A stretch of DNA of 61,433 nucleotides, counting the filler, from an uncultured bacterium (lineage in GTDB: Bacteria > Hinthialibacterota > Hinthialibacteria > Hinthialibacterales > Hinthialibacteraceae), in the NCBI GenBank assembly GCA_964449065.1. It is 5 parts of 5 records of this genome, joined end to end, with 100 filler letters (N's around TTAATTAATTAA, not from the genome) between each part and the next. Parts side by side here need not be neighbours in the genome. Positions count along the whole stretch, not along the records: positions 12,480 to 24,728 come from CAYVAZ010000148.1; 4 more parts are not named here. The stretch is one strand, 5' to 3'. The notes under the pieces are model-generated. The model worked only from the letters and a program-made list of their open reading frames with translations, did no database searches and was not told where the DNA came from. The position numbers were made by a program, and so were the translations under genes. Within the stretch, counting starts at the first letter, position 1. The number at the start of each line of letters is the position of its first letter. Positions 1 to 61,433 of the stretch are shown here, piece by piece.

Positions 1-81
1 CCCTTAATAAGGGGGGATAACAACGACAGTCTCTTCGTTGCGTAACATGAGTTAGTTTTTTTGATGGTAAAGGTTGGATTG

Positions 82-1353
82 ATGAAGCAGCGCAAAAAAG
101 GAATCGTCTTAATCATTACGCTTTGGATCATCGTCGTCTTGACGGTGGTCTCACTGGCCATGGTGCGCCAAATCAACTTGGAAGTAAAAATGGTCGGCTT
201 TCAGCGTGATGTCACCATTGTCGATTCGCTGGCTTTGGCCGGATTACGCCAAGCCATCATTGTCCTGCGTGAAGACAAACTCAAAGACAGCGGTGAACAA
301 ATGCAGGAAACCCTCTTTCGCTTTGGCGAAGACGACGCGTTCATGTACGACGGCGGCACCGAACTCTGGGCGGATTATCCGGAACTTTTCGAAGAAGTTC
401 CCTTTTATGAGATGGGCGAAAAACGCGGATATTATTACGTGGAAATCGAAGACGAGTCATCCAAACTTCCCATCAACGCCGCCGCGCCGGAAATGCTGGC
501 TCATTTAATCGAGTTGACAGGGGTGGATGAAGAGGACGCCTTTTTTCTGGCTTCCGCCATCCAAGATTTTAAAGATGGGGATCAAATCCCCCACACCGCC
601 AGTTCCGGCGGGTCCGGTATGGGCGGGGGACGCCAAAGAGGCGGCGCCGGAAGAGACGCTTCCGACGAAACCTCGTTTTACAACGGCCGCTCCAACCGCG
701 ATGAACTGATGCCCGAAATCCTTATGAAGAACGGTTCCATCGGTACCTTGGATGAACTGCTGCTAATCCCGGGTATGACTCCCGCTATCTTATACGGAAC
801 GGTAGATCCGGATGAACAGCAATCCCGCAGACGCTCACGCCGCGGCAGACGGGGCGAATATCTGGGTTTGGTGAATTACATGACGGTCTATTCCAACAAA
901 GTCAATCTCAATACCGTCAAACCGGAAGTCATGGAATCCATCTTATTCCCCGTGGTGGGAGAAAACGCGCAGCAAATCGCGGAAGATTGGACCGAATACC
1001 GCGACGGCGGCGACGGCATGACCTATACCCAAGATGACCGGGTACTAAAGACAATCGACAATTCCGATATGGATAACGTCGATATTTCCCGCGTGCAAGG
1101 TTTAACACCGCAACTGCTGGGGCAATTGGGTGTGTTTCACATCGATTCGGATGTCTTTGTGGTCAAAGCCTTCGGCGAATACGGAGACATTAAAAAAGGA
1201 TACCGCGCCATTGTTCGGCGGCATTTTACACCCTGGGAACAACTGCCGGAATTTGGGGTGGAAGTGTTTGATGTGAAAAACTTAGAACAAGTCGAAATGG
1301 AAGTGATGTTGTTTGAACCGTTATTCGATGCAAAAGACCAACTGCGGTCCTAA
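82..1353 (+). CDS. gspK: Type II secretion minor pseudopilin GspK-like protein
   Basis: N-terminus RKKGIVLIITLWII (class III signal-like), IEDESSKLPIN, IQDFKDGD, ELLLIPGMT and KVNLNT motifs typical of GspK. Start taken at ATG 82; the ORF is open from 61. Confidence 0.85.
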   Translation: MKQRKKGIVLIITLWIIVVLTVVSLAMVRQINLEVKMVGFQRDVTIVDSLALAGLRQAIIVLREDKLKDSGEQMQETLFRFGEDDAFMYDGGTELWADYPELFEEVPFYEMGEKRGYYYVEIEDESSKLPINAAAPEMLAHLIELTGVDEEDAFFLASAIQDFKDGDQIPHTASSGGSGMGGGRQRGGAGRDASDETSFYNGRSNRDELMPEILMKNGSIGTLDELLLIPGMTPAILYGTVDPDEQQSRRRSRRGRRGEYLGLVNYMTVYSNKVNLNTVKPEVMESILFPVVGENAQQIAEDWTEYRDGGDGMTYTQDDRVLKTIDNSDMDNVDISRVQGLTPQLLGQLGVFHIDSDVFVVKAFGEYGDIKKGYRAIVRRHFTPWEQLPEFGVEVFDVKNLEQVEMEVMLFEPLFDAKDQLRS

Positions 1354-1384
1354 ACGGACTCGCAAATACAGAAGGATATAAACC

Positions 1385-3121
1385 ATGGCAAGAGGAGCCA
1401 GAGCAAGAGCACGGTCGGCCAGAGGCGCCGCCGGTGCGGCCCAAGCCAATCAAGCGAAACAAACCGATCAAGCCAAAACCGCCAACCGAAACCGGGGCGG
1501 CGGTACGGTACGCGGCGGCGGCATAAAAAATCTCGGACGCGGCAAGCGCTACGCCACTGGGATCGATATCGGCAGTTTCTCCGTCAAAATCATTACCATC
1601 GCCGGAGATGAAGGCGGCAACATCGCTGTGCAAGCCGTAACCGTCGTGCCCCTTGCTAGACCCGAAGGGCCGGAATATCCCGAAGAAAAACACCAACGCC
1701 AGGCCGAAGCGCTCAAAGAAGCCGTCAAAAAACACGGCAAAGTTCAAGGGCGGATCGTGCTAGGCTTCCCCCGCCATTCCGCCACCATACGCTACCTCTC
1801 TCTTCCGTCCAGCAATCCGGATGAACTCAAAGAAATGGTGTTCTTTGACGCCGAACGCCATGTCCCCATTCCGTTGAATGAAATGGAAATCTCCTTCCAA
1901 ATCATCGAGCAACTCGGGGAACACGAATCCCGCGTCATGATGGTCGCGGTCCCCACCGATGAACTGGAACCCTACATCACCATGTGCGAGGAAGCGGGCA
2001 TCGATGTCAATGCCATTGACCTGGATGTTCTCGCCGATGTAGAAGCCTACAGCCGCAGCGCGGCACCCGGTGAAACGATTGCCGTTGTCAACTTTGGACG
2101 CTCTGCCGTCAACATGGGTGTCGTGAAAGATCAACACCTGTTATTCAGCCGCAGTTTGCCGGTGCCCGAAACCCGTTTGCTTGCCGGGTTTGCGGGAGCC
2201 AATTCGTTAAAAGATTTACAGGGGCGCGTCACCGCGGCCGGTGTACTCAATCCCAAAGAACGCGAACACTTTTCCGCCTGGGTGGAACGGCTGAGTATGG
2301 AACTCATGCGCTCCGTCAGTTCCTTTCTGTGCGAAATGCCCGATACCCACATCGACCGCATGATCCTTTGCGGCGGCGCCGGCTATTTTCCCGCGGGCCC
2401 GCCGCGCGCACTAACGGTAAAAGTCAAAACCAAAGTGACCGTTGAAAATGCCTTAAATGGCGAACTGCCGCCCAGCGATCAATACCAGGGCACGGAACTG
2501 GTAACCGTGACCGGACTCGCGCTGCGCGGCTTAAAACCGCCGGTGCAAACCCTCAACTTAATCCCGGAAGAAGTCACCACCGCCCGCGCCAAAGAACAGC
2601 GCTCCATCTTCCGCAAAAACGTCATGATCTTTTTCTTCATGATACTGGTATTAATCGGCGGCGGCGGCTTTCTGCATTGGTATCAATTGTATGAAGATTT
2701 CCAACGGGTTGATGGGTTCTATTCCGACCTGAATTTGGAAGCGAAACAAGTCTCGGCCATGAACAAAAAAATTAAGGTGGTCGAGAATTATATTGATACC
2801 CGGCAATCATGCATAAACGTTTTACAAAACGTCTTTGAAGAGCTAAAACCCTTTAAAATCTGGATATCCAACATAACGTTCAGCAAACGTGAAACGCTTC
2901 AAATCAACGGCCAAGCACTGAATGAAACGGAAATCAACAAAATCAATCATGTACTAAATGAATTGCGCCCTGCCCCCGGTGAACCGACATTCTTTACGAA
3001 TGTTTTCCCCGGCCAGTCGCAGCCGACGATGCTCGATCTGGATTCCAAGCAAATGCAAGTGTATAACTTCAGTTTTCATTGCACCCTGCGCTGGACGGAA
3101 GACATTGAATCAAACTTGTAG
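1385..3121 (+). CDS. Fused PilM (actin-like) - TM - PilN-like assembly platform protein (GspL-like topology)
   Basis: GIDIGSFSVK, VNFGRSAVNM and ILCGGAG actin-fold motifs, then the PilN signature LNLIP, one TM helix, a coiled coil and an IWISNI...LQINGQA ferredoxin-like domain. Confidence 0.8.
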   Translation: MARGARARARSARGAAGAAQANQAKQTDQAKTANRNRGGGTVRGGGIKNLGRGKRYATGIDIGSFSVKIITIAGDEGGNIAVQAVTVVPLARPEGPEYPEEKHQRQAEALKEAVKKHGKVQGRIVLGFPRHSATIRYLSLPSSNPDELKEMVFFDAERHVPIPLNEMEISFQIIEQLGEHESRVMMVAVPTDELEPYITMCEEAGIDVNAIDLDVLADVEAYSRSAAPGETIAVVNFGRSAVNMGVVKDQHLLFSRSLPVPETRLLAGFAGANSLKDLQGRVTAAGVLNPKEREHFSAWVERLSMELMRSVSSFLCEMPDTHIDRMILCGGAGYFPAGPPRALTVKVKTKVTVENALNGELPPSDQYQGTELVTVTGLALRGLKPPVQTLNLIPEEVTTARAKEQRSIFRKNVMIFFFMILVLIGGGGFLHWYQLYEDFQRVDGFYSDLNLEAKQVSAMNKKIKVVENYIDTRQSCINVLQNVFEELKPFKIWISNITFSKRETLQINGQALNETEINKINHVLNELRPAPGEPTFFTNVFPGQSQPTMLDLDSKQMQVYNFSFHCTLRWTEDIESNL

Positions 3122-3141
3122 TGAACGTAAGGAAAAACATT

Positions 3142-3765
3142 ATGGCAAGTAATTCACGCGAAAAGTTCTTATTTTTGGTTGTCTTCATATCCATCGCGTT
3201 TTTCGGTGGCTCTTACGCCTATCAATCCTTTGGAGACAATGTGTGGCTTCAAATTTCGGATATTGATGAGCGGCTGGAGACCATCGATTCGCTGTTGGAA
3301 AACCAAAAAGCATCCGGCGCGATCATCAAACGCTACGAAGAAATGAGTGCCGATTTGGTCGTTCCCGGTGAAGACTCAGAACAACTGCTCGCCATCCGGG
3401 AACAAATCACATCCATCCTCGATCAAGTAGGCTTGACAGGCAGGCTCAGCGCCAAAGAACCGGAAAAAGCCGAAGACTTTAAAATCATAACGCATTCCAT
3501 TGATGATATCGAATGCACGCCCGATCAATTGGGGCAACTTCTCTATTTGATTGAGAAACAATCAGCGGTTATGGAAGTCACGCAATGCAATATCACCAAC
3601 CAAATTCGCGACAACGGCGAAATGGGCTACCGCAGAGCTGGCGACTTGGATGAGAATACGTCTCTTTTGCAGGGATTGCTCTCCGTTGACCTAGAAGTTT
3701 CCCGTTTGGTGGAATACCGCAAGGGTGAAAAGCCCACGAAAAAACGCGCAAGAAGGAGAGCCTAA
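3142..3765 (+). CDS. PilO/GspM-like membrane-anchored protein
   Basis: SREK plus a single TM and coiled coil; follows PilMN in the operon; AAGGA upstream of ATG 3142. Confidence 0.6.
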   Translation: MASNSREKFLFLVVFISIAFFGGSYAYQSFGDNVWLQISDIDERLETIDSLLENQKASGAIIKRYEEMSADLVVPGEDSEQLLAIREQITSILDQVGLTGRLSAKEPEKAEDFKIITHSIDDIECTPDQLGQLLYLIEKQSAVMEVTQCNITNQIRDNGEMGYRRAGDLDENTSLLQGLLSVDLEVSRLVEYRKGEKPTKKRARRRA

Positions 3766-4340
3766 TGGTTGTCAAACGCAAAATCGCCATGACCTATTCG
3801 TTTTTGTTTTTAGGATTACTCGGTGCCTGTGTTTTTCTGGCATTGCAGGTTCGCCAATACATTAATGACCGCTCGGATCCCTTAGATGGATATAAAGAAC
3901 GGTTGATCAATACCAATGAAATTATCGATAGTCTCAACCGCGAAGATTTAATCGACAAAAATCAGACCTTAAGCACCTTTGCTGGCACACGGATGTTCGC
4001 GCCGATTGCCACACCGATTCCGAGGCCCTCACCCACCCCGATGCCGCCGCCCTCACCGACACCGGTTGTGGTCGCCCGCGGCTGGACTTTGCTGAACGTA
4101 TTTAGCGATCAATTTGCCAACATGAAAGATTTCTCCGGCAAAAAGGTTATCGTCAATGTAGGAAAAGAAGTCCCCAACGTGGTTCAAGGGCAGGATTTAG
4201 GCTTCACCGTCATCAAAATCGATGCCATCAACAAATGGGTAAAAGTGCAAGATAAACAAGGCAACACTTCCATCCTGCATGAAAACAGAGAAGCAAATGC
4301 CAAGCCCGCGCCGCAAAGAGTGCAGCCACAACGAAAATAA
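3765..4340 (+). CDS. Membrane-anchored protein in the PilP/GspC position
   Basis: N-terminal TM, Pro/Thr-rich linker and small beta domain; TAATG-coupled to the upstream gene and directly before the secretin. Confidence 0.5.
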   Translation: MVVKRKIAMTYSFLFLGLLGACVFLALQVRQYINDRSDPLDGYKERLINTNEIIDSLNREDLIDKNQTLSTFAGTRMFAPIATPIPRPSPTPMPPPSPTPVVVARGWTLLNVFSDQFANMKDFSGKKVIVNVGKEVPNVVQGQDLGFTVIKIDAINKWVKVQDKQGNTSILHENREANAKPAPQRVQPQRK

Positions 4341-4437
4341 CAGCGGCATGAGTACCGAAAACTACAGCATGGGTCTCATGCTTATCCTGATATGTATGGA
4401 ATGACAATAGTGGTTTTACAGACAGAAGGAGAAGACG

Positions 4438-6468
4438 TTGAAACGGACAGGGTTACTAATCTCAACAGGGGTACTATTTTTACTGACTGCCGCTCTTTAC
4501 GCGGCGGCACAACAAACACAGCAGGCACAGCAAGTGGGTGAACCTGCCCAGCAAGAAGACACCGCCGAAGAAGAAATGCCGTCGGCCGGTGAAACCACCG
4601 AAAGCAGCTTGGAAATCGTCATTCCCAACGGGGTGACCGCACCCGGTCTACCGCTGGAAGACGTAATCAACCTGATCCAAGCCCAAACCGGTGCCCAAGT
4701 AATTCTTGGCGAAGGCGTGGGACAAAAGCAGGCCAACTTCAACATCTCCGGCGACCCCACCGTTCGCGAAGTGTTGGATTCTGTATTGCCGGCTATGGAA
4801 CTTGATTACGTCGAACAAGAAAACGGCGTGATCCGAATCGATACCGAAGCCAAAATCGCTGAAATCAAAACCCCCGATGTGGAACTGATTACACGCAACA
4901 TTATCCCGGAATTTGTGGATGTAGCGGTTCTCGAAGGCGCCTTAAGCAACCTGAAAAGTCCGCAGGGGACCTTGCTGGTTGATTCGGACAGCCAAAAAAT
5001 TGTCGTCACGGACTTCCCGGAAATCGTCGAAGAAATGATGAATTTAGTTCAGTTGCTCGATGTCCCGGTTGAAACCCGCCGTTTTGTCATCCGCTTCGGC
5101 AACGCCCAAGATATCGCCGATCAACTTCAAGGCGTACTCCAAACCGAAGAAGGCGAATTAATTGTCGATATCCGCAACAACACCATCATTGCCACTGACA
5201 CGGTAGACCGCTTGGATATGGCGGAATCCATCGTCAATGAGTTGGATCAACAAATCAAACCCACGTTTATTCCGTTAGCCTTCGCCCTGCCGGAAGATGT
5301 CCTGCCGCTGGTCGAAACCATGCTCACCGAGCTGGGCTTTTTGGATTTCGATCCCCGCACATCCCGGATTATTGTATGGGATATCCCCACCGTCGTGGAA
5401 CAAATTCGTGAAGTCGTCAAATTAATTGATATCCCCACGCAGCAGGTATGGGTTGAAGTGGATATTGTGCGCACCAACAAAGATAAAACGCTGACGTTAG
5501 GAGTTTCTGCCGATTTTGGAAGCGATATCGGCGCCGGGGGGAGCCCGAATGCCCCCAACTTGGGCAGCGCGACCGGCGGCGGTCAGTTTTTTAGCTTTAA
5601 CCCGTTTCTTTCTACTTCCGGCAGTGGACTGAGTTTGCTGGATGTCAGCCGCGGCAATTATAGATTTCAAATCGATGCCATGGTCGAAAACAACAACGCG
5701 GAAATTATTGCCAGCCCCCGCCTGTTGATCCAAGATGGTCAAATCGGCTCCTTCACGCTCGGTTCGCAAGAACCCTTTGCCGTTCGCCAGCAGCAAACCT
5801 TCTTCGGCGGCGGCAGCGGCGGCGATTTCTTTACCCAGCAGTTCCGCGAAGTCGGGACCACGGTGTTTTTCGAAGTCTTTGCCAGTGAAGCCGGGTATAT
5901 CGAAATGTTTATCAATGTGGAAGATACCAACTCGCGCCGGGTCGAATTGGCGAACGTGGGCGACGGTCTGGCGATCGACGGGTCCTTCATCGAAACCGCC
6001 ATCACGGTGAAAAGCGGCCGGACGGTCGTGCTGGGCGGTATCATCAATCGCGAACGCAGCCGCTCCAACTCAGGTGTTCCGATCTTAAGCAGTATCCCCA
6101 TTTTGGGAAATCTGTTCAAAAACAAAAGCAGCACGGATGATAACCAAAAAATGCTGGTATTCATCACTCCCCGTTTGATGAACATTGACGACCCCTACGA
6201 CTTCGCGCAATTGGATAACATCAAACGGGTCTTGGAATTGCAATCCGCCGGCGCCACCGATTTTGTCGATTCGAATGTCGCGGAAGATTATGTGGATTGG
6301 AGCGCGGAAGAGAACAACGAAAGAGCCGCCATACAAGATTATTTACAAGAACAAGGCCTGGAAGGCTACGATGTGGAAAAACGAACGGTGGAAAACGAAC
6401 CGTCCAGACAAGAACAACTGGAAAGCGGCATTCTTCGTATGGACGAAGACAATGACGATGGATTTTAA
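4438..6468 (+). CDS. Secretin (GspD/PilQ family)
   Basis: Signal peptide, three N-domain repeats, QVWVEVDIV, IIASPRLLI, VKSGRTVVLGGI, GVPILSSIPILGNLFK and LVFITPR. TTG start after GAAGGAG. Confidence 0.93.
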   Translation: MKRTGLLISTGVLFLLTAALYAAAQQTQQAQQVGEPAQQEDTAEEEMPSAGETTESSLEIVIPNGVTAPGLPLEDVINLIQAQTGAQVILGEGVGQKQANFNISGDPTVREVLDSVLPAMELDYVEQENGVIRIDTEAKIAEIKTPDVELITRNIIPEFVDVAVLEGALSNLKSPQGTLLVDSDSQKIVVTDFPEIVEEMMNLVQLLDVPVETRRFVIRFGNAQDIADQLQGVLQTEEGELIVDIRNNTIIATDTVDRLDMAESIVNELDQQIKPTFIPLAFALPEDVLPLVETMLTELGFLDFDPRTSRIIVWDIPTVVEQIREVVKLIDIPTQQVWVEVDIVRTNKDKTLTLGVSADFGSDIGAGGSPNAPNLGSATGGGQFFSFNPFLSTSGSGLSLLDVSRGNYRFQIDAMVENNNAEIIASPRLLIQDGQIGSFTLGSQEPFAVRQQQTFFGGGSGGDFFTQQFREVGTTVFFEVFASEAGYIEMFINVEDTNSRRVELANVGDGLAIDGSFIETAITVKSGRTVVLGGIINRERSRSNSGVPILSSIPILGNLFKNKSSTDDNQKMLVFITPRLMNIDDPYDFAQLDNIKRVLELQSAGATDFVDSNVAEDYVDWSAEENNERAAIQDYLQEQGLEGYDVEKRTVENEPSRQEQLESGILRMDEDNDDGF

Positions 6469-6540
6469 CTCCAAGAATTGGCAATTAAACATCTACCGAT
6501 AACCGTGGCTTCGGATGCACTTAAATATGGGAATGGGTTT

Positions 6541-7017
6541 ATGGAAAGGACATTCTATTTCGCGTACAACACTCATATAGATGCTTATCAATTGCGTACC
6601 ATTGGCATCCGTGTTTTTTCCAGCTGTTGCTGTTGTCTTCACGACCACCAACTGGAATTCAATGTGCTGGAAGACGAATATTTTCGCTTTGAAACGAGAG
6701 GCATTCCCAATATCGTTCCCTATTTGGGCGGGAAAGTGGAAGGCATATTATACGAAATGGACGATAAGGATCTCTCACTCCTCGACCGGGAAGCCGGGGT
6801 GGGCGATATGAAATATTACCGGAAATATGTCGATATATCCATAGACCGGAAAAAAATCAAAGCGTATGCTTATGCCGCCTGGCCGGATGTGACTTCCCAG
6901 GGATTGTCCCCCAACAAAAAACTACTACATCAAATACTCTATGCGGCAAAAAAAGCCGGCATGTCGTTTGAATACCAACAATGGCTGCAAACCAAATACA
7001 ACGTATCAGCGGTCTAG
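6541..7017 (+). CDS. Gamma-glutamylcyclotransferase (GGCT/AIG2-like) family protein, divergent
   Basis: YFAY..., VEGILYEM, LD..., Y.RKYV and AYAY pattern of the GGCT fold; catalytic motifs are atypical. Confidence 0.7.
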   Translation: MERTFYFAYNTHIDAYQLRTIGIRVFSSCCCCLHDHQLEFNVLEDEYFRFETRGIPNIVPYLGGKVEGILYEMDDKDLSLLDREAGVGDMKYYRKYVDISIDRKKIKAYAYAAWPDVTSQGLSPNKKLLHQILYAAKKAGMSFEYQQWLQTKYNVSAV

Positions 7018-7107
7018 AATCCACAGTGCGTTTCCAGGTTAGACAGATACCGCCCCCCTTGCATCAATGCCATTGACTTAAGCAATCAAACTTGAAAACG
7101 CACTATC

Positions 7108-7287
7108 TTCTCCCCCAAAGCATTTGGGGGAGATGTCCGACGCAAGGAGGACAGAGGGGGCGCGAAGAGAACCATAAACCAGAATGATTCAACCGGTTTT
7201 AAAGAAGGTTTTTCCTTGGCAATCAAACGAAGCAATCTGTTAAACCGCTTTGATTTTAGTGAACAATCCAAATAAGAATTGGTATAA
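7108..7287 (+). repeat. Dispersed ~180-bp repeat family A, copy 1
   Basis: CTCCCCCAAA...TTTGGGGGAG hairpin plus a conserved tail ending GGTATAA; closely similar to 11882-12061, 13782-13957 and partial 12480-12525. Confidence 0.9.
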
Positions 7288-7288
7288 T

Positions 7289-7443
7289 TTATACCAATTA
7301 CAAAATAGAAAAACCGGGTAAAAATAAACCCAAACTATGTGCAGGCATGATGCCAGCACACAACGATTCCTAGGCTGAATTGTAGTGCAGGCGTCCCGCC
7401 TGCAAACGATGTTTTCTCGGAAATCCAAATTGCTAACGGTATA
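7289..7443. repeat. TTATACC...GGTATAA-bounded mini-element containing GTAG-type REP palindromes
   Basis: Terminal TTATACC/GGTATAA and internal GTAGTGCAGGCGTCCCGCCTGCA; related REPs near 11849 and 13759. Confidence 0.6.
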
Positions 7444-7723
7444 ATTTATTGCACAGATCGCCCGAAATTTTATGACGTCTATGGCATTGCCCCCAGGCTT
7501 AAGAAAAGAAATTTCTCTTCAAAACGACGGATCACTTTCCTTTTTATTACCGTTCTTGAAAGCAAATAATTTTAACGTCAAAAACGGCTCATGATATTGA
7601 TATTTTCGGAAAATTCGTTTAGTATAATCACCAAAGCCTTGATCTTTTTATGGAATTTCTTACATTCTTATTGAAATACTGCGTTTGAATCTTCTAGCGA
7701 TGTGCTAGAAAAGGAGACTTGAA

Positions 7724-8323
7724 ATGAATCGTGTGTTATCAGTGCTGATTTTAATGGTGTGTATAGCTATGGGTAGTTCTTCGCCAGTTACTGGAGAGGA
7801 TTATAAGGGGATGGAGTATTACAAACAAGCGGATTTGCAATGCTTGACCCACCCGGATTTGTTCAACAAATGGTCTTGCCGGAAAAAGGCTGATAAAGAA
7901 AAAGCAGTCGTGATTCCTGAAGTAGAAGAACCAAAAGAAGATAAATCATTACCCCCACGTGAGGAAGAACCGCTGGAATGGAAGCCTCTTCCCGTGAAAA
8001 CCGTGTATTTTGATTACGATAAATCAAACCTCAAGCCGGAAGGCAAGGCCGCCATTCAGCGCAATGTGCAGTTCTTAAAAGACAAACCCAACGCCCGCAT
8101 CTTGATTGAAGGCCATTGCGATGAGCGCGGCACGAACGAATACAACCTCGCGTTAGGCGAACGCCGGGCTACCTCGGTTATGAATTACATGACCGATCTC
8201 GGGATCTCCGCCTCTCGTATCACCACCAAATCATGGGGTGAAGAACGCCCGGTAGACCCCGGCCACAATGAATCCGCTTGGTGGAAAAACCGCCGTGGAG
8301 AAATGTTTTTCTCCGAAGAATAA
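7724..8323 (+). CDS. OmpA-family peptidoglycan-binding protein (Pal-like)
   Basis: VYFDYDKS, IEGHCDERGTNEYNLALGERRA, SWGEERP and KNRR; AGGAG RBS. Confidence 0.9.
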   Translation: MNRVLSVLILMVCIAMGSSSPVTGEDYKGMEYYKQADLQCLTHPDLFNKWSCRKKADKEKAVVIPEVEEPKEDKSLPPREEEPLEWKPLPVKTVYFDYDKSNLKPEGKAAIQRNVQFLKDKPNARILIEGHCDERGTNEYNLALGERRATSVMNYMTDLGISASRITTKSWGEERPVDPGHNESAWWKNRRGEMFFSEE

Positions 8324-8348
8324 CAATTGAAACGTATAGGAAATGATC

Positions 8349-8385
8349 AGGGCGGTTTCCTTTGGGAATCCGCCTTGTTTTTTTT
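8349..8385 (+). terminator. Rho-independent terminator after the pal-like gene
   Basis: AGGGCGG...CCGCCTT stem followed by a T-tract. Confidence 0.7.
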
Positions 8386-8396
8386 AGGATCGACTC

Positions 8397-9533
8397 ATGA
8401 ATTCACTAAAAGAGCAAATCCAGGAGCAAGCTGCCATCCTTTCCGCGATCGGTGAAGGCTCCGCCGATGCCATTACTCAAGTGGATAAAAACCTACGCAT
8501 CATCACGTGGAGCCCCGGTGCCGAGAAAATGCTTGGCTATTCGGCCAAAGAAGTTATCGGGAAACCTGTTGATTTAATTATGACGCCCGAAGTGCGCGAA
8601 CACGAACTGGAACGCATTCAAAAACAGTTTGACGGTGAATTGGGCGCCATCAATGTCGAGACGGTCCGGCTAAGAAAAGACGGCACTCCCGTTCACGTGC
8701 AAATGACACGCATCCCCATGATCAGCAGCCAGGGAGAAACCTCCACTTTGTTGGCGGTCTTAAAAGACATTACCAAAGAAAAAGAACTTCGCAGAAAAGT
8801 CGAACTCTTGGAACGCAATCAAGCCATGTCTAAAGTGGCGGCCAAAGTGGCCCATGAAATCCGAACCCCTTTAGGGGTCTTATTTCTAAAAAGCGACCTC
8901 TTGGTTGAGCGCCTAAGTGTAGTGTTTGATGAATGGGGCAAGGGAAACGTTGACACTCATAAAAAAGCGCTGGAAAAATACGTTACCGATATTCAAAGGC
9001 AAGTCTCCCGCTTGGAAGAAATCGCCAACAACTATCTTCATCTCTCCAAATCCCGAACCATGGAACGGCAAGATGTGGATGTGGAAGCATCCCTGAACGA
9101 AATGCTTGCCGAATGGAAAGAACAGTATAAAGACGAAGACATCGTATGGCATCTGGAAAATAAAACCAAGCCGTTATCCTTGTTTTTAGATCCCCAGCAA
9201 ATCCAACGGGTCTGCTTCAACTTGGTTCGGAATTCCGTGGAAGCGGTTCGCTCAAATGATGAGGAAGCCAAAGCAATAGGGATTCGGATGGATTCGGATG
9301 AGCGGTATTTGCATTTAACCATCTGGGATAACGGACCAGGCATTCCGCAAGAAATCCGGGAAACCATCTTTGATCCCTTCACCACCACAAAAAGTATTGG
9401 CACTGGGCTGGGATTGTATTTGGTCCAGGAAATCGTTCGGAATCATGGCGGCGAAATCACCCTTGAGAGTGAAGAGGGAAAGGGAACTTCCGTGAAAATT
9501 TCTATTCCGCTTGAACCGGAGAAACAAACGTGA
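8397..9533 (+). CDS. PAS-domain sensor histidine kinase (cytoplasmic)
   Basis: PAS (WSPGAEKMLGYS), H-box AHEIRTPL, N-box NLVRNS, DNGPGI, FDPFTTTK and GTGLGL. Confidence 0.95.
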   Translation: MNSLKEQIQEQAAILSAIGEGSADAITQVDKNLRIITWSPGAEKMLGYSAKEVIGKPVDLIMTPEVREHELERIQKQFDGELGAINVETVRLRKDGTPVHVQMTRIPMISSQGETSTLLAVLKDITKEKELRRKVELLERNQAMSKVAAKVAHEIRTPLGVLFLKSDLLVERLSVVFDEWGKGNVDTHKKALEKYVTDIQRQVSRLEEIANNYLHLSKSRTMERQDVDVEASLNEMLAEWKEQYKDEDIVWHLENKTKPLSLFLDPQQIQRVCFNLVRNSVEAVRSNDEEAKAIGIRMDSDERYLHLTIWDNGPGIPQEIRETIFDPFTTTKSIGTGLGLYLVQEIVRNHGGEITLESEEGKGTSVKISIPLEPEKQT

Positions 9534-10903
9534 GTAGACGAAATGTGTTAGTGATAGATGATGAACCTGATTCCAGAGAAGTCGTCTTCGATTCACTGGA
9601 AGGCAGAGGGTATTCGCTTTTAGAAGCGCCGTCCGGCGAAAAAGCCCTCACCATTTTTGCGTCTCACGAAATCGACTTGGTCATTTGCGATCTTGTATTG
9701 CCAGGCATGGGCGGCATCGACATCTTGCAAAAAGTAAAGGAAATCAGTCCGGATACCGAAGTGGTCATGCTCACCGGCTTTGCCACGGTCGATTCCGCTG
9801 TCGAGGCCATGCGCTTGGGCGCGTTTGACTACATCACCAAACCCATCCGGCTTAAAGAACTGCGGCTGCTGATCGAACGCGCTCTCGAACACAAACGCTT
9901 CGGCGAAGAACGGGACGAATGGCGCCGCCAAGTCGCACGCTATTCCGGAAGATTTGTCGGCAAATCGGCCGCCATGAAAAAAGTCTTCCACATCATCGAA
10001 CAAGTGGCTCCCACCAACAGCACGGTGCTAATTACCGGCGAAACAGGAACGGGAAAAGACCAGGTCGCCCGCGAAATCCATGAACAAAGCCGCCGCAGCC
10101 ACAAGCCGTTAGTCAAAGTTGACTGTGCCTCTCTCCCCGAATCGTTGTTGGAATCCGAACTGTTCGGTCATGTGCGCGGCGCATTCACCGGTGCGGTAAA
10201 AGACCGCAAAGGCCGCTTTGAACTCGCGGATGGCGGAACAATTTTTTTAAATGAAATTGGGGAAATGTCAGCCGGTGCCCAGCAGCGCTTGCTACGCATT
10301 TTGCAGGATTCTGAACTGGAACGGGTGGGCGACAGCCAAACCATACATGTCGATGTACGCGTGATTGCCGCCACCAACAAAGATCTCACCAAATTAATCC
10401 GTGAAAACAAATTTCGCGAAGACTTATTTTACCGTTTGCGTGTCGTACAAATTCCGTTGGCGCCCCTGCGTGAGCGTCAAGAAGATATACCGGTTTTGGC
10501 ACAAGTGTTTCTTAAGCGGTACAGTGAAGAAACCAATAAAAACCTGTTAGAATTTAACCCGGAAGTGCTGCAAATTTTCAATCGGTATCCTTGGCCGGGG
10601 AATGTACGCGAACTGCAACATGTTGTCGAAAACATCTCGATTTTTGCAAAAGGAGAACAAGTTACACTGGATGACTTGCCGCAAGAAATTCTGGGAAATA
10701 TGCCGGAAAATGATATCCAAACTCAAGAAATTCAGGAAGATAGACAAAATATGATTTGCATCCCAATCGGATCAACCCTAGAAGACGCCGAACTCCAAAT
10801 CATCCGGAAAACCTTGGATAGTGTCGGTGGAAATAAAGAAAAAGCAGCGCGCGTTCTAGGACTATCCAGAAGTTCTCTATACCGTAGACTTCCAAAATTG
10901 TAG
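9530..10903 (+). CDS. Sigma54-dependent response regulator (NtrC/AtoC family)
   Basis: REC domain, Walker A GETGTGK, ESELFGH, GAFTGA, WPGNVREL and a Fis-type HTH; Walker B reads FLNE. Confidence 0.95.
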   Translation: MSRRNVLVIDDEPDSREVVFDSLEGRGYSLLEAPSGEKALTIFASHEIDLVICDLVLPGMGGIDILQKVKEISPDTEVVMLTGFATVDSAVEAMRLGAFDYITKPIRLKELRLLIERALEHKRFGEERDEWRRQVARYSGRFVGKSAAMKKVFHIIEQVAPTNSTVLITGETGTGKDQVAREIHEQSRRSHKPLVKVDCASLPESLLESELFGHVRGAFTGAVKDRKGRFELADGGTIFLNEIGEMSAGAQQRLLRILQDSELERVGDSQTIHVDVRVIAATNKDLTKLIRENKFREDLFYRLRVVQIPLAPLRERQEDIPVLAQVFLKRYSEETNKNLLEFNPEVLQIFNRYPWPGNVRELQHVVENISIFAKGEQVTLDDLPQEILGNMPENDIQTQEIQEDRQNMICIPIGSTLEDAELQIIRKTLDSVGGNKEKAARVLGLSRSSLYRRLPKL

Positions 10904-10918
10904 ACCCTATCTTAGATA

Positions 10919-10934
10919 TGGCATAAAATATGCT
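10919..10934 (+). promoter_or_regulatory. Putative sigma54 (-24/-12) promoter
   Basis: TGGCATAAAATATGCT gives GG-N10-GC just upstream of the receiver gene. Confidence 0.5.
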
Positions 10935-10949
10935 ATATCCTTAACCGTT

Positions 10950-11366
10950 ATGGCAACATTAATGTCAAACCACTCAATACCGGTTTCCTTTTTAAATGAA
11001 CTCCTTGCGGGTAAGCGTATCTTAATCGTTGACGACGAAGAAGACTACGCCGAAGCAATGAAAGAGATTTTCTCTATTCACGACTGCCAAGTTGTTTGCA
11101 AGAAAGACCCTTGTTGCGCGCTAAATTATGTCATGCAACATGACTTTGACTTGGTGATTGTAGACAAGAACATGCCCAGATTAGACGGATTGGAATTTTC
11201 GAGGCAACTTCGCGAAGCAAAACCCTCAGCCAACATTATCTTAGTAACCGCTTACCCAAATGAACACTCCCGCAAAGAAAGCATTGATTTAGGCATTCGC
11301 TATTATCTCATAAAACCGTTCCGCAAAAACGAACTCCTTGAAGTTGTCAGCTTTGTCTTTCTCTAA
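10950..11366 (+). CDS. Stand-alone response regulator receiver protein
   Basis: ILIVDDE, VIVDKNMP, LVTAY and YLIKPF; alternative start at 10962. Confidence 0.9.
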   Translation: MATLMSNHSIPVSFLNELLAGKRILIVDDEEDYAEAMKEIFSIHDCQVVCKKDPCCALNYVMQHDFDLVIVDKNMPRLDGLEFSRQLREAKPSANIILVTAYPNEHSRKESIDLGIRYYLIKPFRKNELLEVVSFVFL

Positions 11367-11402
11367 ACTCCCAGATTCTACCACAAATAAGACCATGTCC
11401 AA

Positions 11403-11479
11403 TTAGGATTGTTCATTTAGCGCGGCGATAAGCCTTAGCGAAAGTAAGACGTAGCACCTTTCTTGCCTGACAATCCTAA
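11403..11479. mobile_element. 77-bp MITE-like core with inverted ends, copy 1
   Basis: TTAGGATTGT...ACAATCCTAA; same-length homologues at 31549-31625 and 53939-54015. Confidence 0.7.
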
Positions 11480-11578
11480 CTAACATCGCTATAAGACCAT
11501 TTCAAATCAATAATGAGCGGTCAACGCGGCGTAATACCCGTATCCAACAAGAATGTGAGCGATTCCATCTTTTCTTTT

Positions 11579-11787
11579 ATCCTAAAAAAAGAAGTTGATA
11601 TTGAAAAGTATGCCATAACTTTTTGAATATAATAGAATTATGAAATGCGGAGCAGTTGAAAAATAATCACCAAAAGGGTGAGAGCGGTCAATCGTAGAAT
11701 TTCTTGAATTCGTTGGACTTATCACTCGTCACTCCTAACTAACACTTTTGTAAATCATGTTATATGAGCAACTTGTACAATCACGTG
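11579..11787 (+). repeat. Dispersed AT-rich repeat family F
   Basis: 11579-11664 matches 61348-61433 (2 mismatches in 86 nt); 11733-11787 is identical to 49311-49365. Confidence 0.85.
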
Positions 11788-11881
11788 TATTACCATTTTC
11801 AAATAGAAAAGTTCACTATGAATGACGGAACGGCAAAAAATCTTTTATGGTGATGCAAGGCTTCCAGCCTGCCGATGCCAT

Positions 11882-12061
11882 TTCTCCCCCAATCATTTTG
11901 GGGGAGATGTCCGACGCAAGGAGGACAGAGGGAGTGCGAAGAGAACCATAAACCAGAATGATTCAACCTGTTTTAAAGAAGTTTTTTCCTGGGCAATCAA
12001 ACGAAGCAATCTGTTAAGCCGTTTTGATTTTCGTGAACAATCCAAATTGGAAATGGTATAA
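11882..12061 (+). repeat. Dispersed repeat family A, copy 2
   Basis: Aligns by eye along its full length with 7108-7287. Confidence 0.9.
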
Positions 12062-12379
12062 TGCCGCTTTTCTGCAAACAATCCACAACAAGTAGGGAAG
12101 CAAAATAAGGTTCTCCGGCAGTATCCGGCAGGGTGACCCTCCTCATGCGGCACCGCCCCGTGATTCGCGCTTGGCGCCTTACCTGCAGGAAGCCGGGAAA
12201 CGAAACTGAGGATGGCTTCGTCTCCACTCACGGGGAACCGGTTTGATTGATATTGTACGGTAAGCGCGTCGTAAGCCCAGCGGTAGAAGGTGCTTATCAT
12301 TCGTTTACCCTCAAAATAAAATCAACCTGGAAAAAAGGTTTGATGGAATATTTGGCGGTATTCCATAAGCCCGCATGAT

Positions 12380-12479
12380 NNNNNNNNNNNNNNNNNNNNN
12401 NNNNNNNNNNNNNNNNNNNNNNNTTAATTAATTAANNNNNNNNNNNNNNNNNNNNNNNNNNNNNNNNNNNNNNNNNNNN
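12380..12479. other. Artificial contig linker
   Basis: N-run + TTAATTAATTAA + N-run, 100 nt, repeated identically four times. Confidence 0.99.
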
Positions 12480-12551
12480 GAAGTCGTTTCCTGGGCAATC
12501 AAACGAAGCAATCGGTTAAGCCGTTTACCCCAACAGAGTTACAAATGTAAG

Positions 12552-12622
12552 CCAGGGGCAGAGTGACCGAAGGGAACGCCGCCCCTGGAAATGTGAGAGA
12601 AAATCTGACCCCGAAAGGGTCA
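12552..12622. repeat. REP-like double hairpin
   Basis: CCAGGGGC...GCCCCTGG (12552-12588) and TGACCC...GGGTCA (12606-12622). Confidence 0.55.
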
Positions 12623-12879
12623 AAGAAATGAGTAGGTTCTTTAAGTCAATGGCATTGGGGAGGGATCAAAGACAATCTCTTTCTATCTACGCAAACCTCA
12701 ATTGCTCTAGCGGCGTGTTCGCGAAATATAAGCGAAAACGAACGTATCTGTATTTGCTCTTGGTTCCGGTCGGATTTTCGATATGACCGCAATGGGCTGG
12801 GGTCACCAGTTTTACCCTGCCGAATTGAGCAAACTCCGCAGACGTTTCTATGCCAAATTAACTGAACAACCGTTCACTT

Positions 12880-12896
12880 CTGGCACGCAACTTGCA
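12880..12896 (+). promoter_or_regulatory. Sigma54 (-24/-12) promoter
   Basis: CTGGCACG-CAAC-TTGCA matches the consensus YTGGCACG-N4-TTGCW exactly; predicted TSS about 12907. Confidence 0.8.
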
Positions 12897-12906
12897 GTAT
12901 TAAATT

Positions 12907-13443
12907 TCAACAGCATTTCCTGCGCAGGAAGAAATTCGCTGTAAAGCAGTACAAAACGTATCTTCAAGGCAGTGATCCACCGCTCCATATGGGAACCGGA
13001 TTTCACTGGCCGCCGCGGCGAGGACTTCACAGACCGCGCAAGCGTACCTCATGCGCTTGAGGCTAAAATACCCGGTCACCCCCGGACGGTCTTGCCGCGC
13101 GCCACAGACAGGCAACGGTGGCGTGATGTAAAAATTTGATGCTCTTTCAGATCATGAGGCAAGGTTGGAGACAACTTGATTTGAAGTATGGAATCAAGTA
13201 CGCGTGCGCTGCCAAGAGATTGGTCATTGGCGGCACGCCAAGAGATAAGAGCATATGGGAGTGAAGTCGCTATGCTCTCAAGCGTTGTAGATGGTAACTT
13301 CTTACCGGCTTTGTTTTACGGTAAGGAACTCTGTCTCTCCTGCAATCTCCTCCAATGGGGAAGCTGCCAGCAAGCCTTGGATACGATTTGAAGCAGTCGT
13401 CCGTTGTGGTAACAGAAGCAAGCGCATGTTGGGCGCCCAACGT
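12907..13443 (+). ncRNA. Candidate large structured ncRNA or long 5' leader (family unrecognised)
   Basis: Follows the sigma54 promoter, has no protein-like ORF and contains at least eight stems, some nested. Boundaries are inferred. Confidence 0.45.
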
Positions 13444-13621
13444 ATTTAAAAAAAGAAAGAAGAAAGAGAAGAAAGATGATAAACAAACAACAAGCCAAGA
13501 AAAGCCCCTAGTATTGTGTCAATCTAAAAATGACGGCTGGCTATCCGTTGTTTCCCCCCTTGATAAGGGGGCTAGGGGGATTCAAAAATCATCGCAGCCC
13601 ACCCACTCTCAAATAAGCCCT

Positions 13622-13646
13622 GGGAGGGCGAGGCTCCCGCCGAGCC
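13622..13646 (+). repeat. REP-like 25-mer GGGAGGGCGAGGCTCCCGCCGAGCC
   Basis: Variants at 15776-15799 (-), 31498-31521 and 39097-39121, all intergenic. Confidence 0.8.
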
Positions 13647-13781
13647 AGCGGCACGCTTTCCTACCCGATAATCCCTATAAAATCGGTATAAAACTCTAAG
13701 AACTGAGTATGCCCCCATCGTTATTCGCGTGAATTCTCGTGTATTCGCGGTTTCAAATGTGGTGCAGGCTTCCAACATGCA

Positions 13782-13957
13782 AAAGCCTTTGGGGGAGATG
13801 TCCGACGCCAGGAGGACAGAGGGGGTGTGAAGAGAGCCATAATCCGTAAAGTAATAAGTCAGCCGTTTGAAGAAAGTTTTCCCCTTAGCATTCAAATGAA
13901 GGAATCATGGTTAGCCGATTTGATTTTAGTGAACAATCCAAATTAGAAATGGCATAA
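13782..13957 (+). repeat. Dispersed repeat family A, copy 3 (diverged)
   Basis: TTTGGGGGAGATGTCCGACGC...GAACAATCCAAATTAGAAATGGCATAA. Confidence 0.85.
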
Positions 13958-14043
13958 TCAAGTTGGAAATCAGCATTACCAGGCCTAATAGTGTTAGTCT
14001 TTCGCTATATCCCTCAACGCTTTATCTGAGGGTTCGGTGCTCG
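13956..14043 (+). repeat. Dispersed repeat with CCCTCA...TGAGGG hairpin
   Basis: Near-identical to 49367-49452; diverged inverted copy near 49131-49170. Confidence 0.85.
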
Positions 14044-14191
14044 ACACTCACCGCCGGTGATCCTCCAACTCATCTTCCGGCAGAACCCATTCTGTATATA
14101 TGTTTGCATCACTCTTGGCAATATTCATTTCAAAACCAAATCATTCTTCACCTGTCCATCAAATAAATATCTCCATTTTTTGCTCTGTGGG

Positions 14192-14197
14192 TATAAT
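14192..14197 (+). promoter_or_regulatory. -10 box of the rnpB promoter
   Basis: TATAAT 6 nt before the P1 stem. Confidence 0.6.
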
Positions 14198-14203
14198 AAA
14201 ACA

Positions 14204-14545
14204 CGGGGGAGGAGGCGGCCGCGGGTGGGCTTTGGCTCACGCGAGGAAAGTCCGGACTCCACCGGGCAGGACGCTGGGTAACACCCAGGAGGGGAAACCC
14301 TACGGAAAGTGCCACAGAAAACAAACCGCCTTTGTCCAAGGTAAGGGTGAAATGGTGGGGTAAGAGCCCACCGCGGTTCCGGGCGACCGGGCCGGCACGG
14401 CAAACCCCGTCCGGAGCAATGCCAAGTAGGAGAGGTAGGAGCGGCCCGCTCCGCTGAACTCTCGGGTAGGCAGCTGGAGGCGTCTGGCAACAGACGCCCT
14501 AGAGGAATGGCCGTCCACGACAAAATCCGGCTTATCCCTCCCCCG
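14204..14545 (+). ncRNA. rnpB: RNase P RNA, bacterial class A
   Basis: GAGGAAAGTCCGGACTC, GGAAAGTGCCACAGAAAA, AGGGTGAAATGGTGGGGTAAGAGCCCACC, GGCAAACCCC and AAATCCGGCTTAT; P1 pairing CGGGGGAGG/CCTCCCCCG. Confidence 0.98.
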
Positions 14546-14565
14546 TTTTTTCAAGTGGTCAGTGT

Positions 14566-14664
14566 TTAGTTGTATGCACCAGGATCTTTTTTCCAAATCG
14601 GGCTGCCTTGATACTTCTCTCCGATGGGGTATTTGTCGCTGGGAGTTACGGCATTTTTCATGAT
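14566..14664 (-). pseudogene. Displaced duplicate 3' end of the arylsulfatase gene
   Basis: 14582-14664 is identical to 15838-15920; it continues in frame as DPGAYN* versus DPKAYQ* in the full gene. Confidence 0.85.
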
Positions 14665-14728
14665 GATCATTTTCATATAAGACTTGAAGACCCTGATGGT
14701 ACATCAAACTAGAAATTGGAGGTACGTT

Positions 14729-15670
14729 GTGAAAGTATTTAATAATCTAATCATCAAAATTGCTTTAGTGATACTTGTAAGTTATGCTTTTAACGATTCT
14801 ACAGCACAAAATCGAACTGAGTTAGAAATAAAATACAATAAAGAAAATGGAGTATCACAAATAGTAGAGAGGAATTCTGAAAGCGTTAATGTTGTTCAAT
14901 CTACGAACAATATTTTACGATCATTAACCATATCATATGATGGCTCTTACTATGCTGTCATTATGGTGAACCATGAAATCAATTATCCTGATAAATATCC
15001 TTCACCGGAATTTAACCGTAAATTGATTGTCTATGATGAAAATCATGAAACGGTGATGGAAATACTTAATGTATTTAGGTATACTTGGTCGCCAACAGAA
15101 TCAAAACTCGCTGTGATTATCGGTGAAGATATTGAACCGGGATTTAGATCGAAAGAAACATATGTGTATAACGTTTTAGATCAAACAAAATTTGAAATTC
15201 CTGTTATCGCTTATGATGTTGTATGGGCGATGCATGACAACAAGATTTATACAATGAATTTTGCAGAAGGTGTTTATGTGTTTGAACCGAGGAGTAACAC
15301 CTTACAAAAAACGTCTTATACCGGTATTTATTTTTCCCCGGATGGGAAATATTATTTTGAACCGATATATGACGGTGCCTTTTTTGCTGTACGCAAAACA
15401 TCTAACAATGAGAAGGAAGAGACTCACCCTCTGTTAAAAGAAGAATATCTCCAACCGTATGGTTGGCTTCTTCAGACGAATTGTTTGGTGTCTCGTCAAC
15501 ATCCTCATGATCATTCATTCATTATTAATGTAGAAAACGGTCAGAGTGAGATTATCAACAAGGAGCCAGCTCGTGGAGGGGGGAATGGCCTTATTCCTCT
15601 AGATTTCTTAGGTGCCCGGAAAGCGGAAATTCTTCAGTCGTTAGATGTAAACATACCGGAAACGGATTGA
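14729..15670 (+). CDS. AT-rich exported protein, possibly beta-propeller (TolB/PD40-like)
   Basis: GGAGG RBS and GTG start, signal peptide, recurring ISYDGSY, WSPTESKL and FSPDGKY motifs. Confidence 0.7.
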   Translation: MKVFNNLIIKIALVILVSYAFNDSTAQNRTELEIKYNKENGVSQIVERNSESVNVVQSTNNILRSLTISYDGSYYAVIMVNHEINYPDKYPSPEFNRKLIVYDENHETVMEILNVFRYTWSPTESKLAVIIGEDIEPGFRSKETYVYNVLDQTKFEIPVIAYDVVWAMHDNKIYTMNFAEGVYVFEPRSNTLQKTSYTGIYFSPDGKYYFEPIYDGAFFAVRKTSNNEKEETHPLLKEEYLQPYGWLLQTNCLVSRQHPHDHSFIINVENGQSEIINKEPARGGGNGLIPLDFLGARKAEILQSLDVNIPETD

Positions 15671-15703
15671 TTATTGAATTTTAATCGATAGATTAGTTGC
15701 CCC

Positions 15704-15736
15704 AAAAAAAAGCCTCTCCAGATTGAAGAGGCTTTT
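15704..15736. terminator. Bidirectional terminator between convergent genes
   Basis: AAAAGCCTCT...AGAGGCTTTT flanked by A and T tracts. Confidence 0.7.
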
Positions 15737-15821
15737 GGCTTTGTTTCATTCCTGATTGAGTCGAAGGGGATTCGTGGCTCGGCGGAAGCCTTCCCTCCCC
15801 GTTTTGTTATCCACCAGACAA

Positions 15822-17240
15822 TTATTGATATGCCTTGGGATCTTTTTTCCAAATCGGGCTGCCTTGATACTTCTCTCCGATGGGGTATTTGTCGCTGGGA
15901 GTTACGGCATTTTTCATGATCTCATCCATCTTCTTAACGATATCCGGATGTTGGTCCGCAATGTTGTTGGTTTCGCCGATATCGCTTTCGATATCATAGA
16001 GTTGAATATTGCTTCCCTGCCCCAAGCGGATGCCTTTCCATTTGCCCATGCGGACGGCTTGGTCATAGCGGTCGCGGCAGTGGCCATAGTCCCAATACAA
16101 ATATTCATGCGTTTTATCCAGCGGTTTGCCTTGAAGTGCATTGACGACTGAAAGTCCATCAATATTGGGAGGCGCTTTTGTGCCTGCCAGTTCAGCGAAG
16201 GTGGGCATCATATCCCAAAAGGTGATGATTTCACTGCTGGTTTCACCAGCTGGAACCACACCAGGCCAATGCGCGATAAAGGGAACGCGGATACCGCCTT
16301 CGGTGAGGTTCCGTTTTGAACCTTGCAGCGGCCCGTTGGAATTAAATTGTTCCTGTGTGCTGGCGTGACCGCCGTTATCGCTGGTGAAGATAATAAGCGT
16401 GTTTTCATCCAAGCCGAGTTCTTTGATGCGTGACATAATCCTGCCCACATCGCGGTCAAGCCGGTGCACCATCGCGGCGTATTTTTTCGAATGCTCCTCC
16501 CAATCGTGATCCGCGTAAGGTTCGGTAGACGGTACGGCCAATCCGTCCGGATCTTCGTCTTTGGAAGAAAAATGCGGGATGGTATAGGCCGCGTACAAAA
16601 AGAACGGGTTGTCTTGGTTTTGGTTTATAAACTTCAACGCACGTTCCGTCATGAGATCGTGGCTGTAGTGTTCATGGGTTTTTGTGTTCCCGGATAGATC
16701 GAGCCGGCCTTCATCGTCGTCCAGATATTCGGTGTAATAGTAGTGGGCGTGGTCTTGGTTGAGATAGCCGAACCAGGTATCAAAGCCCTGATTGGTTGCC
16801 CGGCCCACGGTCCCTGCATCGCCAAGAGACCATTTGCCGACTCCGCCGCAGGTGTACCCGGCTTGTTTAAGAACTTCGGCAATGGTGACGTCATTCTCTT
16901 CGAGATAAGTGTGGTAGTGGGGAATGTTATCGCGCGCGGGAGTATGGCCGTTGTGCAGACCGGTCATGAGAACGCTTCTTGAAGGCGTGCAAACCGGGGC
17001 GCCCGCGTAAGCCTGAGTAAAGCGCAGACCGCCCGCGGCGAGACGGTCAATGTTCGGGGTTTGTACGCGTGTTTGGCCATAGCATCCCACATCCCCATAG
17101 CCGAGATCATCCGCCATGATGAAGATAATGTTGGGTTTCTTTTTCCTGCTTTGCTGAGAAAATGAACGGGATGAAGATGTGGATAGAGTTGCAACCGCTC
17201 CACCCGCGCTTATAGTTTTGATAAAGTCACGGCGTTTCAT
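15822..17240 (-). CDS. Arylsulfatase (formylglycine type) with Tat signal
   Basis: MKRRDFIK Tat motif, PNIIFIMADDLGYGD, CTPSR, GKW, FTSDNG and EGGIRVP. Confidence 0.96.
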   Translation of the reverse strand: MKRRDFIKTISAGGAVATLSTSSSRSFSQQSRKKKPNIIFIMADDLGYGDVGCYGQTRVQTPNIDRLAAGGLRFTQAYAGAPVCTPSRSVLMTGLHNGHTPARDNIPHYHTYLEENDVTIAEVLKQAGYTCGGVGKWSLGDAGTVGRATNQGFDTWFGYLNQDHAHYYYTEYLDDDEGRLDLSGNTKTHEHYSHDLMTERALKFINQNQDNPFFLYAAYTIPHFSSKDEDPDGLAVPSTEPYADHDWEEHSKKYAAMVHRLDRDVGRIMSRIKELGLDENTLIIFTSDNGGHASTQEQFNSNGPLQGSKRNLTEGGIRVPFIAHWPGVVPAGETSSEIITFWDMMPTFAELAGTKAPPNIDGLSVVNALQGKPLDKTHEYLYWDYGHCRDRYDQAVRMGKWKGIRLGQGSNIQLYDIESDIGETNNIADQHPDIVKKMDEIMKNAVTPSDKYPIGEKYQGSPIWKKDPKAYQ

Positions 17241-17270
17241 ATTTGAATCCTTTGAATTAAGAGTGCATGT

Positions 17271-17903
17271 TTAGAAGGGATTTTCATCAACCCATGCTTC
17301 AATAACTGCTGTAAAATCGGTATACGGCAAATTGTGGTCATCTAAGTTGAGTTCTCGGCAAATAATTGGAAGATTTTTCAAAAATCGTTGATATCGTTTG
17401 CAGATCATTCTGCCGCCCGGCACTTTGACTTTGTTCAGATCAATGGCTTGGATCAACCAATTACGAACAATCTCAATTAATTTTTCTTCTTTTCCTTCAT
17501 GCGAATAGATATCATGTCCGGAAATATCCGATATAAATTTTTGATAGCGGTAACGCTCTATATCCAATATTAGGCTGATTTTTTGATTGTGATGTTCTTT
17601 GCCATAATGCCTGCATCCTAAATCCAACCCTAATTCAAAGGGCATGTTAAATCGTGGAAGATGGAAAATGGGATCCAATTCTGTGCGGGACAGATCATGA
17701 ATGCTGTATTTGCACTCAGAGATAATCTCCAAAATCTTACTCAGTCTGTTTTGACCGGCATTACTGGTTTCAAGCGCACATCGCGGAGTGAATCCAACAT
17801 CGTATACAGTAAATACCGTGGCATGGAATAGTGGTGAAAAATGAGAATCAAATGGGCAATTTATGAATACATTTTCAAGGAATTCTGTTTCTTCCACAGG
17901 CAT
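17271..17903 (-). CDS. Hypothetical protein, possible TIR/nucleoside deoxyribosyltransferase-like fold
   Basis: VFINCPFD...RLSKILEIISECKYSIHDLS...NMPFELGL pattern; AT-rich. Confidence 0.55.
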   Translation of the reverse strand: MPVEETEFLENVFINCPFDSHFSPLFHATVFTVYDVGFTPRCALETSNAGQNRLSKILEIISECKYSIHDLSRTELDPIFHLPRFNMPFELGLDLGCRHYGKEHHNQKISLILDIERYRYQKFISDISGHDIYSHEGKEEKLIEIVRNWLIQAIDLNKVKVPGGRMICKRYQRFLKNLPIICRELNLDDHNLPYTDFTAVIEAWVDENPF

Positions 17904-17950
17904 ATTTATTGTACCTTGATGATTTGACTTGAATTGTAATAGGAAATTAA

Positions 17951-18286
17951 TTATTTATTTGCGGATGATCCGTTCATTTCACGCATGGCAGTTCTAACCG
18001 CGTTTCTGATTTCTTTTTTTCTCTTTGAATCTACTAATCCAGCAGAAAGTACTTTTCGAATCATTTTGGCGTTTGTTGATGAACGGCCATACTGTTTCGT
18101 TGCCCGTACTTTCCCGTCTTTGCCATGAATAACAAGGCTGCCTTCACTTGAGTGAGCATGCTTCTGCCCATCGGATATCGCCTCTTTTTGTGTTGGATGA
18201 ACAGATGAATTTCTCTTGTGCCCTTCAACTTTAACTGCCCACCCATTTTTGTGAGGAATGACATGATATTGATTTCTTTTTGCCAT
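17951..18286 (-). CDS. DUF2188 domain protein
   Basis: HVIPHKNGWAVKVEG...TQKEAI...LVIHGKDGKVR; GGAAGAG RBS. Confidence 0.85.
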   Translation of the reverse strand: MAKRNQYHVIPHKNGWAVKVEGHKRNSSVHPTQKEAISDGQKHAHSSEGSLVIHGKDGKVRATKQYGRSSTNAKMIRKVLSAGLVDSKRKKEIRNAVRTAMREMNGSSANK

Positions 18287-18354
18287 TTTATCTCTTCCAT
18301 TGAGGTATTATTATAATTGCTATTATACACCATTCATGCAATGATGAAAGAATT

Positions 18355-19407
18355 TTAATATCTTCGTCCCAACAACTTATACTCACCCACCCCCCATATC
18401 ACCCCCAAGCCGCTGATGAAGGCGTCGATGATGTTCACCGGGATTCCGTTGGCGGCGAATGTAAGGCCGCGCTTTTTGATGAGGAAGATTGTAAACGGGG
18501 TGATGAAGTACAGGAAGAACCCGAATAGGAAGACCAATACAATCCACAGATTGGGTTCAATATAGAGGCAGGGAAATAGGATTAGAATTAAATACACAAT
18601 GGGTATCCTTGCCATGGTGGATTGCGAGTTGGTGCCGAAGTTTTCTTCATTGGGTTTGGGGGCATTGGTTTGTGGGGGGGCTTCACGGTTGCGCAGCATG
18701 AGTTTGGCCAGATCGCGTGAACGTAAGAATTGATTGCGGAGAAATCCCCAACCGGTTAACTTTTTGTTATGGATCACTTCCAGCGATGGGTCGAAATAGA
18801 TCTTGAAACCGTGTTCGGTTAGGTTTTTGCCGAGGGTGCGGTCTTCGACCGACGCGGTTTTGATTTGTTCATCAAAGCCGCCGCATTGATGAAAGGCGTT
18901 TTTCTTTACTGCTGTTATGGATGTAAAAGTGGTATCAATCCATTCAGGCAATTGGTTCAGGACGAAGCGGTTGTAGAAGTTTTTGTATTGCGAGAAGAAG
19001 TTGGGATGGGGGCACACATCCGAAAAGGTGCCCTGCACGGCATCGGCTTGGGTGCGCTGAAAGGTTCGCATCAAGCGGTGCAGCAGACGTTTTTGCACCC
19101 ACACATCGCTGTCGGTAAAAAGGAGCGTGTCATATTTCGCGTGTAAAGCGCCGTGGTTGCGGGCGGCTGCCGGGCCGCTGTTTTGTTCGAGTTTGGCGAT
19201 GCGCGCGCCGAATTCCTCGGCGATTTCACAGGTGTTATCGGTGGAGGCGTCATCCACCACAATGATTTCGTAAGCGGGGTAATCCATATTGAAAACGCTG
19301 TTGAGGGTATCCCGCAAGGTTTTGCTTCCATTATAGACGGGGATGATGACGGAGACGCCCCCGGCTTCGTTGGTATTGGCAAGTTTGGTTTTGGCTATGT
19401 CATTCAT
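18355..19407 (-). CDS. Glycosyltransferase family 2 with C-terminal TM helices
   Basis: VSVIIPVYN, VVDDASTD, GPAAARN, FTDSD and GGFDE...VED. Confidence 0.93.
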   Translation of the reverse strand: MNDIAKTKLANTNEAGGVSVIIPVYNGSKTLRDTLNSVFNMDYPAYEIIVVDDASTDNTCEIAEEFGARIAKLEQNSGPAAARNHGALHAKYDTLLFTDSDVWVQKRLLHRLMRTFQRTQADAVQGTFSDVCPHPNFFSQYKNFYNRFVLNQLPEWIDTTFTSITAVKKNAFHQCGGFDEQIKTASVEDRTLGKNLTEHGFKIYFDPSLEVIHNKKLTGWGFLRNQFLRSRDLAKLMLRNREAPPQTNAPKPNEENFGTNSQSTMARIPIVYLILILFPCLYIEPNLWIVLVFLFGFFLYFITPFTIFLIKKRGLTFAANGIPVNIIDAFISGLGVIWGVGEYKLLGRRY

Positions 19408-20537
19408 GTTGCTTTCCGTTTGAGGGTTTCGTCGTACATATCCATGACTTGGTTGGCCATGTGCCGCGAGGTGAACTCGCTGTTCACACGTTGCTTTGCA
19501 TTGCGGCCGAGATGCGCGGCTTGATCCGGCGTTGTTAGTAGATGTATAACAGCATTGCTGAGTTCATCAACTCGGTTGGGGGGGATGAGGATGCCTTCCC
19601 CCTCATGGTTGATGATGCTGGGAATGCCGCCCACACCGGTTGCAACAATAGGTAACCCTGCCGCCATGGCTTCGAGAATGGAGTACGGCACCCCTTCCGA
19701 GCGGGAGGAGCATACATACAAATCCATACCCGCCAAGTACTTCCAAACCTCATAGGTTTGACCCGCGAAGATGATACGCTCATTTAATCCTACAGAATTG
19801 GCCTGTTGTTCCAATTGTTTTCTTTGGCTTCCGTCTCCAACCAATACCAAACACGCTTTGGGAATTTTTTCATGGACGCGTTGAAATGCCTGGATCAAAA
19901 GGTCATAGGCTTTCACTTCTTCCAACCGGCCGGTGGTGCCGATGATGACGCTATCGGACGGCAGCTTGTATTGCGTTCGAATCCAATTTTTGTCCCGTGT
20001 TTCCAAGTTGTTTGGAATATCCACCCCGTTGATGATGGTGTAGATGTTCTTGGGCGGCAGGGGGATGCGGCTGATGTAGTCATGCAATTGCGGCGAAATG
20101 ACGTGTACCGCATCGGCGCGGCGCAGCAGAAAGTTGTTCCAACCATGCGAGACCCGCGCTTGGATGGGATTGGTGTAATCCGTGGTGTTGATGTTGGGCA
20201 GCGTGATGACCCAGGGGATATTGAGTTTATTGTGCACCAGCCATGCCAGGGTGTTGGAGCGGATGCCGAAGGTGTGGATGAGTTTGATGCCGTGTTTGCG
20301 TACGGCTTTCACGATTGCCCGGCCGGCTTGCAGGATCTCCGTACGGCTATTCATGGGAATGAATTCGGTATGATAGCCGTGTTCGATGGATTGTTTTTCC
20401 AGTTCTCCGTGGTTGGCAATAGGTGCTATGACGGGAACGTACCGCTGCGCATCGTATTTTGATGCCAACGTCAGCAAATGCCGTTCGGCACCGCCGAAGT
20501 TTCCGTCCACCCGGCAAAGTAATACGCGATTCGACAA
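19404..20537 (-). CDS. Glycosyltransferase family 4
   Basis: GGAERH, GRLEEVKAY, VGDG and EGVPYSILEAMAAG. Likely TTG start at 20537 after AGGGGA; the ORF is open to 20573. Confidence 0.92.
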   Translation of the reverse strand: MSNRVLLCRVDGNFGGAERHLLTLASKYDAQRYVPVIAPIANHGELEKQSIEHGYHTEFIPMNSRTEILQAGRAIVKAVRKHGIKLIHTFGIRSNTLAWLVHNKLNIPWVITLPNINTTDYTNPIQARVSHGWNNFLLRRADAVHVISPQLHDYISRIPLPPKNIYTIINGVDIPNNLETRDKNWIRTQYKLPSDSVIIGTTGRLEEVKAYDLLIQAFQRVHEKIPKACLVLVGDGSQRKQLEQQANSVGLNERIIFAGQTYEVWKYLAGMDLYVCSSRSEGVPYSILEAMAAGLPIVATGVGGIPSIINHEGEGILIPPNRVDELSNAVIHLLTTPDQAAHLGRNAKQRVNSEFTSRHMANQVMDMYDETLKRKAT

Positions 20538-20554
20538 TGGTTCATTTCCCCTTT

Positions 20555-20627
20555 GAAAATTGACAATTGACAATTGATAGTAAATAATGATCTATTATCC
20601 ATTAACCATTATCCATTATCAATTGAT
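20555..20627. repeat. Heptamer tandem repeats in inverted arrangement
   Basis: AATTGAC-AATTGAC-AATTGAT facing ATTATCC/ATTAACC/ATTATCC/ATTATCA. Confidence 0.6.
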
Positions 20628-21713
20628 ATGAGAATCTGTTATATCGGGGATGGGGAATCCATCCACAACCAATTTATGATCGACTGGTTTGTCTTGGCGG
20701 GGCATGAAGTATTTTTTTTGACCGACACGCCTGATCCCGTCAAAAACTGTGAGGTCAAGCAGGTCGCCCCCCGTCACGGCTTTAAGTATATGCGGCATCT
20801 GTATGCGTCATTCAACTGCTGGAGAGAAATCCGGCGGTGGAAGCCGGATATTGTTCACGCGCACAACCTGACGGGGTATGGCTATTGGGGGGCGTTGTGC
20901 GGATTTCACCCGCTGGTGATGACGGCTTGGGGCACGGATGTGAATGTGTATCCCCAGATGAGTTCGTTGTTCAAGTTTTTGATCCGCTTCTCGCTATTAA
21001 AGGCGGATTTGATCACTGCCGATGCCAAAGCGCTGTGTGAAGAAACCCGGTGTCTCATTGACAGTGACCGTGAAGTGCGGCTGCATCAATGGGGGGTGGA
21101 TCTCAAGCAGTTTGATACTCCTATTTCCAGCGAAGTGCAAACCAAAGCGCGCGAGAGCGCAGAATTCGTGTTTATCAGCAACCGGCGGCTGCGTGAGTTG
21201 TATAACATCGATAAGATCATCCAAGCGTTTGCGCGGGCATTGCCGCGAATGCCGAATACCAAACTCATCATTGTCGGTGACGATATTCAATCCGAAGAGT
21301 TAAAAGCAATGGCGGATAGATTGAGCGTGCGCGAGCGCATTTGGTTTACCGGATGGACCGAGCATCAAGAGATGATCGACGCGCTGCGGTCGGCGGATGC
21401 GTATATTTCCGTACCCAAAACCGACAGCACCGCGTTATCTCTGCTGGAAGCCTTTGCCGCGGGATTGCCGGTAATCGTCTCGGATTTAGAGGCGAATCAT
21501 GAGTGGATTGAGCATCAGAAGAACGGCTGGCTGGTGGAGCCCGGAAACGTGGATGCGCTTGCGGAAGCCATGATTTGGATGCGGAACCATCAGAAGGATA
21601 TCAAAGAGTGGGGCACTACTAACCGTCAAATTGTTGAAGAACGCGGCAACCGTGAGAATGAAATGCGCAAGTTGGAGGCGTGGTACCGGGAGTTGATTGA
21701 GCGGTTTCGATGA
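20628..21713 (+). CDS. Glycosyltransferase family 4
   Basis: MRICYIG, PDIVHAH, AWGTDV and DSTALSLLEAFAAGLPVIVSD. Confidence 0.92.
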   Translation: MRICYIGDGESIHNQFMIDWFVLAGHEVFFLTDTPDPVKNCEVKQVAPRHGFKYMRHLYASFNCWREIRRWKPDIVHAHNLTGYGYWGALCGFHPLVMTAWGTDVNVYPQMSSLFKFLIRFSLLKADLITADAKALCEETRCLIDSDREVRLHQWGVDLKQFDTPISSEVQTKARESAEFVFISNRRLRELYNIDKIIQAFARALPRMPNTKLIIVGDDIQSEELKAMADRLSVRERIWFTGWTEHQEMIDALRSADAYISVPKTDSTALSLLEAFAAGLPVIVSDLEANHEWIEHQKNGWLVEPGNVDALAEAMIWMRNHQKDIKEWGTTNRQIVEERGNRENEMRKLEAWYRELIERFR

Positions 21714-21844
21714 TTTTTTACAACCGCGAATGAACGCGAATAAAACGAATAATACCAACGCAATTCAGATTGTTGCATGTGGAAAACACCATTCTTTCGC
21801 TGGGCATATGCCGCGCTTACCACACATTTTAAAATTAAAAGGTA

Positions 21845-22456
21845 TTAGTTCTGTTCCGTTGATCTAGCTCCAATTAAATCTTGATAGATCACCCCATTGC
21901 TTTGTATTCCGTTTGAGGGATGGTAATAGAATGCTGGATACAGTGATCTGTTATCAAATGTTCCATCTGTTATATAAATTAATCCCATTACTTGCTTATT
22001 GTAAAGCCCTTTTGAGTAATGTTCGTCATATTTCCAGGGTACGAGAATGGAAAAGTTTTCAATTTTTTTTGAAGGATATTCACGCAAAAAGAAAATATTG
22101 CAATCGATTTGATATGAGTCGCCAAGATAATCCAAATTTTGATCCGCATATCCATATTGATTCATGATTTCCATGACTTCATTTACATTTTTACGATTGC
22201 TGTCCCGGAGAGTGAACCCTTCATGTTGCGTTACCCATGCGGCTACTTGTTGATCGACCAATTCCGGCGGCAGGTGCCCGTTGTGATCGGCATGATATTG
22301 GCGAAGGGCTTTGAATACCTCATCTAAATCGTTTTGGATGTATTGATCTGCCATGCTTCTCTGGGATCGAAGAAAGCGGGGGATGCTCCATACCGCTATG
22401 CAAACCAGCACAATCACAACGGCAAATAATTCAAGTGTTCGTTTTGAAAATTTCAT
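21845..22456 (-). CDS. Pilin/pseudopilin-like protein with a degenerate cleavage site
   Basis: MKFSKRTLELFAVVIVLVCIAVWSIPRF...ALRQYHADHNG resembles a GspG-type N-terminal helix; ATGA overlap with the upstream gene. Confidence 0.55.
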   Translation of the reverse strand: MKFSKRTLELFAVVIVLVCIAVWSIPRFLRSQRSMADQYIQNDLDEVFKALRQYHADHNGHLPPELVDQQVAAWVTQHEGFTLRDSNRKNVNEVMEIMNQYGYADQNLDYLGDSYQIDCNIFFLREYPSKKIENFSILVPWKYDEHYSKGLYNKQVMGLIYITDGTFDNRSLYPAFYYHPSNGIQSNGVIYQDLIGARSTEQN

Positions 22457-22866
22457 TCTGGTGAACCTGGTGTTTGAGGATTCTTTGTTTCTTTTCCTAA
22501 CGCTATATATGCCATCACAAACAGCACCGCTGTCAATGCGTCTATCAGCGCGAAGGGCTGCCACATCCAGGGAATGCCGGCGGTGAACCAATAAGCGAAA
22601 ACCACGCCTGAGTAGGATACCTTTAATCCGATGCCGTAAGGAATGAGTTTACGGTTCGCCGCCGGATCGCGGGCGATATTGAAAAACATCCAAGCATAGA
22701 TGATCAGCAAACAAGCGGGGAACTGCACATATCCCATGTGATTGGGCGGCGGGACATGGAACGAATGAAATATGGATTCCGGCATACTTAAAAATAACAA
22801 CCCCAAGATGCCGTCATACACCACCATTGCGGCAAATAGAATACGAATCCATAGATGCTTGCGCAT
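22453..22866 (-). CDS. Four-TM hypothetical membrane protein
   Basis: Four hydrophobic segments; GGGAG RBS. Confidence 0.75.
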   Translation of the reverse strand: MRKHLWIRILFAAMVVYDGILGLLFLSMPESIFHSFHVPPPNHMGYVQFPACLLIIYAWMFFNIARDPAANRKLIPYGIGLKVSYSGVVFAYWFTAGIPWMWQPFALIDALTAVLFVMAYIALGKETKNPQTPGSPE

Positions 22867-22877
22867 GATTGTTCTCC

Positions 22878-24194
22878 CTAGTTTTTCCGCGCGGGGCGCA
22901 AACAGTTCTTTTTAAAATGTTCACGGCGCGCCGCGGTGTGTTTTTCATCATATAATTTCACACCCAAGTTGCGAAACCCAATTTTTAATTGTTCCGCTGT
23001 CATTTTTTTCGGTATGTAGTTCACATCAAACAGCGTACACCGGTCCCATTGGTTGGGGTGCAGCAGACGGTTTTCACGCTCCAATCGCTTGTATAATGGT
23101 GTTCCAGGAAAAGGAGTCAGGATGGTGATTTGGACATCAAACGGCTTGGTTTCATGGACGAATTCGTACACTTCATCAAAGATGGTTTTGTCGTGTTCAT
23201 CCAGCCCGAAGATGAAACAGGCGTTCACGCGGATGCCGTGTGACTGCACTTCGCGGATGGCGTCGGGGTATTCTTCCCAGCGTTTGCGTTTCCAATCGGC
23301 TTTGAGTTCCATGCCGCGAAGCGATTTTTGATCGGGGCTTTCCAGCCCCAGCAGCACTTCAACACAGCCGCTTTCGCGCATCATTTCCAGCAGCTCGGCA
23401 TCTCTGTAAAGCGAGATATCGGTTTCGGTAAACCAGCGTATGCCGCGCTTTTTGATTTCGGGCAGCAGCTCCTTCCAATAGTGTTTGTTGATAATGGAGT
23501 TGTCATCGGCGAACTCGATAAAGGGGCGTTTCCATCGTTCTAAAATCTTGTCAATTTCTTCCAGTACCTTTTGCACTGGTTTTTGTTGGTAGTGGGATGT
23601 AAGCAGAACCGAGCTGGCGCAGAAGTCGCAGAGATGCGGGCAGCCGCGGCTGGTTTGTACCGTAAGGCGGTTGTATTTTTCGATGTCCAGCATTTCATAA
23701 GCAGGGATGGGGGCGTTGGCCAAATCGAAGCGTTCGCCGTTGTCACTGTACAGCGGTTTCAGGCCGCCATTGCCGGCGTCGTGCAATACTTCATGCCAGA
23801 CGGTTTCCCCCTCGCCGGTAATAACGGCATCACAGTATAAAGCCGCCTCTTGGGGCATCGAACTGACGTGCAGTCCGCCCATCACCACAGGAATGCCTTG
23901 TTTGCGGTATTCGCTGGCGGCCTGATAGGCTTCATTAATCTGGGCGCTAAAGCTGGAAATAGCCACCAGATCAAACCCGTTGGGAAGTTGTTTTACCTTG
24001 CGGATATCGTCGATCTCGTGATATTCGCATTCGTGTTCTTTGGGGGTCATCCCCGCCAGGGTTAACAGGCCCAGGCTGGGCAGGGACGCGATGACTTGGC
24101 TGCGTTCGACAAAGCCGGGCAGGGTTAAGCCAAGCCGTAGAAGTTCGGGGTCGCAGGCGCGAATCCCGCTCATGGCGATCAGTCCGATTTTCAT
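22878..24194 (-). CDS. B12-binding domain radical SAM protein
   Basis: LPSLGLLTLA, VVMGGLH, GEGE, TSRGCPHLCDFC (CxxxCxxC), FADDN and LTPFPGT; start MKIGLIAM with ATGA overlap. Confidence 0.93.
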   Translation of the reverse strand: MKIGLIAMSGIRACDPELLRLGLTLPGFVERSQVIASLPSLGLLTLAGMTPKEHECEYHEIDDIRKVKQLPNGFDLVAISSFSAQINEAYQAASEYRKQGIPVVMGGLHVSSMPQEAALYCDAVITGEGETVWHEVLHDAGNGGLKPLYSDNGERFDLANAPIPAYEMLDIEKYNRLTVQTSRGCPHLCDFCASSVLLTSHYQQKPVQKVLEEIDKILERWKRPFIEFADDNSIINKHYWKELLPEIKKRGIRWFTETDISLYRDAELLEMMRESGCVEVLLGLESPDQKSLRGMELKADWKRKRWEEYPDAIREVQSHGIRVNACFIFGLDEHDKTIFDEVYEFVHETKPFDVQITILTPFPGTPLYKRLERENRLLHPNQWDRCTLFDVNYIPKKMTAEQLKIGFRNLGVKLYDEKHTAARREHFKKNCLRPARKN

Positions 24195-24568
24195 GATAGC
24201 AGTCCAGTAAGAATAAAATGAAATACACCGATGATTAAGCACAATACAGGAATAAAAAACAAATGACGAAACGGCTTTTTCCATGCCGATAGAAAGCAAA
24301 CAGCGGGCATGGCAATTGCACCGGCATAAAGCATTGTTGAGGTGAGTGGAAAGAGTGCATCGGGAAAAAGTTCACGGGCGGTGAACCAAAACATCAGGTT
24401 AATAATCGCGGTACCGAAGAAAGAGATATGCCCCAAACGCAGCATTCGCCTGCGCCAAGAGTTGTACCCGCCCAACCAATCGTCGTCATGAAACCATAGA
24501 CCGATGACGGCACCCACCAGCAGGCCGGTGCCGATCCAAATCCATGCAAGAAGAAGGTTCAGGTCCAT
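24191..24568 (-). CDS. Small hypothetical membrane protein
   Basis: Hydrophobic helices, WLGGYNSWRRRMLRLGH; coupled to the radical SAM gene. Confidence 0.75.
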   Translation of the reverse strand: MDLNLLLAWIWIGTGLLVGAVIGLWFHDDDWLGGYNSWRRRMLRLGHISFFGTAIINLMFWFTARELFPDALFPLTSTMLYAGAIAMPAVCFLSAWKKPFRHLFFIPVLCLIIGVFHFILTGLLS

Positions 24569-24728
24569 AACAAAACGCTCTCAATCCGTCTATACAATTA
24601 TAACGCATAGGGTGATCTTTTGTCTTTATTTTTGTTAGATTTTAACTCATGTTACGCACTACATTATGATATACCCGTTTTTCTAATTTTTCGCTGAAAC
24701 TATCGCCCTCGCCCACCGGGAGAGGGAC

Positions 24729-24828
24729 NNNNNNNNNNNNNNNNNNNNNNNNNNNNNNNNNNNNNNNNNNNNTTAATTAATTAANNNNNNNNNNNNNNNN
24801 NNNNNNNNNNNNNNNNNNNNNNNNNNNN
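24729..24828. other. Artificial contig linker
   Basis: Same 100-nt N/TTAATTAATTAA spacer. Confidence 0.99.
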
Positions 24829-24879
24829 TGATTCAGTCGGAATCCATAGAATAGCCATTTATTATTATAGTAGAGGTGG

Positions 24880-26634
24880 ATGATGAAACGCTTTTTTCAA
24901 CTGAGTTTGGCCGCCGCGATATTCACGATGACTGGAGTATTTCCTCCAATAGGTGTTACTCAAGAAGTGTATATTTTCCCGGATGAGGCGGGCTATCTTC
25001 CGCTGTTTAACGGTTACAACCTGAAAGGTTGGGAAATGCAGTGGGAAGGCATTTGGCGGGCGGAGAACAATCAGATCATCGGGCGGCAAGACCCGGATGT
25101 GGGCGAAGATTCGTGGCTGTTTACCGAAAGCGAATGGGATGACTTCTCGCTGGAACTTGAGTTTCGTATGACGGAAAACTGTAACAGCGGTATCGGTATC
25201 CGAATGCCCAACGGAGTAGAAGGCAGGCCTTCACAGCACGGTTTTGAGATACAAATCAGCGATGTGGATGAACAGTTCCCGACCGGCAGTATTTTCAAGC
25301 ATGTATCCGCCGGCCAAAACTTGCATAAGACGACTGACTGGCACAAGCTGGCCATCGTCGCCGTTGGCGATCATATTATGGTGTATGTCAACCGCCAAAA
25401 AGTTGTCGATGCGCGTGTTGAAGGCTCGATGAAAGGCCGCATCGGCCTGCAAGTGCATGGCGGTGAGAAATTCGCGGATCAGATCGTACGCTTCCGCAAT
25501 ATCAAAATCAAAGACCTCAAACCGCAATACCAAGCCGCGGTGTCACCATTGCAGTTTAAAGCGCATCAAATCAATCGTTCATTAAACGAAGGCTCTGAAG
25601 TGGTGGATATCAACCGCGACGGCTTGCCCGATATCACCAGCGGCGATTTTTGGTACGAAGCGCCGGATTGGACACCGCACCAGTACCGCAATGTGCGTCT
25701 CAGCGGTGAGTTCGCCAACAAGTATGGTGAAATCGCGATGGACATCAACCAAGACGGCTGGATGGATATCATTTCCGGCGGGTGGTTTGTGCCGGAACTG
25801 ATTTGGTATGAAAACCCGGGAGACTTCTCGAACGATGTGATGTGGAAAACGCATGTCGTCAGTGATAATTTCCCCGGCACGGAAACACTTTTGCCTTGCG
25901 ATATAGACCGCGACGGCCGCACCGATTTGCTGATGAACCGCTATTACGAAAATGTTCCGGTTAAGTATCTGCGGTTTGTGGGGACGGATATAAGCGGGAC
26001 TGGTTTTGTTGAAGAACGGATTGGCTTGCAAGGACGTGGACACGGCATGGGGGTTGGCGATGTAAACGCGGACGGCCGGGTGGATATTTTGACCGGGCAT
26101 GGCTGGTATGAGAGTCCATTGAATCCGGTGGAGCAGCCCTGGGTATGGCATGGGAACTATGAAGCCCCTCACGCGGGGATACCCATGCAGGTGGATGATT
26201 TAAATGAAGACGGATTGCCCGATATTATATGGGGCTATGGTCATGATTTTGGGCTGTATTGGTTTGAGCAAACCCGCGACAGCGCCGGACGGCAGGCGTG
26301 GATTACCCATTTGATTGACGATACCTATTCGCAGCTGCATTGCGTGTTGTCGGAAGATTTGGACGGCGACGGCACCAACGATATCATCACCGGCAAGCGC
26401 TACCGCGGCCACAACGGCACCGATCCCGGAGCGAATGAACCGCAGTGCATCTTTTGGTATAAAGTCACCAAAGGACCCGATCCGCAGTTCACCAAGCACA
26501 TAATAACCTACAACGAAACCATCGGTATTGGCGCGGATTTGGGCGTAGCGGATTATGACCTCGACGGCGACAAAGATATCATCGCGGCAGGCAAATCGGG
26601 GTTGTATATTTTGGAAAATGTGACGGGGGAGTGA
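24880..26634 (+). CDS. Exported DUF1080 (3-keto-glycoside hydrolase-like) plus FG-GAP/VCBS repeat protein
   Basis: LFNGYNLKGW, NSGIGIR, GRIGLQVHG and FRNIKIK, then repeated DINxDGxxDI motifs. Confidence 0.88.
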   Translation: MMKRFFQLSLAAAIFTMTGVFPPIGVTQEVYIFPDEAGYLPLFNGYNLKGWEMQWEGIWRAENNQIIGRQDPDVGEDSWLFTESEWDDFSLELEFRMTENCNSGIGIRMPNGVEGRPSQHGFEIQISDVDEQFPTGSIFKHVSAGQNLHKTTDWHKLAIVAVGDHIMVYVNRQKVVDARVEGSMKGRIGLQVHGGEKFADQIVRFRNIKIKDLKPQYQAAVSPLQFKAHQINRSLNEGSEVVDINRDGLPDITSGDFWYEAPDWTPHQYRNVRLSGEFANKYGEIAMDINQDGWMDIISGGWFVPELIWYENPGDFSNDVMWKTHVVSDNFPGTETLLPCDIDRDGRTDLLMNRYYENVPVKYLRFVGTDISGTGFVEERIGLQGRGHGMGVGDVNADGRVDILTGHGWYESPLNPVEQPWVWHGNYEAPHAGIPMQVDDLNEDGLPDIIWGYGHDFGLYWFEQTRDSAGRQAWITHLIDDTYSQLHCVLSEDLDGDGTNDIITGKRYRGHNGTDPGANEPQCIFWYKVTKGPDPQFTKHIITYNETIGIGADLGVADYDLDGDKDIIAAGKSGLYILENVTGE

Positions 26635-27104
26635 TGGTATCGGTTTATCTTGAAACCACGATCATAAGTTATATCACTGCAAGACCGAGTAAAGATTTAA
26701 TTGTTGCGGCTCATCAATCGCTGACGCACGATTGGTGGGATAAAATGAGCGCAAATGTAGACTGTTTTATCTCACCGTATGTTGTGGAAGAAATTGCCGA
26801 AGGAGATGAGAAAGCCTCTCAGAAACGATTAGAATTCATTGAAAATATCCAATTGCTTGAAAATAATGTTGAAATACAATCTTTATCGATAAAGTATTTT
26901 GAAGAGTTCCAATTGCCATTGAAAGCAAAATTAGATGCGTCACATCTTGCTAGTGCGGTTTGGCATGAAATGGATTACCTTTTAAGTTGGAACTGTACGC
27001 ATATTGTAAGCGGCCGAATCCAAACGGAATTGACTAGAATCAATGATCAAATGAATTTAAAAACACCAGTATTGTGTACACCTGAAGAGTTAATGGAGGT
27101 TTAA
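26631..27104 (+). CDS. PIN-domain (VapC-like) toxin
   Basis: VYLETTIISY, DASHLASA, YLLSWNCTHI and TPEEL. Confidence 0.85.
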   Translation: MMVSVYLETTIISYITARPSKDLIVAAHQSLTHDWWDKMSANVDCFISPYVVEEIAEGDEKASQKRLEFIENIQLLENNVEIQSLSIKYFEEFQLPLKAKLDASHLASAVWHEMDYLLSWNCTHIVSGRIQTELTRINDQMNLKTPVLCTPEELMEV

Positions 27105-27107
27105 AAC

Positions 27108-27275
27108 ATGTGGGTAGATCCAATAGTTGATGAAGTGAGAAAAGCACGCATAAAAATTGAAAATGACTGTGATCATAATTGGGATAAGATTTTTCAACGA
27201 ATAAATGAAACGCAAGAGAAATATAAAAATCGACTGGTTTCTAGACCAGGGCTTGAAAAAGTAGAATCAAAATAA
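27108..27275 (+). CDS. 55-aa putative antitoxin (not in the ORF track)
   Basis: GGAGG RBS; MWVDPIVDEVRKARIKIENDCDHNWDKIFQRINETQEK..., directly after the PIN gene. Confidence 0.75.
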   Translation: MWVDPIVDEVRKARIKIENDCDHNWDKIFQRINETQEKYKNRLVSRPGLEKVESK

Positions 27276-27277
27276 CT

Positions 27278-28261
27278 TCAATTTTCTCTTTCCCACGATG
27301 TAATTTCCTCCAACTCGGGGGTGGAGGATGCTGTGACCGCGGGTTGATGTGATCCGATATGCTGCTGTTCCCGTAGGAGGAAGCCCGCGCCGATTAAGAG
27401 GACGATTCCGGAGAGCCATTGATAGGTGTTTAGGCGTTCGCCGAAGATCCAATACGATCCTGTTGTTGTCAGAAACGGTGTAATCAACGCGAAGCCGCTG
27501 CAGATTGCTACACCGATATGTTTCAGCGCGTAGTAGTAAAACACATGCCCCAACGCGATACCAATAATGGATGATACCGCTAAGACACCCAAGCGGTCTG
27601 GAGTCATCTCAAACACCCGTGCCGGTTCGCCCACCATGAACATGATCACAAACAAAATGGCTGAAGTGTAAAAGCAGATCACCGGAAACGAGACCCAGGG
27701 ATCAATGCCGCTCATAAAATAGCGGATGGATATGCTATATGCCGCAATGAAAACCGCGTGTGCTGTAATAATGAGAATGCCCAACGTGCTGAATGATATC
27801 CGCCAATCGCTTTTAAACCAACAGAGACTAATGAATCCGGCTAAGCAGAGAACGAGCCCTACCCAGAATAAGAATCGAGTGGCTAGCACCCGCTCATCCA
27901 CAAAGACGATGAACGATCCAGCCAACGCGAACACAATCGATATCCGTCCCAAAAACATCATCATTCCCGGTTCGAGGTAATAGGGGGCCAATGCTAAAAA
28001 GGTTTGCGCGAAGACATTGATGATCACCGGGATAATGGCCAACTTAAACACCCGCAAATCAACTTTGCCTTTGCGGTACAGCATCAGAAATGGAACGATC
28101 CACAATAGGGCAGAGAACGGGTAGCGCGTTCCGTTTGCCGTCCAGGCGTCGATTTCATGAATAAAAGAACGCAGAAAGAGGGGAACCGTGCTCCATAACA
28201 ACATCGCAGTCGCGAGAGAGAGCAGGGCGGGGATGTGCAGTTGTTTGACCGGATGACTCAT
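27278..28261 (-). CDS. DMT/EamA family transporter
   Basis: About ten TMs in two repeats, YYYALKHIG and IFGERL; alternative start at 28288. Confidence 0.88.
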   Translation of the reverse strand: MSHPVKQLHIPALLSLATAMLLWSTVPLFLRSFIHEIDAWTANGTRYPFSALLWIVPFLMLYRKGKVDLRVFKLAIIPVIINVFAQTFLALAPYYLEPGMMMFLGRISIVFALAGSFIVFVDERVLATRFLFWVGLVLCLAGFISLCWFKSDWRISFSTLGILIITAHAVFIAAYSISIRYFMSGIDPWVSFPVICFYTSAILFVIMFMVGEPARVFEMTPDRLGVLAVSSIIGIALGHVFYYYALKHIGVAICSGFALITPFLTTTGSYWIFGERLNTYQWLSGIVLLIGAGFLLREQQHIGSHQPAVTASSTPELEEITSWEREN

Positions 28262-28337
28262 ACATTCCCAATCGTGAATCGGATCCATTCATTCTAACTT
28301 GTCAGACCGGAATGCGAATGTTCGGTTCGTAAATCCA

Positions 28338-29240
28338 TTAGCGGAATTCGAAGAATCCGATCCGCTCTAAATCCGTGCGCAGCGAATTTTTTTGGTCTTG
28401 TGTTAATGAGAGGGAAGGCGGACGCAGGGGGCCGCAGTCAATGCCGGAAAGTTCCATAAGCGATTTTAAGGCGGGGAAGCCGCCGTATTGCTGAATGATT
28501 TGCATCATGCGGGTAATTTTGGTTTGCTGAGACAAGGCTTCATCGAAGTGACCTTCTTTTTGTGCGTGCAGCATTTTGTGATAGACCGGTGCGGCGAAGT
28601 TGTAGGTGCTGCCTACCGCGGCTTTCACTCCCATTGCGGCCGCGCCCAACAGCATTTCATCCACACCGAAAAAGACGGTAAAATCTCCGTTTCCTGCCAA
28701 TAAACAACCGTGGACATCCAGCAGATAGGGGTGGCTGTACTTTACGCCGGCCAAATTGGGGATTTGTTTGGACGCGGTTTGCAGATAATCGGTCATCGAA
28801 AATGAAACGCCGGTAAATGAAGGGATGTGATAGTAATAAAAGGGTAAATCCGGGCCGTGAGACGCGATGATCTGTGTCGTGCGGATGAGTTCTTCCAACT
28901 TGGTGGATTTAAAATAGTAAGGCGGCAAGGCGGCAAATCCGTCCACGCCCAAACCGCTTGCGTGTTCGGTTATGTCTTTGCAATCCAAAAACGAGTTGCA
29001 TCCCACATGCACAATGATTTGCAGCGAATCGCCGATGGCCTCTTTCCATTTCTCCATCAACTGCTTGCGTTCTTGGATGGTAAGGGAGGCGAATTCGCCG
29101 GTGGTGCCGTTGATAAACACGCCCGCGAGTTGATCCTGTTTATAGCGTTCGGCCATCGCTTCGATTTTATCCCAATCGATGGAATAGTCTTCATTAAAGG
29201 GGGTGAAAGGCGCTGCATAGATGCCGGTTACTGGTGTCAT
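28338..29240 (-). CDS. nanA: DapA/NanA family aldolase, probably N-acetylneuraminate lyase
   Basis: TPF, NGTTGE, YYYHIPSFTG, Schiff-base GVKYS, GVDEMLL and AVGSTYN. Confidence 0.75.
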   Translation of the reverse strand: MTPVTGIYAAPFTPFNEDYSIDWDKIEAMAERYKQDQLAGVFINGTTGEFASLTIQERKQLMEKWKEAIGDSLQIIVHVGCNSFLDCKDITEHASGLGVDGFAALPPYYFKSTKLEELIRTTQIIASHGPDLPFYYYHIPSFTGVSFSMTDYLQTASKQIPNLAGVKYSHPYLLDVHGCLLAGNGDFTVFFGVDEMLLGAAAMGVKAAVGSTYNFAAPVYHKMLHAQKEGHFDEALSQQTKITRMMQIIQQYGGFPALKSLMELSGIDCGPLRPPSLSLTQDQKNSLRTDLERIGFFEFR

Positions 29241-29308
29241 TGATTATCCTACGGATCGTTTTTTTAATTTGGAATGTTATTAGACAATATAATGCTGTTT
29301 CACAATGG

Positions 29309-29569
29309 TTATTGATTTCGGTCTTCACGGATTATATCCGTACTGGCAACGGTCTGAGTCGGCATGCCTTCAGCCAATTTGTCGGCTTCTTGAATAAACG
29401 TGTCTAACAACTGTTGTTGTTGTTCATGGTTAAGGGGTTTCTCTTCAGAATAATCCAAAGACTTTTTTATTTGAAGCCCATATTCATTGGTCAGTTCTTT
29501 TAAATTGTGAAGAAATTCCGGATGAATGGTTGTCTTCTCGGTTTGTAAATGTATCGTGATTTCTGTCAT
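29309..29569 (-). CDS. Orphan VapB-like antitoxin
   Basis: GGAG RBS; C-terminal STDIIREDR resembles the antitoxin tail at 36623 (CVDLLREDR). Confidence 0.55.
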   Translation of the reverse strand: MTEITIHLQTEKTTIHPEFLHNLKELTNEYGLQIKKSLDYSEEKPLNHEQQQQLLDTFIQEADKLAEGMPTQTVASTDIIREDRNQ

Positions 29570-29788
29570 CGTATTTCTCCAAATTGAATACGAGTCATAT
29601 CCTTTAGTGTGTTTCTATTTTGAATTTTATCATAGATATACAAATGCAAATAGTACGAGTAAACTTCGGCACGGGCTTCTTTAAATATTGGTTGTTAATG
29701 ATTGCGGTTTTGATTGTTCAGAGGCATAGTAGTAATATAATCATCTAGTTTGAATTGGCTGTATTTTCGGCTTTGGAGAATTTGGTTT

Positions 29789-31378
29789 ATGGAAGGCTCG
29801 ATCTATTCGCTACTCCCGCCGGTTACTGCAATCGTTATTTGTATTCTTTTCAGGCAGGCCATCGTTGCGTTATTTATTGGTGTGGTTGTCGGCGCGGCCC
29901 TGCTTTCCGGTTTGAATCCAATGGCTATCGCTCAGACGACGTTTGTTGATATTATGGGTTCGACCGTGCAAGACCGTGATAACATCGTGAATTTGTGTTT
30001 TACCACGATTATCGGCGGTGTGGTGGGCATTTTAAACTACAGTCCTTCGTCTATGCGGCTGCTGAATCATATCGGTACCTTTTTGCACAACCGTGCCCGC
30101 ACCTGTGTAGTCATCTGGTTTAGCGGGCTCTTATTTTTCATCGATGATTATGCCAATTCGCTTATCATCGGGAACACCTACCGCAAAGTGGCAGACCGGT
30201 TTTATATTTCCCGTGAAAAACTGGCGTTTATTGTCGATACCACTTCCGCGCCGATCGCTTCGCTTGCTTTGGTTTCGACTTGGATCGGTTTTGAGATTTC
30301 CGTAATCGGTGACGCGTTAGAAGCATCCAATGTGGATACGTATACCGGGTACGGTTTGTTTCTGACTTCAATTCCCTACCGCTTTTATCCACTGCTGGCC
30401 ATCTTTTTCTGCTTGATGGTTTGTTGGATGCAGAAGGATTACGGCGCAATGCTGCGCGCGGAACAGCGGGTAATATCCGATCCGGTTTCGATTCCGGAAA
30501 CGGGAAAAAAGGCGAAAGAGGAATCGGAAGAGGAAGAAAAACCGCCGTTTCGTCCGGTGGAATGGCTGATCCTGGTTCCGCTTGCGGTGTTAATCGTGGT
30601 GTCGATTTCGTACATGTTTTTGAGTGGAATAATGAGTGGCGCGGACATCCGCACCGCTTCTATCCTGTATATGATGATTGACACACTTTCAAACGCGGAT
30701 GCTTTTATGGCGTTGTTGGTGGCCGCCATCACAGCGAGTATTGTATCGTTTATTATCCATACGCTTCTGATTAAAGAGTCCTCTGCCTCCGTGATTGTGA
30801 ATTGGTTGAAGGGTTGCCGAACCATGCTGATCATCGATGTGATCCTCATCCTGGCGTGGAGCATCGGGGATGTGTGCGGACATCTGGAAACCGGAGAGTA
30901 TGTAGCCACACTGTTTCATGCCGGGTTTGATCCGCACTTTCTCCCCTTGCTGACGTTTTTATGCGCGGCGGGAATCAGTTTCGCGACCGGAACCAGCTAC
31001 GGCACCATGTCGATCCTCATGCCGGTCGCTGTGCCGGTTGTTGTCGCGATGGGGATGGATGATCCCGCTATTATGTACGGCACGGTAGGCAGTGTATTGG
31101 GCGGCGCGATCTTTGGCGACCATTGCTCTCCACTCTCGGATACCACAATCCTTTCATCGGGAGCCAGCGGGTGCGAGGTGACGGCGCATGTGAATACGCA
31201 GTTGCCCTATGCCTTGACCGTCGCGTTTGTGTCTTCTGTATGCTTGTTGATGGTTCCTCTTAAAACTGTGTCAACATGGATTATACTGCCGGCAGGAATG
31301 GTGGTATTGGCCTTGTTTTTATATTGGTATGGCAGACGTCCGTTGGTGAATGAAGAGACCGCGGATTTGTTTGAATGA
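29789..31378 (+). CDS. Na+/H+ antiporter NhaC family protein
   Basis: YSLLPP, FIDDYAN, SREKLAFIVD, FATGTSYGT and FGDHCSPLSDTT. Confidence 0.9.
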   Translation: MEGSIYSLLPPVTAIVICILFRQAIVALFIGVVVGAALLSGLNPMAIAQTTFVDIMGSTVQDRDNIVNLCFTTIIGGVVGILNYSPSSMRLLNHIGTFLHNRARTCVVIWFSGLLFFIDDYANSLIIGNTYRKVADRFYISREKLAFIVDTTSAPIASLALVSTWIGFEISVIGDALEASNVDTYTGYGLFLTSIPYRFYPLLAIFFCLMVCWMQKDYGAMLRAEQRVISDPVSIPETGKKAKEESEEEEKPPFRPVEWLILVPLAVLIVVSISYMFLSGIMSGADIRTASILYMMIDTLSNADAFMALLVAAITASIVSFIIHTLLIKESSASVIVNWLKGCRTMLIIDVILILAWSIGDVCGHLETGEYVATLFHAGFDPHFLPLLTFLCAAGISFATGTSYGTMSILMPVAVPVVVAMGMDDPAIMYGTVGSVLGGAIFGDHCSPLSDTTILSSGASGCEVTAHVNTQLPYALTVAFVSSVCLLMVPLKTVSTWIILPAGMVVLALFLYWYGRRPLVNEETADLFE

Positions 31379-31548
31379 ATGATATGACGCAAAGGAAAAT
31401 GGTTTATGTTTTTAGAGTTTGTTGGCTGATTATTGAAAAAGACATGTTTAGAGCATTTGGGGAAAATACCCAAGCCCAAAATGACAGAGCATATTTTGGA
31501 GGGCGAGGCTCCTGCCGAGCCAGAAGCACGCTTACATTCCACATGCAA

Positions 31549-31625
31549 TTAGGATAGTTAATTTAGCGCGGCGATACGCCTCAGCGAAAGAAAGACTTCG
31601 CGCCGTTCTTCCCTGATAATCCTAA
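31549..31625. mobile_element. 77-bp MITE-like core, copy 2
   Basis: TTAGGATAGT...ATAATCCTAA; homologous to 11403-11479. Confidence 0.7.
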
Positions 31626-31824
31626 ATAACATCGGTATAAGTATCTTTCAATCAATGGTATTGTCTCCAATGGTATTTTCCTCAATGCCATTGAACCTAC
31701 TCCATTTTTTTACGGAGAGAGATGACATGCTTCTTTGTTGTAACCCACCCTATCATCCTATTTAAAATCCGCATAACATAATCCTTTCACTCAACGTGAA
31801 TTTATACGATGCGGCGAGGGTGTT

Positions 31825-33186
31825 ATGCAGGAATCCATCATCAACTTTTTTGATACCATAGGTGGCTATGTGTGGGGTGCGCCGATGCTTATCCTTCTGG
31901 TTGGCACCGGCATCTATCTAACCATCGCGCTGAAAGGGATTCAGTTCCGCGGATTGGTCTATTCGTTAAAACTCGCCTTTTGGGAACGCAAGGAAAAAGA
32001 TTCCGTCGAAGGCGATATCTCTCACTTTCAAGCTCTCATGACCGCGCTGGCAGCGACCGTCGGGACGGGAAACATCGCCGGAGTGGCCACCGCAATCGCC
32101 CTCGGAGGACCGGGTGCCCTCTTTTGGATGTGGATAACCGGACTCTTCGGCATGGCCACCAAATACGCCGAAGCGGTACTTGCCGTGAAGTACCGCGAGA
32201 CCAACGAATACGGCGAAATGAGCGGCGGCCCGATGTATTACATTTCCAACGGACTCGGCTGGAAATGGCTGGGTGCGCTGTTCTCGATCTTCGCCGCTGT
32301 GGCTGCGTTTGGTATCGGAAATATGGTACAATCCAACTCCGTGGCCGATGTAGTGAATTCGGAATTCGGTGTCCCGAAACTGGCGACCGGAATCATCATG
32401 GCGGTCGCAACCGCCTGCGTCATTCTGGGCGGAATCAAATCAATCTCCCGTGTCACGCAGTTCTTGGTTCCGGTAATGATTGTGGTCTACATGGTGGGCG
32501 CGTCCATAATCCTATTAACAAACATTACAGAAATCCCGGGGGTAATTCAGTTGGTGTTTACGCATGCCTTCACCCCGACCGCGGCCAGCGGTGGATTTGC
32601 CGGAGCAATGGTTCTGGAAACCATCCGCTGGGGGGTGGCACGCGGCGTGTTCTCCAACGAAAGCGGGTTGGGTAGTTCTCCTATTGCGGCGGCGGCAGCG
32701 AAGACCAAAAACCCCGTGCGGCAGGGGTTGGTATCGATGACACAAACCTTCATCGATACCCTAATCGTCTGCTCGTTCACCGGATTCGTCATCATCCTCT
32801 CTGGCGTTTGGTCGGAACGCACCAGCGAAGAAGCAGCTTCGATGACCTCGCTTGCTTTCTCCGAAGGTGTTTTAGGAGAAGCAGGCGGCATGATTGTTGC
32901 CATCACACTGATGTTCTTCGCGTACTCAACCATCCTGGGTTGGAGCTATTACGGCGAAAAATCGCTGGGCTATTTGTTTGGTTCCATCATCGCTGTTCCA
33001 TACCGGATCGTGTTCTGCCTGTTCGTATTCACAGGGGCGGTGGTGAAGTTAGATTTAGTCTGGAGCGTGGCGGATGTCTTCAACGGCCTTATGGCAGTCC
33101 CCAACCTCATCGGCCTTCTGTTCCTCTCCAGAGTACTGATGCGGGAAACCAACCGATTCTATTACAACAGAGAAGACGGAAAATAG
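31825..33186 (+). CDS. Sodium:alanine/glycine symporter (AGCS family)
   Basis: [43 protein letters not shown] and IDTLIVC. Confidence 0.96.
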
Positions 33187-33404
33187 TGCTAGATACGCAT
33201 CCAATCGACCTTCCGCTATGCAAATCCTTCGGAAGGCTGCTTCAATATCCTGCAAGAAGGTGATACGGAAATCATAGAACGAAACGGACACACCGCTTTA
33301 AAGATGGAGGTTGATCTGGAATTCTTAAAAAACAGGATTCACAAAGTTTGGAACTTACACATGTAGTGCTATGCTTAGACATCTCTTAATAAACCGGGTA
33401 ACGC

Positions 33405-34583
33405 ATGCACTGGAATTCACAAAAAAAGTGGTGGCTGTTTGATGACCCCCGTTCGTACGGTGCCCGTCAGTTGATGCTGGGAGCCGCGGAAGGTCTGCGC
33501 CGCAACGGCAAGCTGGTTCATTTGCATCCGCTGGATCCCAACGATCCCTTCGCCGATCAAAAACTCAAACAGAGTATTGTGGATTTTGAGCCGGACGCCA
33601 TCCTGCTCGCCAATCATCCCTCCACTCTCTTTTTTCAAAACATTCAAATGCGGCCCCCTCCGTGCCATCACTTTATATGGGTATTTGACGACCCCTTCAT
33701 GATGGGAGACGAACCGTATGCAGTGAACGATATCGTATGGATTGCCGATCCCTCGTTTGCGATTGGAGCGCGGCATCGCGGTGCTTCGCAAATACATTTT
33801 GTACCTGTCGCCGCACCATGTGACATCCATGCGCGAATAAAGCCTGAATACGAAGTCCCTCTCCTCTATGTCGGCGCCACGTTCCGCATGGCCCAAGCGC
33901 GTGAACAAATGGGAAAACAAGTAGAAGCATATCTCGATGAAATCATCAATTTAAAATTGGCAAATCCAGAAAACACGTTCCAATCCTTGCTTGATACGCA
34001 CTTATTGGGCGGCACCGCAAAAGTACAATGGTCGGGACAGTTAGCCTACTATTTGTATACCGAAGTCAATCGCAAACACCGGTTGAATTATTTATCTGTG
34101 TTAGCGGATCAAAGTCTAAATCTATACGGCAACGAGGCCTGGAAGATCGAAATCGAAGGAACACCGCTAGCCTCTTGCTTTAAAGGCACTCTTGATCCTC
34201 TGCGGGAATATCCTAACGCCATTCGATCGGCTGAAATCAACATCAATCTAAGAAGCATGCAGGGAATCTCCGCCCCCGTGCAGCGCGATTTCTTAATGCC
34301 CGCTGCCGGAGGATTCATGCTTTCTTCTCATCAAGTACAATCCGGTATGGATTGGAAGAAATGGGATTCTTCAAACCGGTTTAAATTGGATGAATTTGAA
34401 TGGTCGCCATCGTTTCAATCCAAAGATGAAATGCTGGACCGGATCAAAGAATATCAACCGGACGAAAAGAAGCGCCGCGAATGGATTGACCGTACGCGTC
34501 AATCCATTCAAAATCACCACACATTCGCGCACCGCATCGAACAGGTGGGAAGGTGGATGAATGAAGCAGGAAACGAAGAATGA
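33405..34583 (+). CDS. CgeB/YkvP-like glycosyltransferase
   Basis: WVFDDP, AEININL, RDF...AAGGFMLS and NHHTFAHRI C-terminal pattern. Confidence 0.7.
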   Translation: MHWNSQKKWWLFDDPRSYGARQLMLGAAEGLRRNGKLVHLHPLDPNDPFADQKLKQSIVDFEPDAILLANHPSTLFFQNIQMRPPPCHHFIWVFDDPFMMGDEPYAVNDIVWIADPSFAIGARHRGASQIHFVPVAAPCDIHARIKPEYEVPLLYVGATFRMAQAREQMGKQVEAYLDEIINLKLANPENTFQSLLDTHLLGGTAKVQWSGQLAYYLYTEVNRKHRLNYLSVLADQSLNLYGNEAWKIEIEGTPLASCFKGTLDPLREYPNAIRSAEININLRSMQGISAPVQRDFLMPAAGGFMLSSHQVQSGMDWKKWDSSNRFKLDEFEWSPSFQSKDEMLDRIKEYQPDEKKRREWIDRTRQSIQNHHTFAHRIEQVGRWMNEAGNEE

Positions 34584-35431
34584 TGAATAACAACCCAACG
34601 CCAACGGTAGCGGTTTTGCAATTCCCCGGATCGAACAGCGAAAACGAAGCCCTGCGCGCGCTCCGTTTTGCCGGCTTACATGCGGAAACCTTCCGCTGGA
34701 ACCGCCCCGCACAGGAATTGCATGAGTATGATGCCTATCTTGTTCCCGGCGGATTTTCTTACGAAGACCGCATCCGCGCCGGTGTCATCGCCGCCAAAGA
34801 GCCGCTGCTGGAGCAACTCGCGAACGAAGCCGATAGCGGCAAACCCGTGCTTGGAATCTGCAATGGCGCGCAAGTATTGTTGGAAGCAGGGCTTCTCCCT
34901 GGTTTGGAGCCGGGAAAAGTACAAATGGCTCTGGCACACAATTATATGAAACGCGAAGGCCATGTCGTTCGCAGCGGCCATCATTGTAGTTGGGTCAATA
35001 TCCGATTTGACGGACAGTCAGAACGCACACCGTTTACCCAATCTCTGCAAAAAGAACAAATCCTGCCAATGGTTGTTTCGCATGGAGAAGGCCGCTTCAT
35101 CAGTTCGGATGAATCCGTTTTAAATACGTTAGAAGAACAAACTCTTATTCTGTGGCGCTATTGTGACGTAAATGGAAACACCGATTCAAATTTCCCTGTC
35201 AATCCAAACGGATCATACTCAAACATCGCGGGAATATGCAATCCAAAAGGGAACGTCACAGCACTGATGCCTCATCCGGAACGCTCTTGCTTTCTGCGGA
35301 TGGTGCCCTCAGCCTGGCCGGGAGAATGGGGTACAAAACGTCGGTCGATCAATCAAGAATCTTCACAATTTAATGCACCCGGTCCTGGGTATGCTTTGTT
35401 CGCGTCCCTAGCGGACTATTTGCGCAGGTAA
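34580..35431 (+). CDS. purQ: Phosphoribosylformylglycinamidine synthase glutaminase subunit
   Basis: FPGSN, PGGFSYED, GICNGAQ, SHGEG, NPNGS and MPHPER. Confidence 0.95.
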   Translation: MMNNNPTPTVAVLQFPGSNSENEALRALRFAGLHAETFRWNRPAQELHEYDAYLVPGGFSYEDRIRAGVIAAKEPLLEQLANEADSGKPVLGICNGAQVLLEAGLLPGLEPGKVQMALAHNYMKREGHVVRSGHHCSWVNIRFDGQSERTPFTQSLQKEQILPMVVSHGEGRFISSDESVLNTLEEQTLILWRYCDVNGNTDSNFPVNPNGSYSNIAGICNPKGNVTALMPHPERSCFLRMVPSAWPGEWGTKRRSINQESSQFNAPGPGYALFASLADYLRR

Positions 35432-35682
35432 CTGGTTAGACAGTTACACTCGAAAATACAAATAGAAATTTGTATGAGAATAGTCCAATACCGGAACTCA
35501 CTAAAACCGCCAAATTCACCTCATAACATTCGCAGATAAAAATCCTCCATTTCATTCAAACTATGGCTTTGCCGGAGGTGGATGACTCATGGTATTTCTC
35601 TCTAAATTTTGGTTCTATCAATGATGAAACATTGTACAATTTAAATTATCCATTGTGATAGATTACGCACCGGGAGACCGCA

Positions 35683-35964
35683 ATGAAAAAGTTATTGATT
35701 ATTACTCTTGTTTTGATGATATCGGTATCCACCTATTCCGACGATGATGAAATTGTGCTCATCGTCCGTGCAGACGACATGGGTGCTGCCCATGCTATGA
35801 ACGTAGCTAGCATTCAAGTCTGCAAAGAGGGTATCGCCCGCTCGGTTGAAATCATGGTGCCCACTCCCTGGTACGCCGAAGCGGTCAAGATGCTCAAAGA
35901 ACACCCCGGTATCGATGTCGGTATCCATCTTACCCTCACCAGCGTCGGCTTGCTGACTTGCTGA
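35683..35964 (+). pseudogene. Truncated YdjC/ChbG family deacetylase (N-terminal fragment)
   Basis: Signal peptide, LIVRADDMG and [10 protein letters not shown]; similarity ends near 35944. Confidence 0.8.
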
Positions 35965-36182
35965 ATGACATTCGCCATCGTATACGTCTTCCCGCTGCCG
36001 GTTATGCCCACAAGCGTTTGATATTTATGATTATCATTCACGCCCCGAACCAGCGATTCAATCGCCGAAGGCTGGTCGCCGGTAGGTTGATAATCCGCCA
36101 CCAATTCAAAAGGGATATCTTTTACCCCCTGACTGCGCCGCTCAAAACTCTCATTTATTGCTTTAATCTTGTTGATTTGCAT
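35936..36182 (-). pseudogene. uvrB: Truncated uvrB (first ~82 codons)
   Basis: [14 protein letters not shown]...[19 protein letters not shown]...KPTLV, breaking off before the expected HNKTLAAQL. Confidence 0.88.
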
Positions 36183-36191
36183 AGAAACTCT

Positions 36192-36626
36192 TTAATGGAT
36201 ATTTTTAGAATTTGAATCGAAATCTTCAATCCACATAACTGATGGGGAGTATTTCGAATTGTCAACTTTATGATAAAAGGTTTTATCCGCGGTGACTAAC
36301 GGATGTTGAGTATGAATTGCAGTTGCAAGATAAATGCAATCATAAACGGGATGATCAAGAGTAGCAGCGATTTGTAATGAGTCACGGAATATTGTAGTTG
36401 TTAAAATAAAAGATGAAATTGCATCTTTTATATCGAGTAAGCACTGATCGATTAAAGATATATTTATTTCACCTTTTCTGTATTTTTTCCAGATCACATT
36501 GGCAGCTTCAACTAAAATAAAGTCAGGAGCAATTAAAGATTCTTCTGCAATCCGTTCTGCTATTTCAGAAAAGGTTTCTTGAAAAGTCCATTTTATCGCA
36601 ATATTTGCATCAATTATATAAATCAT
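36192..36626 (-). CDS. vapC: VapC family PIN toxin
   Basis: YIIDANIAIKW, EAANVIWKK, HPVYDCIYLA and LVTAD. Confidence 0.9.
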   Translation of the reverse strand: MIYIIDANIAIKWTFQETFSEIAERIAEESLIAPDFILVEAANVIWKKYRKGEINISLIDQCLLDIKDAISSFILTTTIFRDSLQIAATLDHPVYDCIYLATAIHTQHPLVTADKTFYHKVDNSKYSPSVMWIEDFDSNSKNIH

Positions 36627-36862
36627 CGGTCACGGTCTTCCCGAAGCAAATCAACACAGTCAGTTTTTTGCAAATGGGCGGTTTCTTCGCGTATCTTCCG
36701 TAAATTTTGCAATGCCTTTTTCTTTTTTGAATTCGATTCAGGAAGGTGGGTCTGTAACAAACGAACCACTTGTTGTTCGATGGTAATTCCGCTTTCTCTC
36801 GCGGAATGCTCTAACCTTTCGTAGAGTGATTGCTCTATATCTTTTAGCAATATTTGACTCAT
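36623..36862 (-). CDS. FitA/VapB-like antitoxin
   Basis: GGAG RBS, MSQILLKDIEQSLYERL (RHH-like), LLREDRDR and ATGA overlap with vapC. Confidence 0.8.
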   Translation of the reverse strand: MSQILLKDIEQSLYERLEHSARESGITIEQQVVRLLQTHLPESNSKKKKALQNLRKIREETAHLQKTDCVDLLREDRDR

Positions 36863-36944
36863 GGTATATCTCCGCAATTTTTAAATCTATAATTTCTTAT
36901 GATATTGATATTCTTTTGATGAACATTATACGTCAGGAGAACGC

Positions 36945-36979
36945 AATGAAAAAGATAATACTGTTAACTCTTGTCTTGA
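36945..36979 (+). CDS. Partial CDS at the contig end; start resembles the ydjC-like gene at 35683
   Basis: GGAGAACGCAATGAAAAAGATAATA... versus GGAGACCGCAATGAAAAAGTTATTG... Confidence 0.5.
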
Positions 36980-37079
36980 NNNNNNNNNNNNNNNNNNNNN
37001 NNNNNNNNNNNNNNNNNNNNNNNTTAATTAATTAANNNNNNNNNNNNNNNNNNNNNNNNNNNNNNNNNNNNNNNNNNNN
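36980..37079. other. Artificial contig linker
   Basis: Same 100-nt spacer. Confidence 0.99.
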
Positions 37080-37186
37080 TCTTGCCGCGCGGATGAGCCA
37101 AACAAAATAATCCGCTTGGGGTGAACGGCCTCCACGATTTTATGCACCGCATCCATTAATGGTTGTTGTTCAACCTGCGTTGTCAT
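37080..37186 (-). CDS. Partial minimal nucleotidyltransferase (MNT), cut by the contig edge
   Basis: MTTQVEQQPLMDAVHKIVEAVHPKRIILFGSSARQ contains the ILFGSxAR motif. Confidence 0.7.
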
Positions 37187-37210
37187 CTGTCAACCCGCAT
37201 TTTTATGAGA

Positions 37211-39028
37211 TCACACCGGAATAGATTCTACTTCATTTTGCGCGTCTTTATATTGCAATTGATACAACCGTTGGTAAACGCCTTCTTGTGCAATCAGTTC
37301 TTGGTGGCTGCCCTGCTCAACAATCTCACCGCGGTGCAGCACCAAAATCGAATCCGCCTTTTGGATGGTGGATAAGCGGTGTGCCACGATGATGCTGGTT
37401 CGTCCTTCCAGCAGCGTATCGAGAGCCTGTTGAATCAGCAATTCCGTTTCCGAATCCACACTCGAAGTCGCTTCATCCAAAATTAAAAGTTTCGGATCAA
37501 TCACCAATGCGCGGGCAAACGAAAGCAATTGCCGCTGCCCCACCGAAAGAGTCGACCCGCGTTCTTTTACTTCCGCGTCATATCCGCCTGGCAAGCGTTC
37601 GATAAACGAATGCGCCTGCACGGTTTTGGCTGCCTCAATGATATGCTCCCGCGTTACTTCAGGGTGATTCAGGCGGATATTGTCAGCAATATTGCCGGAG
37701 AATAAAAAGACATCCTGCAAGACCAGCCCAATGCTGGAACGCAGGTCTTTCAAGCAAACGTCTTTTACATTGATACCATCAACCAGAATTTCTCCCTTTT
37801 GTACGTCATAAAAACGGAACAGCAAGTTGATGATGGTGCTTTTTCCCGAGCCGGTCGCCCCCACGATGGCAATTTTTTGTCCTTGTTTTACGGTAAACGA
37901 TACATCCTTCAGTACCCAGTCTTCATCGTTATACGCAAACCATACATGGCGGAACTCAACGGTCCCTTTCATTGCAAGCGGTACCGGCTTTTCGGGTTCC
38001 GGCAAGGCTTCATCCGTATCCAGAAGTTTAAAAACACGTTCCGCGGCCGTCATCGCGGTTTGCATGATATTGAATTTATCGGCCAACTCACGGATGGGAC
38101 GAAAAAACCGCTGCGTCGCTAACAAGAACGCGGTGACAACCCCAAACGAAATTTCGCTGGGCTGCGAAAGCATCCACATGCCGCTATACCATAACAACAA
38201 AACAACGGCCAGCATACTCAGGATTTCGACCACCGGCAAATAAATAGAAAAACTGGCCACACTGCGCATATTGGCTTTGTAAAATTTTTGATTCAGGTCT
38301 TGAAATTGCTGAAAATTTTTTGTTTCCCGGTTAAAAATCTGTACCGTTTCCATGCCGGTAATGTTTTCCTGCAAAAAGCCGTTCATGCGGGATAGATAAC
38401 GGCGCACATCCCGGAAGGAAGCCCGGATCGCCCATTGAAATAGCAAACTCGCAAGGAGCATGAGCGGAATCACAGCCAACGCCACCAGAGTTAAAAACGG
38501 GCTGAGATACAACATCACACCCAGCAAACCGAAAATGATCAGCAGATCATTAAACGTAAAGACCACACAATTGGCAAACATCTGATCCAACGCTTCCACA
38601 TCGCTGGTCAATCGCGTCATGATGCTGCCGACCGGCCGTTTGTTAAAAAACGAAAGCGGTTGCCGCTGCACATGTGAAAATAAATCCTTGCGCAAATCAT
38701 ACATCACGTACTGGCTCATGGCATTCACAATATAAAACTGAATGTATTCCAAAAGCCATGCAATCGAAATCAGGCCAAAGGCAATCAAGATAATCATGGA
38801 TAGGCCGGATTTCGAATCCGCCAGAATGTATTCATCCACTACGATTTTCGGGAGATACACCGTGGTGTACAAATCAATCGTTGTAAAAACAACCAACAAC
38901 AAGAAGGAATAAATCACTTGCGATTTGTATGGCAAAATATAATGAAACAAACGCCTCAGCAAACGCGTGTCATACGCTTTTCCCGAGATATCGTCATCCA
39001 TGTGTTTTTTTGATTTTGCATCAGACAT
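37211..39028 (-). CDS. ABC exporter, fused permease/ATPase (MdlB-like)
   Basis: TM domain, GATGSGKS, LSVGQRQ, LILDEATS and AHRLST. Confidence 0.96.
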   Translation of the reverse strand: MSDAKSKKHMDDDISGKAYDTRLLRRLFHYILPYKSQVIYSFLLLVVFTTIDLYTTVYLPKIVVDEYILADSKSGLSMIILIAFGLISIAWLLEYIQFYIVNAMSQYVMYDLRKDLFSHVQRQPLSFFNKRPVGSIMTRLTSDVEALDQMFANCVVFTFNDLLIIFGLLGVMLYLSPFLTLVALAVIPLMLLASLLFQWAIRASFRDVRRYLSRMNGFLQENITGMETVQIFNRETKNFQQFQDLNQKFYKANMRSVASFSIYLPVVEILSMLAVVLLLWYSGMWMLSQPSEISFGVVTAFLLATQRFFRPIRELADKFNIMQTAMTAAERVFKLLDTDEALPEPEKPVPLAMKGTVEFRHVWFAYNDEDWVLKDVSFTVKQGQKIAIVGATGSGKSTIINLLFRFYDVQKGEILVDGINVKDVCLKDLRSSIGLVLQDVFLFSGNIADNIRLNHPEVTREHIIEAAKTVQAHSFIERLPGGYDAEVKERGSTLSVGQRQLLSFARALVIDPKLLILDEATSSVDSETELLIQQALDTLLEGRTSIIVAHRLSTIQKADSILVLHRGEIVEQGSHQELIAQEGVYQRLYQLQYKDAQNEVESIPV

Positions 39029-39299
39029 TAGAAAAGACTACAACCAATCTAACTTTGCTTAGAGTTTATACCCGTTGTCAATAGTATGTTCACTTTGGGA
39101 GGGTGAGGCTCCCACCGAACCGGAAGTACCGTACGATTGTATCAGAACCTAGTTTTGGCAATCACTATATCTAAAATATAGTAGCACGGAATGACAGAAA
39201 ACAAATTTTAACGGAAGCCGAACCGCAATTTTGAAAGGTCAATCTGCCGATTTTTGCCGGGACACATGGCCTCGTGCCCCCTATCTAAATCATAAGCGG

Positions 39300-40418
39300 T
39301 TAGGGATTCGATGTATGAGACCCCGCCCGCCATGCCACCTTTACTAACCAAGCCAGCACAATCAAACCGATGACAAAGGTAACCAAAAATAGGAATAAAC
39401 TGGAATAAAACGGATTGACCGTCAGTTCGGAAACCGTGAAATGTTCATCCAATGAAATGGTCCGCAACAAATATCTGCCCATACTCATGCCAAACAATGT
39501 GATTGCCAACAAGGCACCGGAACCCCAAAGGAATTTCGGGTTATCCGGTTTTGCATAGGCCAGTACAAGAAGCAGCAATGCCCCGATGCCAGTCAGCACG
39601 GAAACTGTCCAGCCATAAAACAATACGCCGCCTTGTATGAATTCTTTGATCCGGTCCAATCCCAGCGAAAGCAGGAAGTAGAATCCGACCACGATTTCAA
39701 TGCCGGTTACCACCGCGGCCCAAAGCAAACCTTGTTTGTACATAAACATGCCCGTCTCTTCTTTTTCCGGATGGTACGTCCGCTGCACCAGTCCCAGAGC
39801 GGCAATCCAAAATCCGCCAATCGCCGTAGCGCCAACCACATTATGCAAATAACGGGGAAGCAGAGTAGCGTCCGGGGCCAGCCAAGACGATTGGCCGGTG
39901 TAAATCGCTTCCCAATAGTGCGGATTCTCGGTCAAGACCGCATTGTTGGTAAACAAGAGCGCCACGGTGAGAAAAATCAGCCAAGCCACCGCGGACAGGA
40001 GTTTGACGGTCAACGCGGCTTCGTTATTCTTAGACCGAACCATAATCATTACATAAATCAAATAAAACCCAATCGTCACCAAAATGAATATAGAGAACCA
40101 ATAAAATCCCATCATAATATTGGAGGTATAAAAAAATTGTCCGTACAGCACCTGAACAAACAATAACGGAGCAACCCCCATCGTAATCGCGAACGACAAG
40201 ACCACCGGCATCACTTTCAAGACAATCCGGTTGGCCTCCAACGCGTACGATTTGGTACTGTTGATCCATTCATTCACCATCACAATCAACATGCCGCCCA
40301 AAATAAAGTTCATAAACACGATGTGCAGAAAGAACGTTAAAATGTAGAGGCTTTCAAACACCCAGGCGGGTGCCGGGATGCCCAGGGGATCGGCTGGAGG
40401 AATAGGGGTATTGTTCAT
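39300..40418 (-). CDS. Polytopic membrane partner of the CydA-like protein
   Basis: About nine TMs with His residues (FFLHIVFMN, PRYLH); co-oriented 17 nt downstream of the CydA-like gene. Confidence 0.65.
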   Translation of the reverse strand: MNNTPIPPADPLGIPAPAWVFESLYILTFFLHIVFMNFILGGMLIVMVNEWINSTKSYALEANRIVLKVMPVVLSFAITMGVAPLLFVQVLYGQFFYTSNIMMGFYWFSIFILVTIGFYLIYVMIMVRSKNNEAALTVKLLSAVAWLIFLTVALLFTNNAVLTENPHYWEAIYTGQSSWLAPDATLLPRYLHNVVGATAIGGFWIAALGLVQRTYHPEKEETGMFMYKQGLLWAAVVTGIEIVVGFYFLLSLGLDRIKEFIQGGVLFYGWTVSVLTGIGALLLLVLAYAKPDNPKFLWGSGALLAITLFGMSMGRYLLRTISLDEHFTVSELTVNPFYSSLFLFLVTFVIGLIVLAWLVKVAWRAGSHTSNP

Positions 40419-40435
40419 GGTTCATTCTCCTCGAT

Positions 40436-41749
40436 TCAATTCAACGCGACGGCTTCGGCCGGCTGGCTCAACGTTTGCAAATAATCCGCGAGTTTTTCCA
40501 TCTCTTCTTGTGTACCGATGAAAGGCGGCATAAAGACTTGTTCTTCGTGAAGGGTCTCAAGAGAATGTTCGATCGATTCCCGGTCCCATTTGAAAATCAA
40601 CGGTTTTATTCCGTTCACACCGTCAAGTGTGTGACACCGGCTGCACTGCATTTTGTATAACACTTCACCTTTTTTCTCTTCCGGCAACGAGCCGCTGGAT
40701 TTCGTGACCGCCAATTTGGCCCACGGTGCCCAATCTAAACTGCCTGTTTCATTCAGTTCATCAACCTCGCTCACCAAAATCGCATTGGAATACATATAGT
40801 CATAAATCACATAGGGTTTGCGAACCCCTTCACGAACAAATTCCATCGATGCCGTGGAAATAAAGGCGATCAATCCCAACAACACCGCCGTTTCCATATT
40901 GATGTAGCGCCGCTTGAGGATGAGGCCGATGTAGGCATAAAATCCAATCAGGGTAGACATCGCCAAACCAAACATAAACATGAGAGTCATCGCAATCGCA
41001 CCGCCTTGAACCATCAATTGCGACTCTTCCGGGATCTTGCTGATATACCAAATAGAAACAGGAATCATTAACACAAGTGGAATCAACCAGCGTCCGCCTT
41101 CGATAATAATTTCATGACGTTCTTCGCGGGTATAACCGACGGCAAAGTTGGCCGCAATCGCCACAAAAATCGCGGCAAGGGACAAACAACTGATCGTCCG
41201 CAGCGCCAAAGAAGGCCAATAGGTCGGATTGAAGAAGGCGTGCCAAAAATCACCCGATTCCAGCCAGCCTCCAGGCGTCAACATAAAGGTAAGAATGCCG
41301 TTGATAATGACCAAACTCATAAACGCGGCAATGGCATACACCCAAGCAACCGCCATGTGTGTTTTGGGATTCATGCGGTCCCAACCGTAGTAATAAATAT
41401 AACCGGCGGCAATTTCCACAAAAAAGAACACCCATTCCGTCGCCCATCCCCACACAAATAAATGGATCAAGGTGGATGTCGCTTCCGGACTGGCGAGAGA
41501 GATGGAGAACCAAATACCCACACCGGTCAACGCGCCAAACACAAACGAAACCAAAATCAAATACTTGCTAAAATCCTTTAAAAAGCGGCGCAATACCGGT
41601 TTGTTGTTCTTGTAAGAGCGATACTCTGTAACGGCCACAAACAACCCGGCGCCAACCGCGAAGTGGGCAACCACAACATGAACCGTCGCCACAATCGCGA
41701 TCACCATACCGCTGCCAATAACGGGAACTTCCCAAAGAGGATATTGCAT
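40436..41749 (-). CDS. Cytochrome bd oxidase subunit I-like protein fused to a monoheme cytochrome c
   Basis: HVVVAHFAVG, GALTGVGIW, WATEWVFF, FFNPT and EFVREGVRKPY, plus C-terminal CSRCH and MPPF; GGAG RBS. Confidence 0.85.
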   Translation of the reverse strand: MQYPLWEVPVIGSGMVIAIVATVHVVVAHFAVGAGLFVAVTEYRSYKNNKPVLRRFLKDFSKYLILVSFVFGALTGVGIWFSISLASPEATSTLIHLFVWGWATEWVFFFVEIAAGYIYYYGWDRMNPKTHMAVAWVYAIAAFMSLVIINGILTFMLTPGGWLESGDFWHAFFNPTYWPSLALRTISCLSLAAIFVAIAANFAVGYTREERHEIIIEGGRWLIPLVLMIPVSIWYISKIPEESQLMVQGGAIAMTLMFMFGLAMSTLIGFYAYIGLILKRRYINMETAVLLGLIAFISTASMEFVREGVRKPYVIYDYMYSNAILVSEVDELNETGSLDWAPWAKLAVTKSSGSLPEEKKGEVLYKMQCSRCHTLDGVNGIKPLIFKWDRESIEHSLETLHEEQVFMPPFIGTQEEMEKLADYLQTLSQPAEAVALN

Positions 41750-41847
41750 CTTGGTACTCCTTCTTTGATTGCTGTTATTGAATGGCATTTTACTTGGGAT
41801 ATCAAAAACAGGAACGCGGATATCAAGATAAAATGGTAAATATTATG

Positions 41848-42618
41848 TTACTGTTTGCGGCAAACAAAGTGAATCCGCTCGCATTTGGGGGTGGCGGGCA
41901 TCTCCGACATATTGCGCAGAACCGCCAATACTTCAAAGCCGATATCGCGCAGACGGTCAATCAACCAAGGCCGGGGATAGACCTTTTGGATGTGCTCTTC
42001 CACAAATTTTTGGTAATGGCCGTTGATATGTTGAAAGATTGTGACTTTTGATACGCATTTCTTGCTTTCGATGCTGTATTGGTTTTCCCAAATATAAGAC
42101 GCGTCGTCAAAATTCTCGGAAAAGGTAAACCCGGAAAAGTTTTTGATGAGATTGTATTCGGTGGTGACATCAAAAATAAACAAACCGCCCGGCCGGACAT
42201 GCGAAAACGCGTCTTCAAAACACCGTGCAACCAAGTCATCCTCCACTATGTAATTTAAACTATCGTACAGGCAAATCACTAAATCAAATTCGCGGCCTAA
42301 CTTCAGTTTCGAAAACGATTCCATCGGGGATTGAAAAAACTGAACATCCAAATGCTGCAATTCCGCTTTTTCGCGCGCCAGTTCCAACATTGGGTATGAA
42401 CGGTCAATCCCCATAACTTGATAGCCCAACTGCGCAAACCGCAAAGCGTGGCCGCCGGTGCCGCAAGCAAGATCAAGCACCGTATTCACCTCAACTTCAT
42501 ACTTTTGCGTGAGATCAATGACATACTGCGTCCACGAATCGTAATCAACATCCCGCATGACTTGATCGTAGATTTCCGCAAAAGCGCTATAGACGTCGGA
42601 TTGGCATTGATGTGTCAT
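41848..42618 (-). CDS. Class I SAM-dependent methyltransferase
   Basis: VLDLACGTG, GIDRS, YDSLNY and RPGGLFIFD. Confidence 0.92.
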   Translation of the reverse strand: MTHQCQSDVYSAFAEIYDQVMRDVDYDSWTQYVIDLTQKYEVEVNTVLDLACGTGGHALRFAQLGYQVMGIDRSYPMLELAREKAELQHLDVQFFQSPMESFSKLKLGREFDLVICLYDSLNYIVEDDLVARCFEDAFSHVRPGGLFIFDVTTEYNLIKNFSGFTFSENFDDASYIWENQYSIESKKCVSKVTIFQHINGHYQKFVEEHIQKVYPRPWLIDRLRDIGFEVLAVLRNMSEMPATPKCERIHFVCRKQ

Positions 42619-44431
42619 AATTGGATATTAAATCTTGATAAAGATCAACAATTTCCCCGGCAAATGATTCGATCGATTTTACCGTAGGGATGCTCGTTTG
42701 CATATCGCTAAGCAAAGACGGATTTTCAATGATCTTGTGTATAACCGTTTGCAGACTGCGCGGATTGCGGTGTTCAAACGTCATTCCCCCGCCCTCGCTT
42801 ATCTGTTCAGCCATCCCCCCTACATCCGCGGTAATCACAGGGACGCGGGAGGCAAACGCTTCATGGATAGTCATCGGCGAGTTTTCCCACCAAATAGACG
42901 GCATGATCAAACAGTCCATCTCCTGCAAAATTTCATACACTTCATCAGGACCATATTTGCCTTTGAATTCTACCGCAGACCCGGCCAGCGATTTCAGCTC
43001 ATCTTCATAATGCTCGAACCCGTCGTATCCCGGAAAAAATCCATAAACGATCAACCGCGCTTTGCCAGGTTGAACATCTTGAAACGCTTTTAAGGCAAGA
43101 TCAACACCCTTCGACGGAATCCAGGTTCCAATATACCCAAACCGCAGAGGAAATTTGACTTCGTTTTTCATTTCGACATCGGGCAATAGAAAACCGTTAT
43201 CGGAAAATATAATTTTATCGTCCGGCAAACCGTGGCGGATAAAAAACTCCCGTAAAAATTTTGACGGACTGATAAACAAATCCACGTCATCAAACACCCG
43301 CCGCACCCAATTGCGCCGGTGCCGTATTCCCTCATTGGCTTGCGTTGACCATGCCGCAATCGCACCCGCCGCCCGCAATGCCAACGGTTTTACCCTTGCT
43401 CTCCAATTCGGCTTTGGAGGAATACCTTTCGTTGTGTCTTTAAGTAGGATCGCGGGATCAAGCCAACCCGCCGTGCAGTGTTGATTGTCGTGCGGCGTTT
43501 CGGCCTCTGTCTGAAACGCAATTTCACATTCGTTCGCATCATCAACATGTACCGGTATTTCAACGGAATGCCACCCTTTTTGATCTTCATACTTTTTGGG
43601 ATTGATGGATTCGGAGAAAACAGCATTTCCATTGACCGCTATGCGGAACGTGACACCGCCCCCCTCTTTATCGAAGGTAGAGGGATGCATGGCGTATGCC
43701 GTCTTCAAATTGAACGATTGCACGCCAGCAAGTTTATAGGAAAACACGGTCGGCGGGTGCGCTTGAATTGCCGGATACGAAGTTCCATCCCATTCAAATC
43801 GCGTGCGCGCGTAAAAGACGGAATTTAGCGTTTGAATGGAATCGGGGGTTCGTTCCATCAAGCGGATTGTATTGGATTCAGACAGTTGTTTCCGTGCTGA
43901 ACTCCACAATCGCCGCATCGCACGCTGGGTTTTGCCTTTCAGCAATTGCGGCCCTAAACACAAACGGCACGCGGTATGGGATGGGCCGTGGCACAGTGAC
44001 ATATCCGGCTTCAACAGCTGGCCTCGCTGGCACAGCAGCCAATAATCATGCAGGGTCATCACAGCCGGACAGCCGTAATCTTTCACTTCTTTAACCAGCG
44101 AAAGGGATAAATTTGTAAGGTGATGAAAATGGACGATATCCGGCTGGAAGGTTCTGAGAAGATACCCAAATTTAGCCGCCAATGCCGGGTACAAATAAAT
44201 GTCTTGAAATTTTTCAACATAGCGGTAGGTGTGATTGATCTTGCTGTAAGAAATTCCTTCCACTTCCCCTTTACGAATCATCAATTCTTCATCATCGGGA
44301 TTGCTGTAGCGAAAAAAAACACGCGCCGCATGACCGCGGGATTGCAGCTGTTTCGCCAGGTTCAACACACAAAGTTCCGAACCGGCGTAACTATGGGGAG
44401 GAAAAGTATGATTGACAAATAAAACTCTCAT
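42587..44431 (-). CDS. Glycosyltransferase family 4 with an internal beta-sandwich-like insertion
   Basis: MRVLFVNH, PDIVHFHH, TLHDYWLLC and PSIWWENSPMTIHEA. Confidence 0.88.
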   Translation of the reverse strand: MRVLFVNHTFPPHSYAGSELCVLNLAKQLQSRGHAARVFFRYSNPDDEELMIRKGEVEGISYSKINHTYRYVEKFQDIYLYPALAAKFGYLLRTFQPDIVHFHHLTNLSLSLVKEVKDYGCPAVMTLHDYWLLCQRGQLLKPDMSLCHGPSHTACRLCLGPQLLKGKTQRAMRRLWSSARKQLSESNTIRLMERTPDSIQTLNSVFYARTRFEWDGTSYPAIQAHPPTVFSYKLAGVQSFNLKTAYAMHPSTFDKEGGGVTFRIAVNGNAVFSESINPKKYEDQKGWHSVEIPVHVDDANECEIAFQTEAETPHDNQHCTAGWLDPAILLKDTTKGIPPKPNWRARVKPLALRAAGAIAAWSTQANEGIRHRRNWVRRVFDDVDLFISPSKFLREFFIRHGLPDDKIIFSDNGFLLPDVEMKNEVKFPLRFGYIGTWIPSKGVDLALKAFQDVQPGKARLIVYGFFPGYDGFEHYEDELKSLAGSAVEFKGKYGPDEVYEILQEMDCLIMPSIWWENSPMTIHEAFASRVPVITADVGGMAEQISEGGGMTFEHRNPRSLQTVIHKIIENPSLLSDMQTSIPTVKSIESFAGEIVDLYQDLISNYDTSMPIRRL

Positions 44432-44502
44432 GTCACGCAAACAATCTGAACTGGGTTTAGATCCACGAATCATACACGATAAAAAACGCAACCAAGGGGG
44501 AT

Positions 44503-44534
44503 AAGAAAAGAGAGCCGCACGCACAGCTCTCTTT
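44503..44534 (-). terminator. Putative terminator
   Basis: AAAGAGAGC...GCTCTCTTT stem downstream of the minus-strand regulator. Confidence 0.55.
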
Positions 44535-44593
44535 CGGTTTTATTCGTGAAGGATGCGAAATAGGTATACCGTGTGAACCGCTCTATATACCGA

Positions 44594-45988
44594 TTACAGA
44601 ATTTGCCGTTTCTTTTGTGCTTCATAAATCTGCAGTTTGCGGTGCAGAGTTGCCCGGTTCACTTCCAAAATGTGTGCGGCTTTTACTTTGTTACCCCGGC
44701 AGGCATCCATGACACGCATTATGTACTGCCGTTCGATTTCATCCAATGGCGGCAATTCTTCCGGATCCGTGCCCACAAAAATACTGCCTACTTCATCGTG
44801 GAACTGCTTGGGCAAATGCTTGGCTTCTACCAAATTGTCTTCCGCCACCAGCGTCGCGTATTCCAGCGCGTTGCGCAGTTCACGTACATTGCCGGACCAG
44901 TTGTATTCCACCAGCAATTTCAGCGCGTCTTCGGAAATGGAAATCTTTTCCACTCCTTTTGCTTTGGCGGCTTCCTTTAGAATCACTTCGGTCAATACCG
45001 GAATATCCTCCACCCGTCTGCGCAGGGATGGTACATGCAGTGTGAAGCGGTTGAGATAAAAAAACAACTCTTCCGAAAAATCGCCTTTGGCAACCCGCTC
45101 ACTTAACGGGACGGAAGTCCCGGCACAAATTCGTACATCATTCACAAACACTTTGCGCGAATTGACTTTTGTGTAGGTTTTGTCTTCCAAAAAACGCTGC
45201 AATTTTCCCTGCAACGCGGGAGAGATTTCATTCACTTCATCTAAGAATAACGTACCGTCGCTGCAAAGTTCCAATAAAGACTTATCGTCGGAGTCGCCAT
45301 CATCTTTCCCAAAGATCTCCACCATCAAATCTTCATTGGAAAAAGACCTGCAGTTAATGGAATAGAAGGGTCCGTGGCGTCTGGCGCTGTGTTCGTGAAT
45401 GGTTTTTGCCAAAATTTCTTTGCCGGTTCCTACCGCGCCAATAAACAAAATAGGGTCTTCACGGGTGGCGAGAATTTTTGCCACGCGCACAACCTCCTTC
45501 ATTTCCTCCGACCGGGCAACCACCGGTCCAAAGCGTTCGGTATTCTGATCGGTGGACTCATAGCGGCTCAATTGATGTTTCGCCAACCCCGCATCCAACG
45601 CCCGTTCCATCAGCACAGACAGTTCTTCCGTCACAAGCGGTTCCGTGACGAGATAACACTTCAATTGCTGTGCCCAATCCAAACCGAAATCGATTTGACC
45701 TTCATCCGCCACGATAATGCAAGCTTCCGTTCCCACGTTTTCTATACCGGCTTGGTTTTTCTTCACGGCCGCTGCATAGTCTTCACAAAAATCGGCGGCA
45801 ACAAACACAACTTTTGCCGGATTTTGCTTACAGGATTTCATCAAAGACGTGAATTCGTGATCATGTTTCAAATTGCAGCCAAGTTTTTTTACGCTGTCTA
45901 CTAACGACTTGAAGATACCGTTATTGGGGCCGAATACTGCGACTTGGATTCCTTTTACCGCGTTCATTTTAGATTTTTTTGCTTTCAT
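44594..45988 (-). CDS. Atypical sigma54-interaction-domain regulator lacking GAFTGA
   Basis: GAVGTGKE, GTLFLDEV, WSGNVREL and a Fis-type HTH; degenerate receiver-like N-terminus. Confidence 0.88.
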   Translation of the reverse strand: MKAKKSKMNAVKGIQVAVFGPNNGIFKSLVDSVKKLGCNLKHDHEFTSLMKSCKQNPAKVVFVAADFCEDYAAAVKKNQAGIENVGTEACIIVADEGQIDFGLDWAQQLKCYLVTEPLVTEELSVLMERALDAGLAKHQLSRYESTDQNTERFGPVVARSEEMKEVVRVAKILATREDPILFIGAVGTGKEILAKTIHEHSARRHGPFYSINCRSFSNEDLMVEIFGKDDGDSDDKSLLELCSDGTLFLDEVNEISPALQGKLQRFLEDKTYTKVNSRKVFVNDVRICAGTSVPLSERVAKGDFSEELFFYLNRFTLHVPSLRRRVEDIPVLTEVILKEAAKAKGVEKISISEDALKLLVEYNWSGNVRELRNALEYATLVAEDNLVEAKHLPKQFHDEVGSIFVGTDPEELPPLDEIERQYIMRVMDACRGNKVKAAHILEVNRATLHRKLQIYEAQKKRQIL

Positions 45989-46229
45989 AATGATTACCTT
46001 TAACCATAAAAAATATAAAATTTACAATTATTTTCTGTTCATCTTTCTATGGATTATACCGTAGAAAAGTTAAAAATGCTATACTTATCGTTAGAAATAT
46101 AACATATCCGCATAAATTTAAATATATTTTTTATCTTAAAGTAAATTTATGGTTTGTTTGACTTTCTGATTTTTAGATTAACGATTTTTCAGTCTTTTTC
46201 TGAATATCTTCCGATAAAAGAGCAAAACT

Positions 46230-47171
46230 ATGAACCGACTGATAACCGTTGTCATTCCTACATTGAACGGTGGCGCTGAATTTTCTCAACTGCTGGAAAC
46301 ACTAAACCGGCAAACGCTCCGCGATGAGTTGGAACTCATCATCATTGATTCCGGGTCGACTGATTCCACCTTACGAACCGCCTCGCAATACAATACCACA
46401 GTGTATTCTATAAATCAGCAAGATTTTAATCACGGCCGGACTAGAAATTGGGGGGCTTCGTGCGGTTCCGGAACGTTTCTCTGCTTTTTCACGCAAGACG
46501 CAATTCCTCTTCACGATACCTGTATAGAAAAGATGGTTGAGACCTTAACAGCCCATCAAGCCGCCGGCTGTTTCGCCAGACAAATTCCCAGACTCAACGC
46601 GGGCGTACTCGTGAAGCGGGATTTAGGCAATTGGATCAGCGGACAAAACAATTTTCGCAAAATTCATCTAACTTCGATGAATCAGTATTTAACCTTATCA
46701 CCTTATGAGCGTTATACCCATTGTGTCTTTGATAATGTCGCCAGCATGATCCGCCGCGACGTTTGGAAAAAAATCCCCTTTCCCGAAACGCCTTTCGGAG
46801 AAGATGTAGAATGGGCGTTTCGGGCTTTAATCAACGGATATTCTGTCGTATTTGAACCCGGAGCTGTGGTTGAACATTCACACGAACGGTCGGCCTCTTA
46901 TTTATATAAGAGAACCTACGTTGATCATTACCGGTTGTATGAGTTATTTGGTTTACGCACGGTCCCCACCAAAATGCAGGCCTGGAAATCTTTTGCTTAT
47001 ACATGCATGAAGGATTGGTCATATTTATGGCAGCGCGGAAAATTATCAAAGCGTTGGTTTGAGGAAGCGTGTCGAATTCCAATCCATGCCTGGTCCGGCG
47101 TTTGGGGACAATATGAAGGGGCTAAATCTGCCGCCAACGGGTTTTCTATATTTCAATCCAAAGATGTATAG
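46230..47171 (+). CDS. Glycosyltransferase family 2 (rhamnosyltransferase-like)
   Basis: IDSGSTD, FNHGRTRN, FTQDAIP, FGED and VEHSH. Confidence 0.9.
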   Translation: MNRLITVVIPTLNGGAEFSQLLETLNRQTLRDELELIIIDSGSTDSTLRTASQYNTTVYSINQQDFNHGRTRNWGASCGSGTFLCFFTQDAIPLHDTCIEKMVETLTAHQAAGCFARQIPRLNAGVLVKRDLGNWISGQNNFRKIHLTSMNQYLTLSPYERYTHCVFDNVASMIRRDVWKKIPFPETPFGEDVEWAFRALINGYSVVFEPGAVVEHSHERSASYLYKRTYVDHYRLYELFGLRTVPTKMQAWKSFAYTCMKDWSYLWQRGKLSKRWFEEACRIPIHAWSGVWGQYEGAKSAANGFSIFQSKDV

Positions 47172-47328
47172 TTCTAAAGACAGTGAGAAGTGACAAGTAA
47201 AGCAAATTCGTTATGAAATCTACTTCAATTTTCGAAAACCCAGTTGAAACCTTCGCACACTTGAACAGAATATTAGAGAGATAGAATCAGTAAAGAAAAA
47301 TCAAATTAAAGACAACCGCACAAGTCTT

Positions 47329-48162
47329 ATGCCGCACAAGAATGATAAACCAACAAAAATACGTCTCGATCAGATTCTCGTCAATCAAGGGTTTGCTGCT
47401 TCCCGGGATGAAGCCCAGCGAATCATTCGCTCGGGCAATGTAATAGTGAATGATGAGCGCATCGATAAACCCGGTCAAAAAGTCAAAGAAACGGTTTCAT
47501 TACGCGTTACCGGGAACACATGCCCCTATGCAAGCCGCGGCGGTTTTAAACTCGAAAAAGCGCTAAAAAAATTTTCCATAAATGTCATAGGCCAAACGGC
47601 AGCCGATTTCGGCGCCTCCAACGGCGGATTCACCGATTGCCTGCTCAAGAACGGAGCCCAAAAAGTCTATGCCGTCGATGTGGGGCATGGGCAGTTGGAA
47701 TATGGATTGCAGCAAGATTCCCGCGTTGTGGTTATGGATAAAACCAACTGCCGCTATCTAACCGCTGACCATTTGGGAGAACCAGTCGATTTGGTAACCG
47801 CCGATTTATCTTTCATCAGTTTAAAAACAGTCTTTGCGGCGGTTGATGATGTGGTCAAACCAAATGGAAACGCCGTGGTATTGGTTAAACCGCAATTTGA
47901 AATCGGCAAAGATAAAGTCGGCAAAGGCGGTTTGGTGAAAAATCCGGATGATCATTTTGATGTGCTGTGTGATTTGATTTCATTCATTGAAACCCAATCC
48001 TGGAAGGTAAGAGATATAACCTTTTCCCCCATCACAGGCAAAAGCGGGAACATCGAGTTTTTGTTCGACATTGTAAAAGCTCCCGGACAGGAACCGTTTT
48101 CCAAGGAACGCGTCTCTCAAACGGTTGAAGAAGCCCACCGATGCCATACAATCCGTATATAA
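47329..48162 (+). CDS. tlyA: TlyA family rRNA 2'-O-methyltransferase
   Basis: S4 domain RLDQILV, YASRGGFKL, AVDVGHGQL, DLSFISL, VKPQFE and GNIEF. Confidence 0.95.
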   Translation: MPHKNDKPTKIRLDQILVNQGFAASRDEAQRIIRSGNVIVNDERIDKPGQKVKETVSLRVTGNTCPYASRGGFKLEKALKKFSINVIGQTAADFGASNGGFTDCLLKNGAQKVYAVDVGHGQLEYGLQQDSRVVVMDKTNCRYLTADHLGEPVDLVTADLSFISLKTVFAAVDDVVKPNGNAVVLVKPQFEIGKDKVGKGGLVKNPDDHFDVLCDLISFIETQSWKVRDITFSPITGKSGNIEFLFDIVKAPGQEPFSKERVSQTVEEAHRCHTIRI

Positions 48163-48190
48163 TCAAATGAACGGACTGTAAATTGTTCTC

Positions 48191-49084
48191 ATGACAAGCC
48201 CAGCAATCGATCCCCCTTACTCCATTCAATCTGTGTTATTGGTCTATAACACTCAAAAACCCCATACAGATAAGGCGGTAGAAAAAGTGAAGCGTATTTT
48301 ATCCGCCAGAAGAATTTCGATTCATGCTATTAAGAACTGGATACGGGGAGAAGCCAAAGAAGACTTTGAAGAACAAATCCGGTCCGGCATAGAACAGCAT
48401 GACTTGGTGATTGTGTTTGGCGGAGATGGGACAATGCTTGGTGTCGCAAGACTGGCCGCCGGATACGCCACACCCGTATTTGGGATCAACATGGGGAGGT
48501 TCGGATTTCTGACCGCCAGTCAATACCGGACCATGGATAGCGATTTGGAATGCATTTTAAACGGGAACTACCGGCTGATTCATCGCTATCTTCTAGAAGC
48601 GTGGGTCATTCGGAATGGACGGGAAATCTTCCGGTCGCTGGCTTTGAATGAAGCGCTGGTTACTCTTTCAAGGCCCGGACGGCTGATCAATGTACAGATG
48701 TTGGAAGAAAATGTACCGACCCTGGCCTACCGCTGCGACGGCGTTATTGTCTCCACCCCGACGGGATCAAGCGGGCATTCGCTCTCGGCCGGCGGGCCGA
48801 TTTTGGAACCGCATTTGGCCGCGCTGATCATCACGCCGGTTTCGCCCCATTCGCTGTTTAACAGACCGCTGGTCGTCGATGGCCAGCATGAACTGGGGAT
48901 CGAGTTTTCACACGATGATAACGGTAAAGAACTCATCCTAGACGGACAGATTCATTTCACGCTGCAATCCAGCGACCGCGTAAACGTGATTCGCTCTAGT
49001 CAAACGGTACCGACAATCGCCCTGCCGCATCTGAATTTCACCAAAGTCTTGCAGCATAAGTTTAACATCGGCAATGTGCCGTGA
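48191..49084 (+). CDS. nadK: NAD(+) kinase
   Basis: GGDGTML, GRFGFL, ALNE and DGVIVSTPTGSSGHSLSAGGP. Confidence 0.95.
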   Translation: MTSPAIDPPYSIQSVLLVYNTQKPHTDKAVEKVKRILSARRISIHAIKNWIRGEAKEDFEEQIRSGIEQHDLVIVFGGDGTMLGVARLAAGYATPVFGINMGRFGFLTASQYRTMDSDLECILNGNYRLIHRYLLEAWVIRNGREIFRSLALNEALVTLSRPGRLINVQMLEENVPTLAYRCDGVIVSTPTGSSGHSLSAGGPILEPHLAALIITPVSPHSLFNRPLVVDGQHELGIEFSHDDNGKELILDGQIHFTLQSSDRVNVIRSSQTVPTIALPHLNFTKVLQHKFNIGNVP

Positions 49085-49210
49085 ATGGATGATTCTAAAG
49101 ACAGTGATGAAAAGCAGTGACAAGTGACAAGTGACGAACCCTCAAAAAAGGCCTGGAGGGATATAGCGAAGAAGAAACGTAACAGGTCAGCGGTGTGAAG
49201 TAAAAAATCA

Positions 49211-49310
49211 NNNNNNNNNNNNNNNNNNNNNNNNNNNNNNNNNNNNNNNNNNNNTTAATTAATTAANNNNNNNNNNNNNNNNNNNNNNNNNNNNNNNNNN
49301 NNNNNNNNNN
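49211..49310. other. Artificial contig linker
   Basis: Same 100-nt spacer. Confidence 0.99.
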
Positions 49311-49452
49311 TCCTAACTAACACTTTTGTAAATCATGTTATATGAGCAACTTGTACAATCACGTGCAATCAGGTTGGAATCAGCATTACCAGCCTAATCG
49401 TGTTAGCCTTTCGCTATATCCCTCAACGCTTTATCTGAGGGTTCGGTGCTCG
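49311..49452 (+). repeat. Composite of repeats also present at 11733-11787 and 13956-14043
   Basis: Direct sequence comparison. Confidence 0.85.
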
Positions 49453-49638
49453 TCATTTTCACTAATCACTTTTTTTAGGTTTAATCATCATTTATTTGAA
49501 TTCGTATAAGTTACTCTTCGTATACAATCGTGTAACACCGATTTCCAGCCGGTAAATGTATGTGCATTTGGCTTGGCGGTTGTCTCACCCTCCCAAAGCA
49601 AATATACGTTTGGCAACTACTCTAAATTGCGAATGGTA

Positions 49639-51714
49639 CTACGCGGATGAATGTGATTCGGAAGCCGATTCACCTGCTGATGTTTCCGTTTCGACTATTT
49701 CTTCTTCCGGTTTTTGCGCGGGTAGTTTTTCTTCCTCTTCTTCGAAGACCACGTACCCATGCCGGTGCAGGAAATCGTACCAAACCGGGATGCATTCACG
49801 GAATTCGCCCAGTTCCATGCGCACGATCTCTTCAATTTCACTGATGGAGCGTTGGCAATCCATCAACCACCACGAGAGGATGAACGGCGCGTTGCGGCGG
49901 GGCGAATGTTTGACCGGATTTCCCCATTCCGGATGCGGCAGGTTATCAAGCGTGATGGTGCCCAGGGTAATGCCTTCCGGCAATGGAATGCGCGAGTCGC
50001 TGTAGACTTCGCCTTGGATGTTGGAGAGATCAATTTCTAGTCCCAACTGTTCCGCACGGGCTTGAATGCGGCTTTGCAGCATTTCTTTGACCATATCCTG
50101 TAGAGAATTTAAGCGGGTTAACAGCATGTGGGGGATATCCCATTCGTCATGCTCTTTAATGTTGTGCGCGGTTAATTCAAGCGTACTGATGGATTGCTTT
50201 TCAAACTCCAACCGCCGGGAGAGGTTTTTGGTTGTTAGAGTGTAGAGTTCTTTGAGATCGGTTGCTTTATCCAACTGGGCGGTTTGATTGGTAGCTTTTA
50301 CCGCGTCTTGCTGGATGCGGTCGTGTATCAGTTGATAATTCCATTGCGCGTAACTGGGGACATCATTCGCGGTGGTTGATGCCATAGCGTATAGGGAGCA
50401 AGCAACCGCGGCGGTTAAGTCTACCAAGGAGCGTTTATCGATCGTATCCGGCGTGTCTAAGTTAGTGTGTTTGCATTCGATGGAAGTGCCTCCGGTCAAC
50501 CAATGGGTAGAGACATTCAATGCGGGATCGTTAAACCATACATCAGCGCCAAGGGAAAAATCACGTTGTTCGATAAAGCGCTGCGGGCGTACTGTATCCA
50601 AATAATCTTTGCACAATTGCCAAACTACACCATCGGCAAAATGGCGTTTGTGGATGGGGCTGAGTTGCAATCCCCACCGCGACCATGCCAAATCGGGATT
50701 GCCCGCGCCGGCATCGAGGCATAAGGCGTAGATGGTGCGGTCCAACATAGCTTTGCGTTCATGCGCAAAAACAATGGGACCGTAGATTTTTGGCGACCAT
50801 AAAAAGCGGATACCGCGCATGGGACGCTCCAGCGTGTTCTCATCAATTAACGTTTGCAGCACGCGGGCGGCTTCCATCAGCACGGCGGAACTGACTGCGT
50901 GATCGTTTGCGCCTTGCCCATAGAGTGGCGCGAAAGCTAGAACCTCAATATTGTCTTCGGTTTCTGGAATAATATGCGTTCCTTTTATTTTGGTATGTAG
51001 CAGGGGCAACGTGCTTTCGTAGAGTTCAGAATGGATGGTGACGCGAATCCGGACGGGCTGTTCGCGTACGGCTTGTGCCAGTTCTTCTCCTGTATTGGGA
51101 GAGAGTGCGAGCAAGATTAACGGTTCTTCATTTTTTTTGGTGCCCCAACCGCCGGGAGTGTTGGTGTTGGATGATATCCATTGGGTAGCGTCTTTGGCGT
51201 TGGGGTAAGGTACCCAATAGCTGATTATACCGAGTGCGTTGCGTTTGGCGGCTTCTTCGCGAATGGCGTTGGGGCGTACATTGGTGAGGATGAATTTGCT
51301 GTCGACATCTTGGGTATCAAGTGATTGATTATCCGCATCGGGAATCCAAACCACATCGCCTTCAAGGCCTTCATCGGGCGTGGGGGGAGACCACATGCCG
51401 ACCATGTTGGGGGTATCGCTGTAGCGGCCGAGGATTTTAACTTCCGGTTCGGTCATTTCGAGTGTGGCATCATCGCACTTCCATGCCATCGGCATGACCG
51501 CGTCACCGAAGTTGGTTTCGCCATCCATTGGGAGTTCGAGACGGTCCGCTTCCAAACCGTAGCCGTGGAGGTATTCGGCAATTTGATCGGCGGTGGTGGT
51601 GTATTTACGGAAATCCGACCATTTGTTGTTGTTATAAATGGTTTCGACATTCTGCCAGAGCATGTCGGCGGAGATAGGGTCTAGTATGGTTTGGATCAAA
51701 TTCGGTTTGGTCAC
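49639..51714 (-). CDS. M28/DUF4910-like aminopeptidase-fold protein with PA-like domain, probably degenerate
   Basis: GANDHAVS, IRFLWSP, LCLDAG, GADVWFNDP and KHTNLDTPD echo M28 motifs. Confidence 0.6.
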   Translation of the reverse strand: MTKPNLIQTILDPISADMLWQNVETIYNNNKWSDFRKYTTTADQIAEYLHGYGLEADRLELPMDGETNFGDAVMPMAWKCDDATLEMTEPEVKILGRYSDTPNMVGMWSPPTPDEGLEGDVVWIPDADNQSLDTQDVDSKFILTNVRPNAIREEAAKRNALGIISYWVPYPNAKDATQWISSNTNTPGGWGTKKNEEPLILLALSPNTGEELAQAVREQPVRIRVTIHSELYESTLPLLHTKIKGTHIIPETEDNIEVLAFAPLYGQGANDHAVSSAVLMEAARVLQTLIDENTLERPMRGIRFLWSPKIYGPIVFAHERKAMLDRTIYALCLDAGAGNPDLAWSRWGLQLSPIHKRHFADGVVWQLCKDYLDTVRPQRFIEQRDFSLGADVWFNDPALNVSTHWLTGGTSIECKHTNLDTPDTIDKRSLVDLTAAVACSLYAMASTTANDVPSYAQWNYQLIHDRIQQDAVKATNQTAQLDKATDLKELYTLTTKNLSRRLEFEKQSISTLELTAHNIKEHDEWDIPHMLLTRLNSLQDMVKEMLQSRIQARAEQLGLEIDLSNIQGEVYSDSRIPLPEGITLGTITLDNLPHPEWGNPVKHSPRRNAPFILSWWLMDCQRSISEIEEIVRMELGEFRECIPVWYDFLHRHGYVVFEEEEEKLPAQKPEEEIVETETSAGESASESHSSA

Positions 51715-51717
51715 GGG

Positions 51718-53532
51718 TTATTCCTTTTGTCCAAGAAGTTGTTGATCGGCGGCTTTGAGATACGAGCGGAAATCACTTGTGCCCGATTGCACCAATTCTT
51801 GATATTTTCTTTGTTGAATTTCTTGTTGTAAACCGTTGATAACGGCGGTTTTCATTTTTCGCAAGTCATCCACCGTGTTGGGGATGGTGGTGGTTTCGGT
51901 AATATGAATGAAAGCGTTAAATTCCGTTTGGCTGGTGAGCCAATCCGATATGAACGACGCCATGTTTTCGATTTTTTCTTCTTTGAGTTGAAGAGTTTTT
52001 TCCAGCAGATGATCTTCGATGGAAGAATCGCGCAGAGTGTTTAGAATTTCCGGAATTTGTGAAGTACGTTCTTCGTTTGAGAAGATGCCGACACGGTCGC
52101 TGGGTTTCATCCCCTCCGGGGTTAGCAGTGTGTGATGATAGGCTAAGAGGCATAGCAGTTCGCGTTTTAAATTTCCAATCGTGCCGGATAGCGGTTGAAA
52201 AGAATTTTCCGGCTGCGCTTCCGATTGCGGGTCCGGCTGCGGTTGATAGGTTTTGTGTTTTTGCAGGCCGCGTTTGATGGAGTCTTTCATACCGGAAAGA
52301 TCCCCGCCGATCATTTTCGCCATAATTTCGGTGTAATCATGAAACAAGAGGCCGGTTTGGATGCGGGCGAACAACGGCAGCATTTCTTGGATGATCGCGG
52401 TTTTGCCTTCGGGTGTGTTGGTGTTGTATCCCGCGCGTTTTTGGTTCAGGTAAAATGCGAATCCATCCGGCGCTTGATCGATGAGTTGCTGCATTTTGCC
52501 GGGGCCGTGCTTTTGCAGGTATTCATCCGGGTCTTTTTCGTCTTGAATTTGCAGTACGCGTACGGGCAGTTCCATCTCGAAGAAGCTTTCTACCCCGCGC
52601 ATGGCCGCGTTGATGCCGGCCTGGTCACTGTCGTATAAAAGAGTGAATTGGTTGGTATAGCGCTTGAGAATGTTGATGTGTTCTTTGGTCAACGCTGTGC
52701 CCAATGAGGCAACGGTGTTTTCAAAGCCGTGGATGTGGAGCGCGATGGCATCCATATAGCCTTCGACGATAATGGCTCCGTTTTCTTTCATGTGGTTCTT
52801 GGCGGTATCCAACAGATAGAGCACACGCGATTTGTTGAAGATAGGGGTATCGTTGCTGTTAAGATATTTGGCCGGATCATCTTTGCTCATCGCGCGGCCG
52901 CCGAACGCGATGACGCGCCCCAACAGATTGCGAATGGGAAACATCACGCGGTTGCGAAAGCGGTCGTAGCAGCCGGAACTGCTTTCACGCCGGATGACGA
53001 GCCCCAATTCGATCTGCACTTTTTCGGGGATGTTGAGTTCGTTTAAGGCGTAAGTAAGAGAATCCCATTGGTCGGGGGCAAAGCCGATGCCGAAGTGATC
53101 GAGTTGCTGTTGATTGAGCCCGCGTGATTTCATGTATTCCAGCGCATGGTCATTGTGTTTGAGCCAGTTGCGGAAGAGGTTGGCGGCGGAATCCATCACT
53201 TGGAAGCGGTCGATTTCTTGGTGATCTCTATGCCGGTTTTGTTTCGGCATCGTGATGCCGAGTTTGTTGGCCAGGAACTGTTTGGCCTCAAAAAAGGTGA
53301 GGTTTTCCATTTCTATGATAAAGTCGATAACGTTGCCGCCTTTGCCGCTGGAAAAGCATTTGTAGAACTGGCGGTCTGTGCTGACTGTAAAGGAGGGGGT
53401 CTTTTCTTTATTGAACGGTGACAATCCCCACAAGCGCCCGCCTTTTTGTTCAAGATAAACATACTGCGAGACGATATCGGCGATATCGGCCTGATTGAGG
53501 ATTTGTTCTTTAACCGGATCGGGCTTTGACAT
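51718..53532 (-). CDS. dnaG: DNA primase
   Basis: EKTPSF, DRFRNRVMFPI, FGGR, KYLNS, VEGYMD, ASLGTA, YDSDQAG and KDPDE. Confidence 0.97.
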   Translation of the reverse strand: MSKPDPVKEQILNQADIADIVSQYVYLEQKGGRLWGLSPFNKEKTPSFTVSTDRQFYKCFSSGKGGNVIDFIIEMENLTFFEAKQFLANKLGITMPKQNRHRDHQEIDRFQVMDSAANLFRNWLKHNDHALEYMKSRGLNQQQLDHFGIGFAPDQWDSLTYALNELNIPEKVQIELGLVIRRESSSGCYDRFRNRVMFPIRNLLGRVIAFGGRAMSKDDPAKYLNSNDTPIFNKSRVLYLLDTAKNHMKENGAIIVEGYMDAIALHIHGFENTVASLGTALTKEHINILKRYTNQFTLLYDSDQAGINAAMRGVESFFEMELPVRVLQIQDEKDPDEYLQKHGPGKMQQLIDQAPDGFAFYLNQKRAGYNTNTPEGKTAIIQEMLPLFARIQTGLLFHDYTEIMAKMIGGDLSGMKDSIKRGLQKHKTYQPQPDPQSEAQPENSFQPLSGTIGNLKRELLCLLAYHHTLLTPEGMKPSDRVGIFSNEERTSQIPEILNTLRDSSIEDHLLEKTLQLKEEKIENMASFISDWLTSQTEFNAFIHITETTTIPNTVDDLRKMKTAVINGLQQEIQQRKYQELVQSGTSDFRSYLKAADQQLLGQKE

Positions 53533-53668
53533 GACTCAACCTAAACAAGATCACAATAGAATGGTTATATGATAAATGAAAGCGAAGGGAATACCAAGGA
53601 TGGATTGAACCTTTGAGCATGGCAACGGATATTTGCCTGTGCGCTTCTGAGCCTATTGCTACGAAGAC

Positions 53669-53922
53669 TATCTCTTCTTGCGGATTCAAAAATTCGAACC
53701 TTCATCCGTCGTTTTCCTTATAGAGCATTGCTTTCGCTTTTTCCCAGTCTAAGATTTCTTCTTTATCTTCTTCTACTCTTTTTTGCGTTCTCATAAAATT
53801 TCACCATGCCAATCCGGCGAATCAATCTCTTAAGACTGTTGCCGGATATTTTCCCAAACAGCATCCATGATTTCCAATTTTTCTGCAAGACTTAATTCGG
53901 CGAGTTTTAAATCAACTTTCAT
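53669..53922 (-). pseudogene. Decayed addiction-module antitoxin plus RelE/ParE toxin stump
   Basis: MKVDLKLAELSLAEKLEIMDAVWENI...SPDWHGEIL...DWEKAK with two in-frame stops and a frameshift, then ATGA overlap into MKVRIFESARRD. Confidence 0.75.
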
Positions 53923-53938
53923 TTTATACGATTTTCAA

Positions 53939-54015
53939 TTAGGATTGTTAATTTTTCGTGGCGATAAACCTAAATAATAGAAAGACTTAGAACCTTTCTT
54001 ATCTGACAATCCTAA
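53939..54015. mobile_element. 77-bp MITE-like core, copy 3
   Basis: TTAGGATTGT...ACAATCCTAA; imperfect inverted repeats extend to 53924/54030. Confidence 0.7.
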
Positions 54016-54175
54016 ATAACATCGGTATTATACCCTTTGTCATGTATGGAAACTGTATTATCTCTCTATAAACAATTCGATTCAATTATGAAAATTTTGA
54101 ATGGAATAATGAATAAGGCGGTAAATGAGAGATGATTCTGATGAATTTCGCAAGCAGTCTCAACCCGTCCTACAC

Positions 54176-54925
54176 TTACACCTTCGCGGTGAACAACGCC
54201 TTGGCATAATCGCGGTTGAGGCGGGAGATGGTTTCGAGTTTGATTTCTTTGGGGCAGACGGCTTCGCAGGAACCGGTGACGGTGCAATTGCCGAATCCTT
54301 CTTCGTCCATCTTTTCAACGAGCTTGATAACCCGTTCGTTCTTTTCTGGCGATCCTTGCGGTAGGATGTTCAGGTGGGTCGCTTTCGCGGCAACAAACAG
54401 CATAGCGGAAGCGTTTTTACACGCCGCGACACAAGCGCCGCAGCCGATGCATTGGGCAGCATCCATCGCTTCATCCGCAATGGTTTTGGGTACGGGGATC
54501 ATGTTGGCGTCCGGCGCGCCGCCGGTGCTGACGGAAATATACCCGGCGGTTTGAACGATGCGGTCAAACGCAGAGCGGTCAACCACCAAATCTTTGACGA
54601 CCGGGAAGGATTTGGCTCGCCATGGTTCAATCGTAATGGTTTCACCGTCATGAAAGTGGCGCATGTGCAGCTGGCAGGCAGTGGTGCCTTTGTGGCCGCC
54701 GTGCGGAATGCCATTAATGACACAAGAGCAGGTGCCGCAGATGCCTTCCCGGCAATCCGAGTCAAACGCAATCGGTTCTTGTTCGTCTTCGATCAGCCGC
54801 TCATTCACGACATCAAGCATTTCGAGGAACGACATATCCGGGTTGATATCCTGGGCTTCGTATGTTTTAAAGCGTCCGGAATCTTGTGCGGTTTTTTGGC
54901 GCCATACTTTTAACGTGAGATCCAT
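54176..54925 (-). CDS. sdhB: Succinate dehydrogenase/fumarate reductase Fe-S subunit
   Basis: [16 protein letters not shown] and [12 protein letters not shown]; start [10 protein letters not shown]. Confidence 0.96.
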
Positions 54926-55000
54926 CTTGAATCGACCTTGTATCTTCTGATCCGGTGGGCTGCTTCGAGTGCCCACCCTATCCCGTTTAAATTAAACGGG

Positions 55001-56914
55001 TTATTTGTAACTTCGCGTCGCGAAGTGTACTTCTTCGTATTCTAAATTTTCTTTGTGCAGTTCCGGGACCGCGCTCTCACCTTTGTATTCCCAAGCAGCT
55101 ACGTAGGCGTATTCATCATCATTGCGCAGTGCTTCACCTTCTACGGTTTGGTACTCTTCCCGAAAGTGGCCGCCGCAGGATTCTTCGCGGTCGAGTGCGT
55201 CACGGCACATCAGTTCGCCAAATTCCATAAAGTCGGCCACACGTCCGGCATGTTCGAGGTTCTGGTTAAATTCTTCGTTCGAACCGGCCACTTTCACGTT
55301 CTCCCAAAACTCTTGCCGCAATTCGGGAATCTTCTTTAATGCGTCTTCCAGACCTTTTTTATTACGCGACATGCCGCATTTATCCCAAATCAATCGCCCC
55401 AATTCACGGTGGAACGAGCGGACAGTACGTTTGCCGTTAACCGAAAGCAGTTTGTTGACTTTTTCTTTCACTTGCTGTTCGGCATCTCTAAATTCTTGGC
55501 TGTCTGGTGACGGCTTTGATTTCGGCGATGATGCAAAATAGTTACCAATAGTGTAAGGAATCACAAAATAGCCGTCGGCTAGACCCTGCATCAAGGCACT
55601 TGCTCCCAAGCGGTTGGCACCGTGGTCGGAGAAATTGGCTTCTCCAATAGCGAACAAACCGGGGATGGTGGTTTCGAGACCGTAATCGACCCACAAGCCG
55701 CCCATGGTATAGTGCGGCGCGGGAAAGATGCGCATTGGGGTTTTGTAGGCATCTTCACCGGTGATGCGTTCGTAGATTTCAAACAGGTTGCCGTAACGGT
55801 CTTGAATGGTTTGGTGCCCGAAGTGATTGATTGCGTCTTTAAAATCAAGATAGACCCCTAAACCGCCGGGGCCGACTCCACGGCCTTCGTCGCACACTTC
55901 TTTTGCGGAACGGGACGCAATGTCGCGCGGGGCAAGGTTGCCGAAACTGGGATATTTGCGTTCTAGGTAATAATCGCGGTCGCTTTCAGGAATATCCTGC
56001 GGGGCGCGTTTGTCGTCTTTGCTTTTGGGAACCCATACACGGCCATCGTTACGGAGTGATTCGGACATGAGTGTGAGTTTGGATTGATGGTCTCCGCTGA
56101 CCGGAATGCATGTCGGGTGAATTTGGGTATAGCATGGGTTAGAAAAGGCCGCACCGCGTTTGTAAGCACGCCAGGTTGCAGTTACGTTGCAGCCGACTGC
56201 GTTGGTGGAAAGATAAAAGGCGTTGCTGTATCCGCCGGTCGCCAAAACCACTGCATCAGCTGAATGCGATGATATTTCGCCTGTGTTTAGGTCGCGGACA
56301 ACGATACCTTTGGCGTACCCGTCTACAATTACGACATCAAGCATCTCGGTACGGGGGAACATTTTTACATTGCCCATGCCGACTTGGCGGCTGAGTGCTT
56401 GGTAGGCTCCAAGAAGGAGTTGTTGGCCGGTTTGACCGCGCGCGTAGAAGGTTCTGGATACTTGCGCCCCCCCAAAAGAGCGGTTGGTAAGCAGGCCGCC
56501 GTATTCCCGCGCAAAGGGGACACCCTGCGCGACACATTGATCAATGATATTGACGCTGACTTGCGCCAAGCGGTAAACATTTGCTTCACGGGAACGGAAG
56601 TCGCCGCCTTTGACGGTATCATAGAATAAGCGGTAGATGCTGTCACCATCGTTTTGGTAGTTTTTGGCCGCGTTGATTCCGCCCTGCGCTGCGATGCTGT
56701 GGGCGCGGCGGGCGCTATCTTGATAACAGAAGCACTTTACGGAATAGCCCAATTCCGCCAATGTTGCACTGGCGGATGCGCCTGCCAAACCGGAACCGAC
56801 CACAATCACTTCGAACTTGCGTTTGTTGGCCGGGTTGACCAGTTTCATGTCAATGCGGTATTTGTCCCATTTTTCAGAGACGTGACCGGACGGAATTTTT
56901 GCGTCTAACTTCAT
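55001..56914 (-). CDS. sdhA: Succinate dehydrogenase/fumarate reductase flavoprotein
   Basis: [33 protein letters not shown] and ESCGGHFR. Confidence 0.97.
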
Positions 56915-56923
56915 GATTCATTC

Positions 56924-57634
56924 CTAATGGCTGTCGTAACTCGGTTCAATTAGACCCAGCAAAATGGTGAAAGGTATTGACGAAAATCCAACAAAGAAAA
57001 AAACAGCCAGTCCTACGGAAATCTTATAAAAGAGCGGTTCGTTCACAGTCGATCGAATGCCGATGCTTTGAAAAACAGCCGTGGCGGCATGGCTGATGTG
57101 AATGGAAACCAGAGCCATTGCCAAGACGTAAAATCCGGCAACGATGGGCTGAGAAAATCCCATAAATACCATTTTATAAACGTCATGACGTCCTTGGGTA
57201 TCGTGTAAAGAGCCGAAATTATTTCCGGTTAAATTTATAGGTTCCAAGAGAAACGTGTAATGCAGTAAGTGATAAATGACAAACACCAAAATGGTGATAC
57301 CTGAAAATAACATATAGCGTGATGCTAGACTGGCTTGGTAAGGGGTTGCGTTCGAATAGGAGACCGGACGAGCCGCTTTGTTTTCGGCGCTGAGTTTTAT
57401 TGCAGTGTATATATGGAGAGCAAACACAACAATCAAACCGATACGCGCCCCCCACAGCAACTCAATGTTTGATTTCAGAAAGTGGGCGTAGGCATTCGTG
57501 TGGTCCTGTCCTAAATAAATTAAAAGGTTGCCGGACAAATGTCCAATCAAAAATCCGATTAAGGCCAATCCGGTAAGCCCGACAATCCATTTTTTGCCTA
57601 CAGAAGAAGTGAATATGCGTGCAGCGAATTTCAT
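56924..57634 (-). CDS. sdhC: Succinate dehydrogenase cytochrome b subunit
   Basis: SSVGKK, five TMs with His ligands; first gene of the operon. Confidence 0.92.
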   Translation of the reverse strand: MKFAARIFTSSVGKKWIVGLTGLALIGFLIGHLSGNLLIYLGQDHTNAYAHFLKSNIELLWGARIGLIVVFALHIYTAIKLSAENKAARPVSYSNATPYQASLASRYMLFSGITILVFVIYHLLHYTFLLEPINLTGNNFGSLHDTQGRHDVYKMVFMGFSQPIVAGFYVLAMALVSIHISHAATAVFQSIGIRSTVNEPLFYKISVGLAVFFFVGFSSIPFTILLGLIEPSYDSH

Positions 57635-57728
57635 CGATACGTATTGCTTTCTTTCATACCGAAAATATGCTTATTGTTATATCGTGATCCGATAAAAATT
57701 CTACCCTTCGTTTGAATTCTTTTCCGAT

Positions 57729-58091
57729 TTAATCAATCTGCTTTAATGTCCGCTCAAACTCATCGAGGGATTCGACCTGCAAGGCTTGTTTTCGTAGGGT
57801 ACGCAGAAGTTCAATATCTTCTATGGCTTCGATGGTTTCAATCAAGTTGGAAGGGATAGAACGAAATTTCAAGGTGAGGATATCCAGCAACGAAGTTTTT
57901 GCTTCTTTTAAACTGCCTAATATTTCACCTTGTTTCATCCCTTGTTTCATCCCTTGTTTCATCCCTTGTTTCATCCCTTTCTCCATCCCTTGTTTCATCC
58001 CTTTCTCCATCCCTTTCTCCATCCCTTTCTCCATCCCTTTCTCCATCCCTCTTTCCATAGCAATTTCTTCGAACGGTGCAATGAATGGCAT
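57729..58091 (-). CDS. Putative nested in-frame small protein (RpnS-like, 120 aa)
   Basis: AGGAGG (58100-58105) 8 nt before the internal ATG of MPFIAPFEE. Confidence 0.6.
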   Translation of the reverse strand: MPFIAPFEEIAMERGMEKGMEKGMEKGMEKGMKQGMEKGMKQGMKQGMKQGMKQGEILGSLKEAKTSLLDILTLKFRSIPSNLIETIEAIEDIELLRTLRKQALQVESLDEFERTLKQID

Positions 58092-58829
58092 TTTCTTTTC
58101 CTCCTGATAAATATATATTCGGTTCAAAAATTCCTGTTCCAATTCGCGGGGAAGACGCATCATCCCATCGATACATTTGAATAAAGATTGGACCATTTCC
58201 CCGCTTAATCCATGATCCATCATCTCTTTTGTGAGCGTTTCTTTGTATTCTAACCGTTTTTGCAGGTCTTGTTTTGCCTCTAACGTTTTTAGATGAGCAA
58301 TAACAAAATATGCGAACGGATTCCCGCTTGCTAGCAACTCTTCTTCACGGCCTTTAAATTCCAATAATTTGACCGTTGGATATTGTAAACGTACTTTACT
58401 TTCCCATAAAGTATATTCAAAACAATCCGGCCGCCAAATGGGATTATCATCTCCAAAAATAACCAAGCTCATTACGGGTTTATCATAACGCAAAAAGATA
58501 AGGCTATTGTAAATATACACCCTCTTTGGCAACTGGTTGTCCATTTGAGATTGCACTTCGATATGGACGTAAACCCATGCTTCTTCACCGCTTTTACGGT
58601 ATACTTTCATGAGTTTATCAACATATTTTTTCTTGGTTTCCGCTTGATGAGTGATTTGCTGCAGTTCTTGTTCCAGAGGTTCATATCCCTTTTCCCAATC
58701 GATGTCTTCGTACATGGCAGGGAAAAACAAATGGATGAAATGCGGAAAAAGTTGATCCAGTACTTCTTTCCACATACTATCGAAATCTGCTGAGAACGGG
58801 TGTGATTCTTTCATCTGTTTATGCGCCAT
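57729..58829 (-). CDS. Rpn/YhgA-like PD-(D/E)xK nuclease
   Basis: FDSMWKE, YVDKLMKV, HIEVQ and NPFA, with a C-terminal GMEK/GMKQ repeat and helical tail. Confidence 0.88.
   Translation of the reverse strand: MAHKQMKESHPFSADFDSMWKEVLDQLFPHFIHLFFPAMYEDIDWEKGYEPLEQELQQITHQAETKKKYVDKLMKVYRKSGEEAWVYVHIEVQSQMDNQLPKRVYIYNSLIFLRYDKPVMSLVIFGDDNPIWRPDCFEYTLWESKVRLQYPTVKLLEFKGREEELLASGNPFAYFVIAHLKTLEAKQDLQKRLEYKETLTKEMMDHGLSGEMVQSLFKCIDGMMRLPRELEQEFLNRIYIYQEEKKMPFIAPFEEIAMERGMEKGMEKGMEKGMEKGMKQGMEKGMKQGMKQGMKQGMKQGEILGSLKEAKTSLLDILTLKFRSIPSNLIETIEAIEDIELLRTLRKQALQVESLDEFERTLKQID
57930..58049 (-). repeat. Ten 12-bp coding tandem repeats
   Basis: Five TTGTTTCATCCC and five TTTCTCCATCCC units. Confidence 0.95.
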
Positions 58830-58973
58830 ACCTTTCAGGTATGTTTACGTATTGCGCTTTGTATCCTATCATTTTTTTTGTCGTAACTACATTGCTGCTG
58901 AATCAAACCGGTATATCATTTGGTTTGCCTCAGATAGATTTTGGAAATACTCAACTGAAAAGATACTTATACG

Positions 58974-60302
58974 ATGAGTTTGCTTGCGATTTATGGAAAT
59001 ATAGTCACGGAAGATTCACTGCTGGAAAGCCATTATTTAACCATCGACAACGGAGTGGTCAAAAGCATTAGCAAAGCCGAGCCTTCCGCTGAATATGAAC
59101 GGATTGAGACCGGAGACGATTGTCTCATTCTTCCCGGCTTTCGCGACCCCCATACCCATGATGTAAACGGCCAGGTTGCATCCAAAGACATGAGCACGGA
59201 AGAAATCGCGGAACGCTTTGGGACAGTGATGCGTGCGTATGCTGCAAATGGGGTGACGGCAGTGTATGTGGCAACATTTGGCGTACCGCTGGAAGAGTTG
59301 GAGCATTATTGCCGTGGGGCAAAACGGTGGCTGGATTATTCGCGCAATGGAAATGATGGCACCCGCTTATTGGGGATTAATATAGAAGGCTCGTTTATTA
59401 ACGATGAATGCCGTGGGGCGCAATCGGCGGAATATTGTTTTATCCCCACCCAAATGGATTGTGTGAAAGCAGTCAACCGGTTGAGCGAAACCGGCGCGGT
59501 GCGCATGATGAACATTGTCCCGGATTATGGGGAACCTTCCTTGCTGACCATAAAACATGCGCGCAATAAAGGATTAATGGTCGGTTCCGGGCATTTGAAA
59601 CCGGAAGCACGATTGCTGCACCGCGCGTACAATGAATGCGGGTTGCAGTATATGGTTCATTTCACGAACGGGCCGACGGGACAATCGTTCAAGCCGTTTG
59701 GAAATGGCAACGCCTTCGAAGGAGCAATGACGATTCCCATCCGCAAAGAACTTATTTTGGATTTAATCCACGTGGATGGGCGTTATGTGCTGGATATGAT
59801 TCGCCGCAATGAAGAACGCTGGGGGGATGACAACATCATTGCGATCACCGACGGGATGTTTCCTGTGGATGAGGAATTGCCGCAAGAGGAGTTTCAAATC
59901 GGGACGACTGTGGCTGTTCAAGATCAAGAGATGAACTGTCTACGGGCAACGGCTTACCTCAAACCGGATGGAACACGAGTGCTTGCCCCTCCGAATACTT
60001 TATGCGGCAGTATATTAAAGATGAACCAAGCCTTCGCCAATTTGATGCGGTTGTTTACACAGGATATCGAAGGCATTTGGTATCATCATCCCGCCATGCC
60101 GGTAGAACGCGCGCTGGTGAAAACGGCTAAACTGTGCGCACTAAATCAAGCGAACCTGGATAGGCATGAGACATCTCATGGAAGCCTCATGCCCGGTAAG
60201 AGGGCGGATATCACCATTGGTAAACTGAATCAAACCAATAACAGGTACGAGTTATTCATCCAAAAAACCTTAATAGACGGCCATATTGTCTACTCTGCTT
60301 GA
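58974..60302 (+). CDS. nagA: Amidohydrolase, N-acetylglucosamine-6-phosphate deacetylase-like
   Basis: PGFRDPHTH, GINIEGSF, GH, HFTNG, DLIHV, ITDG, LCGS and GSLMPGKRAD; divergent. Confidence 0.7.
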   Translation: MSLLAIYGNIVTEDSLLESHYLTIDNGVVKSISKAEPSAEYERIETGDDCLILPGFRDPHTHDVNGQVASKDMSTEEIAERFGTVMRAYAANGVTAVYVATFGVPLEELEHYCRGAKRWLDYSRNGNDGTRLLGINIEGSFINDECRGAQSAEYCFIPTQMDCVKAVNRLSETGAVRMMNIVPDYGEPSLLTIKHARNKGLMVGSGHLKPEARLLHRAYNECGLQYMVHFTNGPTGQSFKPFGNGNAFEGAMTIPIRKELILDLIHVDGRYVLDMIRRNEERWGDDNIIAITDGMFPVDEELPQEEFQIGTTVAVQDQEMNCLRATAYLKPDGTRVLAPPNTLCGSILKMNQAFANLMRLFTQDIEGIWYHHPAMPVERALVKTAKLCALNQANLDRHETSHGSLMPGKRADITIGKLNQTNNRYELFIQKTLIDGHIVYSA

Positions 60303-61153
60303 ATATCTTGTGCTTGAGTATCCTGCGCTTGAGTATCTTGCGCTTGATTTCCCGCATTGGTTTGCTGGCTCAGGTCATTCATCATTTGATCGAAATTCAC
60401 GGTGAAGAAATCCAGCGCCGGTGCGTTAGTTGGTTCCAGCAATGCATCTTTGTTTTTCACGATCAAATCTGCGTTCTCTGCTTTGAAATCAACCGACTGT
60501 ACCGCTTCCCGCAGGTTGCTGAAATCGAAATCTTGGTTGTTCCACTGCTGATTGTTGCTGTTAATCTCTTGCATGGTCTTTTCCACTTCGTGGAACTGAG
60601 CTTCATATTGCGACCAAACTTGCTGCCCTTCCGTATGGTTGTTTTCCTGGCATTTGGATAGCGTGCCAAGGGTGGTTCTGCATATCCAAATATATTCGCG
60701 TTTAGACATTTCCCGCTGGCGCAGCAGTTCGACATGCTTACCGCCGATTTCCGGAAACAGTTTGACTGCGGTGTCGATGATCTGCTTGATCGAACTGATT
60801 CCGGCGAACATATCCATAAAGCCGCCTTCAAAATTTTGGCTGATTTTCTGGCTGATTTCTTCGAACTGTTTGACATATTCTTGTGAAAAGGCTGTAAGTT
60901 CTTGACGGACTTGCAGAAATTCCGTGTAGCGTTCTTCTGGGATGAGGCCGTCTTGTGGGGGAGAAAAAGGGAATTCTTCATTCAATTCAGTATATTGTGT
61001 ATTAATTTGGGTATACATTTCCTGAAACTGCTGACCGTACTGCATTGCGTTATATCCTACCCAGCCAACACCCGCACCGATGATGATGAATACCAGCAGC
61101 AGAAACCCGCCGCAGCCTAAACAACCCCAAAACCAAATACTTTTTTTTGCCAT
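60290..61153 (-). CDS. Membrane-anchored helical hypothetical protein
   Basis: WFWGCLGCGG plus TM; C-terminal QAQD(T/I) x3; GAGG RBS. Confidence 0.75.
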   Translation of the reverse strand: MAKKSIWFWGCLGCGGFLLLVFIIIGAGVGWVGYNAMQYGQQFQEMYTQINTQYTELNEEFPFSPPQDGLIPEERYTEFLQVRQELTAFSQEYVKQFEEISQKISQNFEGGFMDMFAGISSIKQIIDTAVKLFPEIGGKHVELLRQREMSKREYIWICRTTLGTLSKCQENNHTEGQQVWSQYEAQFHEVEKTMQEINSNNQQWNNQDFDFSNLREAVQSVDFKAENADLIVKNKDALLEPTNAPALDFFTVNFDQMMNDLSQQTNAGNQAQDTQAQDTQAQDIQAE

Positions 61154-61347
61154 GATTTTATCCTCTGTTTAGTCGATTTGTATCCGGACTATGCTAGTTC
61201 AAATTCCCGTAGGAATCTATACGCAGTTCGCAACAAATAATGTCACCGGTTTGATGGTTCGGTTTGGTTGATGGGAAAAGTTATGGTAAATGGGATGCCT
61301 TTGCTTTCTTTGTAAGCGGAGAAATCGAGCCAATGTGCTGGGCGATA

Positions 61348-61433
61348 ATCCTAAAAAAAGCAGTTGATATTGAAAAGAATGCCATAACTTTTTGAATATA
61401 ATAGAATTATGAAATGCGGAGCAGTTGAAAAAT
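61348..61433 (+). repeat. Repeat family F fragment at the contig end
   Basis: Matches 11579-11664. Confidence 0.85.

Follow-up and report, generated by a model that had tools for sequence, protein, structure and literature searches.

A sigma-54 promoter that has most likely lost its gene, in mobile-element debris upstream of rnpB

What does a sigma-54 promoter serve when no gene can be seen behind it? The question is raised by a locus in the genome of an uncultured bacterium of the family Hinthialibacteraceae (GCA_964449065.1; 5.2 Mb in 515 contigs, 87% complete). A preliminary description had read a perfect sigma-54 promoter, followed by some 540 nt of hairpin-rich DNA, as the source of a new large structured RNA encoded upstream of rnpB or, failing that, as the leader of a gene lost to repeat insertion. 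The window that we analysed is a stretch of 61,433 nt; it is a chain of contigs joined by linkers of the form N44-TTAATTAATTAA-N44 rather than one molecule. The contig that carries the promoter (C148) begins at window position 12480, and the promoter lies about 400 nt into it; hence, none of the genes before position 12380 adjoins it. Contig ends are usual assembly break points at repeats, and the promoter is 400 nt from one of them. The gene for RNase P RNA does lie downstream, as had been described (Table 1). We conclude that the promoter looks genuine but that no test shows a structured RNA or a gene behind it; most likely, it is a promoter that has lost its cargo.

Table 1. Features of the promoter locus and of the window that contains it, in window coordinates
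Feature	Position	Strand	Remarks
MITE-like repeat, right part, with a second small repeat of ~45 nt	12480-12706	+	at least 12 copies, 90-94% identity over query 1-225
Broken DDE (DDE_5 / DDE_Tnp_1) transposase N-terminus	12628-12816	+	residues ~6-66 of 489, in-frame TGA
36-nt motif	12808-12843	+	one other copy, C178:4046-4013 (-), also beside the end of the same MITE
Palindrome TGAAC-N4-GTTCA	12863-12876	+	abuts the -24 element; candidate regulator site; same placement at G000:C394, two G005 loci, L025 and L026
Sigma-54 promoter	-24 TGGCAC 12881-12886; -12 TTGCA 12892-12896	+	exact consensus; start at ~12907 predicted from the usual spacing
Single-copy ORF-poor stretch, candidate 'RNA'	12897-13506	+	matches only itself in the genome
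Variant segment, 69 nt	13172-13240		replaced by ACC in X1 record 2; holds hairpins ACTTGATT/AATCAAGT and GCTGCCAA/TTGGCGGC
Four-hairpin cluster	13174-13327	both	perfect stems of 7-8 bp in three of them; no other part shows excess stability
Hairpin, perfect 14-nt palindrome GTTGGGCGCCCAAC	13426-13443		ATTT and an A-rich/purine tract come next; unlike a canonical terminator; once in the genome
11-codon ORF MINKQQAKKSP	13476-13511	+	its final sense codon and its stop fall at or within the repeat boundary 13507/13508
Repeat cluster, at least three multi-copy families	13507-14059		dozens of copies, 75-97% identity; left part of that MITE family among them
rnpB, bacterial RNase P RNA class A	14203-14550	+	Rfam RF00010, 317.4 bits, E 4.3e-103
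Linkers N44-TTAATTAATTAA-N44	12380-12479, 24729-24828, 36980-37079, 49211-49310

The promoter and its relatives

The sequence TGGCACGCAACTTGCA at 12881-12896 is the sole match to TGGCAY-N5-TTGCW within the window, and its exact agreement with the sigma-54 consensus is confirmed. Across the genome, this pattern has 15 matches where we calculate that about 10 would be expected by chance, and 7 of the 15 are inside ORFs. Taken alone, the consensus match is barely more than chance would give and is weak evidence. The genome does encode sigma-54 (PF04552, 202 bits, contig C88), together with 22 matches to the Sigma54_activat domain (PF00158), 17 of them above 130 bits; rpoN and these activators, along with an extended architecture shared with other loci, strengthen the promoter call.

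This extended architecture emerged from comparison with 40 related genomes, in which the block 12859-12901 was the only part of 12711-13506 to match anything. Two places in one relative (G005) match these 43 nt with 85-86% identity (E 1.2e-6), and the match covers exactly the promoter and the palindrome that abuts its -24 element. The block held in common reads TGAACA-N3-GTTCACTT, then one or two bases, then TGGC..G-N4-TTGCAGTA. In 35 genomes of the phylum, we found the exact extended pattern at four places: the present locus, contig C394 of this genome and two positions in G005. The reversed pattern, used as a control on the same 35 genomes, has no matches. With a looser pattern and one genome per species, we identified four loci, two of them labelled as a Candidatus Omnitrophota MAG, one in a genome labelled Korobacteraceae (L025) and one in an uncultured bacterium (L026). 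The promoter pattern lacking the palindrome was matched twice in metagenome contigs, both times inside coding sequence and with no palindrome alongside, and we take these two matches as chance.

At all five other sites with the palindrome in the same placement, a protein gene starts 30-110 nt downstream. The two G005 sites precede genes for paralogous proteins of 139 and 119 aa, and the L026 site precedes a gene for a homologue of these two; the protein behind the C394 site has 197 aa and a weak HTH match, and that behind the L025 site is secreted and rich in CxxCH. Since palindrome and promoter are shared with five other sites, and there are genes behind all five, we consider this a real, regulated promoter type, to which 12863-12896 probably belongs by descent as a genuine member. 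To our knowledge, the combination of this palindrome with a sigma-54 promoter is undescribed.

Structure and coding content behind the promoter

All ten stems named in the preliminary description are present where it placed them, and five of the ten have one G-U pair on the + strand. The description of the stretch as hairpin-dense does not hold for the whole. The + strand of 12905-13450 folds with a minimum free energy of -183.4 kcal/mol (z -1.42; 7 of 100 shuffles fold as well), the - strand with z -1.30 (11 of 100), and only 13120-13320 stands out. In a scan of fourteen overlapping 120-nt windows, those within 13120-13320 reached z-scores of -3.2 and -3.7 on the + strand and of -4.5 and -3.3 on the - strand. 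There are five perfect 7-mer stems, against 0.83 in shuffled sequences, and 5 of 500 shuffles reach five. The local hairpin cluster at 13174-13327 is thus real against shuffles. As background, we folded 260 random 120-nt windows of the genome's non-coding DNA, 7 of which (~3%) reached z <= -3.5 and 11 of which reached z <= -3; against this background, it is unremarkable that a series of fourteen overlapping windows should include one or two of that kind. The G-U pairs had been taken as a sign of an RNA on the + strand. That argument fails, because the shuffles of the two strands differ by as much as the strands themselves.

A scan for intrinsic terminators found three terminator-like sites, where shuffled sequences have 3.2 on average; all three are on the - strand and none is on the + strand. 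At the gathering threshold, Rfam matched only RNase P in this region; up to E = 10 there were two further weak matches, both in the left repeat on the - strand, and none behind the promoter. We also considered whether GTTGGGC/GCCCAAC at 13428-13441 might be read as an integron attC site, and rejected this since the two words that resemble attC cores overlap and do not follow each other in the order that such a site would require.

The homologue search that the preliminary description had proposed found none in 40 relatives (beyond the promoter block), in 19 other family genomes or in two metagenome scans. When 12900-13506 was compared with those 19 family genomes, the only matches were to the purine-rich tract at 13428-13493; these matches, in G010, G013, G016 and C32, are of low complexity and were taken as chance. 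One of them precedes a gene that, on our reading of its translation, resembles a 2-oxoacid:ferredoxin oxidoreductase gene. An exact 26-nt pattern from 13364-13389 had no match in metagenome contigs. The comparison genomes stand at family level or wider, the genus (g1) being represented by this genome alone, and little can be read from the absence of conservation, since relatives at family level have hardly any non-coding DNA in common.

Variation at strain level was visible in the one public run listed as matching the stretch, a DNA run with the label microbial mat (X1; 0.49 of sampled words); no RNA run is listed. The comparison used assembled contigs from X1, which may stem from the same sample as the genome. 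One of these contigs (record 2; 562 nt, depth 6) is a variant of the stretch behind the promoter. It lacks the variant segment of Table 1, a net difference of 66 nt, and with it two of the four clustered hairpins, and it has other letters in place of the hairpin CAAGCGTA/TGCGCTTG at 13040-13058. Between these two places, at 13059-13171, there are 10 differences in 113 positions (~9%) and one 1-nt gap. In the longest named stem, the 3' arm carries a change of CG to TA (13098-13099), with no listed change in the 5' arm. The hairpins thus come and go between strains, which argues against a conserved fold. Over 13241-13536, the variant shows a single difference in 296 nt; this near-identity could reflect constraint, or a recent recombination or exchange.

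These results bear most directly on the possibility that the promoter drives a lineage-specific, sigma-54-dependent non-coding RNA of ~0.55-0.6 kb, starting near 12907, under the control of the palindrome's regulator or of an enhancer-binding protein and acting through the hairpins at 13174-13327. Such an RNA would account for a genuine-looking promoter with no credible ORF behind it, for the excess stability of 13120-13320 with more perfect stems than in shuffles, and for the near-invariance of 13241-13536 between the two strain variants, and small RNAs under sigma-54 control are known, GlmY/GlmZ being examples (PMC3045617). Yet the overall fold (z about -1.4) is equal on both strands, the - strand shows a local signal at least as strong as that of the + strand, 7 of 260 background windows equal this signal, and there is no terminator on the + strand, no Rfam match and no homologue where we searched. 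Moreover, the strain variant is without two of the four clustered hairpins, and in it the stem at 13040-13058 is also replaced. We therefore regard a non-coding RNA of this kind as unlikely, and the claim of a novel large structured RNA is unsupported. Less likely again is the fuller proposal that a lineage-specific RNA of ~0.6 kb has a promoter governed by a palindrome-binding regulator, in an architecture common to a few genes in at least three distantly labelled lineages.

That no credible protein gene follows the promoter, by contrast with the claim of a structured RNA, was borne out. No ORF of at least 35 codons in 12480-14200 has a coding-like codon score; all score <=0.004, compared with 0.21 +/- 0.13 for true coding segments of the genome and -0.19 +/- 0.17 for spurious ORFs. 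Frame 0 has the longest open stretches, of 64 and 68 codons, and also contains the 11-codon ORF; codon scores of the two stretches are near 0, between the coding and spurious distributions. Pfam searches with the translations of 17 stop-to-stop ORFs gave nothing above cut-off. A HMMER search with the frame-0 read-through against 1.84 billion representative proteins gave no match at E <= 0.001. The large-library search covered frame 0, and the other five frames were compared with Pfam and with 20 family genomes; in the latter they matched only the upstream transposase fragment, apart from one match of 19.9 bits that we take as chance. A profile of the small-protein family driven by this promoter type elsewhere scored below zero on all six frames, and the two G005 small proteins, used as queries, had no convincing match in this genome. 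Hence, with all frames compared with Pfam, frame 0 with the large library and five frames with 20 genomes, no similarity to a protein or family was recognised in 12897-13506, the one true gene remnant being the transposase fragment upstream.

Several small ORFs were considered individually. The best candidate with a ribosome-binding motif is at 13272-13391 (39 codons, GGAG 10 nt upstream). The 11-codon ORF had been described as ending where the repeats begin, and this is correct, its stop lying inside the repeat. We rejected the idea that this ORF is fused across the repeat cluster to 14060-14166, where codon scores are negative and the boundaries are uncertain by a few bases. We likewise rejected a reading of the ORF at 12783-12944 as the 3' end of a gene, suggested by its likeness, at the protein level, to a sequence on contig C178 (QFYPAELSKLRRRF vs QFYPADLSEMRTRY); the C178 copy is also non-coding and adjoins the end of a MITE.

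A protein that escapes these searches nonetheless deserves to be weighed. The promoter might drive a small protein or leader peptide that we cannot recognise (the 39-codon ORF, or the 11-codon ORF cut by a MITE), or a lineage-specific gene whose frame 0 has since filled with stop codons. Since the small proteins behind other promoters of this type have no Pfam family above cut-off, a relative would escape homology searches. The two open stretches in frame 0, the strain indel of net 66 nt that keeps the frame, and the location of the 11-codon ORF's stop in a repeat all fit such a gene. The indel, however, had a one-in-three chance of being a multiple of three, and the variant contig also shows a gap of one nucleotide and pairs of substitutions that alter residues. 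In addition, the first candidate start with a ribosome-binding site is 365 nt away, whereas elsewhere a start codon follows this promoter type within 30-110 nt, no ORF has a coding-like score, and frame 0 has no counterpart among the 1.84 billion proteins. We consider a small protein or a stop-riddled gene decidedly improbable.

Mobile-element flanks and the fate of the promoter

The promoter and the stretch behind it form an island of ~0.65 kb (~12845-13506) within 1.7 kb of mobile-element debris in front of rnpB; a search of the genome against itself found 12711-13506 to be single-copy. To the left lies a MITE of ~310 bp with terminal inverted repeats CAATGTCATTGACT / AGTCAATGNCATTG. An alignment of eight copies gave the shared element and the points of divergence; the copy here, truncated where the contig begins, extends to about 12662. 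The transposase fragment overlaps this repeat with its first part, and its remainder (12707-12816) is single-copy in the assembly. Its read-through matches a 489-aa protein of G016 (BLASTP; 44% identity over 63 aa, E 4e-10) and a 469-aa protein of G011 (59% identity over 27 aa), and at the nucleotide level 12736-12817 matches L050 (blastn; 73% identity, 82 nt). Full-length relatives of the transposase carry DDE_5 and DDE_Tnp_1 (Pfam), and in G016 the gene is part of a 1610-bp element present in two copies. In the assembly studied here, such a transposase gene is found in fragments only, and the search of the genome against itself recovered the present one at C148:149-337 (E 3.8e-5, one TGA). 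The 36-nt motif that follows has only two copies in the genome at <=4 mismatches over 24 nt. It probably marks the end of the element-derived stretch, which would run to ~12845, so that debris ends ~20 nt (<20 nt) upstream of the palindrome.

To the right, a 550-bp repeat cluster starts 610 nt downstream of the promoter. Its depth in X1 is 100-980, and nine loose contig ends lie at its boundary (13507/13508). The flanks are recognisable as MITE and insertion-sequence debris by their high copy number, their terminal inverted repeats and the presence of a transposase relative. Synteny around rnpB gave no hint of what formerly lay upstream: in 19 of 20 family genomes, the neighbours of rnpB vary from genome to genome and none resembles the window. 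The end of a protein gene is usually found near rnpB in these genomes, and its neighbourhood shows no conservation, suggesting that the 1.7 kb of non-coding DNA is a local accumulation.

With repeats on both sides, the link between island and rnpB might itself be an assembly artefact through multi-copy MITEs, the true downstream partner being on another contig. The contig starts inside a repeat, the many-copy cluster of 550 bp separates the island from rnpB, no X1 contig bridges that cluster (record 2 stops 29 nt into it), and the genome is in 515 contigs and 87% complete. Against an artefact, 610 ORF-free nt between the promoter and the first repeat would remain in any case, and the X1 depths of island (2-9) and rnpB flank (~4) are alike, although X1 contigs may come from the genome's source sample and are thus not independent support for the assembly. 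We judge an artefact to be very unlikely.

The region upstream of the promoter contains no inverted repeat of at least 8 nt (12690-12910), and nothing in it is conserved except the palindrome. Because it is transposon debris from -45 upwards, an enhancer in the classical position (-80 to -150) is unlikely to have survived. On contig C394, a repeat lies only 75 nt upstream of a promoter of the same type that does precede a gene, suggesting that a distant enhancer may not be needed. That the promoter-like sequence is an inactive chance match, or a dead copy lacking its activator site, would agree with the near-chance number of consensus matches in the genome and with the debris and lack of inverted repeats upstream, but is highly improbable because palindrome and promoter together in six places cannot be chance and the C394 promoter, which does precede a gene, also has a repeat upstream.

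The reading that we prefer, to which we assign a probability of about one in two, is that of an orphaned sigma-54 promoter whose cargo has been removed or has decayed beyond recognition, leaving unconstrained DNA downstream. The element at 12863-12896 would be a sigma-54 promoter by descent, with an abutting palindrome that probably binds a regulator. Promoters of this type appear normally to precede small, fast-evolving protein genes by 30-110 nt. Here the promoter may have been stranded in a single-copy scrap between transposon remnants, its former cargo removed or decayed, and the 0.6 kb behind it would now be unconstrained spacer with a few palindromes that vary between strains. If the promoter still fires, the expected product would be read-through RNA that is not translated, and not a discrete structured RNA. 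We infer that the promoter is or was active, that its cargo was lost, and that the DNA downstream is functionless. The fallback offered in the preliminary description, the leader of a gene lost to repeat insertion, comes close to this: with mobile-element debris on both sides, it fits the context better than a large non-coding RNA does, although no remnant of a lost gene was recognised.

A new class of large RNA would have mattered, and the tests that we ran give it no support. The locus is instead a cautionary case, in that a perfect promoter followed by ORF-free, palindromic DNA in a repeat-rich MAG can be left over from transposon traffic. The wider lead is that in six promoters the palindrome TGAAC-N4-GTTCA directly adjoins the -24 element; a regulator that bound there would work from a distance that is unusual in the control of sigma-54 promoters.

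Comparison with known systems

Intergenic palindromes of the REP/BIME type form series of short perfect hairpins that are equally stable on both strands and variable between strains. The hairpins behind the promoter resemble them in each of these respects; unlike REP/BIME sequences, those at 13174-13327 are not repeated elsewhere in the genome and differ from one another in sequence. The flanks are like MITEs and IS701-like (DDE_5) elements, with a ~310-bp element that bears terminal inverted repeats and is present in dozens of copies, and with a DDE transposase fragment, whereas the 0.65-kb island between them is single-copy and matches no mobile element that we found.

Small RNAs that depend on sigma-54, which include Qrr, CrcZ and NrsZ in addition to GlmY/GlmZ, are 100-400 nt long, conserved across species and equipped with defined terminators. 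The present locus shares with them a sigma-54 promoter with no protein gene behind it; it differs in the length of the candidate (~0.6 kb) and in showing no terminator, no conservation that we could find and no Rfam match. GlmY and GlmZ have activator sites upstream of their promoters (PMC3045617).

As a sigma-54 promoter, the element is typical: it is an exact TGGCAC-N5-TTGCA, its GG and GC stand ten bases apart, and the genome encodes rpoN along with many activators. A close parallel in the literature may be the orphan and intragenic sites of Salmonella Typhimurium, where 70 sigma-54 sites have been mapped, 58% of them inside coding sequences, and where sites with no operon are known (PMC3844500). 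As here, no operon starts behind many of these. The candidate site described here differs in being known from sequence alone and in lying within non-coding mobile-element debris rather than inside a gene, and the palindrome abuts its -24 element in place of enhancer sites ~100 nt upstream.

Palindromes at and near the promoter

The sequence TGAAC-N4-GTTCA lies 3–5 nt upstream of the −24 element of sigma-54-type promoters at six places, which are spread over three lineage labels. A gene begins within about 110 nt downstream at five of these six promoters. TGAAC-N4-GTTCA may be where a regulator works unusually near the promoter. A different, perfect palindrome, GTTGGGCGCCCAAC, is followed by a run of A and has a single occurrence in the genome under study. 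A genome from a different genus contains a near-identical 27-nt stretch, a likeness that, at E 0.008, is possibly due to chance.

Genes near palindrome-type promoters and rnpB

Three members of a family of small proteins are each encoded downstream of a palindrome-type promoter. Family members range from 119 to 139 aa, the third being truncated by the end of its contig, and they have in common an N-terminal block, ..F.P..KE...L...F......R..W.K. Both members from the related genome G005 also carry a PLRPxDLNNGLV tail, and scanning these two proteins against Pfam gave no match. Pfam likewise gave no match to the 328-codon ORF that follows rnpB. Our codon-score mask rated all of C148:1-3345, on the contig of the study site, as non-coding and left this ORF unmasked; the ORF could represent a spurious gene or one of foreign origin.

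Contig joins, repeats and transposase remnants

Because separate contigs were joined end to end to make up the window, two features with a linker between them are not physical neighbours. The sigma-54 activator is on a different contig from the promoter; its proximity to the promoter within the window is an artefact of concatenation. Interspersed repeats were very numerous when the genome was searched against itself, and about 1.09 Mb of its 5.2 Mb falls outside confident coding frames as assessed with the mask, which is crude. The genome is unusually repeat-laden, and this probably explains its 515-contig state. One repeat, a MITE-like element of ~310 bp present in dozens of copies, has terminal inverted repeats CAATGTCATTGACT enclosing a GC-rich hairpin region. 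DDE_5-type transposase is present in this assembly as fragments only; full-length relatives are 489 aa in G016, where a 1610-bp element with transposase occurs in two copies, and 469 aa in G011, both related genomes. The right end of the MITE-like element overlaps the beginning of a transposase-like reading frame, and the MITE-like element may therefore have arisen by deletion from an IS701-like element.

Locations of the features discussed (G000, genome under study; L-numbers, individual retrieved loci)
Feature	Location	Strand	Remark
Palindrome + promoter	window 12863-12897		study site
Palindrome + promoter	G000:C394:3929-3894 (L022)		
Palindrome + promoter	L021/L024		
Palindrome + promoter	L023/L027		
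Palindrome + promoter	L025:1501-1534		
Palindrome + promoter	L026:311-345		
Small protein	L010:211-630		G005
Small protein	L013:1569-1928		G005
Small protein	L026	−	begins ~37 nt past promoter
Perfect palindrome	window 13428-13441		
27-nt stretch	G016:C91:65253-65279 (L018)		
Linkers	window 12380-12479, 24729-24828, 36980-37079, 49211-49310		N44-TTAATTAATTAA-N44
Sigma-54 activator	window 9530-10903	+	contig C147, preceding C148; PF00158, 244 bits
328-codon ORF	window 14684-15670	+	just downstream of rnpB
MITE-like element	window 12480-12662		window copy
MITE-like element	G000:C376:3412-3640; C231:2408-2636; C131:2821-2997		example copies
DDE_5-type transposase	window 12628-12816		broken N-terminal fragment
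DDE_5-type transposase	G000:C63:18046-18348		another fragment
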